Part shown: one piece after another, positions 1 to 64,000 of the stretch | How the letters are laid out: every line of letters starts with the position of its first letter | Numbering within the stretch: the stretch's first letter is position 1 | Assembly (NCBI GenBank): GCA_043818175.1 | Contig: JBDRGA010000052.1 | Location: 24,723 to 88,722 of the forward strand | Reading direction: 5' to 3' | Length of the DNA: 64,000 nucleotides | From: Candidatus Woesearchaeota archaeon | Lineage (GTDB): Archaea; Nanobdellota; Nanobdellia; Woesearchaeales; JBDRGA01 | Made by a program: the position numbers and the translations under genes | The notes under the pieces: generated by a model | Database searches by the model: none | Told to the model about the DNA's origin: nothing | Seen by the model: only the letters and a program-made list of their open reading frames with translations

Positions 1-246
1 GAACTCTGGGTCCGTGTAACCTATACGTTTCAAGGTCTTTCTTACTAATGCCTGAACATCAGCAAATCCGCTTGTGGTTACTTCACCCATTGCAATAACC
101 ATTCCTGTTGTAGTCGCACATTCAACCGCGACTCTTGAATTAGGGTCCTGTCTTAACAGTTCATCAAGAACTGCATCGCTGACCTGATCGCATACCTTAT
201 CAGGATGTCCTTCAGTAACACTTTCACTCGTGAAATAATGCTTCAT
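1..246 (-). CDS. metK: S-adenosylmethionine synthetase, bacterial/eukaryotic MetK type, N-terminal part (gene continues beyond window start)
   Basis: Reverse-strand translation from ATG at 244-246 gives [31 protein letters not shown]...[15 protein letters not shown], the conserved MetK N-terminal signature. It is absent from the ORF track because it is cut by the window edge. Confidence 0.75.
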
Positions 247-335
247 AATACCACCTAAATGTGCACTCTTGCAGGTAGTTTATATTGGTTTGCATGCTGT
301 TACGGCATGCTTAAATATTATGTTGTATTCGTACT

Positions 336-983
336 TTGATGCGCGGAACTCCGATAGTCATTGAAGATAAGGCAACAGGGTTTTCTGCTGAACAACTGCC
401 TGTTCCCGAGCATTACATCCCGTTCATTGAATGTGTAATGATCCCAAATGGATTGATTCGCGACAGGCTTCAACAGCTTGCCATTAACGTGCACGATGAT
501 TACAAGGGTAAGAAATTGCACATTCTTTGCGTACTTAAAGGAGGAGACAAGGTATTTGGAGACTTGAACAAGCAGTTGGACAAGTTGAATACATCGCGTT
601 CAAGCGTGCCCATAACTTACGATTTCATACGTACGAGCAGCTACGAGAACGATTCAAGCACAGGCATCGTGAATATTATGGGTGAGTTGCAGGACATTAA
701 AGGAAGGCACGTTCTAATTGTAGAAGATATTGTGGATACAGGGATAACGCTCAAGAAGCTGAAGGACGAGATATCGAGGCACGAGCCAGCCTCTCTCAAA
801 TGTCTTACCTTATTGTCAAAAAGAATTGGAAAAGAACCAGAAGCAAGCGCGGATTACGTTGGGTTTTCAATACCTCCTCACTTCGTCGTGGGTTACTGTC
901 TTGATTACAATGAGCACTTCAGGGACTTGGCACATATCTGCGTGTTGAACGAGAAAGGTAAAACCGAGTTTCGGAAGAGATAA
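336..983 (+). CDS. hpt: hypoxanthine-guanine phosphoribosyltransferase (eukaryote-like HGPRT)
   Basis: PRPP-binding motif VLIVEDIVDTGITL and C-terminal FVVGYCLDYNEHFRDLAHICVLNE resemble eukaryotic HGPRT closely. Confidence 0.85.
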   Translation: MMRGTPIVIEDKATGFSAEQLPVPEHYIPFIECVMIPNGLIRDRLQQLAINVHDDYKGKKLHILCVLKGGDKVFGDLNKQLDKLNTSRSSVPITYDFIRTSSYENDSSTGIVNIMGELQDIKGRHVLIVEDIVDTGITLKKLKDEISRHEPASLKCLTLLSKRIGKEPEASADYVGFSIPPHFVVGYCLDYNEHFRDLAHICVLNEKGKTEFRKR

Positions 984-1030
984 ATGGGGCATCTGAAACA
1001 TATTTATATGCTGATATATTTCCCCGTTGC

Positions 1031-1270
1031 ATGGCGCTTGGGTATGCTAGGAGAACTTACGAAGGAACTCTTAGTGTTCTAAGAAGGGCAAAATACGCTG
1101 CACATCGTATAGCTGAGTGGAACCTATGGGACGTGCTTGAGCAAAGACGAGAACACAAGAACCTTATGAAAGAAAGGGGGCAGGAGACCATTCATCCCAC
1201 CTACTCGACTGATACAGAAATTAGTAATAGTGAACTGGAAGAAGTTGTAGAGAAAATTGGAGACATTTAG
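1031..1270 (+). CDS. hypothetical protein (79 aa)
   Basis: ORF only; no recognisable motif. Confidence 0.3.
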   Translation: MALGYARRTYEGTLSVLRRAKYAAHRIAEWNLWDVLEQRREHKNLMKERGQETIHPTYSTDTEISNSELEEVVEKIGDI

Positions 1271-3952
1271 TCGTTTAATCCGGTATTTGCTTTATACGGT
1301 TCCCTCGCATCCTTCAGCGCAATCTTCGCAAGAACCATGTCATGCATCCTCTGCAGGAATTTCTGCTTGTCTTCCATCTTCATAATGTCAGAGTAACCCA
1401 TGCTGATTAGATTGAAAGCAAACGGCGTGGGTATCTCTGTGCTTATTTCTTTCACTTTCATTTCGCCTGACTCAATCTTCATAAGCACTTCTTCCGCGTG
1501 TCGTACGTCCATCATGTCCTCTAATACTTCCCGTCGTGCTTCTTTAAGTATTGGAAAATCATCACTGATCTTCTTCACTGCAGAATAAATTAACCGAGAG
1601 CTCAACTGCTGTCTTCCAACTGACTTCGTTCTTCCCATATAATTCCTTAAAATCATCAATGACCGTGCTGCACAATGTCTGAATCTTCGAGTAAGTACTT
1701 CACTTCTGTCAAGCGCTTGCGCCATAAGAGACCTTAGTTCATTCGCCTTCAATTTCTTCAATGCGTTTACAGCCTGCACTTTTTGCGATGTCATAATGTA
1801 AAAACCGTTGTCTGAAATGTTCACTTCAACATCCTTGCCAGTAGACTGCGCAATAGAGAAAGCCAATGCTCTGCTCAACACATCATTTGTTCTTCGTCCA
1901 AACAACGCATGAAATATTATGTACGTCTTTGAACCTTCAGAATAATACTCGACGAGTATTTTCTTGTCATGCGGCAATTCAGCATATCTGTACTGCTCCC
2001 AGAAATACTCGTAAATACTGTTCGCTCCATAGGAATCAACGTGCAGGTATGAGTTGATGAAATCAATAACATCTTTCTTTGATGTCTTGCTTTCAAAATG
2101 CTCTTCCATGAATCTTCTGAACCGCTGAATTTCCATTGCAAGGTCATAACTTAAGGGCAATTGCTCTGAGAACCAGGATGGTACGGTAGGCGGTCTATTA
2201 ACTGATGTAGAGACAAAAGCAGTCATGCCCTGTGCATACATGAAAAGATAAGTGTTCCCGCCGAGAACGAAAACATCGCCTTTCTTCAAACGCTCAACGA
2301 ATTGCTCGTCAATCGTTCCAATGAATTCTCCACCTCGCGTCTTAACGCGCACATTTGACTCGTCAGGAATCGTGCCAATGTTAGTCATGTAGATTACTCT
2401 TGCCATCTTTCCTCGCTTACCAATCATTGCTGTTTCTTTGTCGTACCAAATTTTGGCGTACACATTCCTTGTTTCAAGCGAGGCGAACTCACCACTTAGG
2501 TAATTCAATATGTCATCAAAATCATGCCACGAAAGATTCCTGTAACAATGACTTCTTCTTACAGTTGCGTAAACTTCATGAATTGCCTGTTTATCGTCTA
2601 TGGCAAAGCCAAAAACGTGCTGAGCAAGAACATCCAAACAATTTTCGGGAACTTGAATCTGGTCAAACTTCTTTTCCAAAGCGGCTTTCAAAAGAACGGA
2701 AGACTCGACTAAATCATCCCTGTCCATTACCACAATTCTTCCAACGGCTTCATCATGCAGTTTATGTCCACTTCTCCCAATGCGCTGCAAAGCCCTCGCA
2801 ACACTCTTCGGGCTTCCCAGAAGAACAACGAGGTCTATGTATCCAATGTCAATACCTAACTCCAATGACGTGCTTGAAACAACTGCTTTCAGCTTGCCCT
2901 GCTTAAGCCTGTTCTCCAGAGCAAGACGGTGGTCCTTGCTTAACGAGCCATGATGCGCACCAATGTAACTTCCTTCCCCTTCTTTCCCCATCATTGTATA
3001 GTTTTTTGGGAATTTATCTTTGAGGTGATGAACGACTCTCTCAGTCGCGCTTCTTGTGTTCGTAAAAATAAGAGTTGTTCTATGGTCTTGAATCATTTTG
3101 TCTAACAACTTATACATACGTATGTGAGTTGCCCCTGGTTCAGAACGCATCAAGTCCTCAACCGGACTTAACACTTTCAAATCCAATTTCTTCAAGTACT
3201 GCACGTCAACAACTTTGCAGTCCCTGTAAATTTCTTTGTCAGGATCTTCGAGACCTACAAGAAACTTGGCCACAAGCTCAAGAGGCGCTACTGTAGCAGA
3301 AAGGCCTACACGAGAAAATGGATACAGTTTCTCCAGTCTTTCCAACGTAACGGATAAATGAACACCTCTCTTGCTATCTGCTAAACTGTGTATCTCATCA
3401 ATAATAACCCAGGAAGGTTGAAGTTTCTCCCTAAACTTAGGTGATGTTATTAAGATTGCAAGACTTTCAGGCGTTGTAATCAGAATGTGGGGCGGTTTCT
3501 TTAGCATAGCGCTTCTCTGGCTCGTAGAAGTATCTCCGGTCCTTATTCCAGTCCTTATCCCAAGCTTCTTCCCCCTCCTTTTTTGCCAGCTCCTTTATTG
3601 CTTCCAATGGCTCTTCAAGGTTCTTCTGGATGTCATTGGCGAGTGCTTTCAAAGGCGAGATGTATATGCAATATACTTTGTCCTCGAGTTCTTCCTTGTT
3701 TGCCAGTGCTGTAAGCTCGTTAATCACCGAGAGAAAGGCAGATAATGTCTTTCCTGAGCCCGTAGGGCTGGAAATAAGCGTGTTCTCCCTTCTGTGGATA
3801 TTTAGTGCTGCAAACTTCTGAGGGGGGCTGAACGCCTTGAAAGTAGCTTGAAACCATTTTCGCACGTAAGGATGTAGTATCTTCAGGGTTTCCGAGTCCT
3901 CATGTTCATCAGTCTGAAAACTAATCGGCATTCCTGGAAAGAATCCGAACAC
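1267..3952 (-). CDS. lhr: Lhr-like large ATP-dependent helicase (superfamily 2), reading frame interrupted by an apparent single-base frameshift near 3566-3586
   Basis: The N-terminal ORF (3467..3952) has Walker A SSPTGSGKTLSAF and motif Ia SPLKALANDI. The downstream ORF (1267..3507) has ILITTPESL and DEIHSLADSKRG (DEAH). Extending the downstream frame upstream gives LGIRTGIRTGDTSTSQRSAMLKKPPHILITTPESL, which is typical of Lhr. The frame switch maps to an A6/G5 homopolymer. Confidence 0.8.
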
Positions 3953-3985
3953 GCTTTAAAATCCTATGCTGAAGCTGTCCAGTGC

Positions 3986-4333
3986 TCAGAAATATGGCTT
4001 GCCCTTTAATGTAACATTCCCTCTATCTAGAATAGTGGAATAGTCCAGTTGAGGTGTAGCCATTATTGGTGCAACATATGGTACTAAATTCTGAATATAA
4101 TCAATGGCTACGGGACCTTCGTTTACAATATCCTTCCTAACGGCAGAGTACTCACCTGGCATTGTTACGGGTCCCGCGTTGATAGTAGTGTCATCTCTCC
4201 CAATTACAGGCATTGCACGTAAAGCACGTATTACATCTATATCCAGTCCTGCCTCTCTCGAACTTGTCGTTCTCCTATTTGCAATCCTGAATGGATTGTC
4301 AAGTTGGATTGTCATCAAGGAATGGAACTGCAA
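3986..4333 (-). CDS. hypothetical protein (115 aa)
   Basis: ORF only. Confidence 0.3.
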   Translation of the reverse strand: MQFHSLMTIQLDNPFRIANRRTTSSREAGLDIDVIRALRAMPVIGRDDTTINAGPVTMPGEYSAVRKDIVNEGPVAIDYIQNLVPYVAPIMATPQLDYSTILDRGNVTLKGKPYF

Positions 4334-4358
4334 TTTGCTTTATAAACGTAATGCTGAA

Positions 4359-5102
4359 TCAGCCCTTACTTTCAGCCACAATGCCTATGAACATGCTGTT
4401 CTTCGAGAAAAGAAGAATACCTTCAATTTCATCGTATCCACCATATTTGTGCAAGACTCTAAACCCCGCTTTGGAAAGCATAGCTTCAATTTCTTTGAAG
4501 GTATAGACCTGCATGTCCCATACATCCTTCTGCATGGTTAGCTTCATTTTGTTTTGGATGTACACACGCTGGTTCACGTGCATTATCTTTTTTGTTCTGT
4601 CGAGCGTGTTGCTGTTGAATCTGACAAGTTTCGTCTCACCAAAATCTTTGCACGTGTCAATCCACTCTCCGTCTATGAAGTTCTTGTCCAGATACTCAAA
4701 GTTGAATATGTCGAACGCAATTCTTTTCACACCATGCCACCCATCCAACACTTTCTGAAACTCATTGGGAGTCAAGTGTCCTATTGCATTGAACATGCAG
4801 GTGACGATGTCTGGCCTATTCTTTAAGGGAGTCCGTAAGTCTGAAACGTAGAAGCGCACACCAGGATGCTTCTTCCTGGCAACGGAAAGCATTTCAGCAC
4901 TTAGATCAAACCCTTCTACGTCATAACCCCGTTCTTTCAGCTCGCCGGTGAAGTTACCTGTTCCACACGCTGCATCAAGAAGTTTCCTACCTGCAGGCAG
5001 AAGGAAAGGATGAAGTGCTGTTACTGCACTTGCATAAGGAATTATTGAGCCATCTGCGAGGTCATAAACCTGTGCGAACCTTCCGTAGTCAAACTGTTTC
5101 AT
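4359..5102 (-). CDS. class I SAM-dependent methyltransferase
   Basis: Motif I LLDAACGTGNF, followed by an acidic residue (DVEGFDLS). Confidence 0.7.
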   Translation of the reverse strand: MKQFDYGRFAQVYDLADGSIIPYASAVTALHPFLLPAGRKLLDAACGTGNFTGELKERGYDVEGFDLSAEMLSVARKKHPGVRFYVSDLRTPLKNRPDIVTCMFNAIGHLTPNEFQKVLDGWHGVKRIAFDIFNFEYLDKNFIDGEWIDTCKDFGETKLVRFNSNTLDRTKKIMHVNQRVYIQNKMKLTMQKDVWDMQVYTFKEIEAMLSKAGFRVLHKYGGYDEIEGILLFSKNSMFIGIVAESKG

Positions 5103-5139
5103 GAAATAATACGCCAGCTCGTAATAATAAAGTTAGCGG

Positions 5140-6597
5140 TTAAAGACCCAGATTCTCAAGAATGAGCTCTTTCTTAAAAGGAGCAAGGTCATCGTAACCC
5201 TGTCCTGTACCCAAGAACAAAATTGGTTTCTTAGTAACGTAACTTACGCTGACAGCAGCACCACCTTTCTCATCTACGTCGGCCTTTGCCAGTATAATGC
5301 CATCAATTCCCACAGCCTCATCAAACACCTTTGCCTGTTCAACACAGTCGTTTCCAGTAATCGCTTCCCCTACAAACATCTTGAAGTCAGGATTATTAAC
5401 CTTTATGAGCTTCTTGAGCTCTTGCATCAGGTTATCGTTGCTGTGAAGCCTTCCTGCAGTGTCTATTAAAACCACGTCCACGTTCTTTGCCTTGGCATGT
5501 GATATTGCGTCAAAAGCAACAGCAGCAGGGTCAGAACCATAATCGTGCTTAATCATCTTAACGCCCAATTTGTTACAATGTTCTTCCAATTGCTGGATTG
5601 CGGCTGCTCTGAACGTATCTGAAGCTGCTACAACAACACTCATTCCTTTTTCTTGAAATAAGTGGGCGAGCTTTGCAAGTGCGGTCGTTTTTCCAGAGCC
5701 ATTAACACCAATAAATGCAATAATGTAAGGTTTCTTCTTCTTTGCTTCCTTCAATAAGTCGATATGAGTATCTACAAAAAGTTCTTCTATGCTCTTTTGC
5801 AGTCTATCATGAATAACTTCTTCAACGCTCTTTCTCTGAACGCGTCCGGATGTGAGTTCGTCTTTAAGATCCAATTTTATCTTCTCTATTACCTCAACTG
5901 CAACGTTGTTCTCTAGCAAAGCAAGCTCCAACTCCCAGAATATCTCGTTGAATCGTTCATCTGAAAGCTGTATCGTTGTTACTTTCTGCTTGATGAATCC
6001 AAACAAACCTTTCTTCTCAACGCGGCCCTCGGGTTGAATTACTCTTGGTTCGGGTTCAACGGGCTCGTCATGAACTGGCGCCTCTTTTGGCACAATTGCT
6101 TCAGGCTGAACTTTAACCTTTGCTGGCTTTTCAACTTCTCTTGGTTCAACGCGCTTCTTCTCTTGTTCTCGCTTCCCGAATATCTTGCCCAGGAATCCTC
6201 TCTTTTCCTCGTGAACTTTCTTAGGTGGTTCTTTGATTTCATGCGCCTTGACTTCAATTGGTTTCTTTTCTTCTGTTTTAACTGGTTCTATTTTCTTGAC
6301 AACCTGTTCTACCTTAACGAGCTCTGGTTTCTTCGCTTCTTTTACGGGCTCTTGTTTTCTAACTTGAGGCTCAGACTTCTTTGGTATAGATTTAGGAACG
6401 GACTTCTCTACTTTCTTCTCGGGCTCTTTCTTTGCTGGCTTTGGCTTCTCGACTGGTTTCTGTGGTGCTGGCTTCTTCTGAATAATCTCCTTCGCAGGGA
6501 TTCTTTCTTCTATCTCTTCAACTTTAGCATCCTTGGAAACGTCCTTAGTAAGCTTTCCAAGCGCGCCTTTGAGTTTGTCCTTTAGAAACTTGAACAT
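5140..6597 (-). CDS. ftsY: signal recognition particle receptor FtsY
   Basis: SRP GTPase motifs FIGVNGSGKTT, DTAGR and LAKADVD; long K/E/P-rich N-terminal low-complexity region. Confidence 0.9.
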   Translation of the reverse strand: MFKFLKDKLKGALGKLTKDVSKDAKVEEIEERIPAKEIIQKKPAPQKPVEKPKPAKKEPEKKVEKSVPKSIPKKSEPQVRKQEPVKEAKKPELVKVEQVVKKIEPVKTEEKKPIEVKAHEIKEPPKKVHEEKRGFLGKIFGKREQEKKRVEPREVEKPAKVKVQPEAIVPKEAPVHDEPVEPEPRVIQPEGRVEKKGLFGFIKQKVTTIQLSDERFNEIFWELELALLENNVAVEVIEKIKLDLKDELTSGRVQRKSVEEVIHDRLQKSIEELFVDTHIDLLKEAKKKKPYIIAFIGVNGSGKTTALAKLAHLFQEKGMSVVVAASDTFRAAAIQQLEEHCNKLGVKMIKHDYGSDPAAVAFDAISHAKAKNVDVVLIDTAGRLHSNDNLMQELKKLIKVNNPDFKMFVGEAITGNDCVEQAKVFDEAVGIDGIILAKADVDEKGGAAVSVSYVTKKPILFLGTGQGYDDLAPFKKELILENLGL

Positions 6598-6600
6598 TTC

Positions 6601-6984
6601 TTACTCCTCAATCTCCTTCTGCAAACTTTGTGCTCTTTCCACCAGCTCGTCAAACTGCTTGTCTGCTTTCTGCCATATTGATTCGAGGTTCTTCTTCTGC
6701 TTCTCAATTAATGTTAGAGCTTCATTAATACTTTTCTCTACAACAACACCCTGTCCTACATTCATCATCACGGTGCTGTCTGGCTTGATTGTTCCCTTAA
6801 TAAAAATTCCAGAAGCCAATGGTAAGAAAGCAGATGGTTCTCCCTTGAAGTTCTCCATTGATGCAAGCGCCTCAGTAATTGAAGTGAGCTCCAGAAGGTT
6901 CTCTTGCATCTTTGTCATCTGTCCCTGAAGCTTTTCCAAGTACTCGTTTATAGAGTGTAGCTCCATCATCTTTTCGTCATTCAT
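6601..6984 (-). CDS. pfdA: prefoldin alpha subunit
   Basis: Coiled coil - beta hairpin - coiled coil pattern with FLPLASGIFIKG; position downstream of ftsY is typical for archaea. Confidence 0.7.
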   Translation of the reverse strand: MNDEKMMELHSINEYLEKLQGQMTKMQENLLELTSITEALASMENFKGEPSAFLPLASGIFIKGTIKPDSTVMMNVGQGVVVEKSINEALTLIEKQKKNLESIWQKADKQFDELVERAQSLQKEIEE

Positions 6985-7934
6985 CTTTTCACCGTCTTTG
7001 CAGCAAACTTCCGTTCAAGCAATGTGCTCAGGCTTCCTCCTTCATAAGAGTGCTTTATCGCCATTGCAACAAGAGGACCAATTGATATGACTCGAATCTT
7101 TGAAGGAGCAGATTCTGGAAGAGTTAGTGTATTTGTTACGACCACTTCTTCTGCATTGCTGTTCTCGATGTTTACGTACGCGTTTCCATTGAATAGACCG
7201 TGGGTTGCAACAAGATATACTGCCTTTGCACCACGCTTCTTTATTGCGGCACATGCCTTCGTAATAGTGCCTGCTGTATCTATTATGTCATCAATTATGA
7301 TTGCGTTTTTTCCTTCAATGTCTCCCACAACGTGCATTACTTCTGATTCATTGTGCGTTTCTCTTCTTTTGTCAATCAATGCTATGGGCGCGTCCAATTT
7401 TTTGCCGAAGTATCTTGCTCTCGCAACTCCACCTGCGTCAGGACTAACGACTACCAAGTCCGAGATTTTCAGCTCCTGAAAATAACTCGCAAGGGTGCTT
7501 GCCGCCCAGATATCATCAACAGGTATGTCAAAGTAACCTTGTATCTGGTTTGCGTGAAGGTCAACTGTCAGAATGCTCTGCGCCCCTGCTGTTGTAAGCA
7601 AATTGGCAACTAGCTTAGCGCTGATTGGCTCTCTTGCTCGGACCTTCCTGTCCTGCCTGCCATACCCATAGTAGGGAATGACGCACGTAATCTTCCCTGC
7701 AGATGCTCTCTTGGCCGCATCAAGTAGTATGAGCAGCTCCATGATGTTATCATTTATTGGGGGGCCAAGTGCCTGTATTATGAAAATGTTTTCTCCTCTC
7801 ACATTCTCGTCAATGTGTGCATAAATCTCGCCATCAGCAAACCGTTTAATCGTGCATGGAGTGAGCTCCATTTCAAGCTCCTTGGCTATCTCCTGCGCCA
7901 ACGGAATATTGCTCGTGCCTGAAATAAGCTTCAT
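6981..7934 (-). CDS. prs: ribose-phosphate pyrophosphokinase (PRPP synthetase)
   Basis: RFADGE, PYYGYGRQDRK and IIDDIIDTAGT motifs. Confidence 0.9.
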   Translation of the reverse strand: MKLISGTSNIPLAQEIAKELEMELTPCTIKRFADGEIYAHIDENVRGENIFIIQALGPPINDNIMELLILLDAAKRASAGKITCVIPYYGYGRQDRKVRAREPISAKLVANLLTTAGAQSILTVDLHANQIQGYFDIPVDDIWAASTLASYFQELKISDLVVVSPDAGGVARARYFGKKLDAPIALIDKRRETHNESEVMHVVGDIEGKNAIIIDDIIDTAGTITKACAAIKKRGAKAVYLVATHGLFNGNAYVNIENSNAEEVVVTNTLTLPESAPSKIRVISIGPLVAMAIKHSYEGGSLSTLLERKFAAKTVKR

Positions 7935-8590
7935 CTGAACGCCTCATCCGCAGTTGTAAGCTCTACACCTGTGCTCATGTCCCCCGCAACAAATCCATGC
8001 TTCGTAACAACAAGTCCTGAGCGTACGAAGGGACTTCCGAAATTCATAGTTCCCGTTTCAACTTCAACATCAAAGTCCTGCTGGATGCTCAGCAGTTCAG
8101 AAAGAGAAACATCCTGTCCAATAAGCCCCTTGCCATGACTTAAGACACCCAAGCTACCCGGTGTAGGTGTCCCCGCAAGCGTCATCTTTTTGGCGCGAAC
8201 GCCAAGAGCTTGCTCTATCATTTCAATGGCAGCATCACTGTACTCCGGGTTAACATATGCAAACGTGTCATTGCATAAAATATTGTTTCCCAGACAAGTC
8301 AAATGAGTGGGGATTACAGTATACTCGATTTTCAGATTGTCCAGTTCCTTTAGTTCTTCCTCAAAGCAGTTTTCAGGCACGAGGAGCATCTTTTCGTTTC
8401 CTGTTAGAAAGGCGCCAAGAAGACTCGTTCCACAAATTGATATTGGGTGTGTTGGTACTCCCAGAGTCTCCTCAATCTCTTTGCGAAGGTCTTTGGGAAC
8501 TTCCTTACCAATTAGACAGTACTTTGAGCAGGCGTACGCGTAAAGTCCCACATTTGGATTCTTGTGAACACTGGTCTTGAGGGCATGCAT
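7931..8590 (-). CDS. eif6: translation initiation factor 6 (aIF6/eIF6)
   Basis: Pentein-fold repeats: NPNVGLYAYACSKYCLIG and LTCLGNNILCNDTFAYVNPE match eIF6 signatures. Confidence 0.8.
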   Translation of the reverse strand: MHALKTSVHKNPNVGLYAYACSKYCLIGKEVPKDLRKEIEETLGVPTHPISICGTSLLGAFLTGNEKMLLVPENCFEEELKELDNLKIEYTVIPTHLTCLGNNILCNDTFAYVNPEYSDAAIEMIEQALGVRAKKMTLAGTPTPGSLGVLSHGKGLIGQDVSLSELLSIQQDFDVEVETGTMNFGSPFVRSGLVVTKHGFVAGDMSTGVELTTADEAFR

Positions 8591-8621
8591 GAACTCACGA
8601 ACGCCGAGCCCTATTTAAAGC

Positions 8622-9392
8622 TTAGGTCTTGAGGCCGTCAAGAGATTTCTTCGTGGCCTTCTCTAGGAATATGTTGATCGTACCAAAATGAATCTTCTGA
8701 TCCATGCTTATGCTTCTTTGGTTCTCAAGATGAAGCAATGGGATGAACGTCATAACTTTATCCTCTTTGGCTTCTGATGGTATTATAGCTGAGAACGTTA
8801 GTGCTGTAGTTTTCTTGTCATAATGGGTCTTTACCCGCTTGTACACTTCGCTCATCACCACACTAATGTCTGGCGTCTTCTCAGGTGCTTTCGTATCGAC
8901 CATTGGCTGAAGATATATCTTTCTTCTTTCTTCAACTTCAAGTGCCTTTTCCAACGCAGAAACGAGGTCGAAAACACTTACTTTTCTCTTCCTTGGCTGT
9001 GGACTCCTAGGTATGAGCCTTGGCCTTACTACATCATCCTGCTCGTCCAATACTTCCAGCTCTTCTAGAATCTCATCTGGTGCTTCCGCGCCATTAATTA
9101 GTGCATCAAGAGCCTCTATATCTTCCTGTAAGAGCCTGTTACTCTTCATTTTAAGCAGAAATGCAGCTGCAAGAATCATCTTGCCAGAGATTCTGAAATC
9201 AACTTCCTTCAGCTTGTTCAACATTTGGAGGAACTTCCCTGCCAAGAGGCTTACGTTGATGTTCCAAGGGTCCATTCCTTGTTTGTTAACAAGGTCGTAG
9301 ATTATGGTCTGCCAAGTAACCTCATCCTGCTCGAAGAGGATGCTGAAGATTTCCTCGTTAACGTTCTTAGAGACCTGCTCCATGCGTACCAT
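8622..9392 (-). CDS. scpA: segregation and condensation protein A (ScpA kleisin)-like
   Basis: N-terminal DPWNINVSLLAGKFLQML and C-terminal winged helix FIPLLHLENQRSISMDQKIHFGTINI resemble ScpA. Confidence 0.55.
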   Translation of the reverse strand: MVRMEQVSKNVNEEIFSILFEQDEVTWQTIIYDLVNKQGMDPWNINVSLLAGKFLQMLNKLKEVDFRISGKMILAAAFLLKMKSNRLLQEDIEALDALINGAEAPDEILEELEVLDEQDDVVRPRLIPRSPQPRKRKVSVFDLVSALEKALEVEERRKIYLQPMVDTKAPEKTPDISVVMSEVYKRVKTHYDKKTTALTFSAIIPSEAKEDKVMTFIPLLHLENQRSISMDQKIHFGTINIFLEKATKKSLDGLKT

Positions 9393-9638
9393 TTTAGTAT
9401 ACTGCTATATAAAGTTATCGCAAGCTACCGTCGTGAATAAAAATTAAAAAAGCGGAAGGCGTGGCCAATGGCAAGGCCACCGGAGCCGCTAACTGAAAAC
9501 GCTTATAGACCGTGGGGCGAACATCTATATAAAGTTTGTTTTCGACGTGGAAAACGCTAAAGTATTTATAAATGGTTTATAAATGGTTGGGGTTGTTTAT
9601 GTCATTACCTACTTTTCCGTAGTAAAATATATAAAGCA

Positions 9639-10202
9639 TTGTTGCTATGTATGAACATGGAAGGGAAGAATCCACCTTACGAAGGATATGTTATATCACA
9701 TCGTAGGATGAGTGGTATAGTTCCTGGAAAGATATACCAGACAGATATTCGAGGAAGGGCAGTACCAGAGGAAGGGGAACGAGATAAACGTCGTGAATGG
9801 GCTCTTTCGCCCCTGGATTTTGAGGAAGTTGTTGGTGGGCTTGAGACTGAGCTTGCGAGAGATGAATCTAGGATGTTAGTGCCCAGGGTTGCTATAGTGC
9901 TACCCCATTATACTAGAATTTATTTCGTTGGCAGTGCAGATTTTGGAGGAGAAGCAGAGACTAACTGGGACAATGTTTTGTATAGAACTCCAAGCTTCTT
10001 ATCTACGCCTGAATTGGTTGTAAAAGGAGGCACTGGTTGCGACGGCGAAGTTGCTATTCTTGGAGAAGAGCGCAAATTCTGGAATGGTACGCAAACAGTG
10101 GAGGCATATCTTGAAATGTTTGTTCCGGTGGGCAGCCTTGGGAGAGTAGAAGAACCGAACAAACTCGCTGATTACATGGCCAGAGTGCGTGCAGGAAGAT
10201 AG
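9639..10202 (+). CDS. hypothetical protein (187 aa)
   Basis: ORF only. Confidence 0.3.
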   Translation: MLLCMNMEGKNPPYEGYVISHRRMSGIVPGKIYQTDIRGRAVPEEGERDKRREWALSPLDFEEVVGGLETELARDESRMLVPRVAIVLPHYTRIYFVGSADFGGEAETNWDNVLYRTPSFLSTPELVVKGGTGCDGEVAILGEERKFWNGTQTVEAYLEMFVPVGSLGRVEEPNKLADYMARVRAGR

Positions 10203-10261
10203 GGTTCTGACATCTCCACTTGACCTAAACCTTATATATCTTCGGCAACTCAAGTTATTCC

Positions 10262-11008
10262 ATGGAACGGGTAGTCTTCAAGAATTCAAGAGGCCTATCC
10301 TTGGTTGGGCATCTAAATGCTGTTGGCTCAAAAAAGATAATCATCCTATGTCATGCCCTCGCTAACGATAAATCTGGGAGGGGAAAGCTTGATAGGGTTG
10401 CAGAAAAGCTCAATGAGTCTGGATTTAGCACATTGGCCTTTGATTTCAGCGGTTGTGGGGAAAGCGATGATGACACCCTTACAATCGGGAAAGAAGTTGA
10501 CGACCTCAAATCTGCGATTGCATTCGTGAAATTGGAGGGTTACAGCGAGATTGGCCTGTTTGGACATAGCACTGGCGCGCTGGTTTCATTGAAATGTTAT
10601 TCTCCTGAAATCAGGTCAATGGTATTATGGTCCCCGATAACAAACAGGATAAGGTATGAATGGAATGACAAACTCACAAAGGAACAGCTCGAAGAACTAC
10701 GCAAAAAAGGATATTATACACGAACAAGAAAGAACGCAATACGTACAGCTTACCACATAGACGAACAAATGCTGAGGGACAGGGAGTCCGTGAACCCGGA
10801 AGAATTGCTAACAAATGTTTCATGTCCTGTGCTCATAATTCAAGGAACGAGGGACGAAAGCGTTCCTGTTGAAGATTCAAAGAACGCAATTAAACTGCTG
10901 TCAAAAAAATCTCGTCTTGAAATCGTAGAAGGAGCAGACCACGACTTCCTGGAACACGTAGACAAGCTGGTAACCTTGAGCAATGAATGGTTTTTAAAGC
11001 AATTATAG
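10262..11008 (+). CDS. alpha/beta hydrolase (dienelactone hydrolase/esterase-like)
   Basis: Nucleophile elbow GHSTG; candidate D/H triad members. Confidence 0.7.
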   Translation: MERVVFKNSRGLSLVGHLNAVGSKKIIILCHALANDKSGRGKLDRVAEKLNESGFSTLAFDFSGCGESDDDTLTIGKEVDDLKSAIAFVKLEGYSEIGLFGHSTGALVSLKCYSPEIRSMVLWSPITNRIRYEWNDKLTKEQLEELRKKGYYTRTRKNAIRTAYHIDEQMLRDRESVNPEELLTNVSCPVLIIQGTRDESVPVEDSKNAIKLLSKKSRLEIVEGADHDFLEHVDKLVTLSNEWFLKQL

Positions 11009-11033
11009 AGATAGATTAGGCCAAGAATTACAA

Positions 11034-11203
11034 CGCCGCGGCCCGGATTTGAACCGGGAATCCACGAGGGACTGGTTCGCTCGATTGGCTCTTTGTGGGC
11101 TTGAGCGAAGCGAAACCCACTTCGTCGCCAGTGGCCGAAACCACTGTTCGAGACCAGCGCAATTTCCCGCGTCTTGCGACGTACCGGGTTATGCGACCGC
11201 GGC
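11034..11203 (-). tRNA. tRNA-Ser(CGA) with two introns (D-loop ~19 nt and anticodon-loop ~68 nt)
   Basis: Acceptor GCCGCGG/CCGCGGC with G73. Anticodon stem CTGGT/ACCAG with loop CTCGAA. Long variable arm TCCCTCGTGGATT. T arm CCCGG-TTCAAAT-CCGGG. The 5' part parallels tRNA-Ser(GCT) at 43297. Confidence 0.6.
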
Positions 11204-11553
11204 TTGACCAAGGTCGCGACGGGAACGTTTAGTGACCGTATGCGACCGCGGCTTGATGTTGAGACACCGTGGTGTGTTTATTAATATTCCTTTCAATATT
11301 GAAAATAATGATGTTTAAATACTCGAAGTCACACCATCCTGATTACAATGTGTGTTGGATGTTCAGTACAAAATGCAGAAAGACTTGCCGAGAAAGGAAT
11401 CAATGTAGGCGACATGGGTGCCTACATAACTAGACAAGTCTCTGCAACGACAGAATCAACATATGGCTCAATCAGATCAACACCTGGTTTGGTTTATTGG
11501 AAGTAGGTATTCTGTATAGTCATCATTATAAGTTCAAACCATTTCACAAGACA

Positions 11554-11934
11554 ATGCGATTCTTAAGAGCTGCATTTTGCATCGGTGCATTGGCATTGGG
11601 TGGGTGCGCAACAACGAATCCTCAACTGATAGCTAGAAGAAGTACTCCATTTGGTGATACTCGTGTTGAGCAGTTTCAAGATGGCGCAGTAAAAGTTACT
11701 GCAGCTCATGGCGATACCTTGGAATGGGTTTACAACGAAAATCCTGGGTCTGCTGTGTATGATTGGAATGATAGGATGCTAATCCATAATCGTGATGGAA
11801 GGTTCTGGTTTTACACGCCAGAAAAGGGAATTGAAACGCTCAGAACCAGAGGTACTGCACTCTACAATTCAGGAATGGCGATGTTGCTTGGAGAAGAGTA
11901 CTTAAAGTTAGTTAGAAACAGTCCCAAGAAATAA
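11554..11934 (+). CDS. small putative lipoprotein
   Basis: N-terminus MRFLRAAFCIGALALGGCATT has a hydrophobic signal and a lipobox-like LGGC. Confidence 0.4.
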   Translation: MRFLRAAFCIGALALGGCATTNPQLIARRSTPFGDTRVEQFQDGAVKVTAAHGDTLEWVYNENPGSAVYDWNDRMLIHNRDGRFWFYTPEKGIETLRTRGTALYNSGMAMLLGEEYLKLVRNSPKK

Positions 11935-11953
11935 TTTGTATAACTGGAAATCA

Positions 11954-12484
11954 TTAAACACTTTTTTCAGGCTTACCATTCAAGCTAACATTAACCGTGA
12001 CAGTATCAAATACTATCCTTGGTTTCAGGTATGCGACTACCGCTTCCATTGTCGTATAGTAAACTCTAGTGTTGCCTACACGTCCATTGCTTACAATGAT
12101 GTTATGCGCCAATGAGCTCAAGTTCTCATGCACCAATTCTGCTACGGCTGCCTTAATCAGCTTACCCTGATATCCTGTGCTTATTGAATACCTTGCAAGC
12201 ATGTCTGCTGTTGGTAGTAGCTGCGTGAACGTACCATCGATTCCATCAGTCATAGAACTGAGTATTCTTGGTAATGCATTCCTAACTGCCATGCCTGTAA
12301 TTATTGGAGGATTGCTCGGCTCTGTGAGGAATAACTTAATTCCTTCAGCCAACGACCTACGAATAGGAATGACTCTGCCCTTTTCACCTGCATCTTGCCA
12401 TGCTTCTCTAATTCCTGCATTCACAAGACAATCATCAATTATCATGTCTTGTGGGGATTGCAGGTTCGTTCTTAATTGTTTCAT
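11954..12484 (-). CDS. hypothetical protein (176 aa)
   Basis: ORF only. Confidence 0.35.
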   Translation of the reverse strand: MKQLRTNLQSPQDMIIDDCLVNAGIREAWQDAGEKGRVIPIRRSLAEGIKLFLTEPSNPPIITGMAVRNALPRILSSMTDGIDGTFTQLLPTADMLARYSISTGYQGKLIKAAVAELVHENLSSLAHNIIVSNGRVGNTRVYYTTMEAVVAYLKPRIVFDTVTVNVSLNGKPEKSV

Positions 12485-12596
12485 TATGAAACGTATTCAA
12501 TCATAAATTTAGGATAAGGGATACTGACCACTGTTGTTACTTTATCGTGGTGGTATACCGCAACCTTTTTAATGCCATCCGTTCCACCATAGCGAG

Positions 12597-13326
12597 ATGA
12601 CGTTCAAACAGGGTGTGCGGGGGCATTTCGCCAATTCAACTGGGATGCTGGCTGTGCTGACTCCAATGTGGGCAACTATCGAGACCTTTGGTTATGATGC
12701 TGCAAGGCATTTCGTTCAGGGCAACGTGCAAGCCCAACGTGTGTTTGAATACATGCATTGGAATCCTGATAACCTGTATATGACTGAGTGGCAGTCAATG
12801 ACAAGCAGAGCCCTGGGAATTGTGACATTCTACGGGGGGGGTGGGTTTGTTACTCAATGGCACGAGACGGTTCTCGCAAAGAGTCTTTAGAATCACTAAG
12901 GAATCAAGTGAAAGGTCAAAGAGCGCACATGATACGATATACATGGGGCTCGCCGCTGCAGGGGTCACGCCACTTTATATGAAAGCAACAGAATTATTCT
13001 CAGGACAACCATTAGATCCGTCCACAATAACCCTTGCAACTGCCACAGCTGGAGTCGCGACACTCGCCCTAGGGTCAGTCATTGGTATGGCTGCTGACAC
13101 CTATGAGGATTTTTGTGGCACAAGGCCGTCAGAAAGGCTCCCAGCCAGTATAGCACGACTAAACAGGAAAACAAAGCTTGGACTTGCGGGTATTTTGACA
13201 GCAGCTTCGCTAGGTATCACAGCAGCGACGTACGTGTTGCATCACAATTCTCCCACTCCAGAAGGGCTGAAACCTTCTTCGATAGAGCAAATCGTTCAGA
13301 ACGATGCAAATGTAAGTCCATATTGA
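12597..13326 (+). CDS. hypothetical membrane-associated protein, split into two overlapping ORFs at a G8 homopolymer (12834-12841)
   Basis: ORFs 12597..12890 and 12841..13326 overlap in different frames exactly at GGGGGGGG. A single G gain or loss fuses them. Confidence 0.3.
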
Positions 13327-13385
13327 ATTTCTATGCGTCGGTCAGTACAGGAAATGAATTAAGCAGAGACGTACTTCCAAGCCGA

Positions 13386-14087
13386 ATGGAAGACATGATC
13401 ATAGTCGTACGTGCGCTCGTCGATTGGTATAATGACAAGATGGTTTATGCACGCAGGGACTCCTCAGATACAACTGGTGGAATGTTGTGTCTTCCGGGCG
13501 GCAAGATGGAAGAAGATGAGACGCACCGTGAAGCAATAATGCGTGAGCTGGGCGAAGAAATAGGCCACAAACCCGACTGGAATATCGAGTACTGCTTCAG
13601 CCAGAAGCCCGTGTTAAAAAATGGAAAATGGTACCGCCAGGACTATTTTTACACGTACATTGACTACGTACCCCTAAAACCAGGAAGCGACGAAGAATCG
13701 TTGAAAGTACTTAATGTCAACGATGCTCTTCTTCGTAAAGACGTTGCATTTGCAAATAATACAGCACATTACTTTCATCAGAGGGTTAGAATGGATGATG
13801 CATGGCATCCAGAATGGCTTCTATCAGACATTCAATTTCAACATGAAGGAACAATTCTGACACCTACAGTGTTCGCACCATCTTACAACCCAGTATTGGA
13901 GAAAAGGCGTTATGAATCGTGGATGAAACAGAATTCTCCACTACGACAAAAAACATTCCCTCGTTCAATGATTTCCATTCCGAGTTGCTTACATGGTTTG
14001 GGCGCATTAAGTGATGCCGGTAAAGAATGTTTACAGGGCCGTATTGTTGATATGCTTCAAAGTGCAGCAGCTGGAAACACATGTTGA
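13386..14087 (+). CDS. NUDIX hydrolase
   Basis: Nudix box GGKMEEDETHREAIMRELGEEIG (GX5EX7REUXEEXGU). The start is placed at MEDMIIVV within the longer ORF. Confidence 0.75.
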   Translation: MEDMIIVVRALVDWYNDKMVYARRDSSDTTGGMLCLPGGKMEEDETHREAIMRELGEEIGHKPDWNIEYCFSQKPVLKNGKWYRQDYFYTYIDYVPLKPGSDEESLKVLNVNDALLRKDVAFANNTAHYFHQRVRMDDAWHPEWLLSDIQFQHEGTILTPTVFAPSYNPVLEKRRYESWMKQNSPLRQKTFPRSMISIPSCLHGLGALSDAGKECLQGRIVDMLQSAAAGNTC

Positions 14088-14175
14088 ACAAGAACGTGCC
14101 CCCGCAGGGCTGAAAAGGGTTTGATGACGAAGGAGGACACTTTTTTTGCCCATTCCAAATCGGGTGACCACAAGT

Positions 14176-15126
14176 TTAGGATTTCTTCTTTCTTGTAGTC
14201 ACCTGTTTAAGAGTCTTCTTGTACTGCTTGATCAGAAATCTTAACGTAGACTTGATATCCTGACTGTGATGATATTTTTGCAGGGTCTGATAATATTCTG
14301 CACGATCTTCAAGTTGAATATTGATTGGAGGGTAATCGTTCTTAAGAAGAATATAGTTCAGCAACAACCTCCCGACACGACCGTTTCCATCCTGAAAAGG
14401 ATGAATGTGCTCAAACTGATTGTGTATTATGGCCGCGAGAACCAGAGGTTTGAACCTTTTCTTGTTATCATGATACCAGCTTACCATTTCTCTCAAAGCA
14501 GAGTCTAATTCTTTGCTCAATACTCCTTGATGAACTACGTTGCCTTCCCTGTCACGGATTACAACCTCAACCTCCCTAAACTTACCCGCGAAAGGCTTGG
14601 ATTTGTCAAAGCAAAGCTTATGCAACTTCAACAAGAGATTTTCTGAAATACACATCTTTGCTGTCCTGATAAATGCAATTGCTTCGGCAACACCTTTTGT
14701 TTCTATTTCCTCAGGATTTGAGACACGTTTCATCTCAAGAATCTTGGGCACCTCGTCAGGTAGGACACTAGATCCTTCAATGGCATTCGTATTGTATACA
14801 AACTCTTCAGTGAAACGCACCCATTCCTCCTTCGTAAGGTGATGAATCTCAATCTTGTCGCTGTACTTATTTAGCTGTTCAACTTCACGAGGAGACAGCG
14901 AAAACTCGAAGACATCCGTCTCTATTTCCTTAATCTGCTGCAAAATGTGTTTCTCAGCACCATTCTTTAGCTTCGCAAGCTGTCTCTCAGAAAGATCTGC
15001 ACCAAGATATCGACGAATTTTACGGACTTCGTTTTCTTTATCGCGATAGGCATGAACTAAGTAATACTTAGTTTTCTTTCCCGATTTTCGCGCTTCAATA
15101 TACATACTAACATATGAGGTGACCAC
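14176..15126 (-). CDS. Fic/Doc family protein (AMPylase-like)
   Basis: Canonical Fic motif HPFQDGNGRVGR. Confidence 0.85.
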   Translation of the reverse strand: MVTSYVSMYIEARKSGKKTKYYLVHAYRDKENEVRKIRRYLGADLSERQLAKLKNGAEKHILQQIKEIETDVFEFSLSPREVEQLNKYSDKIEIHHLTKEEWVRFTEEFVYNTNAIEGSSVLPDEVPKILEMKRVSNPEEIETKGVAEAIAFIRTAKMCISENLLLKLHKLCFDKSKPFAGKFREVEVVIRDREGNVVHQGVLSKELDSALREMVSWYHDNKKRFKPLVLAAIIHNQFEHIHPFQDGNGRVGRLLLNYILLKNDYPPINIQLEDRAEYYQTLQKYHHSQDIKSTLRFLIKQYKKTLKQVTTRKKKS

Positions 15127-15205
15127 ATATTTAAAATCTTCGAAAAACTGTGGTCACCCAACCAGGAAACGAAGTCATCCCCCTGCCGGTCAGAAAAGTA
15201 TATAG

Positions 15206-15365
15206 TGCCCCCGCCGGGATTCGAACCCGGGTCGCTGCCTTGAGAGGGCAGCATGATTGGTTACCCGACGCTTCACCTTACGCCATGAGTGGGCTTGAGC
15301 TCCGAAGGAGCGAAACCCACATCGTCATTGACGGGCGAAACCGTCACCGGGCACACTACAGGGGC
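15206..15365 (-). tRNA. tRNA-Glu(CTC) with ~85-nt D-loop intron
   Basis: Acceptor GCCCCTG/CGGGGGC with A73. CCAATCATG-CTGCC-CTCTCAA-GGCAG anticodon arm. T arm CCGGG-TTCGAAT-CCCGG. Extra sequence between GTAGTGT and GTCGGGTAACCAATCAT contains the conserved intron module. Confidence 0.7.
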
Positions 15366-15372
15366 GATAATG

Positions 15373-15476
15373 TGAGTCCTGAGGGATTTGAACCCTCGAC
15401 CTATCGGTTTCTGGCCTTGCTCCTTTCAGAGCAATGGTTAAGAGCCGATTGCTCTACCGGACTGAGCTAAGGACCC
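15373..15476 (-). tRNA. tRNA-Lys(CTT) with canonical ~29-nt anticodon-loop intron
   Basis: GGGTCCT-TA-GCTC-AGTCCGGTA-GAGC-A-ATCGG-CTCTTA[intron ACCATTGCTCTGAAAGGAGCAAGGCCAGA]A-CCGAT-AGGTC-GAGGG-TTCAAAT-CCCTC-AGGACTC-A. Confidence 0.8.
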
Positions 15477-15585
15477 GTGTTGCGAGAGACCCACGACTTC
15501 TTTAAAAACTTTGCGAGGGGTATAGAATTAAGGGCGAGGCAAACTTTTATATATCGAGCACAGTTCATCCAGTTGGGTGAATAAC

Positions 15586-16023
15586 ATGAGTATAGTCGGT
15601 TTCAATTTCAGCAAGATGCTCGTAGAGCGCAAGAATCCAAGTACAGGCAAGGTCAACATAAAGAACAATGTGCAGTTAAGAGACGTTGAGGAGGCCAAAC
15701 TCGCTATTGACACAACCAAGAAAGCATTAAAGTTCACGTTCACATTCTCAAGCATATACGAGCCAAACGTCGCAGTCATTGAACTCGATGGAGAACTCAT
15801 CACGATTCAGGAAGAGAAGGACGCAAAGGACATTCTGGCCAGCTGGAAGAAGGACAAGAAGCTGGACAGGGCATTCATGAATCCAATCATGAATCACCTT
15901 CTTGCAAAGTGCAACATACAAGCTCTCATTCTAAGCAGAGAATTAGGTTTACCAGCACCAATACCCCTGCCAAGAATTGCTGAAGACACGACGCCTGAGC
16001 CAACTCCAACAAAGAAGAAGTAG
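15586..16023 (+). CDS. hypothetical protein
   Basis: ORF only; start placed at MSIVGF. Confidence 0.35.
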
Positions 16024-16081
16024 TTGCCGTCTTGGAAACAGTACCGCAAGGCATTTAAACGAGGGTCAGTTCTCGACGACC

Positions 16082-18724
16082 ATGCCAGTAGCAAAATCTA
16101 TCAAGTTAAAGGTGGCAGAATCCATCCAGGATGATGTCAACAAAGGAATTGTACGCATAGATTCAAGCTTCATGCGCGAAATTGATATCAGGCCAGGAAG
16201 CATCGTAGAGATAAAGGGTGAGAGGACAAGCGTTGGCATTGTTGACAGATCTCTTCCAGGAGACATTGGTCTTAATATCATAAGAATGGATGGCCTCGCA
16301 AGACGCAACACCAGAACAAGCGTTGGCGAGATGGTCGAGGTAAAAAAAGCAGAAGTAATCGAAGCAAAACGCATAGTCCTTGCCCCTGACAGAAAAGGAA
16401 TCATGATACGAGCCAACCCAGGCATTTTCAAACAAGGATTGCTTGGAAGGGCTGTAATGAAAGGAGATAGAGTAGCATTAGGAGGCGCGAGAAGAAGACG
16501 CACAACAATGCAGGGAAGCCCTTTCCCGGATGATATGTTCAACATGCTTGATGAAGCAATGATGGGTTTTGGTCTTGGTGACTTGAAATTTGTTGTTCTT
16601 GATACCTTACCAAAACAGCCCGTAATGATTACTGATAACACCGAAATTGTCTACAAGCCAGAAGCTGTTACTGAAGAAGAGGAAGTTGAAGGAAGCATAG
16701 ACATACGCTATGAAGATGTTGGTGGATTAGATGAAGAACTAAAGAAAGTAAGGGAAATGGTCGAACTGCCATTGAAACATCCTGAAATATTCGAAAGATT
16801 AGGCATTGAACCCCCTAAAGGAGTTCTATTCCATGGTCCACCGGGCACCGGAAAGACATTACTCGCCAAGGCCGTAGCCACTGAAACAAAAAGCAACTTT
16901 TCACTCATAAACGGCCCTGAAATAATGAGCAAGTACTATGGTCAGAGCGAAGAAAACCTGAGAAAGAAGTTTGAAGACGCAGAGAAAGGCGCGCCTAGTA
17001 TCATATTCATAGATGAAATAGACGCGATAGCCTCTAAAAGAGAAGAAAGCAAGGGCGAAGTAGAAAGAAGAGTAGTCGCTCAACTGCTTGCTTTGATGGA
17101 TGGCCTTAAGAGCAGAGGAAAGGTCGTGGTTATTGCCGCTACAAACATACCAAACTCACTCGATCCCGCATTACGAAGACCTGGAAGATTCGATAGGGAG
17201 ATAGAAATCGGAGTGCCAAGGGTTGAGGGACGGGTCAAGATTCTAAAAATTCACACCAGAAACATGCCAATGTTTACACTAAGACATGCAGTTCTTGAAC
17301 AAAAGACAGACGGCATGAAGAACGCGCTCATGGACTTAATCGACCATCTTGACATGAGCGACATAAAGTCAGCAAACGTTGAGAAAGCGATAAACAAGTA
17401 CCTCGCAGACCATCCTGAAAAGAACAAAGAGTACAAGGACCTTGACGTGGATGCTCTAAAGAAAGCATTGAAGGATGCGTACAGCGATCGAAGAATCGTA
17501 AACCTCGACGAGCTCGCAAGCGTAACACATGGATTTGTCGGAGCTGACCTAAGTGCATTGGCCAAGGAAGCAGCAATGATAGTTCTTAGAAGAGTATTTC
17601 CAGACTTAAAGCTCGAAGAGGAAGAAGCAATCAAGCCAGAAGTGCTTGAAAAACTACACATCACTATGAACGACTTCAAGGATGCTCTTAAGGTTGTAAG
17701 GCCTAGTGCCATGCGTGAAGTGCTTGTTGAAGTGCCCAACGTAAAATGGTCAGATGTTGGCGGTCTTGAAGAATTGAAGCAGGAGTTACTGGAGGCGGTT
17801 GAATGGCCGCTGAAAAACAAAGAAGCATTCAGGAGACTTGGTGTGAAACCTCCTAAAGGAGTGCTATTATACGGTCCTCCTGGTACGGGTAAGACAATGC
17901 TTGCAAAGGCCGTAGCAACGGAAAGCGAGGCCAACTTCATATCGGTAAAGGGACCAGAAATGCTAAGTAAGTGGGTTGGCGAGTCAGAGAAAGCAGTACG
18001 CAAGGTATTCGAGAAAGCGAGACAGACAGCACCCACCATTATATTCTTTGATGAACTGGACAGTATTGCACACAGACGAGGCTCAGGCGATGACAACAAC
18101 GTAACGGAAAGAGTTGTAAACCAGCTACTTACTGAAATGGATGGCTTGCAGGAACTCAATGACATTGTTATTCTTGCAGCAAGCAACAGACCAGACATAA
18201 TTGATACGGCATTGCTCAGACCAGGAAGGTTCGACCGTATAGTGCACGTAGCTGCTCCTGAAATGGGAAGCCGAATAAAAATATTCGAAGTTCATACCAA
18301 GAAAATGCCCGTGCTCTGGTCAAGCGTCCCGAAGGATTATACGATTGATCGTACCAAATTTGAAGCGATGAAGAAGATGGCTTCTGACCATGTAGTAAGT
18401 GCTAAGGAATTGGAACATAAGGCACCCTCAAAAACAAACGCCAACATGACTGACAAGGAAAAGTTCCTATTTTATTTGGCAGAAAAGACAGAAGGTTATG
18501 TTGGAGCGGATATAGAAGCTGTATGCAGGGAAGCAGCAATACTAAGTCTACGAGAGGACATGGACAGAAAAGACATTCCATTAAGCTTCTTCGAGAAGGC
18601 GCTGGAAAAGGTCCGACCTAGCATAAACAAGGAAATTGAAGAGTCGTACAAGCAACTTGAAGGACAGTTCCGGATGGCTCGCGGAAAGCAGATGGCCGAA
18701 GAACGACCTGCGTATTACGGATAA
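16082..18724 (+). CDS. cdc48: CDC48/VCP-like AAA+ ATPase (two AAA domains)
   Basis: N-domain, then two Walker A motifs (GPPGTGKT x2), Walker B DEID/DELD, and second-region-of-homology arginines. Start placed at [11 protein letters not shown]. Confidence 0.9.
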
Positions 18725-18780
18725 CCGGCAAGCTTTAAATAATAACGTACTTCTGAATATAAAGCAAGGAGGCAATAATC

Positions 18781-18999
18781 ATGTCACGATTAACAAAGGA
18801 CATTAAGAGAACAGCAAAACGACATAAGAAAGGACTCATAGCAGCAGGTATTGTTGTTGGAGCTGCGGCGGTTGCAGCAGGCACAGCACTCGCAATACGA
18901 AAGAGAAAGGCAAGAGCAGCAAAGGAGGCCATTGCCAAGAAGAAAACAAGCACCAAGAAAAAACCAGCAGTAAAGAAGAAGGCGGTAAAAAAGAAATGA
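18781..18999 (+). CDS. small lysine-rich protein with one hydrophobic segment
   Basis: RBS-like AGGAGG upstream; a 72-aa K-rich tail overlaps the gatD start. Confidence 0.35.
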   Translation: MSRLTKDIKRTAKRHKKGLIAAGIVVGAAAVAAGTALAIRKRKARAAKEAIAKKKTSTKKKPAVKKKAVKKK

Positions 19000-20270
19000 G
19001 CACTGAGATGGTCCGCGCGACCATCAAAAGCGCGGACGCTACCTACGAGGGAATACTCATTCAAGAGAAAGAGGGACTCTATGTTCTTAAGTTAGATTCA
19101 GGGTACAATATAGGAATTGACAAGAAGAACGTAAAAAGTATAAAGAAAGGCGCTACCGTTAAGACAGTAAAACTGCCAGTGAAGAAGTACTCCTCAGGAA
19201 AGAAACCGCGCGTTTCAATACTTCTAACTGGAGGTACGGTTGCTAGTAAGGTTGATTACGTAACGGGCGCTGTTGTAGCACAATTCACTCCTGAAAGTAT
19301 AGGTGAGTTGTTTCCAGAAGCTGCGGAAATGGCTGAGATTGACATCAAGTTCATTGGTAACCATATGAGTGAGAACTTCAGATTCAGCACGTACAACTTG
19401 ATAGGAAAAGCAATACATGCTGAGCTTAAGAAGAAACCACACGGAATAATAATAGCAATGGGAACAGATACATTGCATTATGCTTCTGCAGCCATAAACT
19501 TCATGTTTCCCAATGTAGGCACGCCCATATTGTTTGTAGCGAGCCAGAGAAGCAGCGACAGGCCAAGCAGCGACGCTGCATTGAATCTTTTAAGTGCCGT
19601 TCGCTTAATAACAAAGAGTGATTTTGGAGGAGTGGGGGTAGTAATGCACGAGACATTAGATGATAATTCATGCTTGTTGCTTAGAGCTACGAATTGCAGG
19701 AAGATGCACACCTCCAGAAGAGATGCATTTAGACCAGTAAACCAATCTGCATGGGCAAGCATCAAGAGCGATGGAAGTGTTGACTGGATTGCGAAGATAT
19801 ATCCTAAACGAGCCGAAACAAAAGAGGAAAAACTAAAACTATTCAAGGAAGACCTCAAGATAGGACTAATCAAAGCATATCCAAACATGCATGCTGCAAT
19901 GTTAGCGCCATTCACAAAATATGATGGTCTTGTCATTGAAGGATTAGGCATAGGGCACTTGACACTAAGCGACTACCCAGAAAACGAGGAAATCGCGAAA
20001 GCAATTGCGTCATTGGCAAAGAAGATACCAGTTGCACTGGCTCCCCAAACGATATACGGCAGAATCGACATGGACGTCTATTCTGAAGGAAGGAAAGCAA
20101 AAACCCTGGGTATACTTGGAAATCAGTGTGATATGACTCCAGAAGTGGCGTACATCAAGTTGGCTTGGCTTTTGTCAACCGAGCCAAAACGAGTTAAGGA
20201 ACTTTACTCTAAGAATCTTGTTGGTGAGATAAGCGAATACAGCACAGTACAAGGATATCATGAGTTCTGA
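18996..20270 (+). CDS. gatD: Glu-tRNA(Gln) amidotransferase subunit D (asparaginase-like)
   Basis: Asparaginase-type motif ILLTGGTVASKVD; adjacent to gatE. Confidence 0.9.
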   Translation: MSTEMVRATIKSADATYEGILIQEKEGLYVLKLDSGYNIGIDKKNVKSIKKGATVKTVKLPVKKYSSGKKPRVSILLTGGTVASKVDYVTGAVVAQFTPESIGELFPEAAEMAEIDIKFIGNHMSENFRFSTYNLIGKAIHAELKKKPHGIIIAMGTDTLHYASAAINFMFPNVGTPILFVASQRSSDRPSSDAALNLLSAVRLITKSDFGGVGVVMHETLDDNSCLLLRATNCRKMHTSRRDAFRPVNQSAWASIKSDGSVDWIAKIYPKRAETKEEKLKLFKEDLKIGLIKAYPNMHAAMLAPFTKYDGLVIEGLGIGHLTLSDYPENEEIAKAIASLAKKIPVALAPQTIYGRIDMDVYSEGRKAKTLGILGNQCDMTPEVAYIKLAWLLSTEPKRVKELYSKNLVGEISEYSTVQGYHEF

Positions 20271-21684
20271 ATATGCGAAGGTAGGGATGAAGTCCGGAAT
20301 CGAGATCCACCAGCAACTGGAAGGTACGAAGCTCTTTTCCAGAAGCCCTACTGAGATAAGAAGGGACAAGGCAGACTACGAGATAGTCAGAAGGCTAAGA
20401 GCAACAACAGGTGAGGCAGGAAAGGTAGACAAGGCAGCAGAGCACGAGCAAAAAAAGGCAAAATCATTCAAGTATCAAGGCTATAATGAAGGAACAAGTT
20501 TAGTGGAATTGGATGAAGAACCGCCACAACTGTTGAATCAAGATGCATTGAACGCTGCTTTGCAGGTTGCCAGAATGCTGAACTGTACCATCGTGGACCA
20601 GGTACACATTATGAGAAAGATTGTTGTTGATGGAAGCAACACATCAGGATTTCAAAGAACGATGCTCATTGGCATGAACGGCCATGTTACCGTAAATGAA
20701 AAACGAATAGGAATAGAGAGCGTCTGCCTTGAAGAGGAATCATGCCAGGCTATTCAGAGAACTGCAACAGAGGACACGTATAATTTGTCCAGGTTGGGAA
20801 TCCCATTACTAGAAATTGCAACCGCACCAGACATAAAGACACCCATTGAAGCACAGGAATGTGCCGCGTTCTTAGGGATGGTACTTAGAAGCACTGGTGC
20901 TTGTAAAAGAGGAATAGGCTCGATAAGACAGGACCTCAACATGAGCATCAAAGGTGGTAATAGAATTGAGATTAAGGGCTTCCAGGATTTAAGGAGCATC
21001 CCGAAAGTACTTGATAACGAGATAGCACGACAAATAGAAGTACTGAAATCAGGACAAAAAATAGAGAGTCATGTTCGCAAAGCAGAACCGGATGGAAGTA
21101 CTTCATTCTTACGACCGATGCCCGGCGCGGCAAGAATGTATCCAGAAACGGATGTGCCTACTTTCATCCCTGATATAAAGCATATTACGACGCCAAAACT
21201 GATGACTGAAGAGGCAAACGAGCTTGAAGAGATGGGTATTTCGAAGGATATAGCCGCGATAATAACGAAGAAGGAAATACCAATACGAGAGATTCTAGCA
21301 AAGTATCCTTCCGTCGACCCTGGATTCATTGCTGAAGTGCTCGTTTCCTTCCCTAAAGAATTGAAGCGAAGATATGACGTTCAAGTTGAAGATATGCTTT
21401 CTCTTGCTGCAGAACCATTGCAGAAGCTGGATGCGGGCAAGATTACGAAGGAAGCAGTAATCGAGGTAATCGCGCTAAAAGCACAGGGTAAGAATGTGAA
21501 CTGGTCTAGTTTCGAGCCTTTAGATTCCAAGGCTGTTGATAATATTGTTAAGACCATTGTTGACAACAATCCTGGAGCACCCACAGGAATGCTCATGGGA
21601 ATAGCGATGAAGGAGCTACGAGGCAAAGTCGATGGCAAGAAGGTCATGGATTTACTGCAAAAGTACAGTTCTAAGCGCAAATAA
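20260..21684 (+). CDS. gatE: Glu-tRNA(Gln) amidotransferase subunit E (shorter than typical)
   Basis: N-terminal VGMKSGIEIHQQL and a GatB/E-like catalytic core; only 474 aa. Confidence 0.8.
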   Translation: MSSEYAKVGMKSGIEIHQQLEGTKLFSRSPTEIRRDKADYEIVRRLRATTGEAGKVDKAAEHEQKKAKSFKYQGYNEGTSLVELDEEPPQLLNQDALNAALQVARMLNCTIVDQVHIMRKIVVDGSNTSGFQRTMLIGMNGHVTVNEKRIGIESVCLEEESCQAIQRTATEDTYNLSRLGIPLLEIATAPDIKTPIEAQECAAFLGMVLRSTGACKRGIGSIRQDLNMSIKGGNRIEIKGFQDLRSIPKVLDNEIARQIEVLKSGQKIESHVRKAEPDGSTSFLRPMPGAARMYPETDVPTFIPDIKHITTPKLMTEEANELEEMGISKDIAAIITKKEIPIREILAKYPSVDPGFIAEVLVSFPKELKRRYDVQVEDMLSLAAEPLQKLDAGKITKEAVIEVIALKAQGKNVNWSSFEPLDSKAVDNIVKTIVDNNPGAPTGMLMGIAMKELRGKVDGKKVMDLLQKYSSKRK

Positions 21685-21722
21685 AGCGAAAGATTTATAA
21701 GTAGTTACTGCTTAGTAGTAAT

Positions 21723-22136
21723 ATGGAATACTTGAGAGCAGCAACAGTTGTTGGATTGCTTGGCCTGACAGCATGCGCACAGCCAGCAATAAGGCATCCT
21801 CAATACGGAATGCCAACAACTCAAAAGGGAGTAATCGAGGTTGCGTACCAGTCTAGCAATGGTGAAGAACCCAAGAGAAATAACGTGTTAGTAAGACAAC
21901 TAGCAAATCCAGACAGCGTATTTCACGTTAGCCAAGACCCAGTCAATCCACTTCTCGCGGACTTTGATTTGACCAGTTTTGGCGTCGGCGATACTGTTCA
22001 AGTAAAGGGCAAATATGGCAAAATATGTGACGATCGTGAAAAAATGTCAAAGGACTTGAGAATGTCAATGGAAGGAGAAGATATTACTGATTTAATCCGT
22101 GTTAGTATGGTTAAACCTTCAAGTTCTCGTCGATAA
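21723..22136 (+). CDS. small putative lipoprotein
   Basis: Signal peptide VVGLLGLTAC with lipobox-like LTAC. Confidence 0.4.
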   Translation: MEYLRAATVVGLLGLTACAQPAIRHPQYGMPTTQKGVIEVAYQSSNGEEPKRNNVLVRQLANPDSVFHVSQDPVNPLLADFDLTSFGVGDTVQVKGKYGKICDDREKMSKDLRMSMEGEDITDLIRVSMVKPSSSRR

Positions 22137-23247
22137 CAAGTATCATCATCCCAGAACCCCAGGCAAAGGGTTTTTCTGACTTGTAAAAGAAACGTTTAAC
22201 GGGACTGCCATCTGGCTCGTAAACCTCGTAAACACCATTATCCTTGTCTATTTTCTGCTTCCACCATGCTGAATTGGCTTTGTATGCATCATAATCATAC
22301 TGCTTTTCCACCAATAACTGCAAGGCAGCAATCCAACTCCACCTCTGCTTTTCATGATAATCACCCATGCCTGCAAAGTAGAGTAAAGATGATTTCTCAC
22401 TAAATGCGTGTTTTGGGGTCATCGTGACAGGCAAGGCAGCATTTGGAGATGCGTCTGCTATGGCACTTAGAATTTCGGTTGAATGATTAGTAAGGTTGAA
22501 GTAAATCATCAACAGATTGCCAGCCGTGTCAAGAACGCCATTACCTTGCATTTCATCGTAATAATCACCGTTCCAGAATTCTTGCAATGCTTCTGCGGTA
22601 AGCTTATGATTGAATATGTACTTCAGATCGTCTTGACCTGAGTATCTGGCCATCTTCGTCATTGCAATTGAGCTTCCAGCGAAGCAAGCATTGGCGTACA
22701 AGGTTTCCCCTTCACGTTTCAACGAGTCCGCCCAATCAGCGTAAGTACCCTGTTCGATTAAGCTATTATTGTCAGTGTCCTGAGAGAGTTGCCACGAATA
22801 TACTGAGTCGATTAAAGTCCAGTTCTCGAGCAAGGAATAATCATGGGTCTCGCTAACGTACTTCTCCAGTGTTATCAAGAAAAGGCAGTTGCTGTCAACG
22901 ACTTTACTGGACGACTTATCATTCCTGTAATAGACTATTCTGGGCCATGCTGTTTTAATTCCTATGAATTTTAATGGTTGAATTCCGTGTGCAACCTTCA
23001 AAGGTATTTGCCCATTTCTTTGTGCATTAAGGAGCGTGTGTAACGTAACGTTAACAATCTCCGTGTCATTCAAAACAAGGCTGCCCCACGCAGCAAACAT
23101 CGAATCCCTTGCCCAAACATCGTTGAAATGACCTGTGCTCGCAGTTATTCCTTCCTTTCCATACGTTGCCCTTAAGTCATCTTCCAATGGACTAGCAAAT
23201 GCTATTGGAATAATCAAGACTAAGGTAAATAGCAGCGCGATTTTCAT
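22111..23247 (-). CDS. secreted (alpha/alpha)6-barrel glycoside hydrolase-like protein (GH15/GH63/GDE-like)
   Basis: Signal peptide MKIALLFTLVLIIPIAFA. FNDVWARDS motif typical of glucoamylase/GDE-type catalytic domains. Confidence 0.5.
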   Translation of the reverse strand: MKIALLFTLVLIIPIAFASPLEDDLRATYGKEGITASTGHFNDVWARDSMFAAWGSLVLNDTEIVNVTLHTLLNAQRNGQIPLKVAHGIQPLKFIGIKTAWPRIVYYRNDKSSSKVVDSNCLFLITLEKYVSETHDYSLLENWTLIDSVYSWQLSQDTDNNSLIEQGTYADWADSLKREGETLYANACFAGSSIAMTKMARYSGQDDLKYIFNHKLTAEALQEFWNGDYYDEMQGNGVLDTAGNLLMIYFNLTNHSTEILSAIADASPNAALPVTMTPKHAFSEKSSLLYFAGMGDYHEKQRWSWIAALQLLVEKQYDYDAYKANSAWWKQKIDKDNGVYEVYEPDGSPVKRFFYKSEKPFAWGSGMMILVIDENLKV

Positions 23248-24266
23248 CGTCTTTTTTTCTTTCTTTTCTTCTTGAAATTAAACTTAGGTCCTATGTGATA
23301 GTAGATGGCGAAGATGAACCCAACTGCAGTCCATAGTAGGTCTCTTGCCCTTACCATCAGACTTAATGCAACACCTGTGGCTGCACTTATGCCTAGTACT
23401 GCAAATAGACCTCCCTGTCCTGCTTCCATTACTCCCAAGGCCATTGGAACAGGAATTAATGTTGCGGCTCCAACAACACTAAAGACAAAGAACAACTGGT
23501 ATAATGAGAAATTCTGACCTACTAATTGTACGAGCACCTCGTACTCCATAAACATGAAAACCCACGCCAAGGCACTCATTCCAATTGCTGATAGGAACGC
23601 CATTTTGTTCTCTCCGTAGAACGAGACCATCTTGCGCTCCATGCGTTCCAATTGCCACGATACTTTCTTCAAGCGTTCAATCCTGTGAAGTTTAAGCGTT
23701 CTGAATATGCTCGTAAACACGTTGTATCCATTCAGAACTCTGCTGTAGAAGTAAACAACCAGAACCAGTATTATCAGCCCAACAATGTAAACAGTGTACT
23801 TCAACTGTGCAGGAAGCGCCAGTGTTGCCAGAATCAATAGACTTCCCAGAATAAAGAAAATACCACTCATGGTTATGTCAATCATCTTATCAACAATAAC
23901 TGTAGCGAGGGCGTCGTTGAACGGAATCTTATGTCTTGTAAGTAATGCTGCCCTCGCGGGCTCGCCTCCTATTCTTGCGCTTGGTGTTACGTAACTCACT
24001 CCAAAACCAACTACTCTGTACGTGAATAGCTTCCAGAATGGCACTTTGAAACCTTTCGCCCTGAGAACTATGTTCCAACGCAAAGTAAGTGCGGTCATGA
24101 TACCAATGCTCGCAATGAGGAACCAGATAACTAGTCCAAATGTGATATTCTTGAAACTGGCAATCAGCAAAGAGAAGCTAACCTTTGTGAATATGGCATA
24201 CATTAACAGAAGCCCAAATAGGAACAACGCACCAATCATGAGCCAACGACGCAGCTTCTTATCCAT
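23244..24266 (-). CDS. integral membrane protein, UPF0104/flippase-like (LPG synthase TM domain family)
   Basis: Multiple TM helices; SARIGGEPARAALL motif; basic C-terminal tail. Confidence 0.55.
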   Translation of the reverse strand: MDKKLRRWLMIGALFLFGLLLMYAIFTKVSFSLLIASFKNITFGLVIWFLIASIGIMTALTLRWNIVLRAKGFKVPFWKLFTYRVVGFGVSYVTPSARIGGEPARAALLTRHKIPFNDALATVIVDKMIDITMSGIFFILGSLLILATLALPAQLKYTVYIVGLIILVLVVYFYSRVLNGYNVFTSIFRTLKLHRIERLKKVSWQLERMERKMVSFYGENKMAFLSAIGMSALAWVFMFMEYEVLVQLVGQNFSLYQLFFVFSVVGAATLIPVPMALGVMEAGQGGLFAVLGISAATGVALSLMVRARDLLWTAVGFIFAIYYHIGPKFNFKKKRKKKRR

Positions 24267-24335
24267 GTCAAGGAAATGATTAGAATGTGTTTATAAGAGT
24301 GGTGGTGGCCCTGGGAGATACTGTCACCAAACGAC

Positions 24336-24665
24336 CTACCACAAAATATCTTCACGGAAACTCGGTTCCTGTGCAATATTTGCGACTAGGCCTGGCGTTA
24401 ATCTTGACCAAATCACTCTTGTGAGAGGAACACGGTCGTAATGTCCTTCACGGTCTACAAAATAGTTAGAAGGTCTGGCATCTACGAAAACTTCACTAGT
24501 GCCTGGGATTGGTCTCTCTGGCATTTGGTGACAATCCACATAAACAAGGGATTCCTTTGGGACTCCTCTGGATTCTGTTACCCATTTCGTTAAGCGCTCG
24601 TCTGGTTTTCCATCGAGTGTTACAATCATTATTTTTTCTAAAACATTTCCAAGATCGCCGGTCAT
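24336..24665 (-). CDS. hypothetical protein (109 aa) downstream of the DGR template repeat
   Basis: ORF only; not obviously Avd-like. Confidence 0.3.
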   Translation of the reverse strand: MTGDLGNVLEKIMIVTLDGKPDERLTKWVTESRGVPKESLVYVDCHQMPERPIPGTSEVFVDARPSNYFVDREGHYDRVPLTRVIWSRLTPGLVANIAQEPSFREDILW

Positions 24666-24965
24666 GCATATGAGAAACAGAATTAGTTATATAAATGTTT
24701 CGACCAGTAACCACTAATAAGTGGCTAATTGGCCGAAACGCTTAGATTCGGCGTTTATATGCCTTGGTGCGTCTTTCTTTCTTTAAACAAATAACGCATC
24801 AAGTTGTCTGGTTTGCGGCGCAAAAGTCGATTCGTGGCTTTTGAGCTTAGTTTTCTTGTTTATAAACAAAGAAGTGCCCCCACGTTTATAAAAATCTTGT
24901 CATCATTTTCAGTAAGAAGTGAGCCCCCAAAAAAAGAAAAATAATTGTCTCAGCCAATGGCTTGA

Positions 24966-25060
24966 CTATTCCAACAAGACGGGCGTTATTGTTGTTGAGG
25001 TTGTTGTTGTCGTTAGCATTGGAGTTGTTGTTGCCAACAGTCCTAACCCACACAGGCCGC
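24966..25060 (-). repeat. DGR template repeat (TR), 95 bp, AAC-codon rich on the minus strand
   Basis: On the minus strand it reads cggcctgtgtgggttaggactgttggcaacaacaactccaatgctaacgacaacaacaacctcaacaacaataacgcccgtcttgttgg. It matches VR at 25410..25504 except at TR adenines. Confidence 0.75.
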
Positions 25061-25269
25061 CTATATTAGCCATTTCACCTTCCTGAAAGCCACCACCATT
25101 TCGTTTCCGTCATGGTTGTATTTTATAGCAACGGTGTTGCCGTAGTGAAATGACGTGTAGTTCCAAGCCACTCTTTCTTTTTGCTGACACCACACATTGC
25201 TGTGTGATGTGGTAGCCGGGACAAGTGAAATAAAATGATAGAATATAAAAGAATTTCGAAAAAATGTTA

Positions 25270-26091
25270 TTACGCTCTGTATAGTTTTGAAACAGCGTCC
25301 AACATACCCGTTCTATTCAAGTCGGGATTGTTGATTACACCCATTATTTGATCGAGAGTAGGTTTAACCAACATACTACCTGATTTTTCGGGCGCAAGCG
25401 GCTCCGCCGCTACCCCAACAAGACGGGCGAGATTGACGTCGAGGCCGTAGCTGACGGTAGCATCGGAGTAGTAGTAGCCAACAGTCCAAACCCACACAGG
25501 CCGCAGGCCTTTTCTACCACTAGGGTAAAAGCCCATTGCATTCCTGTCAAAAATTCTCCCAGTAGTATCTTCAACCATCTTCTTATACGCTACCAACGCT
25601 GATTGGTCGCCTCCAGAAGCAAGATTCCAAAAAGCCGCACGAATTCCATCGGGATTAGCATACACATCCTCTCGCAATGCCCTAGCCGCAGATGGAGGAA
25701 TCACAAGAACACCCGCACCTTCCCTAATCGCATGATACTGATCCCTAGATACTTCCAAACCCCAATCATCCAGCTTTGATTTTGGATTAATTCCTTTAAC
25801 AAGCTCCTTTGCAACAGGATTAGCATTGTACCTAGCAAAAAGCACTTCATCACTACCGGCAGGATCAAGAACAGTGACGTCACCAATTACAACATAATTA
25901 TTCCTCAAAAGCATTCTGTCCGTCACATTTTCGCCCAGTGCTCTCCCGTAAATGAGTTGAGCACCATCCATCGGCTCTCTATTATCCTGCAAAAGCTTAG
26001 GCAGCTCCTTCCTCACTTCACCAAAGAAACTGGCTAGTCTGTCACGAGTACCACTCACTTGAACCTGTTCCCTGAATTGCAAATCGCCCAT
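25270..26091 (-). CDS. DGR variable (target) protein, 273 aa; VR encoded at 25410..25504
   Basis: The C-terminal region RPVWVWTVGYYYSDATVSYGLDVNLARLVG is the VR. The TR-encoded counterpart is RPVWVRTVGNNNSNANDNNNLNNNNARLVG. Confidence 0.7.
   Translation of the reverse strand: MGDLQFREQVQVSGTRDRLASFFGEVRKELPKLLQDNREPMDGAQLIYGRALGENVTDRMLLRNNYVVIGDVTVLDPAGSDEVLFARYNANPVAKELVKGINPKSKLDDWGLEVSRDQYHAIREGAGVLVIPPSAARALREDVYANPDGIRAAFWNLASGGDQSALVAYKKMVEDTTGRIFDRNAMGFYPSGRKGLRPVWVWTVGYYYSDATVSYGLDVNLARLVGVAAEPLAPEKSGSMLVKPTLDQIMGVINNPDLNRTGMLDAVSKLYRA
25410..25504 (-). repeat. DGR variable repeat (VR) inside the target gene
   Basis: 95-bp match to TR with about 22 substitutions, all at positions where the TR (coding strand) has A. 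Confidence 0.75.
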
Positions 26092-26270
26092 TTTTCTTCA
26101 ATCCCCCATACTTTTTTTAGCGTCTGAATTAAATGAATAATACTATTAGGTCAGTTCCAGTATTTAAACCTTTCGTTTATTTAGTTACTCTCTAGTGATT
26201 ACAGTGATGTCGCAGGCGGGGCTTTATAAACAACCAACCAGACTCTCGCACGTAATCCAAACAACACTAA

Positions 26271-27983
26271 ATGCCGACGCCTCCCCCCCCCGACACGACC
26301 TTTTACGACCAGATCTGCTCTTGTAAGAACCTCGAGCTGGCATTCCAAAGAGCAAGAAAGCACAAAACCACCAAGAAATACGTAATTGAATTTGAAGCCG
26401 ACCTTAAAGAAAACCTAGCTCAATTGAGAAATGAACTACTACTGCAAACATACAAGCCAAAACCCTTAGAAACGTTCATTCTACGAGACCCAAAAACAAG
26501 AAAGATTAGCAAATCAGACTTTCGCGACAGAATAATCCACCACGCCATCTGCAACATCATCGAACCCACCTTCGACAAGACATTCATCGACGACTCCTAC
26601 GCAAACAGAATAAAGAAAGGAACGCTCAATGCAATCAAAAGATTCGATAAATTCAAGAAAAAAGCATCACAAAACAACACAATACGATGCTACGTCCTAA
26701 AGGCAGACGTCAAAAGCTACTTCGACTCAGTAGACCACCAAGTACTGCTCAACATATTAGCAAGAAAAATCGATGATAAAAGAGTTCTCTGGCTCATCGA
26801 ACTAATACTCTCCAACCACAAAGCAAAACAAGAAAACAAAGGAATGCCACTAGGCAACCTAACAAGCCAATTTTTCGCCAACGTCTACCTGAACGAATTA
26901 GACCAGTTCGCAAAACACGAGCTAAAAGCAAAATACTACATCAGATACGTAGACGACTTCGTAATCCTACACCAATCAAGAAAACAATTAGAAGATTACA
27001 AAGAAAAAATAGACAACTTTCTCGCAGACACCCTTAAACTCAAGCTTCATCCAGACAAATCACACATCATCAAACTAGAAAAAGGAATCAACTTCTTAGG
27101 ATTCAGAATCTTCTTCCACCACCACTTACTAGTCAAAAGGAACATGAGAAAATTCGAGAAAAAACTCAATAGCATGAAACAAGAATACACAAACGGAAAA
27201 ATAACAAGAGAACAAGTAATTGAGAAATTTGAAGGATGGCTAGCGTATTCCGGCCATGCCAACACGTACAAGTACAGACGAAAAGTCACAAGCAAGTTCA
27301 ACAACCTATTCCCCGTTGAAGAAGACATCAAAGTCACTTCAGTGAAAAAGCACGAAAACTTCAACCACAAAGTCGATTCTAGCAAGATAGAATTCACACA
27401 ACAAAAAACACTACAACTATTCAAGAAAGGAATGCCAATAAAACAAATCGCCAGTCATAGAGGTGTTAAGGAAGGCACAATATGGAAACACGTAGCCAGT
27501 CTCATAGAGCACCACCAACTGAGGCTAAAACAAGTACTTCCGAACGAGAAGATTAAAAAAATTCTGGCAAACATCAAAACGCCAAACGATACACTAAAAG
27601 AAATAAAGGAACGATTACAAGACGAAACCATAACCTACAACGAGATAGAATGCGTACTTGCAAACACCAAGGGTAAACAGAGGAAGAAAAGCACTAACTA
27701 TTGGTTTTCATGGTACCAACGAACAAACTGCCACAGAAAATGCAACAACGACAAAACGCAAAGAGAATCGTGCAGAATAAAGTTCCAACAAATAGTCGCA
27801 AAGACCGCAAGTCTAGAATTCTCTAAAAAAGAATTCCTAAACTTCTTCAATGACCATGTTAACATCTGCATCCTGCCAAACGCTGAAAAGAGGAGATTCG
27901 TTTCCTGGAAGGAATTCAAAGACAAAAAACATGAAAAAGGGAGCCACAAACACGAAAAACCGCCGAGAAAGACCAGTGAATAG
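26271..27983 (+). CDS. reverse transcriptase, DGR-type, with ~190-aa C-terminal extension
   Basis: RT motifs: IRCYVLKADVKSYFDSVDH (motif 3); GMPLGNLTSQFFANVYLNELD (motif 4 with the DGR-diagnostic SQ in place of QG..SP); YIRYVDDFVIL (YVDD); INFLGFRI. Confidence 0.85.
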   Translation: MPTPPPPDTTFYDQICSCKNLELAFQRARKHKTTKKYVIEFEADLKENLAQLRNELLLQTYKPKPLETFILRDPKTRKISKSDFRDRIIHHAICNIIEPTFDKTFIDDSYANRIKKGTLNAIKRFDKFKKKASQNNTIRCYVLKADVKSYFDSVDHQVLLNILARKIDDKRVLWLIELILSNHKAKQENKGMPLGNLTSQFFANVYLNELDQFAKHELKAKYYIRYVDDFVILHQSRKQLEDYKEKIDNFLADTLKLKLHPDKSHIIKLEKGINFLGFRIFFHHHLLVKRNMRKFEKKLNSMKQEYTNGKITREQVIEKFEGWLAYSGHANTYKYRRKVTSKFNNLFPVEEDIKVTSVKKHENFNHKVDSSKIEFTQQKTLQLFKKGMPIKQIASHRGVKEGTIWKHVASLIEHHQLRLKQVLPNEKIKKILANIKTPNDTLKEIKERLQDETITYNEIECVLANTKGKQRKKSTNYWFSWYQRTNCHRKCNNDKTQRESCRIKFQQIVAKTASLEFSKKEFLNFFNDHVNICILPNAEKRRFVSWKEFKDKKHEKGSHKHEKPPRKTSE

Positions 27984-28049
27984 CAGCAGTCATACGTTCT
28001 CCGACTTCACCTAATACCACACCAACACCATTGCTAGAATCACAAGGAG

Positions 28050-28577
28050 GTGGTTTTCACAATGACATTTACCTACAAGAGAGAGCCATTAGAAGAAGAC
28101 GAAATCCTAAATCTAAGGCGTTCTTGCCAGAATTTCGAGGAAGAACTAGTCATCAACATCCTACTGGATTCGGGCATGCGAGTCAGCGAACTAGCTAGCC
28201 TGAGGGAAGAAAACGTTAGCTGGCAGAGGAACTGCTTTACGATAATTGGCAAAGGCAACAAAAGAAGAATCGTACCAATGAGCAAAAGAACAAGACTACT
28301 CTTGCTAGACTGCTTGTCAAAAGAGAATAAGTTCCCATTAGCGATGAGAACTATCCAGAAGTACGTCAAGATCGTGGCAGAGAGAGCAAGGATAAGAAAG
28401 ACAGTAAGCCCCCACGTATTAAGACATACTTTTGCCGTCAGCTATTTGCACAAGGGAGGCAACCTAAGGGCATTGCAAGCAATTCTAGGCCACAGTAGCA
28501 TCACCACGACTGACATTTACTTGAATTACTCAGGCATAAGAGTGCTGGAGGACTTTGAGAAAGTATGGCAAGAGTAA
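28050..28577 (+). CDS. short tyrosine recombinase/integrase (catalytic domain only)
   Basis: HVLRHTFAVSYL...LGHSSITTTDIYLNY gives the R-H-R-Y catalytic residues. Confidence 0.75.
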   Translation: MVFTMTFTYKREPLEEDEILNLRRSCQNFEEELVINILLDSGMRVSELASLREENVSWQRNCFTIIGKGNKRRIVPMSKRTRLLLLDCLSKENKFPLAMRTIQKYVKIVAERARIRKTVSPHVLRHTFAVSYLHKGGNLRALQAILGHSSITTTDIYLNYSGIRVLEDFEKVWQE

Positions 28578-29098
28578 AATACAACAATGGCCTAGTCAGG
28601 GTTAGGATTACTCTTGATGAAGATGAGTGCCTGTTTAGGGAAAAGGAACTGGATTATTATGATAAAGAATACCTTGAACGACATAGTTATGAGTACGGAG
28701 AATTCGTACCAATAGGACAATATCACAAAGAAGGTTTCTATGTGAAGAGGAACACGAGGGAGTCATTAATGCACACTTTCTTGGTTCATAACATCAAGCA
28801 ACACTTAAGAAAACACACCAATGACATCCAAGTCAGGATAACCAAGAAGCCAGACATTGTATTCAAGAACAAGAATGGAAAAACTATCGCACTCGAAATA
28901 GAGACGGGAAAGAATTTCAAGAGACACAAGCAGAGAATCAAAGAAAAATTCATGCAAGCAAAAAAGAACTATCCTCTAATCTATATTGTTCTGGCTTCAA
29001 CAAAGAAGAAATCATATTACAAAAGACTTCTTCCAAGCATTCCGCTTCTTGTCAGAACAGATATCAACCGCTTCATACGCGCCCAGTTCAAGAGATAA
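28565..29098 (+). CDS. hypothetical protein, possibly PD-(D/E)xK nuclease-like
   Basis: KPDIVF...IALEIETGK arrangement weakly resembles a PD-(D/E)xK core. Speculative. Confidence 0.3.
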   Translation: MARVKYNNGLVRVRITLDEDECLFREKELDYYDKEYLERHSYEYGEFVPIGQYHKEGFYVKRNTRESLMHTFLVHNIKQHLRKHTNDIQVRITKKPDIVFKNKNGKTIALEIETGKNFKRHKQRIKEKFMQAKKNYPLIYIVLASTKKKSYYKRLLPSIPLLVRTDINRFIRAQFKR

Positions 29099-29222
29099 TG
29101 TATAGACTTATTATTACGGGTGGTGACGCTTGGGGGGAATGCCGTTATATTGGCAGAATTCTGCAAGATTAGGGGGTTGTGTTGGGGGTTCATATGACCA
29201 CTGTTTCACCCCCTAAATTTAT

Positions 29223-30002
29223 TCAATCAAAAATTCCTTGAGTGGTGGCTTGCAACCGTGTCAAGAGCTCGAATTTCTCTTTGAACTCTTCCAAACTCAA
29301 TTCGCCATTTGCAAAACGCAGCTTCAACAATAATATCGGATCATGAACTTCTCCAACAGTTCTTTCTTTCTTCTTCACGCTTCCAAAGGCCATATTGATC
29401 TTATTCTGCAAGTCAGAATTCGTAATGTAAGCATAAATTTGTGTGGTGTGAATGTCAACATGTCCCAAGCTTCGTTGAACATAATACAAGTCAACGCCCT
29501 TCTCAAGAAGATACGTTGCATACGTGTGCCTCAATGTGTGAAAGCTGTAGGCGTATCTTTGCTGACCAATTTCAGTTTTGAATGTTTTGATGCTTAAACC
29601 TGCTTTCAACAGATAGTTTCTGAATTTTAGGCTTAAAATATTGGCAGAGTACTTGTGGCCGAAGCTTGTACAAATCACAAACTCAGAATCTTTTTGCAAG
29701 CGAAACCATTTCTCCAATAAAGGCTTCATCTTGCTTGGCAACATTACAACGCGATCTTTGCTTCCTTTTCCTTCTCGCACAATGACTTTCTCGCTTTCCA
29801 GGTCAACATCCTGCTTTTTCAAGTTGCAAATTTCGCTAATTCGTAGACCGCAAAACAAAGAGACAAGACAGCCCATGAAGACTTGGCTGTCATCGATGGC
29901 CTCGAATAGTGCTAATAATTGTTTCTTGTTGAAAATATTCGGAAGTTTTCGGTTTGTGTTGGGTCGTGCAAAGTTCTTTCCCATTGGTTCACATCCTCGC
30001 AA
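29223..30002 (-). CDS. tyrosine recombinase/integrase (XerC/D-like)
   Basis: GLRISEICNLKKQDV; HTLRHTYATYLLEKGVDLYYVQRSLGHVDIHTTQIYAYI. Confidence 0.85.
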   Translation of the reverse strand: MRGCEPMGKNFARPNTNRKLPNIFNKKQLLALFEAIDDSQVFMGCLVSLFCGLRISEICNLKKQDVDLESEKVIVREGKGSKDRVVMLPSKMKPLLEKWFRLQKDSEFVICTSFGHKYSANILSLKFRNYLLKAGLSIKTFKTEIGQQRYAYSFHTLRHTYATYLLEKGVDLYYVQRSLGHVDIHTTQIYAYITNSDLQNKINMAFGSVKKKERTVGEVHDPILLLKLRFANGELSLEEFKEKFELLTRLQATTQGIFD

Positions 30003-30390
30003 CTAGGCTTAATCCGTATTCTCGTATGGATTGGCTGAGTTCGTTGAATCCCTCGTGCTTTCGCTTGAAAGCCTCGGAAATGCCCGATTTTTGGCTTATC
30101 TTCTTTTGTCTGACCTGAAACCGTATGTCCTCAGGAAGTCGCTCCAGTAAAAGCCAACGGTAAACTGTGAATGGATTATGCCCTTTTTCCATCAGCAAGG
30201 CGTAGATGTCTTTTTCGACTCCTAAGAGCAGATAGTCTTTCTTATTGTAGTGGTAATGTGCTAGTTTTCCCATAATTTCCTGAAGATTACGCACGTCCAC
30301 TTGAGGAAGACGACTCTTCAAAAGAATCCTAAACGATTCCAGCTTCTCAACAAAACTTTTCTGCATATTCGGGTCTTTCACGCACGTCAC
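29989..30390 (-). CDS. hypothetical protein; possible frameshifted N-terminal (core-binding) domain of the adjacent integrase
   Basis: Overlaps the integrase start by 14 nt in another frame. KDIYALLMEKGHNPFTVYRWLLLERL resembles Xer N-domain helices. Confidence 0.3.
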   Translation of the reverse strand: MTCVKDPNMQKSFVEKLESFRILLKSRLPQVDVRNLQEIMGKLAHYHYNKKDYLLLGVEKDIYALLMEKGHNPFTVYRWLLLERLPEDIRFQVRQKKISQKSGISEAFKRKHEGFNELSQSIREYGLSLVARM

Positions 30391-30496
30391 CTCGTTTAAA
30401 ACCCAAAAACCCCAAATACTGCCGACACAAAGCCCGGCTCACCAGATGCAGAATATATAAATCTTTCGCGTATTTACCACCAATTAGTAGCACTAG

Positions 30497-30739
30497 TGAC
30501 CCTGGGGGGATTCGAACCCCCGACCTACAGCTCGCTCCTCGTTTTCTCGATTGGGGGGACTTCAATCCGCAGATTGAATGTCGCCCATCGGGATCAAGGA
30601 ACGAAACCCTTGACCGTTAGGAGGCTGCCGCGCTATATGCCCAAGGTCTGCCCCTAGTTGAATGGGCTTGAGCTCCAGGGGAGCGAAACCCATATCGGGA
30701 TCAAGGAACGAAACCCTTGCCAGGCTGCGCTACAGGGCC
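30497..30739 (-). tRNA. tRNA-Arg(CCT) with two long introns (D-loop ~80 nt and anticodon-loop ~85 nt)
   Basis: Acceptor GGCCCTG/CAGGGTC with A73. GCGC-AGCCTGG...ATA-GCGC D arm interrupted. GCAGC-CTCCTA[intron]A-GCTGT anticodon arm. AGGTC variable loop. GGGGG-TTCGAAT-CCCCC T arm. Confidence 0.7.
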
Positions 30740-30876
30740 ATTGTCACAGCAGTTGCAGCGTCTTTATAAACATATTTGCGCTGTAATGAAATGAAGGATA
30801 GTGAAGTTTGCTTGGTGTTTGATGCTACTGTATAATAACAACATATGCAAACTTTTATATATTGTAGATTTTACCC

Positions 30877-31338
30877 TTGGTCAATGACGATGTGGGCAGA
30901 ATTTTTGACAGAGCGGAGGAGTCGGCACAGTCCAGGCACGCAATTGGATTGGAGGAGATAGCACGCGCTTCTGCCTTCAGTCTCGTGCAGTGGAACTCAA
31001 TTAATCACGATGCACCTGTGGACGTTGAAGGTGACCTGGTGCGAATCTACTTTCCTGTGGACCTAGCCGTGACCTTCGGACCCAAGAAGTCCTTCCAAGA
31101 GCGTTTGAAAATGCTGGATGGTGACTCTGCGGACGAAGGTCTTGCCAAGGTTTCCTATCTAGTCGGGTCTACGGACCTGAAATCTCTCAATTCCGCATTG
31201 CGGGAAGCGGAGTTACAAGACAAGTCTCGCCTGTTCAAGAGATACATGAAGAGGTACGGTAAAGACTATGATCTTGTTGTGGTTACGTTTGGCTATTTTC
31301 CAATAAGGGGAGATCAAACATCGCCTGACCTTCTTTAA
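30877..31338 (+). CDS. hypothetical protein (153 aa)
   Basis: ORF only. Confidence 0.3.
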   Translation: MVNDDVGRIFDRAEESAQSRHAIGLEEIARASAFSLVQWNSINHDAPVDVEGDLVRIYFPVDLAVTFGPKKSFQERLKMLDGDSADEGLAKVSYLVGSTDLKSLNSALREAELQDKSRLFKRYMKRYGKDYDLVVVTFGYFPIRGDQTSPDLL

Positions 31339-31377
31339 ATCAGCAGTTTCTTATTGTACCTCTTGTTGCACTGTAGC

Positions 31378-32382
31378 ATGTACGTTCTCAAGTTGAAGCC
31401 CGAAGATTTCATCGTTGACGAGATTCCGCTAAGCAATAAAGCAGACGCAGAAAGTGATGGACAGTATCTCATTCTTAACGTTAGGAAGAAGAACCTCACA
31501 ACAAAACAGGCTGTGCTTAAGGTTCAGAGGTTCTACAATGTTAATGATAAAGACATAGGTTATGCTGGAATGAAGGACAAGAACGCTGTAACGACTCAAT
31601 ACCTTAGCGTTAAAACAGCAAGAAACGATATTCCTAAGTCAGTGCCAGAGCTCATCATAGAAAAGGCAGGGCGAAGCAAAGAAAGAATCAACCTCGGGGA
31701 GCATGGAGGCAACGCGTTTACTATTGTCGTAAGAAATCTCGAGAAACCGCTTTCAATACCAAAGAGCGTTCCAAACTATTTTGGCGAGCAAAGGTTCAGC
31801 GAGAATAACGTAGATGCGGGCATTGCAATATTGAAGGGGAATTTCAAGGAAGCCGTTGACCTAATCAGCTTAAACAACCAGGACAAGCACAGAATGACAA
31901 AGGTAAATGACAATCCAGTAATGCAGTTAAGGGAACTGCCGAGAAGACAATTGAGCTTGTTGATAGGCTCTGTTCAATCTGCCTGCTTTAATCATTTGTT
32001 GTCGAAATATGTGATTGAGCATGACTCAGATGCAAAAATAATACAGAACAAGGCAGGCGCACTGACGTACAGCAATGAAACATTACCAGAAGCAAAAATA
32101 CCATTGCCTGGTTTCGGTGTTGAACCAAATGAATTCGATTCCGAAATGGACTTATGGTTGAAAAAACATGAAATCACAAGAAGACACTTCATCATCAAAG
32201 CACTGCCTGGCTTAAGTGCCGAAGGCGGAGAGAGAAACGCGATAATGGAAATTAAAGATATTAGCATTGGAAAGCTAGAAAAAGATGACTTTCATGAAGG
32301 AAAGCATAAGCAAATAGTAAAATTCACATTAAGCCCGGGCAGTTACGCGACAATAGCAATAGAAGCTATGTTTTCGTCCTGA
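31378..32382 (+). CDS. truD: tRNA pseudouridine synthase TruD/Pus7-like
   Basis: FIVDEIP N-terminus and catalytic GYAGMKDKNAVTTQ (conserved Asp in GxKD). Confidence 0.7.
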   Translation: MYVLKLKPEDFIVDEIPLSNKADAESDGQYLILNVRKKNLTTKQAVLKVQRFYNVNDKDIGYAGMKDKNAVTTQYLSVKTARNDIPKSVPELIIEKAGRSKERINLGEHGGNAFTIVVRNLEKPLSIPKSVPNYFGEQRFSENNVDAGIAILKGNFKEAVDLISLNNQDKHRMTKVNDNPVMQLRELPRRQLSLLIGSVQSACFNHLLSKYVIEHDSDAKIIQNKAGALTYSNETLPEAKIPLPGFGVEPNEFDSEMDLWLKKHEITRRHFIIKALPGLSAEGGERNAIMEIKDISIGKLEKDDFHEGKHKQIVKFTLSPGSYATIAIEAMFSS

Positions 32383-32995
32383 TTCTTCTAACAATCTCAG
32401 CAAACACGTCCTTAATAGCTCGTTCACCATCAACTTCCATCAAAATACCATTTTCTTTGTAGAACTCGGCAACGGGCTCAGTGTTCTCATGATAAACAGC
32501 CAATCGCTTCTTAATGATTGCAGGCGTGTCATCATTCCTTTGCTTCAACTCAGTATGACAATGGTCACACATACCCTCCAGATGCGTTTTAACGTATGCA
32601 AGATTGTAATTAGCGCCACAGTGAGGACAATACCTTCTCATTATCATCCTGCGAGTTGCTTCTTCGTCAGAAATTCTGAGCAAAACAACTCTGTCAAGTC
32701 TTTCAATGGTATCTAGAAATTTAGCTTGAACAAGATTTCTAGGGTATCCATCAAGAATAAAGCCCTTCTCGTACTTCTTCACTGTTTCCTCAACAAGCTT
32801 GTTGTTAATGTCATCTGGAACAAGCTTTCCAGCAGTAACGTATGATTCAGCTTCAAGGCCCAATGGTGTTTTTCCAGCAATGTTCTTCCTAAGCAATTCA
32901 CCGGTACTTATTGCCTCAATCCTTAGCTTGTTTGCAAGAAGCATCGCCTGAGTGCCTTTTCCTGAGCCCTGAGGACCCATAACAACTAGCTTCAT
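32366..32995 (-). CDS. adk: adenylate kinase (zinc-lid type)
   Basis: P-loop GPQGSGKGTQ; lid with CPHCG...CDHC. Confidence 0.9.
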   Translation of the reverse strand: MKLVVMGPQGSGKGTQAMLLANKLRIEAISTGELLRKNIAGKTPLGLEAESYVTAGKLVPDDINNKLVEETVKKYEKGFILDGYPRNLVQAKFLDTIERLDRVVLLRISDEEATRRMIMRRYCPHCGANYNLAYVKTHLEGMCDHCHTELKQRNDDTPAIIKKRLAVYHENTEPVAEFYKENGILMEVDGERAIKDVFAEIVRRIRTKT

Positions 32996-33450
32996 CCAAA
33001 GTACCCCGGCTCGTTTTGCTTTCCTTCTTCTACAGCCCAGGCCTGCTGCAGCTTTCCTAGAGCATCAAGCAATGCGGGCTTCAACTCAGAATAAACCTTC
33101 ACTGCTTCATTAATGAAAGCAGCTCGCTTCACATCATCACCGGATATATCTGCTATCTGGCTTTTCCTGAAGAGGGTCATCATGTGCCTATACACGATGT
33201 ACAGCGCAGAACGCTCTCTTTCAGTGAAAACGTTTGCCTCGTGAACCGTAGTCAAGTTGGTCTCAGGATTCAGAATTTCATCGAGTACTTTCAACACATA
33301 ATCAATTCTTTCAACTACTCGACGCATTACTTCGTGCAAAGGCTTTGCGGTGTCATCTTCAATACATCCAAGGTCGAAGTCAACGTCCATTGAAGCATAT
33401 GAAGGAAGGTTGAACATTACAGCTATCGTGTCATAAGTCTTACTGTCCAT
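32992..33450 (-). CDS. hypothetical protein (152 aa)
   Basis: ORF only. Confidence 0.3.
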   Translation of the reverse strand: MDSKTYDTIAVMFNLPSYASMDVDFDLGCIEDDTAKPLHEVMRRVVERIDYVLKVLDEILNPETNLTTVHEANVFTERERSALYIVYRHMMTLFRKSQIADISGDDVKRAAFINEAVKVYSELKPALLDALGKLQQAWAVEEGKQNEPGYFG

Positions 33451-33552
33451 TATTAAAGGATTAGTGGTGGCTTTTTATACTTTGTCAAGAAAAGAAAAAA
33501 GGAAGTCCCCGTATCGATGGGAGGGGGTCAGAGAGAAACGAGGTCTTCCTTT

Positions 33553-33978
33553 TTAGCGTAATGTGGGCTTCTTGAACGTGTAGCCCGTTGCCGGCTTTCT
33601 AAGCTCTTGTAACCACATGAGGCCGATGCGCATCATGTTCTTGTTGAATTTATCTGAAAGCTTGTATGTCTTCTTGTAAAGGTCGTAATCGATCAAACCC
33701 ATCGTTTTCATGGGCGTTAGTATTCTATCGTAAAACTGTCTCTTGTTGTAAGACAATTTCTCTTGCTTCTTCTGTCCGAAGCGTTCATCCTTCGTTTCGA
33801 CGTTTATTCCGTCATGAAGTGCCGAGGCAAACAAACTCATCTCCGTTTTGCCTATTTCGCCGTCCTTTTCCTTGAGTTCCTCAATCAAGAGGCGTGCTAC
33901 GATAACTTGCTGTTTCGTCGCAAATATAATCTCGTATATGTTCTCCGGGAGGTTGTATTGGTCAAAGAGTACTACCAT
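33553..33978 (-). CDS. hypothetical protein (141 aa)
   Basis: ORF only. Confidence 0.3.
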   Translation of the reverse strand: MVVLFDQYNLPENIYEIIFATKQQVIVARLLIEELKEKDGEIGKTEMSLFASALHDGINVETKDERFGQKKQEKLSYNKRQFYDRILTPMKTMGLIDYDLYKKTYKLSDKFNKNMMRIGLMWLQELRKPATGYTFKKPTLR

Positions 33979-34067
33979 TTTTTCATTCCAGGTGGTTTTT
34001 GTTATAATATCCCTACTAATATATAAATGTTTCGATTAATATAGGTTTATGTATACTGGAGCGGACT

Positions 34068-35915
34068 TTAGGCCCCCTGGAAGAATTCCTTTATCAACCG
34101 TTCAAAAAGCACAGTAGTACGCACATCCCAATGTGGCGGGAAGCAGGAAAGATAGTTCTTCCATGCATATCGTTCATCAACAAACAACATCACTCCCCTG
34201 TCCGTTTCGGTTCTTATGCAACGACCTGCGCTCTGCAATGTTTTGTTAAAAGCAGGGAACAAATAACCGTAATCCCATCCCTTGGAAAATTTGACGTCGT
34301 AATACTCTATGAGCGCTTTCGTCTCCAAATCTGGCTTCTGAAGCGGAAGTCCTACAATAATGACTCCTTTGAGCAAATCACCAGGAAAATCAACGCCCTC
34401 GCCAAAACTACCACTCACTACTGCAAATAGAACGGCACCTGTTAGTTCATACCCTTTAAAGCGCTTCAGAAGGTCATCCTTTTCATGCGTACTCAAACCA
34501 GGCAGCTCGCTGAATGTTGTCTTATCAGTAGTAATCCTCGAAACAACATCGTCCTTTAATTGATAACTGGGAAAGAATACTGCGACGTTGCCAGGTATTG
34601 CGTTTATTGCACGCTCAAGTATTCTTGCAATCTCGTCATATTGTTGAGCGTTTCTGGTTGAATACTTCGTGCTTGTTTTAGGCACAACAATAGTAAGACG
34701 ATTCTCTTCTGGGAATGGACTATTCAAAACAAGCTCAGTGGCTGTCTCCATCCCAAGAATTTCCTTGTACATTATCGTTGGCGTTAAAGTTCCAGACATG
34801 ACTATTACGCTATGACAGTTTTTGAGAACTTCAGAAGAAAACAGCGCGGGGTCCAAACAACGGTTCATAAGAACAAAACCCTGTAAAGTTCCCTGCATTC
34901 TACGAATAATTCTAGTATATCCTTCACCGGATTCCACCCAACTCCGCAGGAAATCAGCCACGGCACCAACACTACTACCTCTTTGCTCATCACGAACATG
35001 CTCGGCAAAATCTTCATAACAATCAATCTGATCCTGAATGGGTTGAATCTTTTCTATAGCTTCAAGCACTTCATCTCTATCAACGTACATTTCTGTTTCG
35101 CCGCCCAACTTATCAAGCATGCTATCCAACTCAGAAAGCCAGTCTGCATATGGCTCATGGTTATGCTTCTTAGCTTCAGTTACGGCTCTTTGAATTCCAA
35201 TAGATGTTATTTGGTCTGAAGCCAACTCCTTGATACGTTGTGGAAGATTATGACCCTCATCAAGAACTAAGATGACATCCTGCAGACTTTTTCCAATTCT
35301 ACGAAGGAACCCCTCGCGAATTCGAGGGTGAAAAATGTAATAATAGTCCGCGATTATGATCTTTGCATCCCTTGCCATCGCCATGGAAACTTCGTAAGGA
35401 CATAGTTTATGGTTCCTCGCTATTTCCATGACCAATTGCATACTATAATCGTTGCGACCCTTCAGCTCCTCCAGTGCTCTTCTAAGTGCAGGCGAGGGTG
35501 AATCACCCTTCTTCAGATTATTGTAGAATTCACATAGCGAGTCTTCTCTCATGCCCCTGCAATACTCGTTGAAACGTCGAGTAGTGAGGGTCATGGCACC
35601 AGGCTGAAGACATAAGTGTTTCTTCCCGATAACATCAACAGCGAGAAACTTCAAACCAAATGCATCCTTGATGTCCCGTGCAGTTCTCAAGGCGAGCTCA
35701 TGATGCGTATGTCTTGACGTTAAAAAGAGAACGACCTTGTCAGAACGCATCGCTTCCTTCAACGCAGGTCCAAGAGCTGCAACCGTCTTTCCCAATCCTG
35801 TTGGAGCGTGTGCTATGAGGCTTCCACCTGTCTTAACTGCTTCAGACACTGCATTTATGAGCAAATCCTGCTCGGGCCTTATCTCTGCATATGGAAAGAA
35901 TACATCTTCCTTCAT
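34068..35915 (-). CDS. XPD/Rad3-family ATP-dependent DNA helicase
   Basis: Walker A APTGLGKT, DEGH box VILVLDEGHNL, and Fe-S cluster cysteines between motifs I and II. Confidence 0.8.
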   Translation of the reverse strand: MKEDVFFPYAEIRPEQDLLINAVSEAVKTGGSLIAHAPTGLGKTVAALGPALKEAMRSDKVVLFLTSRHTHHELALRTARDIKDAFGLKFLAVDVIGKKHLCLQPGAMTLTTRRFNEYCRGMREDSLCEFYNNLKKGDSPSPALRRALEELKGRNDYSMQLVMEIARNHKLCPYEVSMAMARDAKIIIADYYYIFHPRIREGFLRRIGKSLQDVILVLDEGHNLPQRIKELASDQITSIGIQRAVTEAKKHNHEPYADWLSELDSMLDKLGGETEMYVDRDEVLEAIEKIQPIQDQIDCYEDFAEHVRDEQRGSSVGAVADFLRSWVESGEGYTRIIRRMQGTLQGFVLMNRCLDPALFSSEVLKNCHSVIVMSGTLTPTIMYKEILGMETATELVLNSPFPEENRLTIVVPKTSTKYSTRNAQQYDEIARILERAINAIPGNVAVFFPSYQLKDDVVSRITTDKTTFSELPGLSTHEKDDLLKRFKGYELTGAVLFAVVSGSFGEGVDFPGDLLKGVIIVGLPLQKPDLETKALIEYYDVKFSKGWDYGYLFPAFNKTLQSAGRCIRTETDRGVMLFVDERYAWKNYLSCFPPHWDVRTTVLFERLIKEFFQGA

Positions 35916-35946
35916 GAGATGGAGAGAGTTAAGCTCTTTATATGCG

Positions 35947-36642
35947 TTATGCGCCTTTCTTAGGTGGCGGAAAAAACGATTTCTTAACGTTCTTAACGCC
36001 TTTTTTCAAGCCAGAGAGCACATTTCTTGACTCTATTGGCTTCATCTCAATTTCAGGCATTGCAGCTTTAATCGCCAAACTGTAATCTCTTAGAACGACG
36101 TGCATGTTCTTAATCTTGTTACCATACTGGTTAAAGTAAACAACTGCCTGCAATGGCGTTGTAGTTTTGGGAGAAGGTACTTCTGCAGGGAATCCCAAGC
36201 AAACTATTGCGTGCGCCTTAGATTTAGAGGGTATGCTGAATATTGCTTTGATTTTCTCATCATCAAACCCACCAACCCAAACAGCGCCAAGACCAAGATT
36301 ATGTGCAGCAAGAAGCATGTTTTCTGTTGCGGCTGCAGCATCATGAGCACTATAAACATTCTCACCCTTTGGACCGTACCACGCCTCAACCTTCTCAGGC
36401 AACGCACAAACAACCACAATGGCTTGAGCAGTATTGAAGCATTCCTGGTCCATGCAAAACTGTTTCAAGCCATGAATCACGTGCGGGTCCGTGCAAAGGA
36501 TGAACCTTCTTGCCTCAAGACCGCCAGTGCTTGGAGCCATGTGACCTGCTTCAATAATGGCCGTAACAACATCAAAGTCAAGGGGCTCTGCCGAGAACTT
36601 TCGTATTGAGCGGCGCGTCCTTATGGCTTCGAGCGCATCCAT
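35947..36642 (-). CDS. nitroreductase family protein
   Basis: AIRTRRSIRKF N-terminus; conserved FMN-binding core. Confidence 0.75.
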   Translation of the reverse strand: MDALEAIRTRRSIRKFSAEPLDFDVVTAIIEAGHMAPSTGGLEARRFILCTDPHVIHGLKQFCMDQECFNTAQAIVVVCALPEKVEAWYGPKGENVYSAHDAAAATENMLLAAHNLGLGAVWVGGFDDEKIKAIFSIPSKSKAHAIVCLGFPAEVPSPKTTTPLQAVVYFNQYGNKIKNMHVVLRDYSLAIKAAMPEIEMKPIESRNVLSGLKKGVKNVKKSFFPPPKKGA

Positions 36643-36667
36643 GATTTGTTTTTAGGGAAGCGTCCTT

Positions 36668-36994
36668 TTAAAGCTTTCTCAACCTTAACCCACAACCATG
36701 ACAGAAGTTGAATGTTGTGTAGTTCCTTGCCTTACATCTGGAGCAAACGATGACGTGATGTGTTCCGGTAACTCTTGCATGTGTATTCTTGTCTTTAGAT
36801 ATTGTTTCTTTATGTGTAGATTTTGAGGCGCCCCTTCCCTTCAACAACTTGAATGCAGCAATTAAAATAAGCAATATTCCAACATAGATGAACAGACTCA
36901 TTCCAGGTGCGTTCGCTGTGCTCTTTACAACTTGTGCAAAAGCAGCGACAAGAATGCCTATTAGCCCATAAACCCACCAAGGTATGCTCGCCAT
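36668..36994 (-). CDS. small membrane protein with C-terminal zinc ribbon
   Basis: Two TM segments plus CSRC...CHGC. Confidence 0.4.
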   Translation of the reverse strand: MASIPWWVYGLIGILVAAFAQVVKSTANAPGMSLFIYVGILLILIAAFKLLKGRGASKSTHKETISKDKNTHARVTGTHHVIVCSRCKARNYTTFNFCHGCGLRLRKL

Positions 36995-37046
36995 TACAAC
37001 TAAAGTTGCATAACGGATTTATATAGTTAATGCCTCCCCTCTGTAC

Positions 37047-37721
37047 ATGAAACTTGGAGTATTGTTCAGTGGGGGGAAGGATTCTTGTCTTGCATGGAGC
37101 ATTGCAACGAAAGAGCATGAGGTTGTCTGCCTTATAACCGTTGCTTCAAAAAACAAGGACAGTTACTTCTTTCACACTCCAAACATAGAGTTAACTGTAC
37201 TACAGGCAGAGGCATCTGGAATCCCTCATATTATTCACGTGACAGAGGGAGAGAAGGAAAAGGAACTGCTGGACCTGAAGAGAGCAATAGAAGAAGCCAT
37301 GCAAAAACATAAAATCGAAGGCATTGTAACGGGAGCGGTGCTTTCAGTGTATCAAGCGACGAGGGTGCAGAAAATCTGTTATGAACTCAATCTTTGGTGC
37401 TTCAATCCTTTGTGGCTGATGGATCAACTTGAATTATTACAAGAATTGCAAACGAGAAAGATAAACGCAATCATCGGAGCCGTTGCCTCAGAACCATTTG
37501 ATGCGAAATGGCTGGGAAGAAATATTGATGAATTGTTCATCAAAGATATTTCTAGCATAACTCATTTAGCGAACCCTGCCGGCGAGGGCGGCGAGTTCGA
37601 GAGCTTTGTTATTGATATGCCTTTGTTCAAGAAGAAGATTGAAATCGTTAAGGCAAGAACTGAATACAACAATTATGTAGGCAAGTACATCATCGAGGAG
37701 GCACGCTTATGCGAGAAATAG
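37047..37721 (+). CDS. Dph6-like ATP pyrophosphatase (diphthine-ammonia ligase family, MJ0570-like)
   Basis: PP-loop SGGKDS at the N-terminus. Confidence 0.7.
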   Translation: MKLGVLFSGGKDSCLAWSIATKEHEVVCLITVASKNKDSYFFHTPNIELTVLQAEASGIPHIIHVTEGEKEKELLDLKRAIEEAMQKHKIEGIVTGAVLSVYQATRVQKICYELNLWCFNPLWLMDQLELLQELQTRKINAIIGAVASEPFDAKWLGRNIDELFIKDISSITHLANPAGEGGEFESFVIDMPLFKKKIEIVKARTEYNNYVGKYIIEEARLCEK

Positions 37722-38245
37722 GCGTCGTTCCTCTATGTGGAAAGGACTTGATGTTAAGAAGAGAATTCGTAATGCCTCTTGTCAGGATTGTCAATGATTC
37801 TGGATTCAAAGCAAAGATAGTAGAACCAAATGATTTCTCGAGAGCCGAGATCCCATGCATCCTGAGTGGTACTACACTGAAGGACTTTGCTTATCTTGAG
37901 AACAAGAAGCTAGTTGAAGACGTGAGAAACTTTAAGCATCCTTTGTTTGGGATTTGTGCTGGGGCGCACCTCATAGCTATTGCAGTAGGAGGACGGTTGA
38001 CTGATAGCATCGAAATAGGTATGCTTCCAATTGAAATGCATGAGCCAAATGAACTATTCAAGAGTATTAAAGAAGGATATGCATTGCATACCAAAGGAAT
38101 CGAAGTATCGAGCAATTGCAAGGCGTTACTAAGTAACGCCAATGGCACGCAGATGTTCAAGAACAAAAATCATCTAGGAATACTGTTCCATCCAGAAGTA
38201 AGGCACTTTAAAATCATAACCAATTGGATTCAGACGTTGCAATAG
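37709..38245 (+). CDS. class I glutamine amidotransferase-like protein
   Basis: Nucleophile elbow GICAGAHL and C-terminal His region LFHPE. Confidence 0.6.
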   Translation: MREIGVVPLCGKDLMLRREFVMPLVRIVNDSGFKAKIVEPNDFSRAEIPCILSGTTLKDFAYLENKKLVEDVRNFKHPLFGICAGAHLIAIAVGGRLTDSIEIGMLPIEMHEPNELFKSIKEGYALHTKGIEVSSNCKALLSNANGTQMFKNKNHLGILFHPEVRHFKIITNWIQTLQ

Positions 38246-38263
38246 TGGTGGATTGCAAAACAA

Positions 38264-39538
38264 CTATTTAGTGCGTATTTCTTTCTTCCCAAAGAAAGGC
38301 TGCAATGCCTTCGGAATCTTAATGCTTCCATCATTCTGCAAGTGATTCTCGACAAAGGCAATCATCATCCTGCTTGTAGCCATGGCTGTATTGTTCAACG
38401 TATGCACATATTCAGTCGCGTCCTTCTTTCTATAACGAATATTCAACCTTCGAGCCTGATGGTCCGTTAAATTGGAGCAAGAACCGACTTCCTTGTACTC
38501 TTTTTGGTGAGGGAACCATGCCTCAACATCATACTGTCTTGCCTTCATCACGCCAAGGTCACCAGTACACATCTCAAGAACATGGTAAGGAATCTCAAGA
38601 GCCTGCATTATCTCCTCAGTATTCTTCAAAAGTTCGTCAAACGCCTTCCAGGAATCTTCTGGCTTGCAGAATATGAACTGCTCAACTTTATTGAACTGGT
38701 GCGTTCTAAATAATCCTTTCTCGTCAATACCATGCGAACCAATTTCCTTTCTGAAGCACATACTGTATCCAGTTACCTTTAGAGGAAGCTCTTCAATAGT
38801 CTGGTCCATGAACATACCACCAATTGAGTGTTCGGACGTACCAATCAAGTACAAATCTTCCCCGTCAATCTTGTAAATCATATTGTCAAACTCTTCAAAG
38901 CTCACCATTCCATCCATGACAGAACGTCTGGTCATCAATGGAGGTTCAAGATACTGGTAACCCTTCTTCACTAAGTGTTGTATCGAGAACTGAATCAACG
39001 CCTGATTCAACAAAGCAAGGTCACCTTTCAAGTAATAGAATCCTTTCCCTGCAACGCGGGCACTTGCATCAAAGTCCGCAAGCCCTACCTGTTCGAGAAA
39101 CTCTGAATGCGGTTTTGTCGGAAATGGTTTTGGCTCTGCCTTTCCCCATGTTTTACGAACAACATTCTCAGATTCGTCCTTTCCAATAGGAACATCAGCA
39201 TGCAATATATTTGGTATTCTCTTAAGGGTTTCATCTCTCTTAACTTCAAGCAGTTTAGCCTTCTCCTCTGTTTCCTGAAGCTTCACAGGAATTTCCTTAG
39301 CTTTCTTCATTGCAACAGAAGCATCCTTTCCTGCCTTCTTGAGCGTGTTAATCTCCTGAGAAACAAGATTTCTCTCCCTGCGTAAATCATCTGTTTTCTT
39401 CTTCAAAGAACGCCATTCCTCGTCCAACTTGAAGGCAACTTCAACGAGCTTAACGTCGTACCCCCTTTTCTTCGTATTGGAAACTACGACTTCCTTATTC
39501 TCCCTGATTATCTTAACGTCAAACATTTCACTAGTCAA
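38264..39538 (-). CDS. serS: seryl-tRNA synthetase
   Basis: N-terminal coiled coil; class II motifs (FRKE, GxGxGxxR-like). Confidence 0.9.
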   Translation of the reverse strand: MTSEMFDVKIIRENKEVVVSNTKKRGYDVKLVEVAFKLDEEWRSLKKKTDDLRRERNLVSQEINTLKKAGKDASVAMKKAKEIPVKLQETEEKAKLLEVKRDETLKRIPNILHADVPIGKDESENVVRKTWGKAEPKPFPTKPHSEFLEQVGLADFDASARVAGKGFYYLKGDLALLNQALIQFSIQHLVKKGYQYLEPPLMTRRSVMDGMVSFEEFDNMIYKIDGEDLYLIGTSEHSIGGMFMDQTIEELPLKVTGYSMCFRKEIGSHGIDEKGLFRTHQFNKVEQFIFCKPEDSWKAFDELLKNTEEIMQALEIPYHVLEMCTGDLGVMKARQYDVEAWFPHQKEYKEVGSCSNLTDHQARRLNIRYRKKDATEYVHTLNNTAMATSRMMIAFVENHLQNDGSIKIPKALQPFFGKKEIRTK

Positions 39539-39558
39539 CTCGTATCTATTCTTAAGGA

Positions 39559-49011: not shown

Positions 49012-51525
49012 ATGCTCACGGACAAGGAAGTAAAGAACAAATTCAGGCAAACGTTCTACAATAACCCTGAGAAATACTATCCTGTTGAAATACTAAAGCA
49101 GGAAGGATATACACGGTATTTTTGCGAGAATTGTAAAAAACCGTTCTGGAGCATGAAGAAAAGCAGCAGGTGTGGAGACCCAAGCTGCAATCCCGAATTA
49201 AGCTTTGGGTTCATAGGCAATACGCCTGCAAAGGAAAAGTTATCGTACGTTGATGTTTGGAAGAATTTCTCAGCAATGTTCAAGAAGTTCGGTTACACCC
49301 CTATTAAGAGGTATCCTACCGTTGCACGATGGAATCCAACCCTTGAATACACCAATGCAAGCATTGCAGCATTCCAACCATTCGTAATTTCAGGAGAAAT
49401 TCAACCACCAGCAAACCCATTGGTAATTCCACAATTCTGCCTAAGATTTGGAGACATAGATAATGTAGGAATAACGATGAGCCATCATACAGGATTTGTG
49501 ATGATAGGACAGCACATGTTCGTACCACCCGAAAAATGGGACCAGAATGAAGTGTTCAGACATATTCATGAATGGAACACAAAAGGATTGGGGTTAAAGA
49601 ATGAGGACCTAACGTATCATGAAGACGCGTGGGCAGGCGGCGGCAATTTTGGATGCTGCATGGAATTCTTCAGCAAGGGCTGTGAACTCGGAAATCAGGT
49701 TTACATGCTCTACGAGCAGACTCCAACAGGCCATAGAGACCTGAACCTAAAAGTCCTGGATATGGGAATGGGCATGGAAAGGAATGCATGGTTTAGCCAG
49801 GGAAGTTCAACTATATACGATGCGGTTTTCCCTGCAGTGAATAAGAAACTTTACAGCATCACAGGGTACAAGCCTGATGAGGCATTACTGAAAAAATACG
49901 TTCCAAATGCAGGACTCCTAAATGCAGATGAAACAGACGACATGGAAGGACAGTGGAAAATTGTAGCAAAGAGAGCAGGAACGACTTCCAAGGAACTGAA
50001 GGAAGCGATTATACCATTGAGTGCAATCTACAGCATAGGAGAGCACACAAGAACATTACTTGTTTCTTTGACTGATGGTGCTCTCCCAAGCAATGTAGGA
50101 GGAGCGCACAATTTACGCATGCTTTACAGAAGGGCGAGAAGCATGCAGGAACGCCAGGGATGGAAGCTGGAATTAAATGATGTAACGGAATGGCATGCAA
50201 AAGAACTGAAACCATTGTTCCCTGAGTTGAACGAACATCTGGAAACTGTAAAAAGAATATTATCGAGCGAAGACGCAAAGTACCGAGAAAACAAATCTCG
50301 AACAAAGCAGATAATTGAGAAAATAATCACAAAAAAAGTGGATACTAAAACAATTCTCGAACTATACGACAGCCAAGGTATAGACCCTAAAGAAATACAA
50401 GATGCAGCAAAGACGAAAGGACAGAAAATAGATGTTCCTGACAACTTCTACGCGTTGCTTTCTGAAAGACATCAATTAGAAACACCTCAGAAAGCACAAA
50501 CAAAGAGACATTTTGATATTGACACTTCCACGCTTGCAGGTACTGAATTGCTTTACTGGCAGCACTACGACCTTTTTGATTTTGAAGCAAGAGTCCTGAA
50601 GGCTGAAGGTAATTTCGTTGTTCTTGATAGAACTGCATTCTATCCAACTTCAGGAGGCCAGGAGCATGATTCTGGCAAAATAAACGATGAACGAGTCGTT
50701 GACTGTGCAAAGAATGGAAATGTTGTTATTCACATAATGGAAGTTCCCACAAAGCTAAAAGTGGGAATGACTGTTGGTGGAAAGGTTGATTCCGAAAGAA
50801 GAATACAATTGGCACAGCACCACACAAGCACGCACATTATTGGAGGAGCTGCAAAGAAAGTACTAGGAGATCATATCTGGCAGGCAGGCGCGGCAAAGAG
50901 CATTGAAAAGGCAAGGCTCGACGTAACTCATTACGAAACAATAACTGACGAACAATTAAAACAGATAGAGAATGAAGCCAATAGGATAATCAAAGAGAAC
51001 AAACCAGTGTTTAAGGAATTCATGCCACGCAATGTCGCGGAAGCCCGATACGGATTCAGAATATACCAGGGAGGAGCAGTACCCGGCAAAGAAATCCGCA
51101 TTGTAGAACTCCAAGGCTGGGACGTGCAGGCATGTGGAGGAACGCATTTGAACAACACGGGCGAGGCAGTATGTATTAAGATTCTGAAAAGCAGTAAGGT
51201 GCAGGATGGTGCTATAAGGATTGAGTTCGTTGCAGGTAATGCTGCACTTAAGTTCATCGAAACTGAAAAAACGATTCTTGACGCGCTATCACAGGAATTA
51301 AATTGCGACTATCTTGAGATTCCGGGACGGATTGAAGAACTGTTCGAGCTCTGGAAGAAAGCAAAGAAGGCCGGCAAATCAGGATTGAAACTCACTGCAG
51401 ATGAGAAGAAGTTGAAGTCAAAAGTAAAGCACGCGGGAGATGTTCTTTCAGAAGCAAGCAGAATCCTCAAGACGCAGCCCGAGCATTTGGTTAAGACGGT
51501 GCAACGATTTAAGAGTGAGGTCTAG
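49012..51525 (+). CDS. alaS: alanyl-tRNA synthetase (archaeal type)
   Basis: Class II core; editing-domain zinc motif HHTSTHIIGG...C; C-terminal DHHA1-like region. Confidence 0.9.
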   Translation: MLTDKEVKNKFRQTFYNNPEKYYPVEILKQEGYTRYFCENCKKPFWSMKKSSRCGDPSCNPELSFGFIGNTPAKEKLSYVDVWKNFSAMFKKFGYTPIKRYPTVARWNPTLEYTNASIAAFQPFVISGEIQPPANPLVIPQFCLRFGDIDNVGITMSHHTGFVMIGQHMFVPPEKWDQNEVFRHIHEWNTKGLGLKNEDLTYHEDAWAGGGNFGCCMEFFSKGCELGNQVYMLYEQTPTGHRDLNLKVLDMGMGMERNAWFSQGSSTIYDAVFPAVNKKLYSITGYKPDEALLKKYVPNAGLLNADETDDMEGQWKIVAKRAGTTSKELKEAIIPLSAIYSIGEHTRTLLVSLTDGALPSNVGGAHNLRMLYRRARSMQERQGWKLELNDVTEWHAKELKPLFPELNEHLETVKRILSSEDAKYRENKSRTKQIIEKIITKKVDTKTILELYDSQGIDPKEIQDAAKTKGQKIDVPDNFYALLSERHQLETPQKAQTKRHFDIDTSTLAGTELLYWQHYDLFDFEARVLKAEGNFVVLDRTAFYPTSGGQEHDSGKINDERVVDCAKNGNVVIHIMEVPTKLKVGMTVGGKVDSERRIQLAQHHTSTHIIGGAAKKVLGDHIWQAGAAKSIEKARLDVTHYETITDEQLKQIENEANRIIKENKPVFKEFMPRNVAEARYGFRIYQGGAVPGKEIRIVELQGWDVQACGGTHLNNTGEAVCIKILKSSKVQDGAIRIEFVAGNAALKFIETEKTILDALSQELNCDYLEIPGRIEELFELWKKAKKAGKSGLKLTADEKKLKSKVKHAGDVLSEASRILKTQPEHLVKTVQRFKSEV

Positions 51526-52228
51526 AGTACATTACTATTCTATCCTTACCTTGTTCTTTCGCCACTTGTCTCAGGGTCTCAGCTTCCCGCATTAGAACCC
51601 CTGCAAATTCTTGTACGAAGTCCTTTCTCCTTTGAAGTGCTATTGGAACAGAACCGTAGTGATCAAATGAACCAACGGCACCAATGCTAAGCGTAACTGG
51701 AACATCCGATTTAAGGTACTCCCTTGCTGCTTCAGTCGTACGTAAACGAATACGCTCCAGGACTGGAAGCGCATCCTCCTGATTTGTCCTGTTAAGCACG
51801 ATGCCATATTCGTCTCCTCCAACGCACCCCGCAATGTCTTCCAAACGAATAGCATCGAGAACCACTTTGCCGAATACGTTGTGAATGCCATCAACGGCCG
51901 TGTGTCCAAATCGGGTGTTCATCGCTTTCTGGTCATCAAAATCAGCCAGAGCTAAAACAAGACCTTTTCCATTTCTCACTCGTTCGGCAAGCATTCTTGT
52001 AAGACCGTCTAAGAATAATTTCTTTGCATATAGTCCACTATTGGGACTCTTGCCTGCATGTTCGAAAAAATGCCAGCCAATGCTTTGCTGAGCTGCAGGA
52101 GGAGAGTAAGCCAATGCAGCATGTATGCCCTCTGGAAGAAATTGTACACCCTCAACAAGAGCATATCTTCTTGCTTTAGCGGGCATAACCAGTGATTCTG
52201 GATTTTCGAAAGGATTTATGTCTCTCAT
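51509..52228 (-). CDS. GGDEF-domain protein (diguanylate cyclase-like; GGDEY variant)
   Basis: LALADFDDQKAMNTRFGH, AGCVGGDEYGIVL, TLSIGAV and AKEQGKDRIV match the GGDEF fold signature elements. Confidence 0.65.
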   Translation of the reverse strand: MRDINPFENPESLVMPAKARRYALVEGVQFLPEGIHAALAYSPPAAQQSIGWHFFEHAGKSPNSGLYAKKLFLDGLTRMLAERVRNGKGLVLALADFDDQKAMNTRFGHTAVDGIHNVFGKVVLDAIRLEDIAGCVGGDEYGIVLNRTNQEDALPVLERIRLRTTEAAREYLKSDVPVTLSIGAVGSFDHYGSVPIALQRRKDFVQEFAGVLMREAETLRQVAKEQGKDRIVMYSRPHS

Positions 52229-52331
52229 TATCTGCTGAATCCTGCTTCGTTTATAATCCTTTCGTAATGCAACTACTATAAAGTAACAACTAATACAAAC
52301 ATTTATATAGTAGTTTTACCACTATACAGGA

Positions 52332-52832
52332 ATGAAACTGCTCTGGGTTCTTGTGATGATTACCTGCTTCCTAGGAGGCATGGTAGCAGACAGCGCAATA
52401 CATCTCACAAGAGCAGAACCTTCGACAGAAAGCCCTGCCGACCAGACCGTTCTAATGGAAAAGCCATCACCTGGAAACTGGGTTCCTGAGACTGCAATCA
52501 AAGTAGGCAACGATCACGTCGTCATTGACCTCACAGGCAGAGATGTGCAGTGGAGTACATTTACAGATACGAACAGCATGGACCCTGTACTCGACGCAGG
52601 AAGCAACGGCATTGAAGTAAAGCCCAATAACGCTGACGAGATAGATATAGGTGATATTGTAGCGTACAAAAGCGAGTACTCTGAGGGCATAATTATACAT
52701 CGCGTTGTCGAAAAAAGTTATGACAGAGATGGCGTGTACTTCACGCTCAAGGGAGACAACAACCCAAGAGCAGACCCTGGCAAAGTGCGTTTTGAGCAGA
52801 TTCAGAGAGTTCTCGTGGCGATAATCTATTAG
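52332..52832 (+). CDS. signal peptidase I (S26 family)
   Basis: N-terminal TM. Catalytic Ser box TDTNSMDPVL and GDNNPRAD. Confidence 0.75.
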   Translation: MKLLWVLVMITCFLGGMVADSAIHLTRAEPSTESPADQTVLMEKPSPGNWVPETAIKVGNDHVVIDLTGRDVQWSTFTDTNSMDPVLDAGSNGIEVKPNNADEIDIGDIVAYKSEYSEGIIIHRVVEKSYDRDGVYFTLKGDNNPRADPGKVRFEQIQRVLVAIIY

Positions 52833-52833
52833 G

Positions 52834-53271
52834 GTGAATCAAGTGATAATTAGAAGACTCGAAACCCTTGCTGATTACCGTGATTTTCTGCAGTTGCGCC
52901 TTGATAACCCTTCTCACTGGGTGGACAATCAACATGAACCCTTCGAAATTCTCAGACATTCTGGAGAATTAAGGTTCTCGCCATGGGTGCTTGTTGCACA
53001 TCGAGACAACCCCGCAGGATATGTGGCTGCAATTGAACAGGAAGGAACCATACGAGTTCACAGCATACTCACTGACACAAATCACAGAGGTACTGGCGTC
53101 GCAAGGACACTAATTGGCAGGCTCGAAACAATGGCCAGAGAAGCAAACGCACGTATCATAACAGGCACTCCGGTTCATATGGAAAACAGCGAATCCGCCG
53201 AATTCTTTAACAGCTCAGGGTATAAGTTCACACACATACAGGGCATGCGCATCCCTTACAAGGTTCTTTAG
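52834..53271 (+). CDS. GNAT family N-acetyltransferase
   Basis: Acetyl-CoA binding HRGTGVARTLI. Confidence 0.6.
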   Translation: MNQVIIRRLETLADYRDFLQLRLDNPSHWVDNQHEPFEILRHSGELRFSPWVLVAHRDNPAGYVAAIEQEGTIRVHSILTDTNHRGTGVARTLIGRLETMAREANARIITGTPVHMENSESAEFFNSSGYKFTHIQGMRIPYKVL

Positions 53272-53313
53272 CTACCACAAGCCTTAAAAAGGCCCTCCTG
53301 ATTCCTCAAAGAC

Positions 53314-53691
53314 ATGGCAATATCACAGGAAAGGAGCTTAAGAAAGCCTTCAGGGGCAAGAATGAAGGGAAAGCCCAGCAAGAGGCTGGCACTGAAGGGA
53401 AGCAAGCCCACAGGAACGATTATCGGAGAACAGGTCAGAAGGACCGTAAGAGGAAGAGGAGGAAATGAAAGGTTCAGAACCCTCGCAATCAACACAGTAA
53501 GTCTCTACGATCCAAAAACCAAGAATACAACAAAGGAAGACATCATCCAAGTAGTTGATAATTCTGCAAGTGCACACTTCGTTAGGAGAAACATCGTGAC
53601 TAAGGGCGCGATTATAGAAACGAAGAAGGGAAAGGCAAAGGTAACCAATAGACCAGGTCAAGAAGGGACGCTACAAGCTGTACTAGTTTAG
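53314..53691 (+). CDS. rps8e: ribosomal protein S8e
   Basis: MAISQERSLRKPSGARMKG N-terminus typical of S8e. Confidence 0.85.
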   Translation: MAISQERSLRKPSGARMKGKPSKRLALKGSKPTGTIIGEQVRRTVRGRGGNERFRTLAINTVSLYDPKTKNTTKEDIIQVVDNSASAHFVRRNIVTKGAIIETKKGKAKVTNRPGQEGTLQAVLV

Positions 53692-53756
53692 TCATTCCCC
53701 ACACCAGTATACCATTTTCCACCACATTTATATATTAGTTCTGTCTGAATTACAAG

Positions 53757-54923
53757 ATGCGTGAAACGGCGAAAAGCATCGTTCAGCTAGTTATAGGAGC
53801 AGGCGTAATTCTCATTCTGATAGGTGTATTCTTATTCGCGTGCGCACGAACCCAGTGCACGATAGGTGAGTATACCTACGCCAACTGGAATGAACTCCTG
53901 TTTGCGATTGCACCCAAACTGTCGTTGCTAATAATCCTGTTCGTCATATTCAAACTAGTAAGCAATGTAGGCATTGAGCTTTTCTTCAAGAAAATCTATC
54001 TGGTTCAGCACACAGAGCGGGAATATTTTGGTACGGCAAAACTAGTCCGGTTCTTCCTTTGGGTTGGATTCATCGTACTTTGCTTAGGCATTGTATTCAG
54101 AAATGTTGGTGCGTTACTCACAAGCCTGGGTCTCATAGGATTTGGTATAACGTTCGCGCTTCAAAAACCAATAATGAACTTTGTCGGATGGATGACTATT
54201 CTAACCAGTAAAACATATAGCATAGGCGACAGAGTCAAGATTGGAGAGGTGAGAGGCGATGTAGTAGACATACAGGTAATGAGCACTGTTATGATGAGTC
54301 TTCTGGAAAGCTCCGACCTTAGGAGCGATAAACTCGTGACGGTTCCAAACGAACTCGTGCTCACAACCGCAGTTGAAAACTACACTAAGAACAGCAACTT
54401 CGTAACGGATGAACTACGAATCACAATAACTTATGAGAGCAATTACAGAGGGGCGATGGAACTCTTGCACAACATTGCAACAGAACAGGCCAACCAGAAC
54501 ATCCACCTCTACAAACAAAGGGTAAGCACAAGAAGAATAGAGCTCGAAAAGAGAATCAACAGACTCACCAGAAGATTCCTTCAGAAAGAGGATGACGAAG
54601 AAACACAGAAGGAAATCAAGGCACTTGAACGTGAGAGAAAAGGTCTTGATGAATTAGGGGGGGAGGTAAAAGAACAGTTCAAGCCCAGGGTACGACTTGA
54701 AATGCTTGATTCCTCGCTGGCCTTGATATGCCAGTTCTACTGTCCATATAACGCCATGAAAAAAAATAGGACAGAAATAAATCTTAAGTTCCTGGATGCA
54801 ATCAAGAAGCGCGACGACATCGAAGTGGCGTACCCACACATAGAAGTGATTCAACACCAGCCCAAAATAATGGCTTCAACAAAGCTAAGCAAGTGGCAAG
54901 AAAAACAGGAAGAAAAGAAATAG
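53757..54923 (+). CDS. mechanosensitive ion channel (MscS family)
   Basis: TM helices then the conserved beta domain YSIGDRVKIGEVRGDVVDIQVMSTVM. Confidence 0.8.
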   Translation: MRETAKSIVQLVIGAGVILILIGVFLFACARTQCTIGEYTYANWNELLFAIAPKLSLLIILFVIFKLVSNVGIELFFKKIYLVQHTEREYFGTAKLVRFFLWVGFIVLCLGIVFRNVGALLTSLGLIGFGITFALQKPIMNFVGWMTILTSKTYSIGDRVKIGEVRGDVVDIQVMSTVMMSLLESSDLRSDKLVTVPNELVLTTAVENYTKNSNFVTDELRITITYESNYRGAMELLHNIATEQANQNIHLYKQRVSTRRIELEKRINRLTRRFLQKEDDEETQKEIKALERERKGLDELGGEVKEQFKPRVRLEMLDSSLALICQFYCPYNAMKKNRTEINLKFLDAIKKRDDIEVAYPHIEVIQHQPKIMASTKLSKWQEKQEEKK

Positions 54924-55390
54924 GAAGGATTAATGGGATAATCACTAGAATTTTCATACTGCAGGTTGCATGTTAGCATTCATTACTTTCCTGTGCTCTT
55001 CTGTATAAAGCTTAACTACTTTAAACTTTCCTGTGGTTTTGTCTTGCATTGGAAGAATGTTTAATTCTGTGATTAGTACTTCCCCTCTATAATCCTATAC
55101 GCCATTCTTGTTATGTGCCAAGAAGCATCTTACTGGAGGTAATCTATACAGTCGCTTCTTATCTTTTTCAAAGCTATATTCATTATTTAGTTCAAGATTT
55201 TCAGGAAAGCCTTGTTCAGAGGTTATGCATAATGTATCATTCATCACGAAATCAGTTATTCCCATAGTAACTTAAAGAATTATACATTATATAAAGCTAA
55301 CCAATAAACTACTACCTGCCACTTTCCAAGTAATTCTTTTCTTCATTAAACATTAGAAAAATAAGAGTAAAAAAGTGAAAATTAGTTTGT

Positions 55391-55846
55391 TTATTCCGCG
55401 TAAAGCTTGACTCTTTCAGGGTCGTACTTCCAAGACTTGTCTAGCTTACCAGTGACCTTGTAGTACTTCATAAGCCGTCTAATCTTGCTTTCAGTAAGCT
55501 GCAATCCTCTCAAGGCAGTCATGTCCTGTTTATTGGAACCAATGTGTTTTCGAACCAACACACTCTTTTTTATGAGAGCTCGGAGGTCCTCGGGAATTTC
55601 AAGACCAACTTTCTTCTCTTCAAGAAGCTTTGTTATGCTCTTTCCACATATCAGTTTAACGTCAGGAATACCATACGCATCCCTAAGCCTCATTCCAATC
55701 TGAGAAGGTGACCTTCCTTCCTTTGCGTACTTCAAGACTAGCGTTTCCACTTCCTTGGCTTTCAGTTTCATCCATGCAGGAGCCACAGGCTCAACAGGTT
55801 TCGTACTTCCGCTCTTGCCGCGGGCTCTTCCGTGCATTCGTGCCAT
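55391..55846 (-). CDS. rps15: ribosomal protein S15P (S13e)
   Basis: MARMHGRARGKSGSTKP...KKGLTPSQIGMRLRD-type signature. Confidence 0.9.
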   Translation of the reverse strand: MARMHGRARGKSGSTKPVEPVAPAWMKLKAKEVETLVLKYAKEGRSPSQIGMRLRDAYGIPDVKLICGKSITKLLEEKKVGLEIPEDLRALIKKSVLVRKHIGSNKQDMTALRGLQLTESKIRRLMKYYKVTGKLDKSWKYDPERVKLYAE

Positions 55847-55965
55847 AGATACTTCCTCCTGGTCAGGGAAAGCGTCGCCGTCCCAGCCTAAGCAGTGGCA
55901 AACGCCATTTATTTATAAGCATTTGGCTTCAGAAAGCTTAAATAGCACGCCATCGAAGGAAAAAC

Positions 55966-56667
55966 ATGCCAGATGACACCTTCCGAGGATACAGATTCAC
56001 AATCAGACTAGTAATAGTGCTCATCGTAGCTGCATTCGTTTTTACCATAGCCAGAAACGCAATGAAAGAACCAACAGTTACCGGTAGAGTTGTGGCATCA
56101 GACAATCTTTCCGTAAATGCGCCTAATCTTGTCCTTCTCGTAGATGGACAGGCAATCACCACTGACCTTGGACCGTACACAGAAGCATCTGGAGACCCGA
56201 AATACTTTATAGTACAACAGTCCAACCCAGACCTAGCTAACTGCCAATTTAAAGGGAGGTTGATAACATGCACTCCTCAAAGTTCGATGCCTGGAACCTC
56301 TAGAGTTACGGTTCGCGCAGTTCTGGACACCAGTACTGCTGAGAGCACATTTGATGTCATAGTTCGGCCAAAGCCAGACAGAATTAGTCTAGTGATGATG
56401 ATTCCAGATATTCGAATAAATCAGGGAGACCACGAGATAACTTTCGATGTATCACCTTATTTCAACAATCCAACACCCAAACAGTACACAGTAACAATGA
56501 ATGACATTGCAGGACTTGACGCGAAGGTCGATGGAACCATAATCACCATTTGGGCAGAGAACTCTTGGGATGGTGAAGGATATTACCGTTTTACAGCATG
56601 GCAAGAGGGGAAGAGAACAGACAGCAATCTTGTTCATGTCTACAGAAGTAAAGGGAGCCTTTGGTAG
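55966..56667 (+). CDS. hypothetical membrane-anchored protein
   Basis: N-terminal TM segment; ORF only. Confidence 0.3.
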   Translation: MPDDTFRGYRFTIRLVIVLIVAAFVFTIARNAMKEPTVTGRVVASDNLSVNAPNLVLLVDGQAITTDLGPYTEASGDPKYFIVQQSNPDLANCQFKGRLITCTPQSSMPGTSRVTVRAVLDTSTAESTFDVIVRPKPDRISLVMMIPDIRINQGDHEITFDVSPYFNNPTPKQYTVTMNDIAGLDAKVDGTIITIWAENSWDGEGYYRFTAWQEGKRTDSNLVHVYRSKGSLW

Positions 56668-56706
56668 AACGAAAACAATTTAAACCCCTCTTCACGGTTA
56701 TGTTTT

Positions 56707-57321
56707 ATGGATCGCACAGTGAAGAAGACAGGATTGATCATAGCATTATTCCTCGTTATGGCGACGGCATCTACTGCTCTCACACTTAAACTCTCAACAC
56801 CTTTGAACGCTGAACAAATTCATCAAGCATCTAAGACATCAGAATTCTACGGTTCAATGGGAGATTATCTTCTAACTCATGGGTATGTTCAGCAGGCACA
56901 ACGCGCTTATGAAATTGGACTGTCTTATGGAGGAAGTCCTGCATTGTTGCACAACCTTGGCAAGATAGCGTATGATAGGACTGAATTGGAAGACGCAAGA
57001 GACCTCTTTCAAAAGGCAATTGACCTGGACAATTCATACGCAAAGGCATTCCACAGCCTAGGAATCCTAGACACGGAAGAAGGCAGGTACAATGATGCTG
57101 TTATGCACTTTGGTCAATATGCAAAGCTCACGGGTGACGCAGATTCGCATTGCCAGCTCGGTAACGCGCTTGCGTTGAGTGCCAGGTACGACAATGCAGA
57201 TACTGTTGACGAAGCAATATCAGAATACAAAACATGCATTTCGATGGATCCAGCATATGAAGGAGCCGAGAATAACTTACGAGTTCTTGAAAGAGTTAAA
57301 GAGATTCAATCAGCAAGCTAG
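56707..57321 (+). CDS. secreted TPR-repeat protein
   Basis: Signal peptide; TPR-like AxxYxxGL/AxxxxxKA periodicity. Confidence 0.6.
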   Translation: MDRTVKKTGLIIALFLVMATASTALTLKLSTPLNAEQIHQASKTSEFYGSMGDYLLTHGYVQQAQRAYEIGLSYGGSPALLHNLGKIAYDRTELEDARDLFQKAIDLDNSYAKAFHSLGILDTEEGRYNDAVMHFGQYAKLTGDADSHCQLGNALALSARYDNADTVDEAISEYKTCISMDPAYEGAENNLRVLERVKEIQSAS

Positions 57322-57384
57322 TAACCGGATATCTTCCGGAAAATTGTGAGACAAACATATTATATCTAGCATAGTCTATGTTTT

Positions 57385-57717
57385 GTGAACGACAGACAAC
57401 TTAGAATTCTGGCAATGCTTGCAGGAATTTTGGGCATTGCAATAATTGCAGTAATCAGCACAATTGTAAAGCCGCCAACACCTGAAAATGCTATGGATGG
57501 TCAACGCGTAGAATTCACCGGCAATGTTCTAAGTATTCAACACACAAAAGCCACAACCAGAATGAAAGTAAACACCACCTGTATTCTTGATGTTACTATC
57601 TTTGACCCAGATGTAAAGAGTAAAGGAAATATTATCGTGAAGGGCCAGATGGAAGGCAAGTGGCCTAGTATTTTGGCTGACGGTATTAGTACCGTCCACC
57701 AAGGTAGACCTTCTTGA
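57385..57717 (+). CDS. hypothetical small membrane-anchored protein
   Basis: ORF only. Confidence 0.25.
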   Translation: MNDRQLRILAMLAGILGIAIIAVISTIVKPPTPENAMDGQRVEFTGNVLSIQHTKATTRMKVNTTCILDVTIFDPDVKSKGNIIVKGQMEGKWPSILADGISTVHQGRPS

Positions 57718-58393
57718 TTTTGGGATTCTTCAGAATCTCCTTGCCACCTTCAAGAGCTACTTTTCCATCTTCGAGCAGGTAAGTCCTGTCCGCCATTTCG
57801 ATTGCTTTCTTTGCGTTCTGCTCGACTATCAAAATACATATTCCTTCAGAGCGCAACGAACCAATTATCGAAAATGTTTCGTGCACAAGCTTAGGACTTA
57901 AGCCAAGAGAAGGCTCGTCAAAAAGAATCAGCGAAGGGTTCTTCATCAAAGATCTGGCAATAGCCAACATTTGCTGTTGGCCTCCTGAGAGTGCATATGC
58001 AAGCTGGTCCTTTTTCTCTTGCAAAACCGGGAATTTTGAAAATACTCTCGTCAAAGCTGCCTGCAATGCTTCCTTTCCATTTAAGCCATCAGCACCCAAC
58101 AAAAGGTTCTCCATAACTGTAAGATTAGTAAAGTTAATCTTTCCCTGAGGAACGTACGACACGCCAATCCCAAGAAGTTCGTGAGTCGGCATGCCTGTTA
58201 TCTTCTCATCCTTGTAACGAATTTCGCCGGATGTTATTTTTGTAAGGCCAAATACACTTTTTAGAACAGTGCTCTTTCCAGCACCATTAGGACCAATTAA
58301 TGCAACCATCTCACCAGGAGCAACATTTATCGAGACATCTTTAAGCACCAGAAGCTCACCGTACCCTGCTGAAAGTTTGTTTATCTCAAGCAT
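57686..58393 (-). CDS. livF: branched-chain amino acid ABC transporter ATP-binding protein (LivF-like)
   Basis: Walker A GPNGAGKST, signature LSGGQQQ, Walker B ILFDEPS. Confidence 0.85.
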   Translation of the reverse strand: MLEINKLSAGYGELLVLKDVSINVAPGEMVALIGPNGAGKSTVLKSVFGLTKITSGEIRYKDEKITGMPTHELLGIGVSYVPQGKINFTNLTVMENLLLGADGLNGKEALQAALTRVFSKFPVLQEKKDQLAYALSGGQQQMLAIARSLMKNPSLILFDEPSLGLSPKLVHETFSIIGSLRSEGICILIVEQNAKKAIEMADRTYLLEDGKVALEGGKEILKNPKIKKVYLGGRY

Positions 58394-58396
58394 CCT

Positions 58397-59182
58397 TTAT
58401 CCTCCCAAATATGCAGCTAAAACTTTCTTGTTAGCCTGCACCTGCTTTGGTGTTCCTTTAGCTATAACTTTTCCTGCATCCAAAACATAAACGTAATCTG
58501 CCAGATCCATTACAAAATTCATGTCGTGCTCAATTACCAATATTGTATCTCCTTCTTTCACTCGTTTCCTGATTATATTCTTGATTTCAGTTCTTAATTT
58601 TGGATTCACACCAGCTACTGGTTCGTCAAGCATAAGCAACACGTGTGGTTTGGCAATTGCTATTGCAAGGTCCAGAAGTTTTCGTTGACCATAACTTAAG
58701 TCAGAAGCTAAGGTATCCAATGGCTTGTCTAGGCCAACAACAGATAGCCATTTCTGAATAATAGAATCATCAATCAATTCGCGTTTCCAGAAAACGTTAC
58801 GCCATAATGACTCGTCCTGAGTGCTCAACGCAATCGAGAGGTGCTCTCTTATTGTAAGGTTCGGAAACAGTCGTACGTCCTGGAATGTTCTTGAAATGCC
58901 ATGTCTCGCTACTAGATGCGCGTTGCTCGGCCTGTACTTGCTTACGTCATGCCCTTGAACAATTATGCTTCCATTGTCTTCATCTTCCAATTGAGAAATC
59001 ACGTGAAACAGAGTGCTCTTTCCAGAACCATTAGGACCAATTAATGCTGTGATGGATCCTTTCTTCACGCTAAGCGAACATTCTCTCAATGCACGAATTC
59101 CTCCAAAACGCTTGGATACACCTTTGACTTCCAGGATGCTCATGCCAGATCCACCTTCCCCATCAGCCCTCGAGGACGCCAC
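58397..59182 (-). CDS. livG: branched-chain amino acid ABC transporter ATP-binding protein (LivG-like)
   Basis: GPNGSGKST, LSYGQRKLL, LMLDEPVAG. Confidence 0.85.
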   Translation of the reverse strand: MASSRADGEGGSGMSILEVKGVSKRFGGIRALRECSLSVKKGSITALIGPNGSGKSTLFHVISQLEDEDNGSIIVQGHDVSKYRPSNAHLVARHGISRTFQDVRLFPNLTIREHLSIALSTQDESLWRNVFWKRELIDDSIIQKWLSVVGLDKPLDTLASDLSYGQRKLLDLAIAIAKPHVLLMLDEPVAGVNPKLRTEIKNIIRKRVKEGDTILVIEHDMNFVMDLADYVYVLDAGKVIAKGTPKQVQANKKVLAAYLGG

Positions 59183-60012
59183 ATCAGGATTACAAGCAGG
59201 ATTACTGCGTAAATGATTTGTCTTAATGGTCCTAAGACGCTTGATGGAAGCTCTAAGAACCTCAATGCTTCAGGAATTGCCAATAATATTATCGTGGCAA
59301 TGAATGAACCCTTCATGCTGGCAATCCCACCAACAATTACTATAGTGAATACTAGAACCAGTTCTAAAAGATTAAAGCTTGAGGGGTCAATGAACGTGAT
59401 GTAGTGCGCGAACAAACTTCCTGCAATTCCTGCAAAGAACGCACTTATCATCATGGCTTCTCTCTTAAGCTTGAAAGCATTCTTCCCTAGAACTTTGGTG
59501 CTTGTTTCATCGTCGCGCACAGCCTGCAATAGACGTCCGTACGGGCTTTTCACAATACGATGCAATATGAATAATGTGATCGCTGCAATAATAACAACGA
59601 AGATTAAGTATTCAGTTCCTGTGTTAACGACCCATCCAAAAACATTTGGCTTGGGAATTCCAGGAATGCCCAAAGGTCCTCTTGTTAGTTTAGTAAGGTT
59701 GAGCATCAAACTGTAAACAACAAAGCTGAATCCAAGAGTTGCCAACGCTAGATAGTCTCCTTTTACTCTTCTTGTAGCAAAGACCAATAACCATCCCGCA
59801 AGACTTGCTATAATTCCTGCTGCGAGGAGTGCTATTAGGAAAGGAACTCCTGCCTTTGTGAGCAATGCACTGGTGTACGCTCCAATTCCAAAGAAAGCAA
59901 CATGACCAAGGTTTAGAAGACCTGTGTATCCAAGGGCGAGGTTTAAACTAGTTGCAAGAATTACATAAATCCCCATGATTATCAAAACGTGAATCAAATA
60001 AGGCAAGATCAT
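59140..60012 (-). CDS. livM: branched-chain amino acid ABC transporter permease (LivM-like)
   Basis: Multi-TM permease between the ATPase and second permease genes. Confidence 0.8.
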   Translation of the reverse strand: MILPYLIHVLIIMGIYVILATSLNLALGYTGLLNLGHVAFFGIGAYTSALLTKAGVPFLIALLAAGIIASLAGWLLVFATRRVKGDYLALATLGFSFVVYSLMLNLTKLTRGPLGIPGIPKPNVFGWVVNTGTEYLIFVVIIAAITLFILHRIVKSPYGRLLQAVRDDETSTKVLGKNAFKLKREAMMISAFFAGIAGSLFAHYITFIDPSSFNLLELVLVFTIVIVGGIASMKGSFIATIILLAIPEALRFLELPSSVLGPLRQIIYAVILLVILMWRPRGLMGKVDLA

Positions 60013-60887
60013 GTCTTAACGCCTCCTTTGTTAATCCCGAAGATTCCAGTTGGCCTGAATAGAAGGAAGATGAACAACAAGCCAAACGCTATTGCATCCT
60101 TGTATCCAGAAGGAAGGTACCATATCCCATAATTTTCTGCCAAACCAAGAAGATAACTTCCCACAACGCTTGCGGGAATTGAAGTTACTCCCCCAATAAC
60201 TGCGCCAGTGAAACCTTTGACCATTAGCATCGTTCCCATTGTTGGTTCTAAATTCTGCTCCAGACCAATCAAGATTCCCGCAACTCCTGCCAGCGCAGAA
60301 CCAATCAAGAAACTGTATCCCTGAATTCTTCTTGAATTAACACCCATAATTCTTGCAAGCTCAGGGTTATCAGCAACGGCACGCATATGTCTTCCCAATG
60401 CTGTTCGCTTCATCATTAAGAACAGTCCAACAAGAATCGCAATACTTACAATGAAAATGACTAATTGTAACGGTGTAATGATTGCTCCAAAAACACTGAT
60501 TCCATGGAGAGGAAATCGTTGAATGCTCTTGACGTCAGCGCCGAACAACATAAGTATTAGATTTTCAACTAAAATTAAAATTCCAACACTCGCAATAAGC
60601 AAAACTACATTTGAAGAATGTCTTTGTCGCATTGGCGCATAGATACCTACAAACATAAGATACCCTAAACCTGATGCAGCGAGTATTGTGAGTGGTATGC
60701 TTGCCCAGAAAGGAATCCCAAGAATAACAAAGAGAAGAAACATGATGTATCCTGCTGCAGCAACACTCGAGCCATGCGCGAAATGAATGAAACGGTTCGT
60801 ACCGTAAATCATCGAGAATCCCGATGCAACTAGTGCATAGATACTCCCGATGATAAGAGAATTAAAAAGAAGTTGAACAAAAATCAT
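60009..60887 (-). CDS. livH: branched-chain amino acid ABC transporter permease (LivH-like)
   Basis: Multi-TM permease in the operon. Confidence 0.8.
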   Translation of the reverse strand: MIFVQLLFNSLIIGSIYALVASGFSMIYGTNRFIHFAHGSSVAAAGYIMFLLFVILGIPFWASIPLTILAASGLGYLMFVGIYAPMRQRHSSNVVLLIASVGILILVENLILMLFGADVKSIQRFPLHGISVFGAIITPLQLVIFIVSIAILVGLFLMMKRTALGRHMRAVADNPELARIMGVNSRRIQGYSFLIGSALAGVAGILIGLEQNLEPTMGTMLMVKGFTGAVIGGVTSIPASVVGSYLLGLAENYGIWYLPSGYKDAIAFGLLFIFLLFRPTGIFGINKGGVKT

Positions 60888-60891
60888 TTCA

Positions 60892-62040
60892 TCACTCAGT
60901 CACGTTAAACGGAACAAACGCACCATCCTTCACGACGACGATGTCGTATGCAGGGTTTGCAAGGTCACCGTTGGAATCAAATGTGATGTGACCTGACACT
61001 CCATTGTAGTCAACGTTGTACAGAGCGTCCTTAACTGCTTCAGCATTGGTGCCTTGCTCTTCAATGACCTGCATGAGTATCTTAGCAGTGTCATACCCCT
61101 GCTGAGCGTATAAGGGTGGTGTTACCCCATATGCTTCCTTGTAAGCAGAGTCAAATTCAGGCGTGGTCTTGCTGGAGGGATACGTTACAATAAAGTCCTC
61201 GGTCGCATCTCCACCAACCTGCATTAGGGTGTCATCCTTCGACCCATCCGCACCAATGAACTGCACGTCAATGCCAAGCTCCCTAGCCTGCTGGAGAACT
61301 CTTCCAACATCAGGATAGTATCCGGGAATGTATACGATATCAGGTTTAGCCTGTTGAAGTTTTGTCAGCTGAGTTCTGAAATCATTGCTTGATTTTTCAA
61401 ATGCTTCGAACGCAACGACGTCGCCACCACTGCTCGTGAACGTGTCCTTGAAAGCATTTGCGAGGCCTGAAGCATATTCATCAGTCGAGTAAAGGACTGC
61501 TGCAGTCTTGGCATTGAATGTATCCATTGCCAGATTGGCTGCAACCTTGGCCTGGTATGAATCGCTGGCAACAATCCTGAAAACATAATCGCCTGCATCA
61601 CTGATTGATGGTGCAGTGCTTCCTGGGCTCACAGTCGGCACGTGTGCTTGCTCAACTACATCAGTGAAACTCAAGGTCTCACCACTACAGGCCCCTCCGA
61701 TTATGGCAGATACCATATCAATGTTGACTAGTTTGTTCGCCGCATTATTGGCATCCTTCCCATTACACTTTCCATCCTCTGCAATCAGGTCAAATTGCTG
61801 ACCACCTTTTGCATTCTCCTCACCAACAGCCAACTGGGCTCCGTTCTTAATCCCCAAGCCAATGACAGATACATCGCCTGTGAGAGGAGAAATTAGCCCC
61901 AGCTTAATCGGTCCCTGCGCTGTCGTGGGAGTTCCCCCACTTGCATCCGCGTCTGGACCTGTTGTGGTCGTTGTCGTTTCCGTCGTGCACGCCGCCAGAA
62001 CGAGCATTGATATTATTCCAATAATCAATAGGTATTTCAT
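60892..62040 (-). CDS. livJ: ABC transporter substrate-binding lipoprotein (LivJ/K-like, type I periplasmic binding fold)
   Basis: MKYLLIIGIISMLVLAAC lipobox, Thr-rich linker, then a PBP type I domain. Start placed at MKYLL. Confidence 0.8.
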   Translation of the reverse strand: MKYLLIIGIISMLVLAACTTETTTTTTGPDADASGGTPTTAQGPIKLGLISPLTGDVSVIGLGIKNGAQLAVGEENAKGGQQFDLIAEDGKCNGKDANNAANKLVNIDMVSAIIGGACSGETLSFTDVVEQAHVPTVSPGSTAPSISDAGDYVFRIVASDSYQAKVAANLAMDTFNAKTAAVLYSTDEYASGLANAFKDTFTSSGGDVVAFEAFEKSSNDFRTQLTKLQQAKPDIVYIPGYYPDVGRVLQQARELGIDVQFIGADGSKDDTLMQVGGDATEDFIVTYPSSKTTPEFDSAYKEAYGVTPPLYAQQGYDTAKILMQVIEEQGTNAEAVKDALYNVDYNGVSGHITFDSNGDLANPAYDIVVVKDGAFVPFNVTE

Positions 62041-62136
62041 GTGGATGAACCTCCTTGAATTTTGATGTCGGCGAGTTATTCTTATAAATGTTTTGCCCAC
62101 ATGAAATTGTTAGGCACTACGCGATAACTCTGCGCG

Positions 62137-62733
62137 TCAAGTTATAGAAGCCCACCTTAAAAGTTCTGTCTTGAGCTGAGCTGCTGAAGTGAAAAGTATA
62201 GTTTGTATGCCGAGAGCACGAGCTGCATCAAGATTACGTTCATGATTATCAACATAGACTATTTCGCTCGGAGGCACAGCAAGCATTTCCAGAACTATTT
62301 TGTAAGCAAGAATGTCTGGCTTGGCCGCGCCGATGCGTGATGAAACGAAGATGTGTTGAAAATACGAATCGAGCTTAAAGTGTTGAACTCTGTAGTCAGA
62401 GGCATCAAGAGCCTCATTGGTGAATGCTGCAGTCGTACCAAATTTCTGCAATGCTCTGACCAGCTTAAGCACTTCTTCGTTTGCTATATCGAACGAGCGT
62501 AGGAATTGAACTGCTTCTTCAACTTGATGCGAAGCACCAAGTGATTCGAAAAGGCGAGCGAGAAATTCTCTCTCAGTTAGTTTGCCGCGATTCAGTGAGG
62601 GAAGTTTTGAAGTGAAGAACGATTCAGCATTCCGCGAATTCAATTTGAACTGTGTAATCAGCTTCTTTTGCTCGCTAAAACCAAAATGATTTGACAAGCA
62701 AACACCACCAAGGTCAAATAGGAATACAGTCAC
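62137..62733 (-). CDS. HAD-like hydrolase
   Basis: FLFDLGGV motif I variant and C-terminal D-rich motif. Confidence 0.6.
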   Translation of the reverse strand: MTVFLFDLGGVCLSNHFGFSEQKKLITQFKLNSRNAESFFTSKLPSLNRGKLTEREFLARLFESLGASHQVEEAVQFLRSFDIANEEVLKLVRALQKFGTTAAFTNEALDASDYRVQHFKLDSYFQHIFVSSRIGAAKPDILAYKIVLEMLAVPPSEIVYVDNHERNLDAARALGIQTILFTSAAQLKTELLRWASIT

Positions 62734-63266
62734 AGCCCTAGGTCCCCCAAGACTTTCTCAGGAGAATCAGACAGGTTCAATGAATATTCCTGCCAAGTGA
62801 TTCCCAGTTCAGTGTAAATACCTTTGATAAGGGCGTGAACTCGAAACTGATGATTAAGGCTAGTGGTTCTCTTTCCATTATCTACGACTGGAAAGCGTCC
62901 CAAAGGAGGAATAACCACCTTCTCGTATACACTCGCGTGAGCCACAATTTTCTCGCGCCATCTGTTGATTTCTTCTTCGTTCTGAAGACGCCACCATATT
63001 AACGTGTAGGCAAAATAGTCTATGACACTTTTGTCTGAAAGAAAGTCCTCGTTTGCTTTTTCATCTGCAATCTTTCGCTCGAGCGCGCTCCACCGAATCC
63101 TCCTTGCAGATTCATCTGTTAATTGGCGTGGACTCGCGAATCCCTCCTCTTCAAGCACTACATCAACATAATCAGGGACAACTGCATAATCTCTCAGATG
63201 CGGAGCAAGAAACTGTATGAGCGTCGTTTTCCCGACAGCCAATCCTCCAGAAACCGCAACCCTCAT
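62730..63266 (-). CDS. P-loop nucleoside/nucleotide kinase-like protein
   Basis: Walker A VSGGLAVGKTTL; ~178 aa. Confidence 0.55.
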   Translation of the reverse strand: MRVAVSGGLAVGKTTLIQFLAPHLRDYAVVPDYVDVVLEEEGFASPRQLTDESARRIRWSALERKIADEKANEDFLSDKSVIDYFAYTLIWWRLQNEEEINRWREKIVAHASVYEKVVIPPLGRFPVVDNGKRTTSLNHQFRVHALIKGIYTELGITWQEYSLNLSDSPEKVLGDLGL

Positions 63267-63549
63267 GTAGGACCAATATCATAGCTAGCATATAATCTTT
63301 TTCTTAGGCCGACTAATGTCAAGCTGGTTCACCGACCAAAACGCTTATAAAGGGGTCGCGGTTCCACCTGATACATCGCCACCAAAGGAACCCGCTCCAA
63401 GTCAGCGAGCGAGTATTTCTAAGCGAGAAAAAATGAGTGCTTGAAGTAATACTTCATGCATGAGGGAATCACGAATACGAAAATTGACGTTATAGAAAGT
63501 TCAGCCGAAGAAATTTACGGAAATCATACCGTAATCGCGAAGTACAGCG

Positions 63550-64000
<451 letters not shown>

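Follow-up and report, generated by a model that had tools for sequence, protein, structure and literature searches.

A two-hairpin sequence of about 55 nt, here called module E, is common to introns of the tRNA-Ser(CGA), tRNA-Glu(CTC), and tRNA-Arg(CCT) genes within the 64,000-nt stretch of Woesearchaeota DNA that was analyzed in this study (the window). We interpret E as a family of short, non-coding mobile elements that is specific to Woesearchaeota and Nanoarchaeota and is tolerated in RNA genes because it is excised as a bulge-helix-bulge (BHB) intron, a reading to which we assign a probability of roughly 55%. On our best reading the element is non-autonomous, and no enzyme mobilizing it has been identified. 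A preliminary description of this DNA had suggested that introns were transposed or that a small RNA, either mobile or functional, was involved; this suggestion is supported, and the tRNA positions occupied by E, its other genomic contexts, and the direct repeats flanking it favor mobility.

E is present in the window as three full copies and one partial copy, all on the tRNA-sense strand and all intronic. The core of the module, GGGTTTCGC-N(0-20)-GCTCAAGCCC, was found exactly three times, on the minus strand at 11097-11118, 15291-15318, and 30664-30691, compared with zero occurrences expected in the window from 100 shuffles, and each module contained two GGTTTCG motifs, always 25 nt apart. 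The three full copies, all on the minus strand, lie at 11095-11146 (copy 1; hairpin 1, 11129-11146; linker, 11121-11128; hairpin 2, 11095-11120), 15289-15346 (copy 2; hairpin 1, 15330-15345; linker, 15321-15329; hairpin 2, 15289-15320), and 30662-30719 (copy 3; hairpin 1, 30702-30719; linker, 30694-30701; hairpin 2, 30662-30693). A covariance model (R1) built from 24 copies of E matched them with 64.4, 60.4, and 59.9 bits, respectively, and additionally retrieved a fourth, diverged copy at 30554-30612 (minus strand; 20.9 bits, E = 0.0011) in the second intron of tRNA-Arg. Beyond the three full copies and this variant, the model returned nothing credible in the 64-kb window. The preliminary description had proposed that one module is shared by the introns of three tRNA genes and had called for a covariance-model search; given the exact cores and the matches of the model, the shared module is real and does not collapse to chance similarity.

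The hairpin 1 and linker of copy 4 are identical to those of copy 3 over 26 nt, and a different hairpin, closed by GGG...CCC, stands in place of hairpin 2. No match to this variant hairpin was found among the fetched loci or viral contigs. The duplication of a segment inside tRNA-Arg had been noticed previously and is genuine; it measures 26 nt and occupies 30587-30612 and 30694-30719, so that the coordinates first given for one of its copies (30593-30618) were displaced by about 6 nt.

Structurally, E comprises a hairpin 1 with a stem of 5-7 bp, an A/C-rich and T-poor linker of 8-11 nt, and a hairpin 2 of the form R-Y-GGGUUU-C-GC-loop-GC-UC-AAGCCC-R-Y. The MFE fold of the module comprised these two hairpins and nothing else (z-scores between -1.75 and -3.69; copy 2, -3.69; copy 3, -3.05). 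Pairing was counted in two sets of sequences, A1 (24 copies from the window and from genomes) and A2 (57 distinct metagenomic copies), and 98-99% of cells were paired in both. In A1 as well as A2, five of five pairs in hairpin 1 showed compensatory double changes, the stem being kept despite its varying sequence, and the two outer pairs of hairpin 2 covaried. The observed covariation score was reached by none of 500 shuffles, and slid registers collapsed. Both the invariant U.G pair of hairpin 2 and the G.U pairs of hairpin 1 are possible only on the tRNA-sense strand; the molecule that folds is therefore the tRNA-sense strand, which could be RNA or single-stranded DNA. A symmetric TTTC/TCAA internal loop had been described for hairpin 2. 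A small loop does exist, but three of the four U's are paired (U.G, U-A, and U-A) and only a C opposite UC remains unpaired, making the loop 1x2.

Several known RNA classes were considered for E and rejected. No signature of a K-turn, C/D box, or H/ACA element was detected at E in alignment A1 or in its loop composition, there being no G.A in the loop. An intron-encoded C/D or H/ACA guide RNA or a K-turn was dismissed in the absence of conserved boxes and of any Rfam snoRNA match, and no family in Rfam 15 matched E at gathering or permissive thresholds. The best result, a weak antisense match to Hammerhead_HH9, reached 10.5 bits against a threshold of 52 (E = 4.7) and lacked G5 and A6, which are essential in the CUGAUGA core. 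A BHB inside hairpin 2 was also excluded, as the unpaired stretches face each other and are not staggered by 4 bp.

Splice sites were placed on the minus strand using the BHB rule (a 4-bp helix and, on each strand, a 3-nt bulge 3' of it, with the cut after the second bulge nucleotide), partly by direct reading of the sequence. Without introns, ARAGORN reported no tRNA in the window; with introns allowed, it found tRNA-Lys(CTT) and mis-called the tRNA-Arg locus as Pro. When applied to the spliced sequences, ARAGORN called tRNA-Ser(cga), tRNA-Glu(ctc), and tRNA-Arg(cct). Since all three tRNAs are recognized once the inferred introns are removed, E belongs to intron and not exon sequence, in agreement with the preliminary description. 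By sequence criteria, these features are archaeal BHB tRNA introns; their actual cleavage and release are inferred, in the absence of transcript data. The central 4-bp helix and both bulges were present in all four E-containing introns of the window. The flanking helices were relaxed, with an inner helix of 1 bp in the tRNA-Ser 37/38 intron, an outer helix of 1 bp in tRNA-Arg intron 1, and no outer helix in tRNA-Glu. Such relaxed BHBs need a broad-specificity endonuclease, and the type possessed by this organism is not established.

The tRNA-Ser(CGA) gene, called by ARAGORN on the spliced product, lies at 11034-11203 on the minus strand, as counted from the second copy of a 5' repeat. Its canonical 37/38 intron of 69 nt (11078-11146, minus strand) carries E at its 5' end and has a BHB, read from the sequence, with H = CUCG/CGAG, bulges AA↓C and CG↓A (arrows mark the cut), and an outer helix CUGGU/ACCAG. 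A D-loop mini-intron of 19 nt (11164-11182, minus strand) is devoid of E and conforms to a strict BHB, CCCG(GU↓A)CGUC...GACGCGGG(AA↓A), with bulges in parentheses and a score of 4,3,4; the ARAGORN call of tRNA-Ser requires its removal. Two exact 18-nt direct repeats (11190-11207 and 11239-11256, spanning 11190-11256 on the minus strand) cover the 5' end of this tRNA together with 3-4 upstream nucleotides, and the 31-nt spacer between them contains no hairpin 2. In the predicted fold, the first repeat copy and the spacer form a separate 5' hairpin. A TATA-like ATTAATAAA is located 24 nt upstream of the first repeat copy, and the primary transcript probably starts near 11252. A weak BHB via the palindrome CGCG would also be possible at these repeats.

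The tRNA-Glu(CTC) gene (15206-15365, minus strand; ARAGORN on the spliced sequence, with an Rfam tRNA half-hit at 15214-15277) is situated 6 nt downstream of tRNA-Lys(CTT) (15372-15476). Copy 2 of E resides in its D-loop intron of 86 nt (15261-15346, minus strand), which follows G19 and has a relaxed BHB, GCCC(GG↓U)GACG...CGUCGGGU(AA↓C), as read from the sequence. The spliced tRNA-Glu would have an unusual G14. The tRNA-Arg(CCT) gene (30497-30739, minus strand; ARAGORN on the spliced sequence) contains two introns. Intron 1, 83 nt long (30637-30719, minus strand), is inserted in the D-loop after G19 and holds copy 3; its BHB was read as GCCU(GG↓C)AAGG...CCUUGGGC(AU↓A), and the resulting D-loop is AGCCUGGAUA. 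Intron 2, 85 nt long (30533-30617, minus strand), occupies the canonical 37/38 position, holds the partial copy 4, and has the BHB CUCC(UA↓A)...GGAG(CG↓A)GCUGU, likewise from direct reading.

The copies of E in the window thus occupy position 37/38 in tRNA-Ser and tRNA-Arg and the position after G19 in tRNA-Glu and tRNA-Arg. The first nucleotide of E is the first nucleotide of the intron in three of these four introns, and in tRNA-Arg intron 2 the module begins 5 nt in. Similar introns in different tRNA species and positions of one genome are the criterion for transposed introns, and the copies in the window meet it. The introns of the window have long tails, which are unrelated to one another. 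Good BHBs were also observed in the tRNA-Lys intron and the tRNA-Ser mini-intron, yet these lack E.

In tRNA-Arg intron 1 (AAGG) and in tRNA-Glu (GACG), the first four nucleotides of hairpin 1 can also pair with a second copy of the hairpin's 3' strand, CCUU or CGUC, respectively, near the intron end. Two partners thus compete for the 5' strand of hairpin 1, namely, the 3' strand of the same hairpin and the 3' end of the intron, and both co-vary with it (AAGG/CCUU/CCUU in tRNA-Arg and GACG/CGUC/CGUC in tRNA-Glu). Both partners also track the 5' strand in two loci from other genomes, L046 and L109, where AGCU or AGCC is combined with AGCU or GGUU. Hairpin 1 and the BHB inner helix are mutually exclusive, and for pre-tRNA-Glu the long-range pairing is the one that prevails in the prediction, with hairpin 2 at the tip. 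This dual pairing could be a conformational switch, or it could simply be the cheapest inner helix available to a newly inserted element, and we favor neither.

Exact copies of hairpin 2 were found at about 110 non-redundant loci in Woesearchaeota/Nanoarchaeota genomes and metagenomes, and a pattern scan of one genome per species yielded at least 119 loci. Most of the source sequences are metagenome-assembled genomes (MAGs). Pattern matches with loops of 3-9 nt came almost entirely from Woesearchaeota, from Nanoarchaeota/Nanobdellota, or from unclassified members of DPANN, the superphylum that includes Woesearchaeota. Matches with long gaps were observed in GC-rich bacteria, in a number about as predicted by chance (596 Gb x 2 strands x 21 gap lengths / 4^19 = ~90). 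A stricter 23-base pattern was present at 85 metagenomic loci, compared with fewer than one expected by chance. Among the matches with 3-9-nt loops were some in the complete genome AR15, and others were in bins labelled Methanosarcinales that have genes in common with the DPANN loci. A link to viruses or plasmids was not upheld, as the six matches in IMG/VR equal the chance expectation and the one that was inspected is a bacterial phage/ICE-like contig. In the literature on the motif strings and on tRNA introns of DPANN and Woesearchaeota, no description of E was found.

The observed spread is subject to the manner of its sampling. Nearly all copies of E were retrieved through the exact hairpin 2 pattern, so that the apparent invariance of hairpin 2 is partly a matter of ascertainment and copies that have diverged are under-represented. 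Hairpin 2 can change, as seen in a decayed orphan copy at locus L203 and in the swapped hairpin of tRNA-Arg intron 2. The window is archaeal, with the 5' part of a 16S rRNA gene at 63549-64000 that shares 89% identity with the nearest of the loci fetched. Its CDC48 matches an NCBI protein of a 'Candidatus Woesearchaeota archaeon' MAG at 100% identity but is only ~67% identical to that of the next relatives. In those relatives the tRNAs show no synteny with CDC48, and orthologous loci could not be recovered by this route. Classing of contexts by a tRNA HMM, which scored 40 of 119 as tRNA-associated, was too insensitive for short exon pieces.

In other Woesearchaeota and Nanoarchaeota, E was observed in tRNA sense in D-loop, anticodon-loop, and especially T-loop introns of many tRNAs. 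The best BHBs in these genomes, with hairpin 1 placed 0-2 nt after the 5' splice site, were those of L017 (4,5,5), L132 (4,4,5), and L129 (4,5,3), and the same distance from the 5' splice site was found in L084 and L109. Across all copies, strict BHB scores adjoining E were only modestly above those of shuffled controls. The T-loop introns of several different tRNAs proved homologous throughout, tail included, and their shared tail repeats the 3' strand of hairpin 1.

E was also observed beside tRNA genes, between direct repeats. For sense copies (L025, L018, L040, L062, L089, L172, L176, and L134), the repeat begins a few nucleotides before the tRNA and reaches the D-loop, and for antisense copies (L003, L007, L073, L090, L142, L149, L154, L177, and L190) it begins in the T-loop and reaches a few nucleotides beyond the 3' end. 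In either case, one copy of the repeat runs uninterrupted into an intact tRNA and the other is an orphan. E is present in 23S rRNA in both sense (L201) and antisense (L200) orientation, and antisense copies lie inside or adjoin group I introns of 23S rRNA (L153 and L136). At protein genes, the repeats cover the RBS or start codon and the first codons of a HAD hydrolase (L168), a transketolase (L165), and Rrp41 (L161 and L146). In AR15 (L068), an antisense E comes with a repeat that spans the stop codon and the six codons preceding it in a small histone-fold-like gene; in another genome (L127), a sense E abuts the stop codon of the same gene. Arrays and nested forms were seen at L203, L103, L140, L144, and L205, with L203 and L103 being tandem [repeat-E]n arrays, and the oldest orphan copy in L203 carries two substitutions in the hairpin 2 core. 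No protein family, such as a transposase or reverse transcriptase, recurs beside E, in keeping with an element that is non-autonomous.

Exact direct repeats of at least 12 nt flanked 31% of 104 non-redundant copies of E, compared with 0.5% of 1725 control positions from the same loci, and repeats of at least 16 nt flanked 22% of the copies versus 0.1% of the controls. On the upstream side, the repeat copy abuts hairpin 1, in some cases through a short stretch of degenerate sequence; on the downstream side, it comes after a tail of 0-54 nt. Repeat length varies from 10 to more than 40 nt. These repeats regenerate the end of the interrupted gene. They extend beyond tRNA ends into non-tRNA sequence (L025, L018, L040, L089, L090, and L073) and are present even where E is antisense to the tRNA (L003, L007, L073, L090, L142, and L154). 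Because the repeats include non-genic nucleotides and occur with both orientations of E, they are a feature of the DNA and not a requirement of RNA structure. L172 and L176 represent one tRNA site in different genomes, and in each of them both repeat copies include leader nucleotides that are lineage specific. The enrichment of repeats is observed; that they are target-site duplications is inferred. In coding regions, all eight differences between repeat copies are synonymous, as judged by reading; this would not be expected if one of the copies were simply a neutral orphan, and we have no explanation for it.

None of the four copies in the window showed a significant residual target duplication (P = 0.27-0.82), and degenerate repeats seen in tRNA-Arg intron 1 and in tRNA-Glu were discarded as not significant by local alignment against shuffles. 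Mobility is therefore inferred from the relatives and not from the window alone. We know of no prokaryotic transposase family that makes duplications of such variable length. Target-primed and template-switch mechanisms give variable-length duplications, and there is no direct evidence for either at E.

If E is a mobile element that has become spliceable, its unit would comprise hairpin 1, the A/C-rich linker, the conserved hairpin 2, and a variable tail. It would insert into DNA in either orientation, usually duplicating its target over a variable length (~10-40 bp), and only harmless insertions would persist. Three kinds are seen, namely, insertions in intergenic DNA, insertions no more than ~20 nt from a gene end, with a complete tRNA or ORF end regenerated by the duplication, and insertions inside tRNA or rRNA genes that could be removed from the transcript by the archaeal splicing endonuclease. 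The bias toward D- and T-loops and toward the first and last codons of ORFs would follow from selection, because a duplication of the usual length heals only those insertions that lie within ~20 nt of a gene end. The copies in the window would be of the third kind, and in three of their four introns the 5' splice site coincides with the start of E. It is proposed that hairpin 1 pairs through its first four nucleotides with the intron 3' end and so provides the BHB inner helix, and that the intron tail pairs with the four nucleotides of the exon that precede the 5' bulge. Endonuclease and ligase would then restore tRNA-Ser, tRNA-Glu, and tRNA-Arg. The proposed splicing yields valid tRNAs; that E-containing introns are really spliced is an inference for which no expression or splicing data exist. 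Likewise inferred are a mobile form that is a single-stranded, sense-strand intermediate, whether RNA or single-stranded DNA, and a role of hairpin 2 as the recognition site of an unidentified mobilizing enzyme. The sole reverse transcriptase in the window was ruled out as the partner of E, as it is part of a diversity-generating retroelement (DGR) that has a TR/VR pair of its own and in which the covariance model finds nothing resembling E.

Some of the structural evidence would suit a different origin, in which E is a functional structured RNA domain under selection, either a site for a processing, ligation, or circularization factor or a switch of splicing timing, and was spread by recruitment. 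Hairpin 2 is identical across lineages whose CDC48 is only ~65% identical, compensatory changes preserve the pairing of hairpin 1, the fold is strand specific with G.U pairs, and the 5' strand of hairpin 1 co-varies with both of its alternative partners. However, a role in cis on the pre-tRNA is senseless for copies that are antisense to tRNA, rRNA, and protein genes or that lie in group I introns. Orphan copies decay, as in L203, one intron of the window has exchanged hairpin 2 for an unrelated hairpin, and the tRNA-Lys intron and the tRNA-Ser mini-intron have good BHBs without E. The identity of hairpin 2 is, moreover, owed in part to the method of retrieval. We consider selection for an RNA function an unlikely source of the family, although it deserves to be kept in mind.

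A further possibility retains a mobile E but makes the introns older, such that E did not create the BHB introns but only inserted into them once they existed, as sites that were neutral and safe. The copies inside group I introns of 23S rRNA and the antisense copy in a 23S insertion are compatible with such landings, nested and multi-hairpin forms show that E-like pieces insert into each other, and the long tails of the introns in the window are mutually unrelated. Random landing would not place hairpin 1 at the 5' splice site, however, and the distance of 0-2 nt in three of the four introns in the window and in L017, L129, L132, L084, and L109 therefore weakens this proposal, as does the homology of whole introns, with their tails, between different tRNAs; we regard it as improbable. 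The similarity could finally be explained without any recent mobility, through ancient common ancestry of the introns or gene conversion between introns of one genome, and the exact 26-nt identity between the two tRNA-Arg introns does resemble conversion or a local duplication. This would leave unexplained both the repeat-flanked copies at unrelated tRNA, rRNA, and protein-gene sites in the two orientations and the lineage-specific leader nucleotides present in both repeat copies at L172 and, likewise, at L176, and we give it very little credence.

Taking E as a mobile element, its closest precedent is the intron transposition described for Thermoproteales. According to a 2014 review (PMC4033280, citing Fujishima et al. 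2010), similar introns are found there in different tRNAs of one genome, at canonical and non-canonical positions, and this similarity is taken as evidence of movement and gain of BHB introns. The review adds that snapshots of the insertion event are still to be collected (PMC4033280). E resembles the Thermoproteales case in the similarity of introns across tRNA species and positions. It differs in belonging to another phylum (Woesearchaeota/Nanoarchaeota), in being a defined two-hairpin module with covariation, and in occurring also in rRNA, at gene ends, and in intergenic DNA, on both strands and with flanking direct repeats. In a model put forward for Caldiarchaeum, a repeat of a tRNA 5' fragment flanks an insert and is linked to intron gain (Sugahara et al. 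2012, PMC3293823). That insert measures 1.8 kb and encodes a putative recombinase, whereas E is ~60-100 nt long, non-coding, and without a recurring neighbor gene. We file E as a kind of mobile or transposed archaeal intron, but one that is tiny and structured, reaches beyond tRNA introns, and bears insertion signatures.

Outside this group, comparisons can be made with several other elements. SINE/non-LTR retroposons use target-primed reverse transcription, leave variable target duplications, and have a conserved 3' stem-loop. E shares with SINEs a precise 5' end, a variable and mildly A-rich 3' tail, repeats of variable length, a conserved stem-loop toward the 3' side, and a strand-specific, RNA-like fold; unlike for SINEs, no partner reverse transcriptase is linked to it, and the A-richness of its tail is weak (0.40-0.56 versus a background of 0.31). 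To our knowledge, no SINE/non-LTR-type system has been found in archaea. Rickettsia palindromic elements, REP/RAYT, and the IS200/IS605-derived PATEs are short, structured, non-coding repeats that invade genes, including RNA genes, and that insert without long target duplications; IS200-type elements have strand-specific imperfect hairpins near their ends. E has hairpins as well, but an IS200/IS605-derived or REP-type origin was rejected for it, given that 31% of copies have long flanking repeats and no TnpA, RAYT, or other transposase recurs nearby. A MITE was rejected as well, as E ends in hairpin 1 and a variable tail without terminal inverted repeats and the length of its flanking repeats, at 10 to more than 40 nt, is not fixed.

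Eukaryotic introners, which E resembles functionally, are transposon-derived, non-autonomous mobile spliceosomal introns. An intron arises where they insert, their target sites are duplicated, and they have proliferated in bursts in particular lineages. Introners are removed by the spliceosome and have terminal inverted repeats and fixed-length duplications, whereas E has none of these and would use the BHB endonuclease. With this difference, E may be an archaeal counterpart of the introners, that is, a non-autonomous element whose insertion directly creates BHB introns in tRNA and rRNA genes, with a probable single-stranded, sense-strand intermediate and with the repeat-flanked copies at gene ends representing fresh insertions. 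We advance this narrower proposal tentatively, at somewhat less than even odds, which is still a substantial chance.

Standard tools miss genes disrupted by E, and tRNAs that appear to be missing from DPANN genomes may in part be such genes. More generally, the origin and the movement of tRNA introns in archaea are unresolved, and transposition in Thermoproteales was inferred from sequence similarity alone. E is a concrete, searchable element that is encountered both as an established intron and as an apparently recent, repeat-flanked insertion at tRNA, rRNA, and protein-gene sites. If the comparison with introners holds true, E would offer the first mechanistic handle on the gain and transposition of tRNA introns in archaea.

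In the fetched genomic and metagenomic loci outside the window, E, the module of two hairpins joined by a linker that is found in introns of tRNA-Ser(CGA), tRNA-Glu(CTC) and tRNA-Arg(CCT), is in about a third of its copies flanked by direct repeats, of which one copy is continuous with an intact gene while the other is an orphan. Where these repeats lie in coding sequence (L068, L168 and L165), all eight differences between orphan and functional copies were synonymous, one of them being a difference between TAA and TGA stop codons. This all-synonymous pattern would not be expected for a neutral orphan copy.

More elaborate arrangements of E, arrayed or with multiple hairpins, were observed at L203 (4950-5420), L103 (275-451), L140 (2040-2420), L144 and L205. 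The arrays consist of tandem units of a tRNA 5' fragment, a promoter-like spacer and E, placed upstream of an intact tRNA. Some versions of E in these loci possess two or three hairpin-1-like hairpins ahead of hairpin 2, and one tRNA is flanked on both sides by E copies. Group I introns are present in the 23S rRNA genes of related archaea (L153, 774-1099; L136, 2202-2494), and E was found in antisense orientation within or adjoining them. Antisense E also lies in an insertion of ~95 nt in one 23S gene, near the peptidyl-transferase region (L200, 5084-5140).

Within the window, the 5' end of tRNA-Ser is contained in an exact 18-nt direct repeat (11190-11256, minus strand), the 31-nt spacer of which lacks hairpin 2. 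A promoter-like box is located 24 nt upstream of the first repeat copy, a placement shared with the other tRNA genes; given this position, two readings are left for the first copy: it forms a hairpin in a 5' leader, or it serves as exon 1 of a third intron, which would be cut at a bulge-helix-bulge (BHB) formed through the palindrome CGCG. The spacer motif GTCACTAAACGTTCC (11222-11236) recurs, one base shorter, at 5191-5204 of the metagenomic locus L203, where an E copy situated upstream of a tRNA carries it as part of an insert in its hairpin 1, and no further occurrence of the motif was found in the fetched DNA. The motif may represent a second kind of mini-insert.

For tRNA-Glu(CTC), the only splice model that yields a tRNA places a G at position 14 and gives the D-loop GCCCGGCCAA (15346-15365); A is near-universal at this position in tRNAs. 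The BHB of this tRNA is without an outer helix. These features could point to an impaired gene or to a highly permissive endonuclease. A weak match to Hammerhead_HH9 (15289-15326, plus strand; 10.5 bits, E=4.7), running through UGAG-stem-CGAAAC...GUC, came from the antisense strand of hairpin 2. It is not a ribozyme, because the catalytic core is missing both G5 and A6. Elsewhere in the window, a weak C/D-box snoRNA-like match was obtained on the minus strand (snoZ157, 41798-41884; 25.8 bits, E=0.79).

Intron 2 of tRNA-Arg holds a variant E copy, in which hairpin 2 is replaced by a different terminal hairpin. A 17-nt stretch of this hairpin (30552-30568) shows 76% identity to this tRNA's own T-arm (30503-30519), situated 49 nt downstream; the likeness may be due to chance or may be a relic of an older duplication.

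Positions 24966-27983 constitute a complete diversity-generating retroelement (DGR). Its template repeat (24966-25060) and variable repeat (25410-25504) are 81% identical; their mismatches fall where the template's plus strand has T, corresponding to A on the coding strand, and the variable repeat is close to the 3' end of an open reading frame (ORF; 25270-26091, minus strand). A divergent reverse transcriptase (RVT_1+HTH_40) is encoded at 26271-27983 on the plus strand. The Rfam RNA RT-16 (66 bits) was matched between the two repeats, at 25061-25221, and thus looks like the RNA element that directly precedes a DGR template repeat on its 5' side.

Two copies of an imperfect 38-nt direct repeat (24688-24725 and 30454-30491) share 76% identity, and the second lies directly 3' of tRNA-Arg. 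The ~5.8 kb between the copies contain the DGR, two XerA-like tyrosine recombinase fragments (28050-28577, plus strand; 29223-30002, minus strand) and a MobC-like ORF. This repeat-bracketed region is possibly an integrated element adjoining tRNA-Arg.

Follow-up and report, generated by a model that had tools for sequence, protein, structure and literature searches.

A Woesearchaeota (DPANN) metagenome-assembled genome very probably carries a chromosomal diversity-generating retroelement (DGR) of the DPANN/Nanoarchaeota type, and the Rfam family RT-16, an RNA without an assigned function so far, appears from its position to be the 5′ domain of the template RNA in DPANN DGRs. The element lies in a 64-kb window (the whole stretch of DNA analysed, 64,000 nt), in which its anatomy and the families of its parts can be read directly: a DGR-type reverse transcriptase (RT), an adenine-specific pair of template and variable repeats (TR and VR), a lectin-fold target, IMH and IMH*, and a hairpin are all found (Table 1), which bears out the original prediction of a DGR. 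The span given to it at the time, 24336-27983, holds for the DGR parts but takes in a 109-aa ORF (24336-24665) that is not of the element.

The layout had been called atypical, yet this clade as a rule has the target followed by TR on a single strand. The RT gene varies in place, preceding this unit on the same strand, following it in convergent orientation, or diverging from it; the divergent arrangement recurs in three related loci (L005, L007 and L008). Adenine-specific TR/VR pairs occur in 56 of 83 related loci. The region between the target and RT genes has putative TATA-like boxes on both strands, with GCTTTATAAAC preceding RT. ARAGORN finds no tRNA in the 64-kb window. As for a possible integrated element, a search for att-type direct repeats of a tRNA-like 3′ end returned none, and the GC content is not distinctive.

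Table 1. Features of the element (positions counted from the first nucleotide of the window)
Feature	Position	Strand	Basis
Oligo-T tract AUUAUUUUUCUUUUUUU, putative archaeal terminator of the TR-RNA	24929..24945	-	sequence
Tb GGCUGAGACA, predicted partner of S5, closes the RNA	24946..24955	-	folding, duplex test
Ta UCAAGCCAUU, immediately 3′ of TR, predicted partner of S3	24956..24965	-	folding, covariation
IMH* GCCCGTCTTGTTGGAATAG, in TR	24966-24984	-	repeat alignment
TR	24966..25060	-	ungapped repeat alignment
RT-16 RNA (Rfam RF03019), 5′ structured domain of the TR-RNA, adjoins TR	25061..25221	-	covariance model
CUACACG, conserved motif, candidate priming-nucleotide site	25154..25160	-	RT-16 match, loci alignment
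S3 AGUGGCUUGG, 3′ strand of RT-16 stem 1, predicted partner of Ta	25163..25172	-	folding, covariation
S5 UGUCCCGGCU, extreme 5′ strand, predicted partner of Tb	25214..25223	-	folding, duplex test
TATA-like box TTTTATAT, putative TR-RNA promoter	25243..25250	-	sequence
Target (variable protein) gene, 273 aa, AvpA-like C-type lectin fold	25270..26091	-	profile search, AF2, Foldseek
Hairpin/cruciform AGCGGC-GGA-GCCGCT, GRA triloop, in target ORF directly after VR	25397..25411	-	sequence
IMH GCCCGTCTTGTTGGGGTAG, contains TGGGGT	25410..25428	-	alignment; DUSEL4 Nanoarchaeota IMH motif, PMC4372165
VR	25410..25504	-	ungapped repeat alignment, pattern search
Divergent intergenic region, target-RT, 179 nt	26092..26270		sequence, by inference
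RT gene, 570 aa	26271..27983	+	Pfam, PDB sequence match, Foldseek, 35-sequence alignment

Repeats, target protein and reverse transcriptase

The two repeats, which lie where they had been placed, align without gaps over 95 nt (81% identity, read on the minus strand) and record one past round of A-to-N transfer. The alignment counts 18 mismatches, not the estimated 22 or so, and their predicted confinement to TR adenines is complete: 18/18 fall on A and none on any other base over the 95 nt, the VR carrying T, G or C in their place (8 A>T, 8 A>G, 2 A>C). Because TR has 30 adenines in 95 nt, the chance of this outcome is (30/95)^18, about 1e-9; two of the 18 (24969-24970) are not variable sites of the usual kind but the fixed GG/AA difference between IMH and IMH*. 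The reading frames are also as first read (TR, G NNN S N A N D NNN L NNNN; VR, G YYY S D A T V S Y G L D V N L), and VR does lie near the C-terminus of the target, at aa 197-227 of 273, with 46 residues beyond it. Recoding can reach as many as 15 codons, of which 13 are AAY, giving roughly 6e15 to 3e16 peptides, and no stop codon can be reached by changes at A. A pattern with N at each TR adenine matches only TR and VR in the 64-kb window (0 expected), so that a search for further VR copies, run within the window, leaves a single VR; an exact-pattern scan of JGI metagenome contigs, likewise with N at TR adenines, returned no VR variants.

The downstream end of the repeats has the form expected of an IMH, as had been anticipated: a GC-rich GCCCGTCTTGTTGG is common to both, VR then continues with GGTAG and TR with AATAG, and the sequences diverge beyond. 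IMH and IMH* thus differ as TGGGGT versus TGGAAT. Hairpins of the form GCGCC-GRA-GGCGC occur likewise in 10 related loci, and a TGGGGT-type IMH with a hairpin within the target ORF has been reported for Nanoarchaeota DGRs (PMC4372165).

The target is an orphan for common searches: it has no match in Pfam or NCBIfam, and a word-indexed protein search finds only the protein itself, on one contig. An exhaustive HMMER search of 1.84 billion representative proteins recovers 78 relatives, in which the VR columns are hypervariable and rich in N, Y, S, D, G and A. The profile of this family matches AvpA in the PDB (5IOO, E=4.4e-5), and so does the AF2 model of the target (pLDDT 79.6), for which 5ioo_A is the sole significant Foldseek match (E=2.7e-5, TM 0.70; 15% identity in the structural alignment). 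The strands of the model (195-201, 212-215 and 222-224) are followed by a disordered stretch and two helices, as reported for AvpA. By profile and predicted structure, then, the target is an AvpA-like C-type lectin-fold protein; the 273-aa ORF originally called stands as drawn, and its fold, left unplaced at the time with a search for C-type lectin (CLec)/FGE or Ig-like folds proposed, is now placed by two methods that agree.

The RT ORF, divergent from the target, contains both of the motifs ascribed to it, GNLTSQFFANVYL and YVDD (aa 226-229; motif 4, PLGNLTSQ, is at aa 193-200). Its RT domain (aa 75-280; Pfam RVT_1, E=1.4e-26) is followed by HTH_40 (aa 376-463, E=1.9e-21) and by a helical C-terminal region in which C487, C491, C501 and C533 are invariant in a 35-sequence alignment. 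Could this RT belong to a group II intron, a retron or an Abi/DRT system, the repeat pair being an unrelated duplication? Some annotations lean that way, in that the top NCBIfam match is a group II intron RT/maturase model (TIGR04416, 179 bits), weak DRT and Abi matches follow, and homologues are labelled ‘retron-type’ in some databases; yet all the NCBIfam scores are far under their cut-offs (179 vs 300), and the Bordetella DGR RT (8ub7) heads both the sequence ranking in the PDB (146 bits; group II intron RTs reach 89 bits) and the fold ranking (Foldseek E=9.5e-18, TM 0.80). Intron RNA domains are absent, RT-16 being the sole Rfam match in the window, and the adenine-only mismatches do not look like chance, so such an origin is extremely improbable. 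The group II intron was rejected as a candidate on the sub-threshold TIGR04416 score and the lack of a group II Rfam match in the window; the retron was rejected because the RT is nearest to DGR RTs, with retron RTs far lower in Foldseek, and no effector is present, the similarity being one of RNA topology only. The nearest matches in sequence and fold support placing the RT in the DGR clade, the very affinity that a group II, retron or Abi assignment would have contradicted. It keeps the equivalents of R74, I181, G182, Q187, D138, D215 and D216, which the structural study of the Bordetella RT assigns to mutagenesis and the active site (bRT; bioRxiv 10.1101/2023.10.23.563531).

No Avd-like gene is found at the locus, and no ORF lies between target, TR and RT, in keeping with the original prediction. 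The sole small neighbour, the 109-aa ORF mentioned above, fails as an Avd or other part of the element: its product is acidic (pI 5.1) and without a Pfam or NCBIfam match, none of 82 related loci contains a relative of it, and it lies beyond a conserved noncoding block. Avd is not universal, being missing or doubtful in published DGRs of Nanoarchaeota (PMC4372165); a VR followed by about 45 residues, with no recognisable Avd, is known for these elements (PMC4372165, PMC5006420). The HTH_40/Cys C-terminal extension of the RT may stand in for Avd.

A structured RNA beside the template repeat

RT-16 has been described only as lying ‘near RT genes’, with roles in retrons or DGRs speculated upon (Weinberg et al., 2017, PMC5737381). 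The match here extends over the whole model (positions 1-158 of 158; 66 bits vs a gathering score of 50, E=1.9e-9), and RT-16 adjoins the 5′ end of TR at this locus and in 12 of 13 related DGR loci, whatever the orientation of the RT. A template RNA that includes it may well have its own promoter and terminator: the TTTTATAT box is 20 nt past the target stop codon and about 20 nt ahead of the RNA 5′ strand, a T-rich TATA-like box stands 18-23 nt upstream of that strand in 13 related loci, and a T-run occurs no more than 14 nt from Tb in 11 of 33 loci.

The ends of this RNA are predicted to pair across the template. In the 280-nt RNA from the window, the S3:Ta helix has base-pair probabilities of 0.94-0.999 for the central 8 pairs (0.52 and 0.31 for the terminal ones), and the MFE and centroid structures both hold the long-range fold (z = -2.6). 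A motif-anchored, ungapped alignment of 31 loci extends it to 13 bp, formed between RT-16 sequence ending in the CUA of CUACAYG and the TR-terminal UAG with the next 10 nt. These positions are 76.7% paired, against 59.0 ± 1.7 in shuffles (0/500), statistics which overstate independence, given the phylogenetic relatedness of the loci. The covariation score is 0.523 vs 0.218, slid registers give 30-41% pairing, and one base pair, never broken, is UA in 24 loci and CG in the remaining 7. At a fixed register the S3:Ta base-pair probability exceeds 0.5 in only 14 of 32 loci, a test that counts too few helices, since a 1-nt shift of register, which the window also shows, escapes it.

Duplexes between own partners are more stable than those with foreign partners for both S3:Ta (-10.6 vs -6.3 kcal/mol) and S5:Tb (-18.7 vs -14.5 kcal/mol; permutation p<=5e-5 for each). 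The case for S5:Tb, which has one C.A mismatch in the window, rests on this comparison, since a contiguous-helix finder was led astray by A/U-rich runs in about one third of the loci. S5 and S3 can moreover pair with one another (Rfam stem 1; self vs cross, p<=5e-5), so that local and long-range folds compete. The Rfam model of RT-16 (RF03019) differs in lacking the alternative covarying partner beyond TR for the 3′ strand of its first stem; here the family is found in DPANN DGRs, precisely where TR has its 5′ end. In the papers that were read, neither the RT-16 domain nor a pairing between it and the 3′ flank of TR is described.

A model for cDNA priming and its rivals

The 13-bp covarying helix implies a retron-like topology and suggests that the cDNA is primed in cis from the 5′ domain of the TR-RNA. 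How would such an element work? It would consist of three transcription units, the RT gene on the plus strand and, on the minus strand, the target gene and a separate template RNA some 280-300 nt long; the latter would start about 20 nt past its own TATA box, with the structured RT-16 part first and the 95-nt TR next, and a tail of 20 nt would lead to the terminal oligo-U tract. The RT would copy TR into cDNA, misincorporating opposite adenines; the cDNA would replace VR, steered by the IMH (TGGGGT) and the GGA-loop hairpin; and the recoded codons would lie in the binding surface of the AvpA-like lectin-fold protein. The helix between S3+CUA and UAG+Ta would be the template:primer duplex, with the cDNA primed from a 2′-OH in CUACAYG, and the primer domain would lie 5′ of the template, as in the retron msr-msd, while the Bordetella spacer sits 3′. 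The general form of this model is put forward tentatively, as a real possibility short of a probable one: Avd-less DPANN DGRs would use a separately transcribed, retron-like template RNA with an RT-16 5′ domain and paired 5′ and 3′ ends, in which the helix of the CUACAYG A with the TR UAG cis-primes cDNA from upstream (a mirror image of the Bordetella spacer) and the HTH_40/Cys region replaces Avd.

The long-range helices may be real and still serve another end, a reading that is somewhat doubtful but to be taken seriously: they could form a ‘stop’ duplex, as avd:Sp does in Bordetella, a scaffold for RT binding, or a stem that protects or processes the ends, with priming elsewhere (from a fold-back of the 3′ tail or from nicked target DNA). 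There is precedent in the Bordetella duplex of TR-upstream and TR-downstream sequences, which is a stop or organising element and not the primer (bioRxiv 10.1101/2023.10.23.563531). The details of the helix point the other way: (i) it stops exactly at the TR 3′ end and takes in the last 3 nt of IMH*; (ii) the invariant A of CUA faces the U of UAG, beside a strictly conserved, unpaired CAYG, in a geometry like that of Sp A56:TR 118 beside TR G117 in Bordetella; and (iii) the tail is only 20-30 nt long in most relatives, so short that a separate 3′ primer hairpin would hardly fit.

Another reading is that the element is a relic, a once-active DGR whose VR was scarred by past mutagenic homing and whose protein is no longer diversified. 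The lack of VR variants in the JGI metagenome contigs, the single database copy of the target and the missing Avd would fit such a history, which is nonetheless unlikely: the RT ORF is intact with all its catalytic and mutagenesis residues conserved; TR, IMH, hairpin, RT-16 and long-range helices are all intact; and TR still has a pure AAY design with 0 non-A differences from VR over 95 nt, whereas disuse would lead to quick decay. The element is presumably active today.

Known systems and what the RNA would mean

The closest relatives are the DUSEL4 Nanoarchaeota/DPANN DGRs (PMC4372165, PMC5006420), which share the IMH TGGGGT and IMH* TGGAAT, the GRA-triloop hairpin inside the target ORF, an internal VR with about 46 residues after it, the lack of a clear Avd, a DPANN host, and an AvpA-like CLec target that is an orphan at the sequence level; they differ in that the RT here is divergent from the target-TR unit and the identity of the target to AvpA is low. 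The Bordetella phage BPP-1 DGR (mtd-avd-TR-brt; 8ub7) has in common with this locus the adenine-specific transfer from TR to VR, IMH/IMH*, a downstream hairpin, the RT fold with its key residues, and TR-flanking RNA segments that pair mutually and with the TR 3′ end. By contrast, the present element lacks Avd and has an RT with a 220-aa C-terminal extension (HTH_40 and the Cys-bearing helical region), a target of another CLec subclass and putative archaeal transcription signals. Its large structured RNA is 5′ of TR, while that of BPP-1 is 3′ (the spacer, Rfam RT-10), and the strand paired with the TR 3′ end comes from upstream.

Retron ncRNAs consist of msr and msd parts framed by a1/a2 inverted repeats; synthesis is primed from a 2′-OH, leaving msDNA branched to a G, and an effector completes the system. 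The order of parts is the same here: structured RNA comes first, template second, and last a 3′ strand predicted to fold back onto a segment lying 5′ of the structured RNA, which puts a conserved nucleotide beside the template 3′ end; the differences are a DGR-clade RT, a product presumed to be homing cDNA rather than msDNA, and no effector gene.

As a DGR, the locus is of little value alone, because thousands are already catalogued in DPANN archaea. What it adds is a role and an exact genomic position for RT-16, an orphan Rfam family, and with them the likely full template RNA of Avd-less archaeal DGRs, from promoter through 5′ domain, TR and tail to terminator. It also provides a specific model, testable by mutation, of how cDNA may be primed when both Avd and a 3′ spacer are missing. 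Should the model be true, it would link the RNA architectures of DGRs and retrons, and an RT together with an RNA some 290 nt long would make up a compact two-part system open to reconstitution or engineering.

Repeats, reverse transcriptase and target

The template and variable repeats (TR and VR; see the table) align without gaps over their 95 nt and differ at 18 positions, all of them TR adenines (8 A>T, 8 A>G and 2 A>C, TR to VR, and none at other bases); with 30 adenines in 95 nt, the chance that 18 of 18 differences fall on A is ~(0.316)^18 = 1e-9. The original prediction of a complete diversity-generating retroelement (DGR) had over-counted the mismatches, at about 22; it was right to confine them to TR adenines, and the rest of its description of the repeats is accurate. 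In the target frame, the TR reads R P V W V R T V G NNN S N A N D NNN L NNNN A R L V G I and the VR ...W T V G YYY S D A T V S Y G L D V N L A R L V G V. Further VR copies, which the prediction had suggested seeking, were searched for with a pattern carrying N at each TR adenine; just two copies, the TR and the VR themselves, occur in the 64-kb window, which therefore contains no remote VR. At the end of both repeats stands GCCCGTCTTGTTGG, after which the TR has AATAG and the VR GGTAG, and a hairpin, AGCGGC-GGA-GCCGCT, lies directly 3' of the VR. These homing signals (IMH at the VR, IMH* at the TR) and the hairpin within the target ORF are exactly as published for the DUSEL4 Nanoarchaeota DGRs: TGGGGT in the IMH, TGGAAT in the IMH* and an in-ORF hairpin with a GRA triloop (Paul et al., 2015; PMC4372165). 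Because the repeat ends match these motifs, 2 of the 18 substitutions are the fixed IMH/IMH* distinction.

The reverse transcriptase (RT) is of the DGR type, as had been predicted: its best sequence match among solved structures is the Bordetella DGR RT (bRT; 8ub7 chain A, 146 bits, vs 89 bits or less for group II intron RTs), and Foldseek with an AF2 model (pLDDT 82.8) places the same entry, "DGR ribonucleoprotein reverse transcriptase", on top (E=9.5e-18, TM 0.80). R77, L194, G195, Q200, D146 and D228/D229 align with bRT R74, I181, G182, Q187, D138 and D215/D216, which make template, dNTP and catalytic contacts (bioRxiv 10.1101/2023.10.23.563531). Group II, DRT and Abi identities were considered and rejected, the NCBIfam models all scoring far under their cut-offs. 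The RVT_1+HTH_40 architecture is common to more than 6,900 matches, mostly from Woesearchaeota and Nanoarchaeota, and the RT family is large and very conserved, with at least 593 loci in GTDB species genomes. The C-terminal 100 residues are modeled as helical and carry four cysteines, invariant in the alignment; these and the adjacent residues are unchanged in 35 homologs, and this region, which has no Pfam family, may be a metal-binding module.

What is diversified? The 273-aa target, recorded as a hypothetical protein from a Candidatus Woesearchaeota MAG, has no Pfam or NCBIfam match, and a word-indexed search of 5.8 billion proteins returned only itself. Exhaustive HMMER searching found 78 relatives of 250-290 aa, in which the VR coincides exactly with a hypervariable stretch rich in N/Y/S/D/G/A, set in a conserved scaffold. 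The family profile has one match among solved structures, the Nanoarchaeota DGR variable protein AvpA (5IOO; E=4.4e-5), and 5ioo_A is also the sole significant PDB match of the AF2 model (pLDDT 79.6; E=2.7e-5, TM 0.70). As in AvpA, in which C-terminal residues lie beyond an internal VR, the target continues for ~46 residues past its VR, predicted to form a disordered linker and two helices.

Every DGR feature tested for, the accessory protein Avd apart, is found here, and the reading as a complete DGR is supported. The absence of an Avd-like gene from the locus had been anticipated; the sole candidate, a 109-aa ORF, is acidic, not conserved and without a Pfam or NCBIfam family, and was rejected. 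Not all DGRs carry Avd, and in the Nanoarchaeota examples already published none is clear (PMC4372165). The particular IMH, hairpin and target fold are those of the Nanoarchaeota/AvpA class.

Features of the DGR and its surroundings (window positions)
Feature	Position	Strand	Details
TR	25060 to 24966	minus	95 nt
VR	25504 to 25410	minus	95 nt
RT-16 (Rfam RF03019)	25221 to 25061		66 bits vs gathering score 50; ends exactly at TR start
TATA-like box	25250-25243		TTTTATAT
Folded template RNA	25223 to 24944		280 nt
CUA motif start and IMH* end	25158-25160; 24966-24968
RT ORF	26271-27983		570 aa; Pfam RVT_1 aa 75-280, HTH_40 aa 376-463
RT cysteine region	27729-27871		aa 487-533; C487, C491, C501, C533
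109-aa ORF	24336-24665
Noncoding block	24688-24935		~250 nt
Recombinase region	28050-30390		two tyrosine recombinase genes, two small basic ORFs
tRNA-like element	30494-30745	minus	perfect 26-nt direct repeat, 30587-30612 and 30694-30719
tRNA (Rfam)	15373-15476	minus	104 nt
SSU rRNA gene	63549-64000		first 450 nt, 404 bits; continues past window end

Locus layout and neighborhood

The window holds the 5' end of an archaeal SSU rRNA gene and GatD/GatE-like genes; these, and the Woesearchaeota record of the target, establish that the DGR is chromosomal and its host a DPANN archaeon. Self-BLAST of 82 related loci and the window reveals adenine-specific TR/VR repeats in 56 of these 83. Without exception, the two repeats share a strand, with the TR 300-500 nt downstream of the VR. 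The RT gene has no fixed place: in the majority it is immediately downstream on the same strand, in L004, L009, L020-L022 and L071 downstream and convergent, and in L005, L007 and L008 divergent, as in the window. The architecture, which the original prediction had called atypical, is therefore a recurrent variant with respect to the divergent RT and general among repeat-bearing loci with respect to the TR 3' of the VR. In nine loci (L009, L019, L039, L044, L049, L063, L071, L076 and L077), two or three adenine-variant VRs correspond to a single TR, and one RT/TR thus serves several targets. In two others, L001 (6001-7707) and L002 (3135-4841), an RT 68% identical to that of the window adjoins genes for HK97-type capsid, cement, methylase and integrase proteins, a setting that resembles a provirus; a scan detected no TR/VR pair at these RT loci.

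Directly after the RT, on the plus strand, lies a gene for a 175-aa tyrosine recombinase; in L008, the ORF that follows the RT directly is 82% identical to it. The other recombinase (259 aa, minus strand) recurs with a 133-aa ORF beside DGR RTs in L009 and L074. These genes and the small ORFs may be a mobile module that travels with the DGR; att repeats were looked for around it and none was found. The nearby tRNA-like element comprises an acceptor and a T-arm (GGGGGTTCGAATCCCCC); the 3' strand of the acceptor pairs with GGCCCTG ~250 nt upstream, and the structure is interrupted by long inserts, which contain the direct repeat. It may be a multi-intron tRNA beside the integrase; ARAGORN and the Rfam tRNA model both pass over it. 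ARAGORN reports no tRNA in the whole window; the sole Rfam tRNA in the 64 kb probably contains an intron, given its length.

A proposed template RNA with predicted long-range helices

RT-16 abuts the TR 5' end on the TR's strand in 12 of 13 related DGR loci, independent of RT orientation, and its signature motifs AUAAAAUACA and CUACAYG occur upstream of most of 58 TRs. RT-1 to RT-19 were described only as "near RT genes," with RT-10 assigned to the Bordetella spacer and DGR or retron roles speculated for other motifs (Weinberg et al., 2017; PMC5737381); the remaining papers that name RT-16 do no more than list it. Many loci have a T-rich TATA-like box 18-23 nt upstream of the RNA 5' strand, and a T-run often follows 20-35 nt past the TR; from these signals we infer a discrete template RNA of ~280-300 nt with its own putative promoter and terminator. 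Such self-contained transcription would explain the free placement of the RT gene. Just past the putative terminator, the noncoding block shares ~78% identity with its counterpart in L008 (1464-1730) and is thereby better conserved than the RT gene DNA (68%), while the genes that come next differ; TATA-like boxes occur in it several times, together with a long hairpin (GTTTCGACCAGTAACCACT...AGTGGCTAATTGGCCGAAAC), and it has no Rfam match.

Two strands of the RNA that lie 5' of the TR are complementary to the tail 3' of the TR: S3, the 10-12 nt just 5' of CUACAYG and the 3' strand of Rfam stem 1, to Ta, the 10-12 nt immediately after the TR; and S5, the extreme 5' end (typically GUCCCAGC), to Tb, the tail after Ta (typically GCUGGGAC). 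In an ungapped alignment of 31 loci, for which the motifs CUACAYG and AAUAG were the sole anchors and no structure was fitted, S3+CUA and UAG+Ta form a 13-bp helix in which 76.7% of cells are paired. Column shuffles give 59.0 +/- 1.7%, with 0 of 500 as high, and the covariation score is 0.523 vs 0.218 when shuffled; because the loci are related, these statistics are not probabilities. Sliding the partners by 1-3 columns leaves 30-41% of cells paired, and 12 of the 13 pairs change on both sides. The pair that joins the middle nucleotide of CUA to the IMH* end is U-A in 24 loci and C-G in the remaining 7, and no locus leaves it unpaired; the motif start covaries with the IMH* end as CUA/UAG, CCA/UGA and UUA/UAA, and because of this covariation the terminal IMH* triplet is under constraint from RNA pairing in addition to its homing role.

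Duplex energies support both helices, being lower with own than with foreign partners: -10.6 vs -6.3 kcal/mol for S3:Ta and -18.7 vs -14.5 kcal/mol for S5:Tb (permutation p<=5e-5 for each), with little effect in reversed-sequence controls. Compensatory S5/Tb pairs include GUCCCAGC/GCUGGGAC, GUCUCAGC/GCUGAGAC, GUCCUCGC/GCGAGGAU, CCCUGCAG/CUGCAGGG and CCCCUUUUGU/ACAAAAGGGG. For the window's RNA, the predicted MFE (-84.2 kcal/mol, z = -2.6) and centroid structures both show the long-range fold, with S3:Ta base-pair probabilities of 0.94-0.999 for the central 8 of 10 pairs and 0.52 and 0.31 at the ends, and one C.A mismatch in S5:Tb. S5 is also complementary to S3, as in Rfam stem 1, and this local pairing competes with the long-range fold, so that two RNA conformers may alternate.

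A candidate priming mechanism

In mutagenic retrohoming, which is established for DGRs as a family, the TR RNA is copied into an adenine-mutagenised cDNA that replaces the VR. The locus has a DGR-type RT, an AAY-recoding TR, a VR already altered by A-to-N changes, and the homing signals. In Bordetella, cDNA is cis-primed from spacer A56, paired with TR 118 beside template G117, and a second duplex, between the upstream and downstream TR flanks, organises the RNP (bioRxiv 10.1101/2023.10.23.563531). In these archaeal RNAs, the helix finishes at CUA:UAG, where the U of the TR-terminal UAG faces an invariant A, and the conserved CAYG that comes next is unpaired; the order of structured domain, template and closing strand is that of the retron msr-msd/a2-a1 topology, and the would-be primer strand likewise comes from upstream of the template. 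Based on this geometry and the Bordetella and retron precedents, we propose that (i) cDNA would be cis-primed from CUACAYG; (ii) copying would proceed through the TR until the stable RT-16 core next to it arrests the RT; and (iii) the HTH_40/Cys extension would replace Avd in holding the RNA. Taken jointly, these steps make a tentative sub-model with slightly less than an even chance of being right.

As a DGR, this locus is one more of the already known Nanoarchaeota/AvpA class; its RNA architecture, in which RT-16 is assigned to the TR RNA and a covarying helix reaches the TR 3' flank, is, as far as we have checked, undescribed in the openly readable literature and adds somewhat to the value of the locus.

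What the first reader, a model, noticed from the sequence alone, without database searches (positions are those of the whole stretch)
24700..30480. DGR carried on a tRNA-Arg-adjacent integrative element with two tyrosine recombinases
A full-length Xer-like integrase (29223..30002) abuts tRNA-Arg(CCT) at 30497..30739, the classic arrangement for an integrated element. A second, catalytic-domain-only recombinase (28050..28577) and a nuclease-like ORF (28565..29098) lie between this integrase and the DGR. Upstream of the full integrase, a 133-aa ORF (29989..30390) overlaps it in another frame. This ORF could be the integrase core-binding domain separated from the catalytic ORF by a frameshift, or an SSV-like partitioned int. 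The left boundary is not defined. The secreted glycoside hydrolase and UPF0104 membrane protein at 22111..24266 might be cargo or flanking chromosome.
Basis: inference. Interest (0 to 1): 0.6.

Follow-up and report, generated by a model that had tools for sequence, protein, structure and literature searches.

The report
DGR-carrying inserted island beside tRNA-Arg
A roughly 6-kb piece of foreign DNA sits next to an arginine tRNA gene in a Woesearchaeota genome; it carries a protein-diversifying retroelement and belongs to a widespread, apparently undescribed family of archaeal islands built around two shortened recombinases and a small DNA-binding protein.

Summary
There is a complete DGR, with all 18 TR/VR mismatches at TR adenines. 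There are two PF00589 recombinase ORFs, a 133-aa ORF upstream of one of them, and a two-intron tRNA-Arg(CCT) at 30497-30739.

The segment of about 24340-30496 is an insertion.
- At least 10 Woesearchaeota loci keep GatD-GatE-GH116-(LPG synthase)-tRNA-Arg(CCT)-TruD-Adk contiguous, with no recombinase or RT.
- The segment is the strongest tetranucleotide outlier of the 64-kb window.
- Its proteins have relatives at 81-95% identity, while flanking genes find at most 42%.

It belongs to an island family seen here in about 15 distinct contexts. The fixed parts are ORF133 followed by Int253, a convergent Int175, and a roughly 270-nt conserved non-coding distal segment. Cargo varies: a DGR in 7 islands, otherwise restriction-modification, AbiE or toxin-antitoxin genes.

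- Neither recombinase is full-length; both are XerA-like catalytic domains only.
- ORF133 is a conserved separate gene with a weak ParB/KorB-like helix-turn-helix fold. It is not a frameshifted N-domain or an SSV-type split int.
- The glycoside hydrolase and the membrane protein are flanking chromosome.
- The tRNA-derived att repeat is only weakly detectable, and most relatives are not next to tRNAs.

The recombination site and present-day mobility remain inferred.

The parts
30497..30739 (-). tRNA-Arg(CCT) with two introns (D-loop, about 79 nt; anticodon loop, about 85 nt). It is the chromosomal neighbour of the island, with its 3' end at 30497.
   Evidence: In-silico splicing followed by ARAGORN gives tRNA-Arg(cct). 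The gene is missed by default ARAGORN and by Rfam. tRNA-Arg(CCT) next to TruD is conserved in L005, L007, L008, L011 and L015 (ARAGORN) and in L012, with a by-eye reading in L002.
30454..30491 (-). Proximal operator-promoter unit: 14-16 bp palindrome (30476-30491), BRE-like CGAAAG (30463-30468) and TATA ATTTATATA (30454-30462). Homology to related islands starts here.
   Evidence: Alignment of 17 upstream regions. In the pairs L084/L085 and L090/L097 the sequences are 100% identical from the TATA box onward and unrelated before it, apart from the palindrome motif.
29989..30390 (-). ORF133: small all-helical protein, putative ParB/KorB-like HTH DNA-binding partner of Int253.
   Evidence: 93 homologues, all hypothetical and all from Woese/Nanoarchaeota. 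It always lies directly upstream of Int253. The AF2 model has pLDDT 85.5. Top Foldseek hits are ParB/Noc/KorB/SopB DNA-binding domains, but with E 0.3-7.
29223..29984 (-). Int253: tyrosine recombinase with an XerA-like catalytic domain only, plus a roughly 60-aa C-terminal tail with a faint SHOCT match.
   Evidence: PF00589 at 7.3e-32 and SHOCT at 0.0087. XerA 5hxy/4a8e at E about 1e-22, catalytic domain only. 603 homologues, about 250 aa long, at 56-95% identity.
28565..29098 (+). ORF177: possible PD-(D/E)xK-type nuclease. It overlaps the stop of Int175 and occupies the variable slot between the convergent recombinases.
   Evidence: Homologues occupy the same slot in L081, L083, L100, L101, L095, L087, L108 and L112. 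D97, E111, E113 and K128 are invariant. The model is low-confidence (pLDDT 51) and the nuclease fold hits are non-significant.
28050..28577 (+). Int175: second tyrosine recombinase, catalytic domain only, convergent with Int253. No promoter-like sequence was seen by eye in the 66 nt after the RT stop, so it may be co-transcribed with the RT.
   Evidence: PF00589 at 5.8e-30. XerA at 5.5e-21. A homologue at 63-84% identity lies 1-4 kb downstream of Int253, convergent, in 16 related loci.
26271..27983 (+). DGR reverse transcriptase fused to an HTH_40 domain. A palindrome plus TATA unit lies upstream, starting at 26185.
   Evidence: Pfam. PADLOC RT at 5.3e-57. 61% identical to the RT of L084, which has the same fusion. 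Motif scan.
25270..26091 (-). DGR target gene (273 aa, no Pfam match) with VR at 25410-25504.
25061..25221 (-). RT-16 RNA (Rfam RF03019), lying between VR and TR.
   Evidence: 66 bits, E 5.9e-08 and 6.5e-10. A homologous stretch lies in the L084 DGR.
24966..25060 (-). DGR template repeat (TR).
   Evidence: 18 of 18 mismatches to VR are at TR adenines.
24686..24956 (-). Conserved distal non-coding segment of the island family. It has an internal promoter-like box and ends in a palindrome (24711-24724), CGAAAC (24697-24702) and TATA ATTTATATA (24688-24696), which face ORF109.
   Evidence: Alignment A2. The nhmmer profile hits the far end of islands in L082, L084, L087, L092, L095 and L112, and also L108 (weak), L093 (cut by the contig end) and L081 (partial). 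It gives no hit in 532 kb of background loci. Consensus folding is inconclusive.
24336..24665 (-). ORF109: an orphan gene driven by the distal promoter. It is inside the inserted DNA relative to the synteny of relatives.
   Evidence: No Pfam match. No homologue in relatives. The genes in this position in other islands are mutually unrelated.
24306..24339 (-). Candidate degenerate direct repeat of the 3' half of tRNA-Arg, a possible attR remnant. It lies immediately upstream of the LPG-synthase promoter.
   Evidence: Local alignment with exact blocks GTAGGTCG and CCCAGGG. p=0.0034 in the 150 nt upstream of the LPG synthase gene; 0.7% of real 150-nt windows score as high; p=0.088 over 22000-25300.

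Best explanation
Window positions of about 24340-30496 are a genomic island inserted between tRNA-Arg(CCT) and the promoter of the LPG-synthase-like gene, inside an otherwise conserved Woesearchaeota gene block.

**What the island is**
- It belongs to a family widespread in Woesearchaeota and Nanoarchaeota.
- The family has four fixed parts:
  a. An operon of a small ParB/KorB-like HTH protein (ORF133) and a catalytic-domain-only, XerA-like tyrosine recombinase (Int253). A promoter preceded by a 14-bp palindrome drives it.
  b. A second catalytic-domain-only recombinase (Int175), convergent with the first.
  c. A variable slot between the two recombinases. Here it holds a possible nuclease, ORF177.
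  d. A roughly 270-nt conserved non-coding distal segment, which ends in a second palindrome-BRE-TATA unit and drives a variable terminal gene.
- Cargo is inserted between these parts.
- Here the cargo is a complete DGR: RT-HTH_40, TR, RT-16 RNA and a VR-bearing target gene. In relatives the cargo is restriction-modification, AbiE, MNT/HEPN or other genes.

**Inferred mechanism (not shown)**
- The recombinases, with DNA recognition supplied in trans by ORF133 binding the palindromes, integrated the island by site-specific recombination.
- The same proteins also mediate exchange or rearrangement of cargo at the repeated operator-promoter units.
- The DGR then works autonomously, diversifying the 273-aa target protein.

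**Shown**: the insertion, the family architecture, the variable cargo, the discordant similarity and the junction positions.

**Inferred**: which protein binds what, where strands are exchanged, and whether the island is still mobile.
For: **Insertion**
- GatD-GatE-GH116-(LPGs)-tRNA-Arg(CCT)-TruD-Adk-ORF152 is contiguous in L002, L003, L005, L007, L011, L012, L013 and L015 among others.
- In those loci 1.2-3.7 kb separate GatE from TruD, against 9.7 kb here.
- In L011 the tRNA 3' end is followed after 4 nt by a TATA box and then by the LPG synthase gene.
- No island protein or distal segment occurs in 532 kb of such loci.

**Composition**
- Windows covering 24-30 kb have tetranucleotide z-scores of 2.2-3.4, the highest in the window.
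- GC there is 0.40, against 0.42-0.45 for most of the rest of the window.

**Family**
- ORF133 followed by Int253 in tandem is present in every related locus that reaches far enough upstream.
- Convergent Int175 is present in 16 loci.
- An RT with genuine TR/VR pairs is present in L082, L083, L084, L092, L095 and L096.
- The distal segment lies at the far end of at least 8 islands of 5.8-9.6 kb.
- Flanking genes differ from locus to locus.

**Mobility signals**
- L084 and L085 share 2374 bp at 99.8% identity in unrelated flanks. L090 and L097 share 1154 bp at 92%.
- Both pairs become identical exactly at the TATA box.
- Window versus L083: ribosomal protein S8e is 47% identical, but ORF133 is 75%, Int253 81% and Int175 82%.
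- At similar S8e distances, L083-L110 and window-L110 give ORF133 42% and Int253 63-65%.
- The best non-self homologue of the flanking LPG synthase is 42% identical among 5.8 billion proteins. TruD reaches 37%. Int253 reaches 85-95%.
- An 84-nt direct repeat (82% identical) brackets the L084 island plus extra cargo.
- A degenerate copy of the tRNA 3' half lies at the predicted far junction.

**Cargo indels**
- L081 lacks the stretch from the TR to Int175 (about 24849-28560). It retains the same 32-mer, window 24817-24848, next to its ORF177 homologue.
- L094 has a two-gene insertion directly after the Int253 stop codon.
Against: - No clean att duplication was found. The tRNA-half repeat is degenerate, at about 63% identity by my own hand count, and is not significant over the wider region (p=0.09). 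Repeat searches found nothing else.
- Only 2 of 14 islands abut a tRNA, so target specificity is unclear.
- Some synteny around the island is shared between distant genomes. L083 and L110 both lie near L37e-LSM-S8e; L084 and L108 both lie near FtsZ/FKBP. That fits long residence and vertical descent.
- At deep divergence the module's identity tracks host divergence (L083-L110).
- Identical Int proteins found on several contigs mostly sit in the same context.
- L085 and L110 lack a detectable distal segment.
- No circular form, empty site in a close relative, replication gene or transfer gene was seen, and there was no hit in viral contigs.
- The palindrome-TATA unit also occurs at internal promoters and at an unrelated gene at 52273. 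It may be purely regulatory, and the TATA-level junctions could then reflect recombination between repeated promoters rather than an att core.
- The ORF133 fold assignment rests on non-significant Foldseek hits.
Confidence: 0.68

Rival explanations
1. The ORF133/Int253/Int175 module is the resident Xer-type chromosome-dimer-resolution system of Woesearchaeota and is inherited vertically. The DNA next to it is simply a hypervariable hotspot where the DGR and defence genes accumulate, comparable to elements that exploit dif sites. The module itself does not move.
For: - The best structural relatives of both recombinases are archaeal XerA.
- The family is very widespread and well conserved: 603 hits of about 250 aa.
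- Neighbourhoods are partly shared between distant genomes.
- Module identity tracks host divergence in the deep comparison.
- Identical proteins mostly sit in identical contexts.
Against: - Here the module lies inside an insertion that interrupts a block conserved in at least 10 genomes, and it is compositionally foreign.
- 99.8%-identical modules sit in unrelated flanks.
- The window-L083 module similarity is far above the S8e yardstick.
- Both proteins lack the core-binding domain that XerA has.
- 532 kb of Woesearchaeota and other DPANN sequence around TruD holds no copy. This says nothing about the rest of those genomes.
Confidence: 0.17
2. This is a classical archaeal tRNA-targeting integrated element, a pNOB8-type plasmid or provirus remnant. 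Int253 recombined an attP that carried the 3' half of tRNA-Arg with the chromosomal gene. Everything from 24340 to 30496 is the decayed remnant.
For: - The island starts 5 nt after the tRNA 3' end, with the int operon adjacent.
- A degenerate copy of the tRNA 3' half lies at 24306-24339, exactly where synteny puts the ancestral tRNA end.
- L097 also abuts a tRNA, tRNA-Thr(CGT).
Against: - Twelve of 14 related islands have no tRNA upstream.
- The near-identical partner of L097, L090, is not at a tRNA.
- The repeat is weak.
- There are no replication, capsid or conjugation genes, and no hit in viral contigs.
- The int gene is not partitioned as in SSV-type elements.
Confidence: 0.1
3. The recombinases are functional accessories of the DGR rather than mobility genes. 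They might invert the VR-TR block or switch its expression, or help install cDNA.
For: - An RT lies within 10 kb of Int253/Int175 in 7 of about 15 islands, against none in 532 kb of background.
- RT and Int175 are adjacent and co-oriented here and in L084.
- The VR-RT16-TR block is inverted relative to RT-Int175 between the window and L084.
- Palindrome units in opposite orientation lie at 24724 and 26185.
Against: - Half of the islands have both recombinases but no RT: L087, L093, L108, L110 and L112.
- Known DGRs need no recombinase (own knowledge of the Bordetella phage system; the papers on reconstitution in E. coli were only listed and were not read).
- No inverted repeats were detected at the ends of the inverted block.
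Confidence: 0.05

Closest known systems
Archaeal XerA (Thermoplasma 5hxy, Pyrococcus 4a8e)
   Same: Best sequence match for both recombinases, at E about 1e-21 to 1e-22. The catalytic R-K-HxxR-H-Y positions are conserved in the alignments.
   Different: XerA is about 290-320 aa and has an N-terminal core-binding domain. Int253 and Int175 align only to the catalytic half. Int253 instead has a C-terminal tail and an upstream partner gene. Here the genes lie on inserted, compositionally foreign DNA.
Archaeal tRNA-targeting integrative elements with tyrosine integrases (SSV-type and pNOB8-type, as reviewed in PMC8371274)
   Same: A small element with the int gene at one end, lying next to the 3' end of a tRNA gene. 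Cargo can benefit the host.
   Different: There is no clean tRNA-derived att repeat and no partition of the int gene. Most family members are not at tRNAs. There are two truncated recombinases plus an HTH partner instead of one full integrase. No replication or virion genes are present.
DGRs of DPANN archaea and DGRs on bacterial genomic islands
   Same: Canonical adenine-specific TR/VR pattern, an RT, and a target with a C-terminal VR. DGRs are known to be abundant in Woesearchaeota (stated in PMC8421398 and PMC5758913). A Legionella DGR on an integrative island is known from my own knowledge and was not checked here.
   Different: In the papers I could search, no report links DPANN DGRs to a specific recombinase-bounded island. 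The RT here is fused to HTH_40, and no Avd-like accessory gene was recognised.
KorB/ParB/Noc-type HTH DNA-binding proteins
   Same: The ORF133 model's best structural neighbours are these domains. A 14-bp palindrome recurs at several island promoters, reminiscent of KorB operators on plasmid RK2 (own knowledge).
   Different: The matches are not significant (E 0.3-7). ORF133 has no ParB N-terminal CTPase domain and no sequence-level match to any Pfam or PDB family.
Integrons and recombinase-bounded cargo islands (for example the tycheposons preprint listed)
   Same: A conserved recombinase platform with highly variable, often defence-related, cargo inserted at defined junctions.
   Different: No attC-like cassette repeats were found. 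Cargo enters at several positions. There are two recombinases in convergent orientation, and the platform itself appears to relocate.

Membership tests
Diversity-generating retroelement | A TR/VR pair whose differences are confined to TR adenines | tested here: met
   95-nt pair; 18 of 18 mismatches at TR adenines.
Diversity-generating retroelement | A DGR-type reverse transcriptase next to the TR | tested here: met
   RVT_1 at 1.4e-26. The RT is 43-62% identical to RTs of six other loci that each have TR/VR pairs. RT clade membership was not tested phylogenetically.
Diversity-generating retroelement | VR at the 3' end of a target ORF (C-type lectin-like fold) | tested here: inconclusive
   VR is at codons of about 196-227 of the 273-aa ORF. 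There is no Pfam match and the fold was not modelled.
Diversity-generating retroelement | An accessory protein (Avd or HRDC type) | tested here: not met
   No Avd-like ORF was recognised. The RT carries an HTH_40 domain that might substitute for one.
Tyrosine recombinase (PF00589) | A catalytic domain with R...K...HxxR...H/W...Y | tested here: met
   Pfam at 7e-32 and 6e-30. The residues are visible in the alignments to XerA.
XerA orthologue (chromosome dimer resolution) | An N-terminal core-binding domain fused to the catalytic domain | tested here: not met
   Both proteins align only to XerA residues of about 94/129 to 307. There are no N-domain Pfam hits.
XerA orthologue (chromosome dimer resolution) | A single chromosomal copy acting at a dif site | not testable with these tools
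   Whole genomes were not available. Here the locus lies inside an insertion.
SSV-type integrase element | An att site inside the int gene, so that integration splits int into two parts at the two element ends | tested here: not met
   ORF133 and Int253 are adjacent at one end in all loci, and ORF133 is a distinct conserved family.
tRNA-integrating element | An intact tRNA at one junction | tested here: met
   tRNA-Arg(CCT) ends 5 nt from the island.
tRNA-integrating element | A direct repeat of the tRNA 3' part at the other junction | tested here: inconclusive
   A degenerate copy lies at 24306-24339. It scores p=0.003 locally and p=0.09 over 3.3 kb. No exact repeat was found.
tRNA-integrating element | An empty site in related genomes | tested here: met
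   tRNA-Arg(CCT) is flanked directly by the LPG synthase or GH116 gene on one side and by TruD on the other in distant relatives (33-41% protein identity). No close relative was available.
PD-(D/E)xK nuclease (ORF177) | An alpha-beta-beta-beta-alpha-beta core with D...(D/E)xK catalytic residues | tested here: inconclusive
   D97, E111, E113 and K128 are invariant. The topology is present, but the model has pLDDT 51. Fold hits have E of at least 0.1. There is no Pfam, PDB or PADLOC sequence hit.
Integron | An attI site next to the int gene and attC-bounded cassettes | tested here: not met
   No cassette-type repeats were found. IntI4 is only a weaker hit than XerA.

The most novel reading that the evidence does not exclude
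ORF133, Int253 and Int175 form a previously undescribed split recombination machine. It consists of two catalytic-domain-only tyrosine recombinases whose DNA recognition is supplied in trans by a ParB/KorB-like HTH protein that binds a 14-bp palindrome next to archaeal TATA boxes. Recombination at these operator-promoter units integrates the island and shuffles its cargo while re-wiring promoters. On this reading the island family is the main vehicle that spreads DGRs and defence systems among DPANN archaea.
Probability: 0.2. Interest if true: 0.8.

Novelty: new variant of a known kind. Interest (0 to 1): 0.6.

Why it matters
- DGRs are unusually common in DPANN archaea, but how they spread there is not known. 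This locus indicates that in Woesearchaeota they often ride on one specific family of small recombinase-bounded islands, which also carry restriction-modification, Abi and toxin-antitoxin cargo.
- The island's recombination module is not one of the described archaeal integrase types. It consists of two XerA-like catalytic domains without core-binding domains, plus a conserved small HTH partner and a conserved non-coding end.
- If the module is active, it would be a compact and experimentally tractable recombination system. It would also be a marker for finding variable, host-interaction-related gene content in uncultivated archaea.

Tried and rejected
**Searches that found nothing useful**
- Exact or near-exact att search with the 36-nt tRNA 3' end (up to 3 mismatches) and generic repeat finding: nothing.
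- Look-up of a window protein (Adk) by exact sequence for strain variants: not on record. The window's source contig is the only contig carrying P0001, P0121 and P0214, so no close empty-site genome could be found.
- Viral contigs: no relative of Int253.
- Pfam for ORF133, the DGR target, ORF109 and ORF153, and for the slot and terminal genes of the relatives: no usable hit.
- PADLOC for everything except the RT: nothing.
- PDB profile searches for ORF133 and ORF177: only spurious hits, SBDS and ubiquitin.
- Literature searches for a reported link between DPANN DGRs and recombinases: none found.

**Ideas tested and dropped**
- ORF133 as a frameshifted recombinase N-domain. Rejected, because the two ORFs stay separate in all loci, in the same frame or in different frames.
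- A consensus RNA structure for the distal segment. RNAalifold gave a weak result with a positive covariation term, so I call the segment conserved non-coding DNA, not an RNA.
- The TATA box as the sole att core, with ORF109 as a displaced host gene. I downgraded this for three reasons. Relatives place the LPG synthase gene directly after the tRNA. The terminal genes of six of seven islands have no Pfam match. Palindrome-TATA units also recur at internal promoters.

**Technical limits**
The single-sequence model is poor.

Full report
**1. What is in the sequence**

The window is archaeal. It has an archaeal SSU rRNA at 63549-64000, and its proteins are annotated in a Candidatus Woesearchaeota MAG on a 104-kb contig.

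The DGR is real.
- A 95-nt repeat pair, TR 24966-25060 and VR 25410-25504, is 81% identical.
- All 18 differences sit at TR adenines on the - strand.
- VR lies near the 3' end of ORF 25270-26091(-).
- An Rfam RT-16 RNA at 25061-25221(-) lies between VR and TR.
- The RT at 26271-27983(+) carries RVT_1 plus a C-terminal HTH_40 domain.

Two ORFs carry the tyrosine-recombinase catalytic domain PF00589. They are 28050-28577(+), called Int175 here, and 29223-29984(-), called Int253 here.
- Both find archaeal XerA as their best solved relative, but only its catalytic half. The catalytic R, K, HxxR, H and Y positions are present.

The tRNA is also real. ARAGORN in default mode and Rfam report nothing at 30497-30739. 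After two introns are removed, the sequence folds as a canonical tRNA-Arg(CCT) on the - strand.

**2. The segment is an insertion**

I fetched loci around TruD homologues from GTDB representative genomes and mapped the window's flanking proteins onto them.
- At least ten Woesearchaeota loci keep the order GatD, GatE, GH116-like, (LPG-synthase-like), TruD, Adk, ORF152.
- In those loci 1.2-3.7 kb separate GatE from TruD. Here the distance is 9.7 kb.
- tRNA-Arg(CCT) sits directly upstream of TruD in at least five of them by ARAGORN, and in one or two more that carry introns.
- In L011 the tRNA 3' end is followed after 4 nt by a TATA box and then by the LPG-synthase gene.
- None of these loci, 532 kb in total, contains a homologue of Int253, Int175, ORF133, ORF177 or the RT, or the island's conserved non-coding end.

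Relative to this block, the window has extra DNA from just upstream of the LPG-synthase promoter (about 24340) to the tRNA 3' end (30496). The glycoside hydrolase and the membrane protein are therefore chromosome, not cargo.

Two further lines agree.
- Flanking genes have no close relatives anywhere. The LPG synthase finds at most 42% identity among 5.8 billion proteins, and TruD at most 37%. Int253 finds 85-95%, ORF133 86% and Int175 84%.

**3. It belongs to a family of islands**

I collected 33 loci, from about 15 distinct contexts, through Int253 homologues. The architecture recurs.
- A roughly 130-aa ORF133 homologue lies immediately upstream of a roughly 250-aa Int253 homologue wherever the contig reaches far enough upstream.
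- A convergent Int175 homologue lies 1-4 kb downstream, in 16 loci.
- A variable slot lies between the two recombinases. It holds ORF177-like proteins, larger proteins ending in the same domain, AbiEii, or an MNT/HEPN-like pair.
- Further cargo lies beyond Int175.

Six related loci carry RT homologues with genuine adenine-biased TR/VR pairs. With the window, that makes seven of about fifteen islands with a DGR. Others carry a DpnII-type restriction-modification system (L087), Dam/MmeI-type genes (L110) or unknown genes.

The far end of the islands is marked by a roughly 270-nt conserved non-coding segment, at 24686-24956 in the window.
- A profile of this segment finds the far end of islands in L082, L084, L087, L092, L095 and L112, and also L108 (weak), L093 (cut by the contig end) and L081 (partial).
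- It ends in a palindrome, a BRE-like box and a TATA box, and it faces a terminal gene that is unrelated from island to island.
- RNAalifold did not give a convincing consensus structure for it.

The near end starts with a similar unit: a 14-bp palindrome yyACT-N4-AGTrr, then about 9 nt, GAAAg, and ATTTATAg.

**4. Evidence on mobility**

For mobility:
- L084 and L085 share 2374 bp at 99.8% identity, while the sequence on both sides is unrelated. L090 and L097 share 1154 bp at 92%. In both pairs the sequences become identical exactly at the TATA box of the near unit and are unrelated before it, apart from the palindrome motif.
- Between the window and L083, ribosomal protein S8e is 47% identical, but ORF133 is 75%, Int253 81% and Int175 82%. 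At similar S8e distances (L083-L110 at 51%, window-L110 at 42%), ORF133 is only 42% and Int253 63-65%.
- In L084 an 84-nt direct repeat (82% identical) brackets the island plus RlaP and two RHS genes.
- In the window, a degenerate copy of the tRNA 3' half lies at 24306-24339, with exact blocks GTAGGTCG and CCCAGGG. This is exactly where the synteny of L011 and L015 places the ancestral tRNA end. It scores p=0.003 for the 150 nt upstream of the LPG synthase gene, but only p=0.09 over 22000-25300.

Against mobility, or at least for long residence:
- Only the window and L097 abut a tRNA.
- L083 and L110 both lie near L37e-LSM-S8e, and L084 and L108 both lie near FtsZ/FKBP.
- Identical Int proteins on several contigs mostly share their context.
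- L085 and L110 lack the distal segment.
- No viral contig carries the module.
- The palindrome-TATA unit also occurs at the RT promoter (26185), at internal promoters of L083 and L096, and at an unrelated gene at 52273. It may be a shared operator, and the TATA-level junctions may reflect recombination between repeated promoter units rather than an att core.

**5. The accessory proteins**

ORF133 is not a broken recombinase N-domain.
- It is a separate ORF in every locus. It shares a frame with Int253, interrupted by a stop codon, in L081 and L082. It is in a different frame here and in L083.
- It forms its own family of 93 'hypothetical' proteins restricted to Woese/Nanoarchaeota.
- An AlphaFold model built from 33 sequences is confident (pLDDT 85.5, six helices).
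- Its Foldseek neighbours in the PDB are almost all ParB/Noc/KorB/SopB DNA-binding domains. No recombinase N-domain appears, but the E-values are 0.3-7.
- I read it as a candidate DNA-recognition or regulatory partner. This is inference.

ORF177 has invariant D97, E111, E113 and K128. A low-confidence model shows the alpha-beta-beta-beta-alpha-beta core of restriction-endonuclease-like proteins. Its fold hits are non-significant and lean towards FAN1/VRR-NUC, Cas4, NucS and TnsA.

**6. Cargo structure**

- L081 lacks Int175 and the DGR. It keeps, next to its ORF177 homologue, an exact 32-mer that in the window lies at 24817-24848, just beyond the TR. The stretch from the TR to Int175 (about 24849-28560) is therefore an indel between two otherwise related islands.
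- Between the window and L084, the VR-RT16-TR block is inverted relative to RT-Int175.
- L094 has a two-gene insertion exactly after the Int253 stop codon, relative to L095.

**7. Verdict**

It is now backed by empty-site synteny, by composition and by a family of related islands.

The side proposals do not hold. These are a full-length integrase, a frameshifted or SSV-type split int, and GH/UPF0104 as cargo.

The att site, the crossover position and present-day mobility remain open.

In the papers I could search I found no description of this island family, or of a link between DPANN DGRs and such recombinases. The literature tool does not cover most subscription journals.

Noticed in passing
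window 30497-30739 and 15205-15476: The tRNA genes here carry several introns. The two introns of tRNA-Arg share an identical 26-mer (30587-30612 = 30694-30719). A second intron-bearing tRNA at about 15205-15364(-), next to tRNA-Lys(CTT) at 15372-15476, reads as Glu(CTC) by eye. Its intron is 76% identical over 67 nt to the Arg D-loop intron. Default ARAGORN and Rfam miss both genes.
   Followed up: partly
window 30877-31338: ORF153 lies between tRNA-Arg and TruD, where relatives have at most 200 nt, and it has no homologue in them. It may be a second small insertion. Its first codons contain a 17-mer identical to part of the tRNA intron at 15316-15332. By my own estimate a match of that length could arise by chance in 64 kb.
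   Followed up: no
window 52273-52310: A palindrome-BRE-TATA unit like those at the island ends (CTACTATAAAGTAA...CATTTATATAG) sits in the promoter of an unrelated 166-aa gene (52332-52832). It could be a host operator of the same type or a potential secondary target.
   Followed up: partly
L084 9439-9522 and 19524-19607: An 84-nt direct repeat (82% identical), which includes the palindrome and the BRE, brackets the island plus RlaP and two RHS-repeat genes. The second copy precedes a NAGPA-family gene.
   Followed up: partly
L094 1169-2298 versus L095 about 10750: A two-gene insertion, a nucleotidyltransferase and a HEPN-like protein, lies exactly after the Int253 stop codon in one of two islands that are 89% identical. 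Both junctions contain TTACAG followed by short inverted repeats.
   Followed up: partly
L102 1445-3802: Two inverted, frameshifted copies of ORF133-Int253 face each other on one short contig. This is either a decayed duplication or an assembly artefact.
   Followed up: no
window 26271-27983; L084 12893-14545; L082, L083, L092, L095: The DGR RT comes in two forms in this island family: about 550-570 aa with a C-terminal HTH_40 domain (window, L084), and about 373-378 aa without it. I did not check whether a separate HTH/HRDC gene accompanies the short form.
   Followed up: no
window 24849-24965: Directly after the TR there is a T-rich run (TTATTTTTCTTTTTTTGG on the - strand), which is terminator-like. 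It is followed by a conserved promoter-like box (GACAAGATTTTTATA) inside the distal conserved segment. This suggests a separate small transcript.
   Followed up: partly
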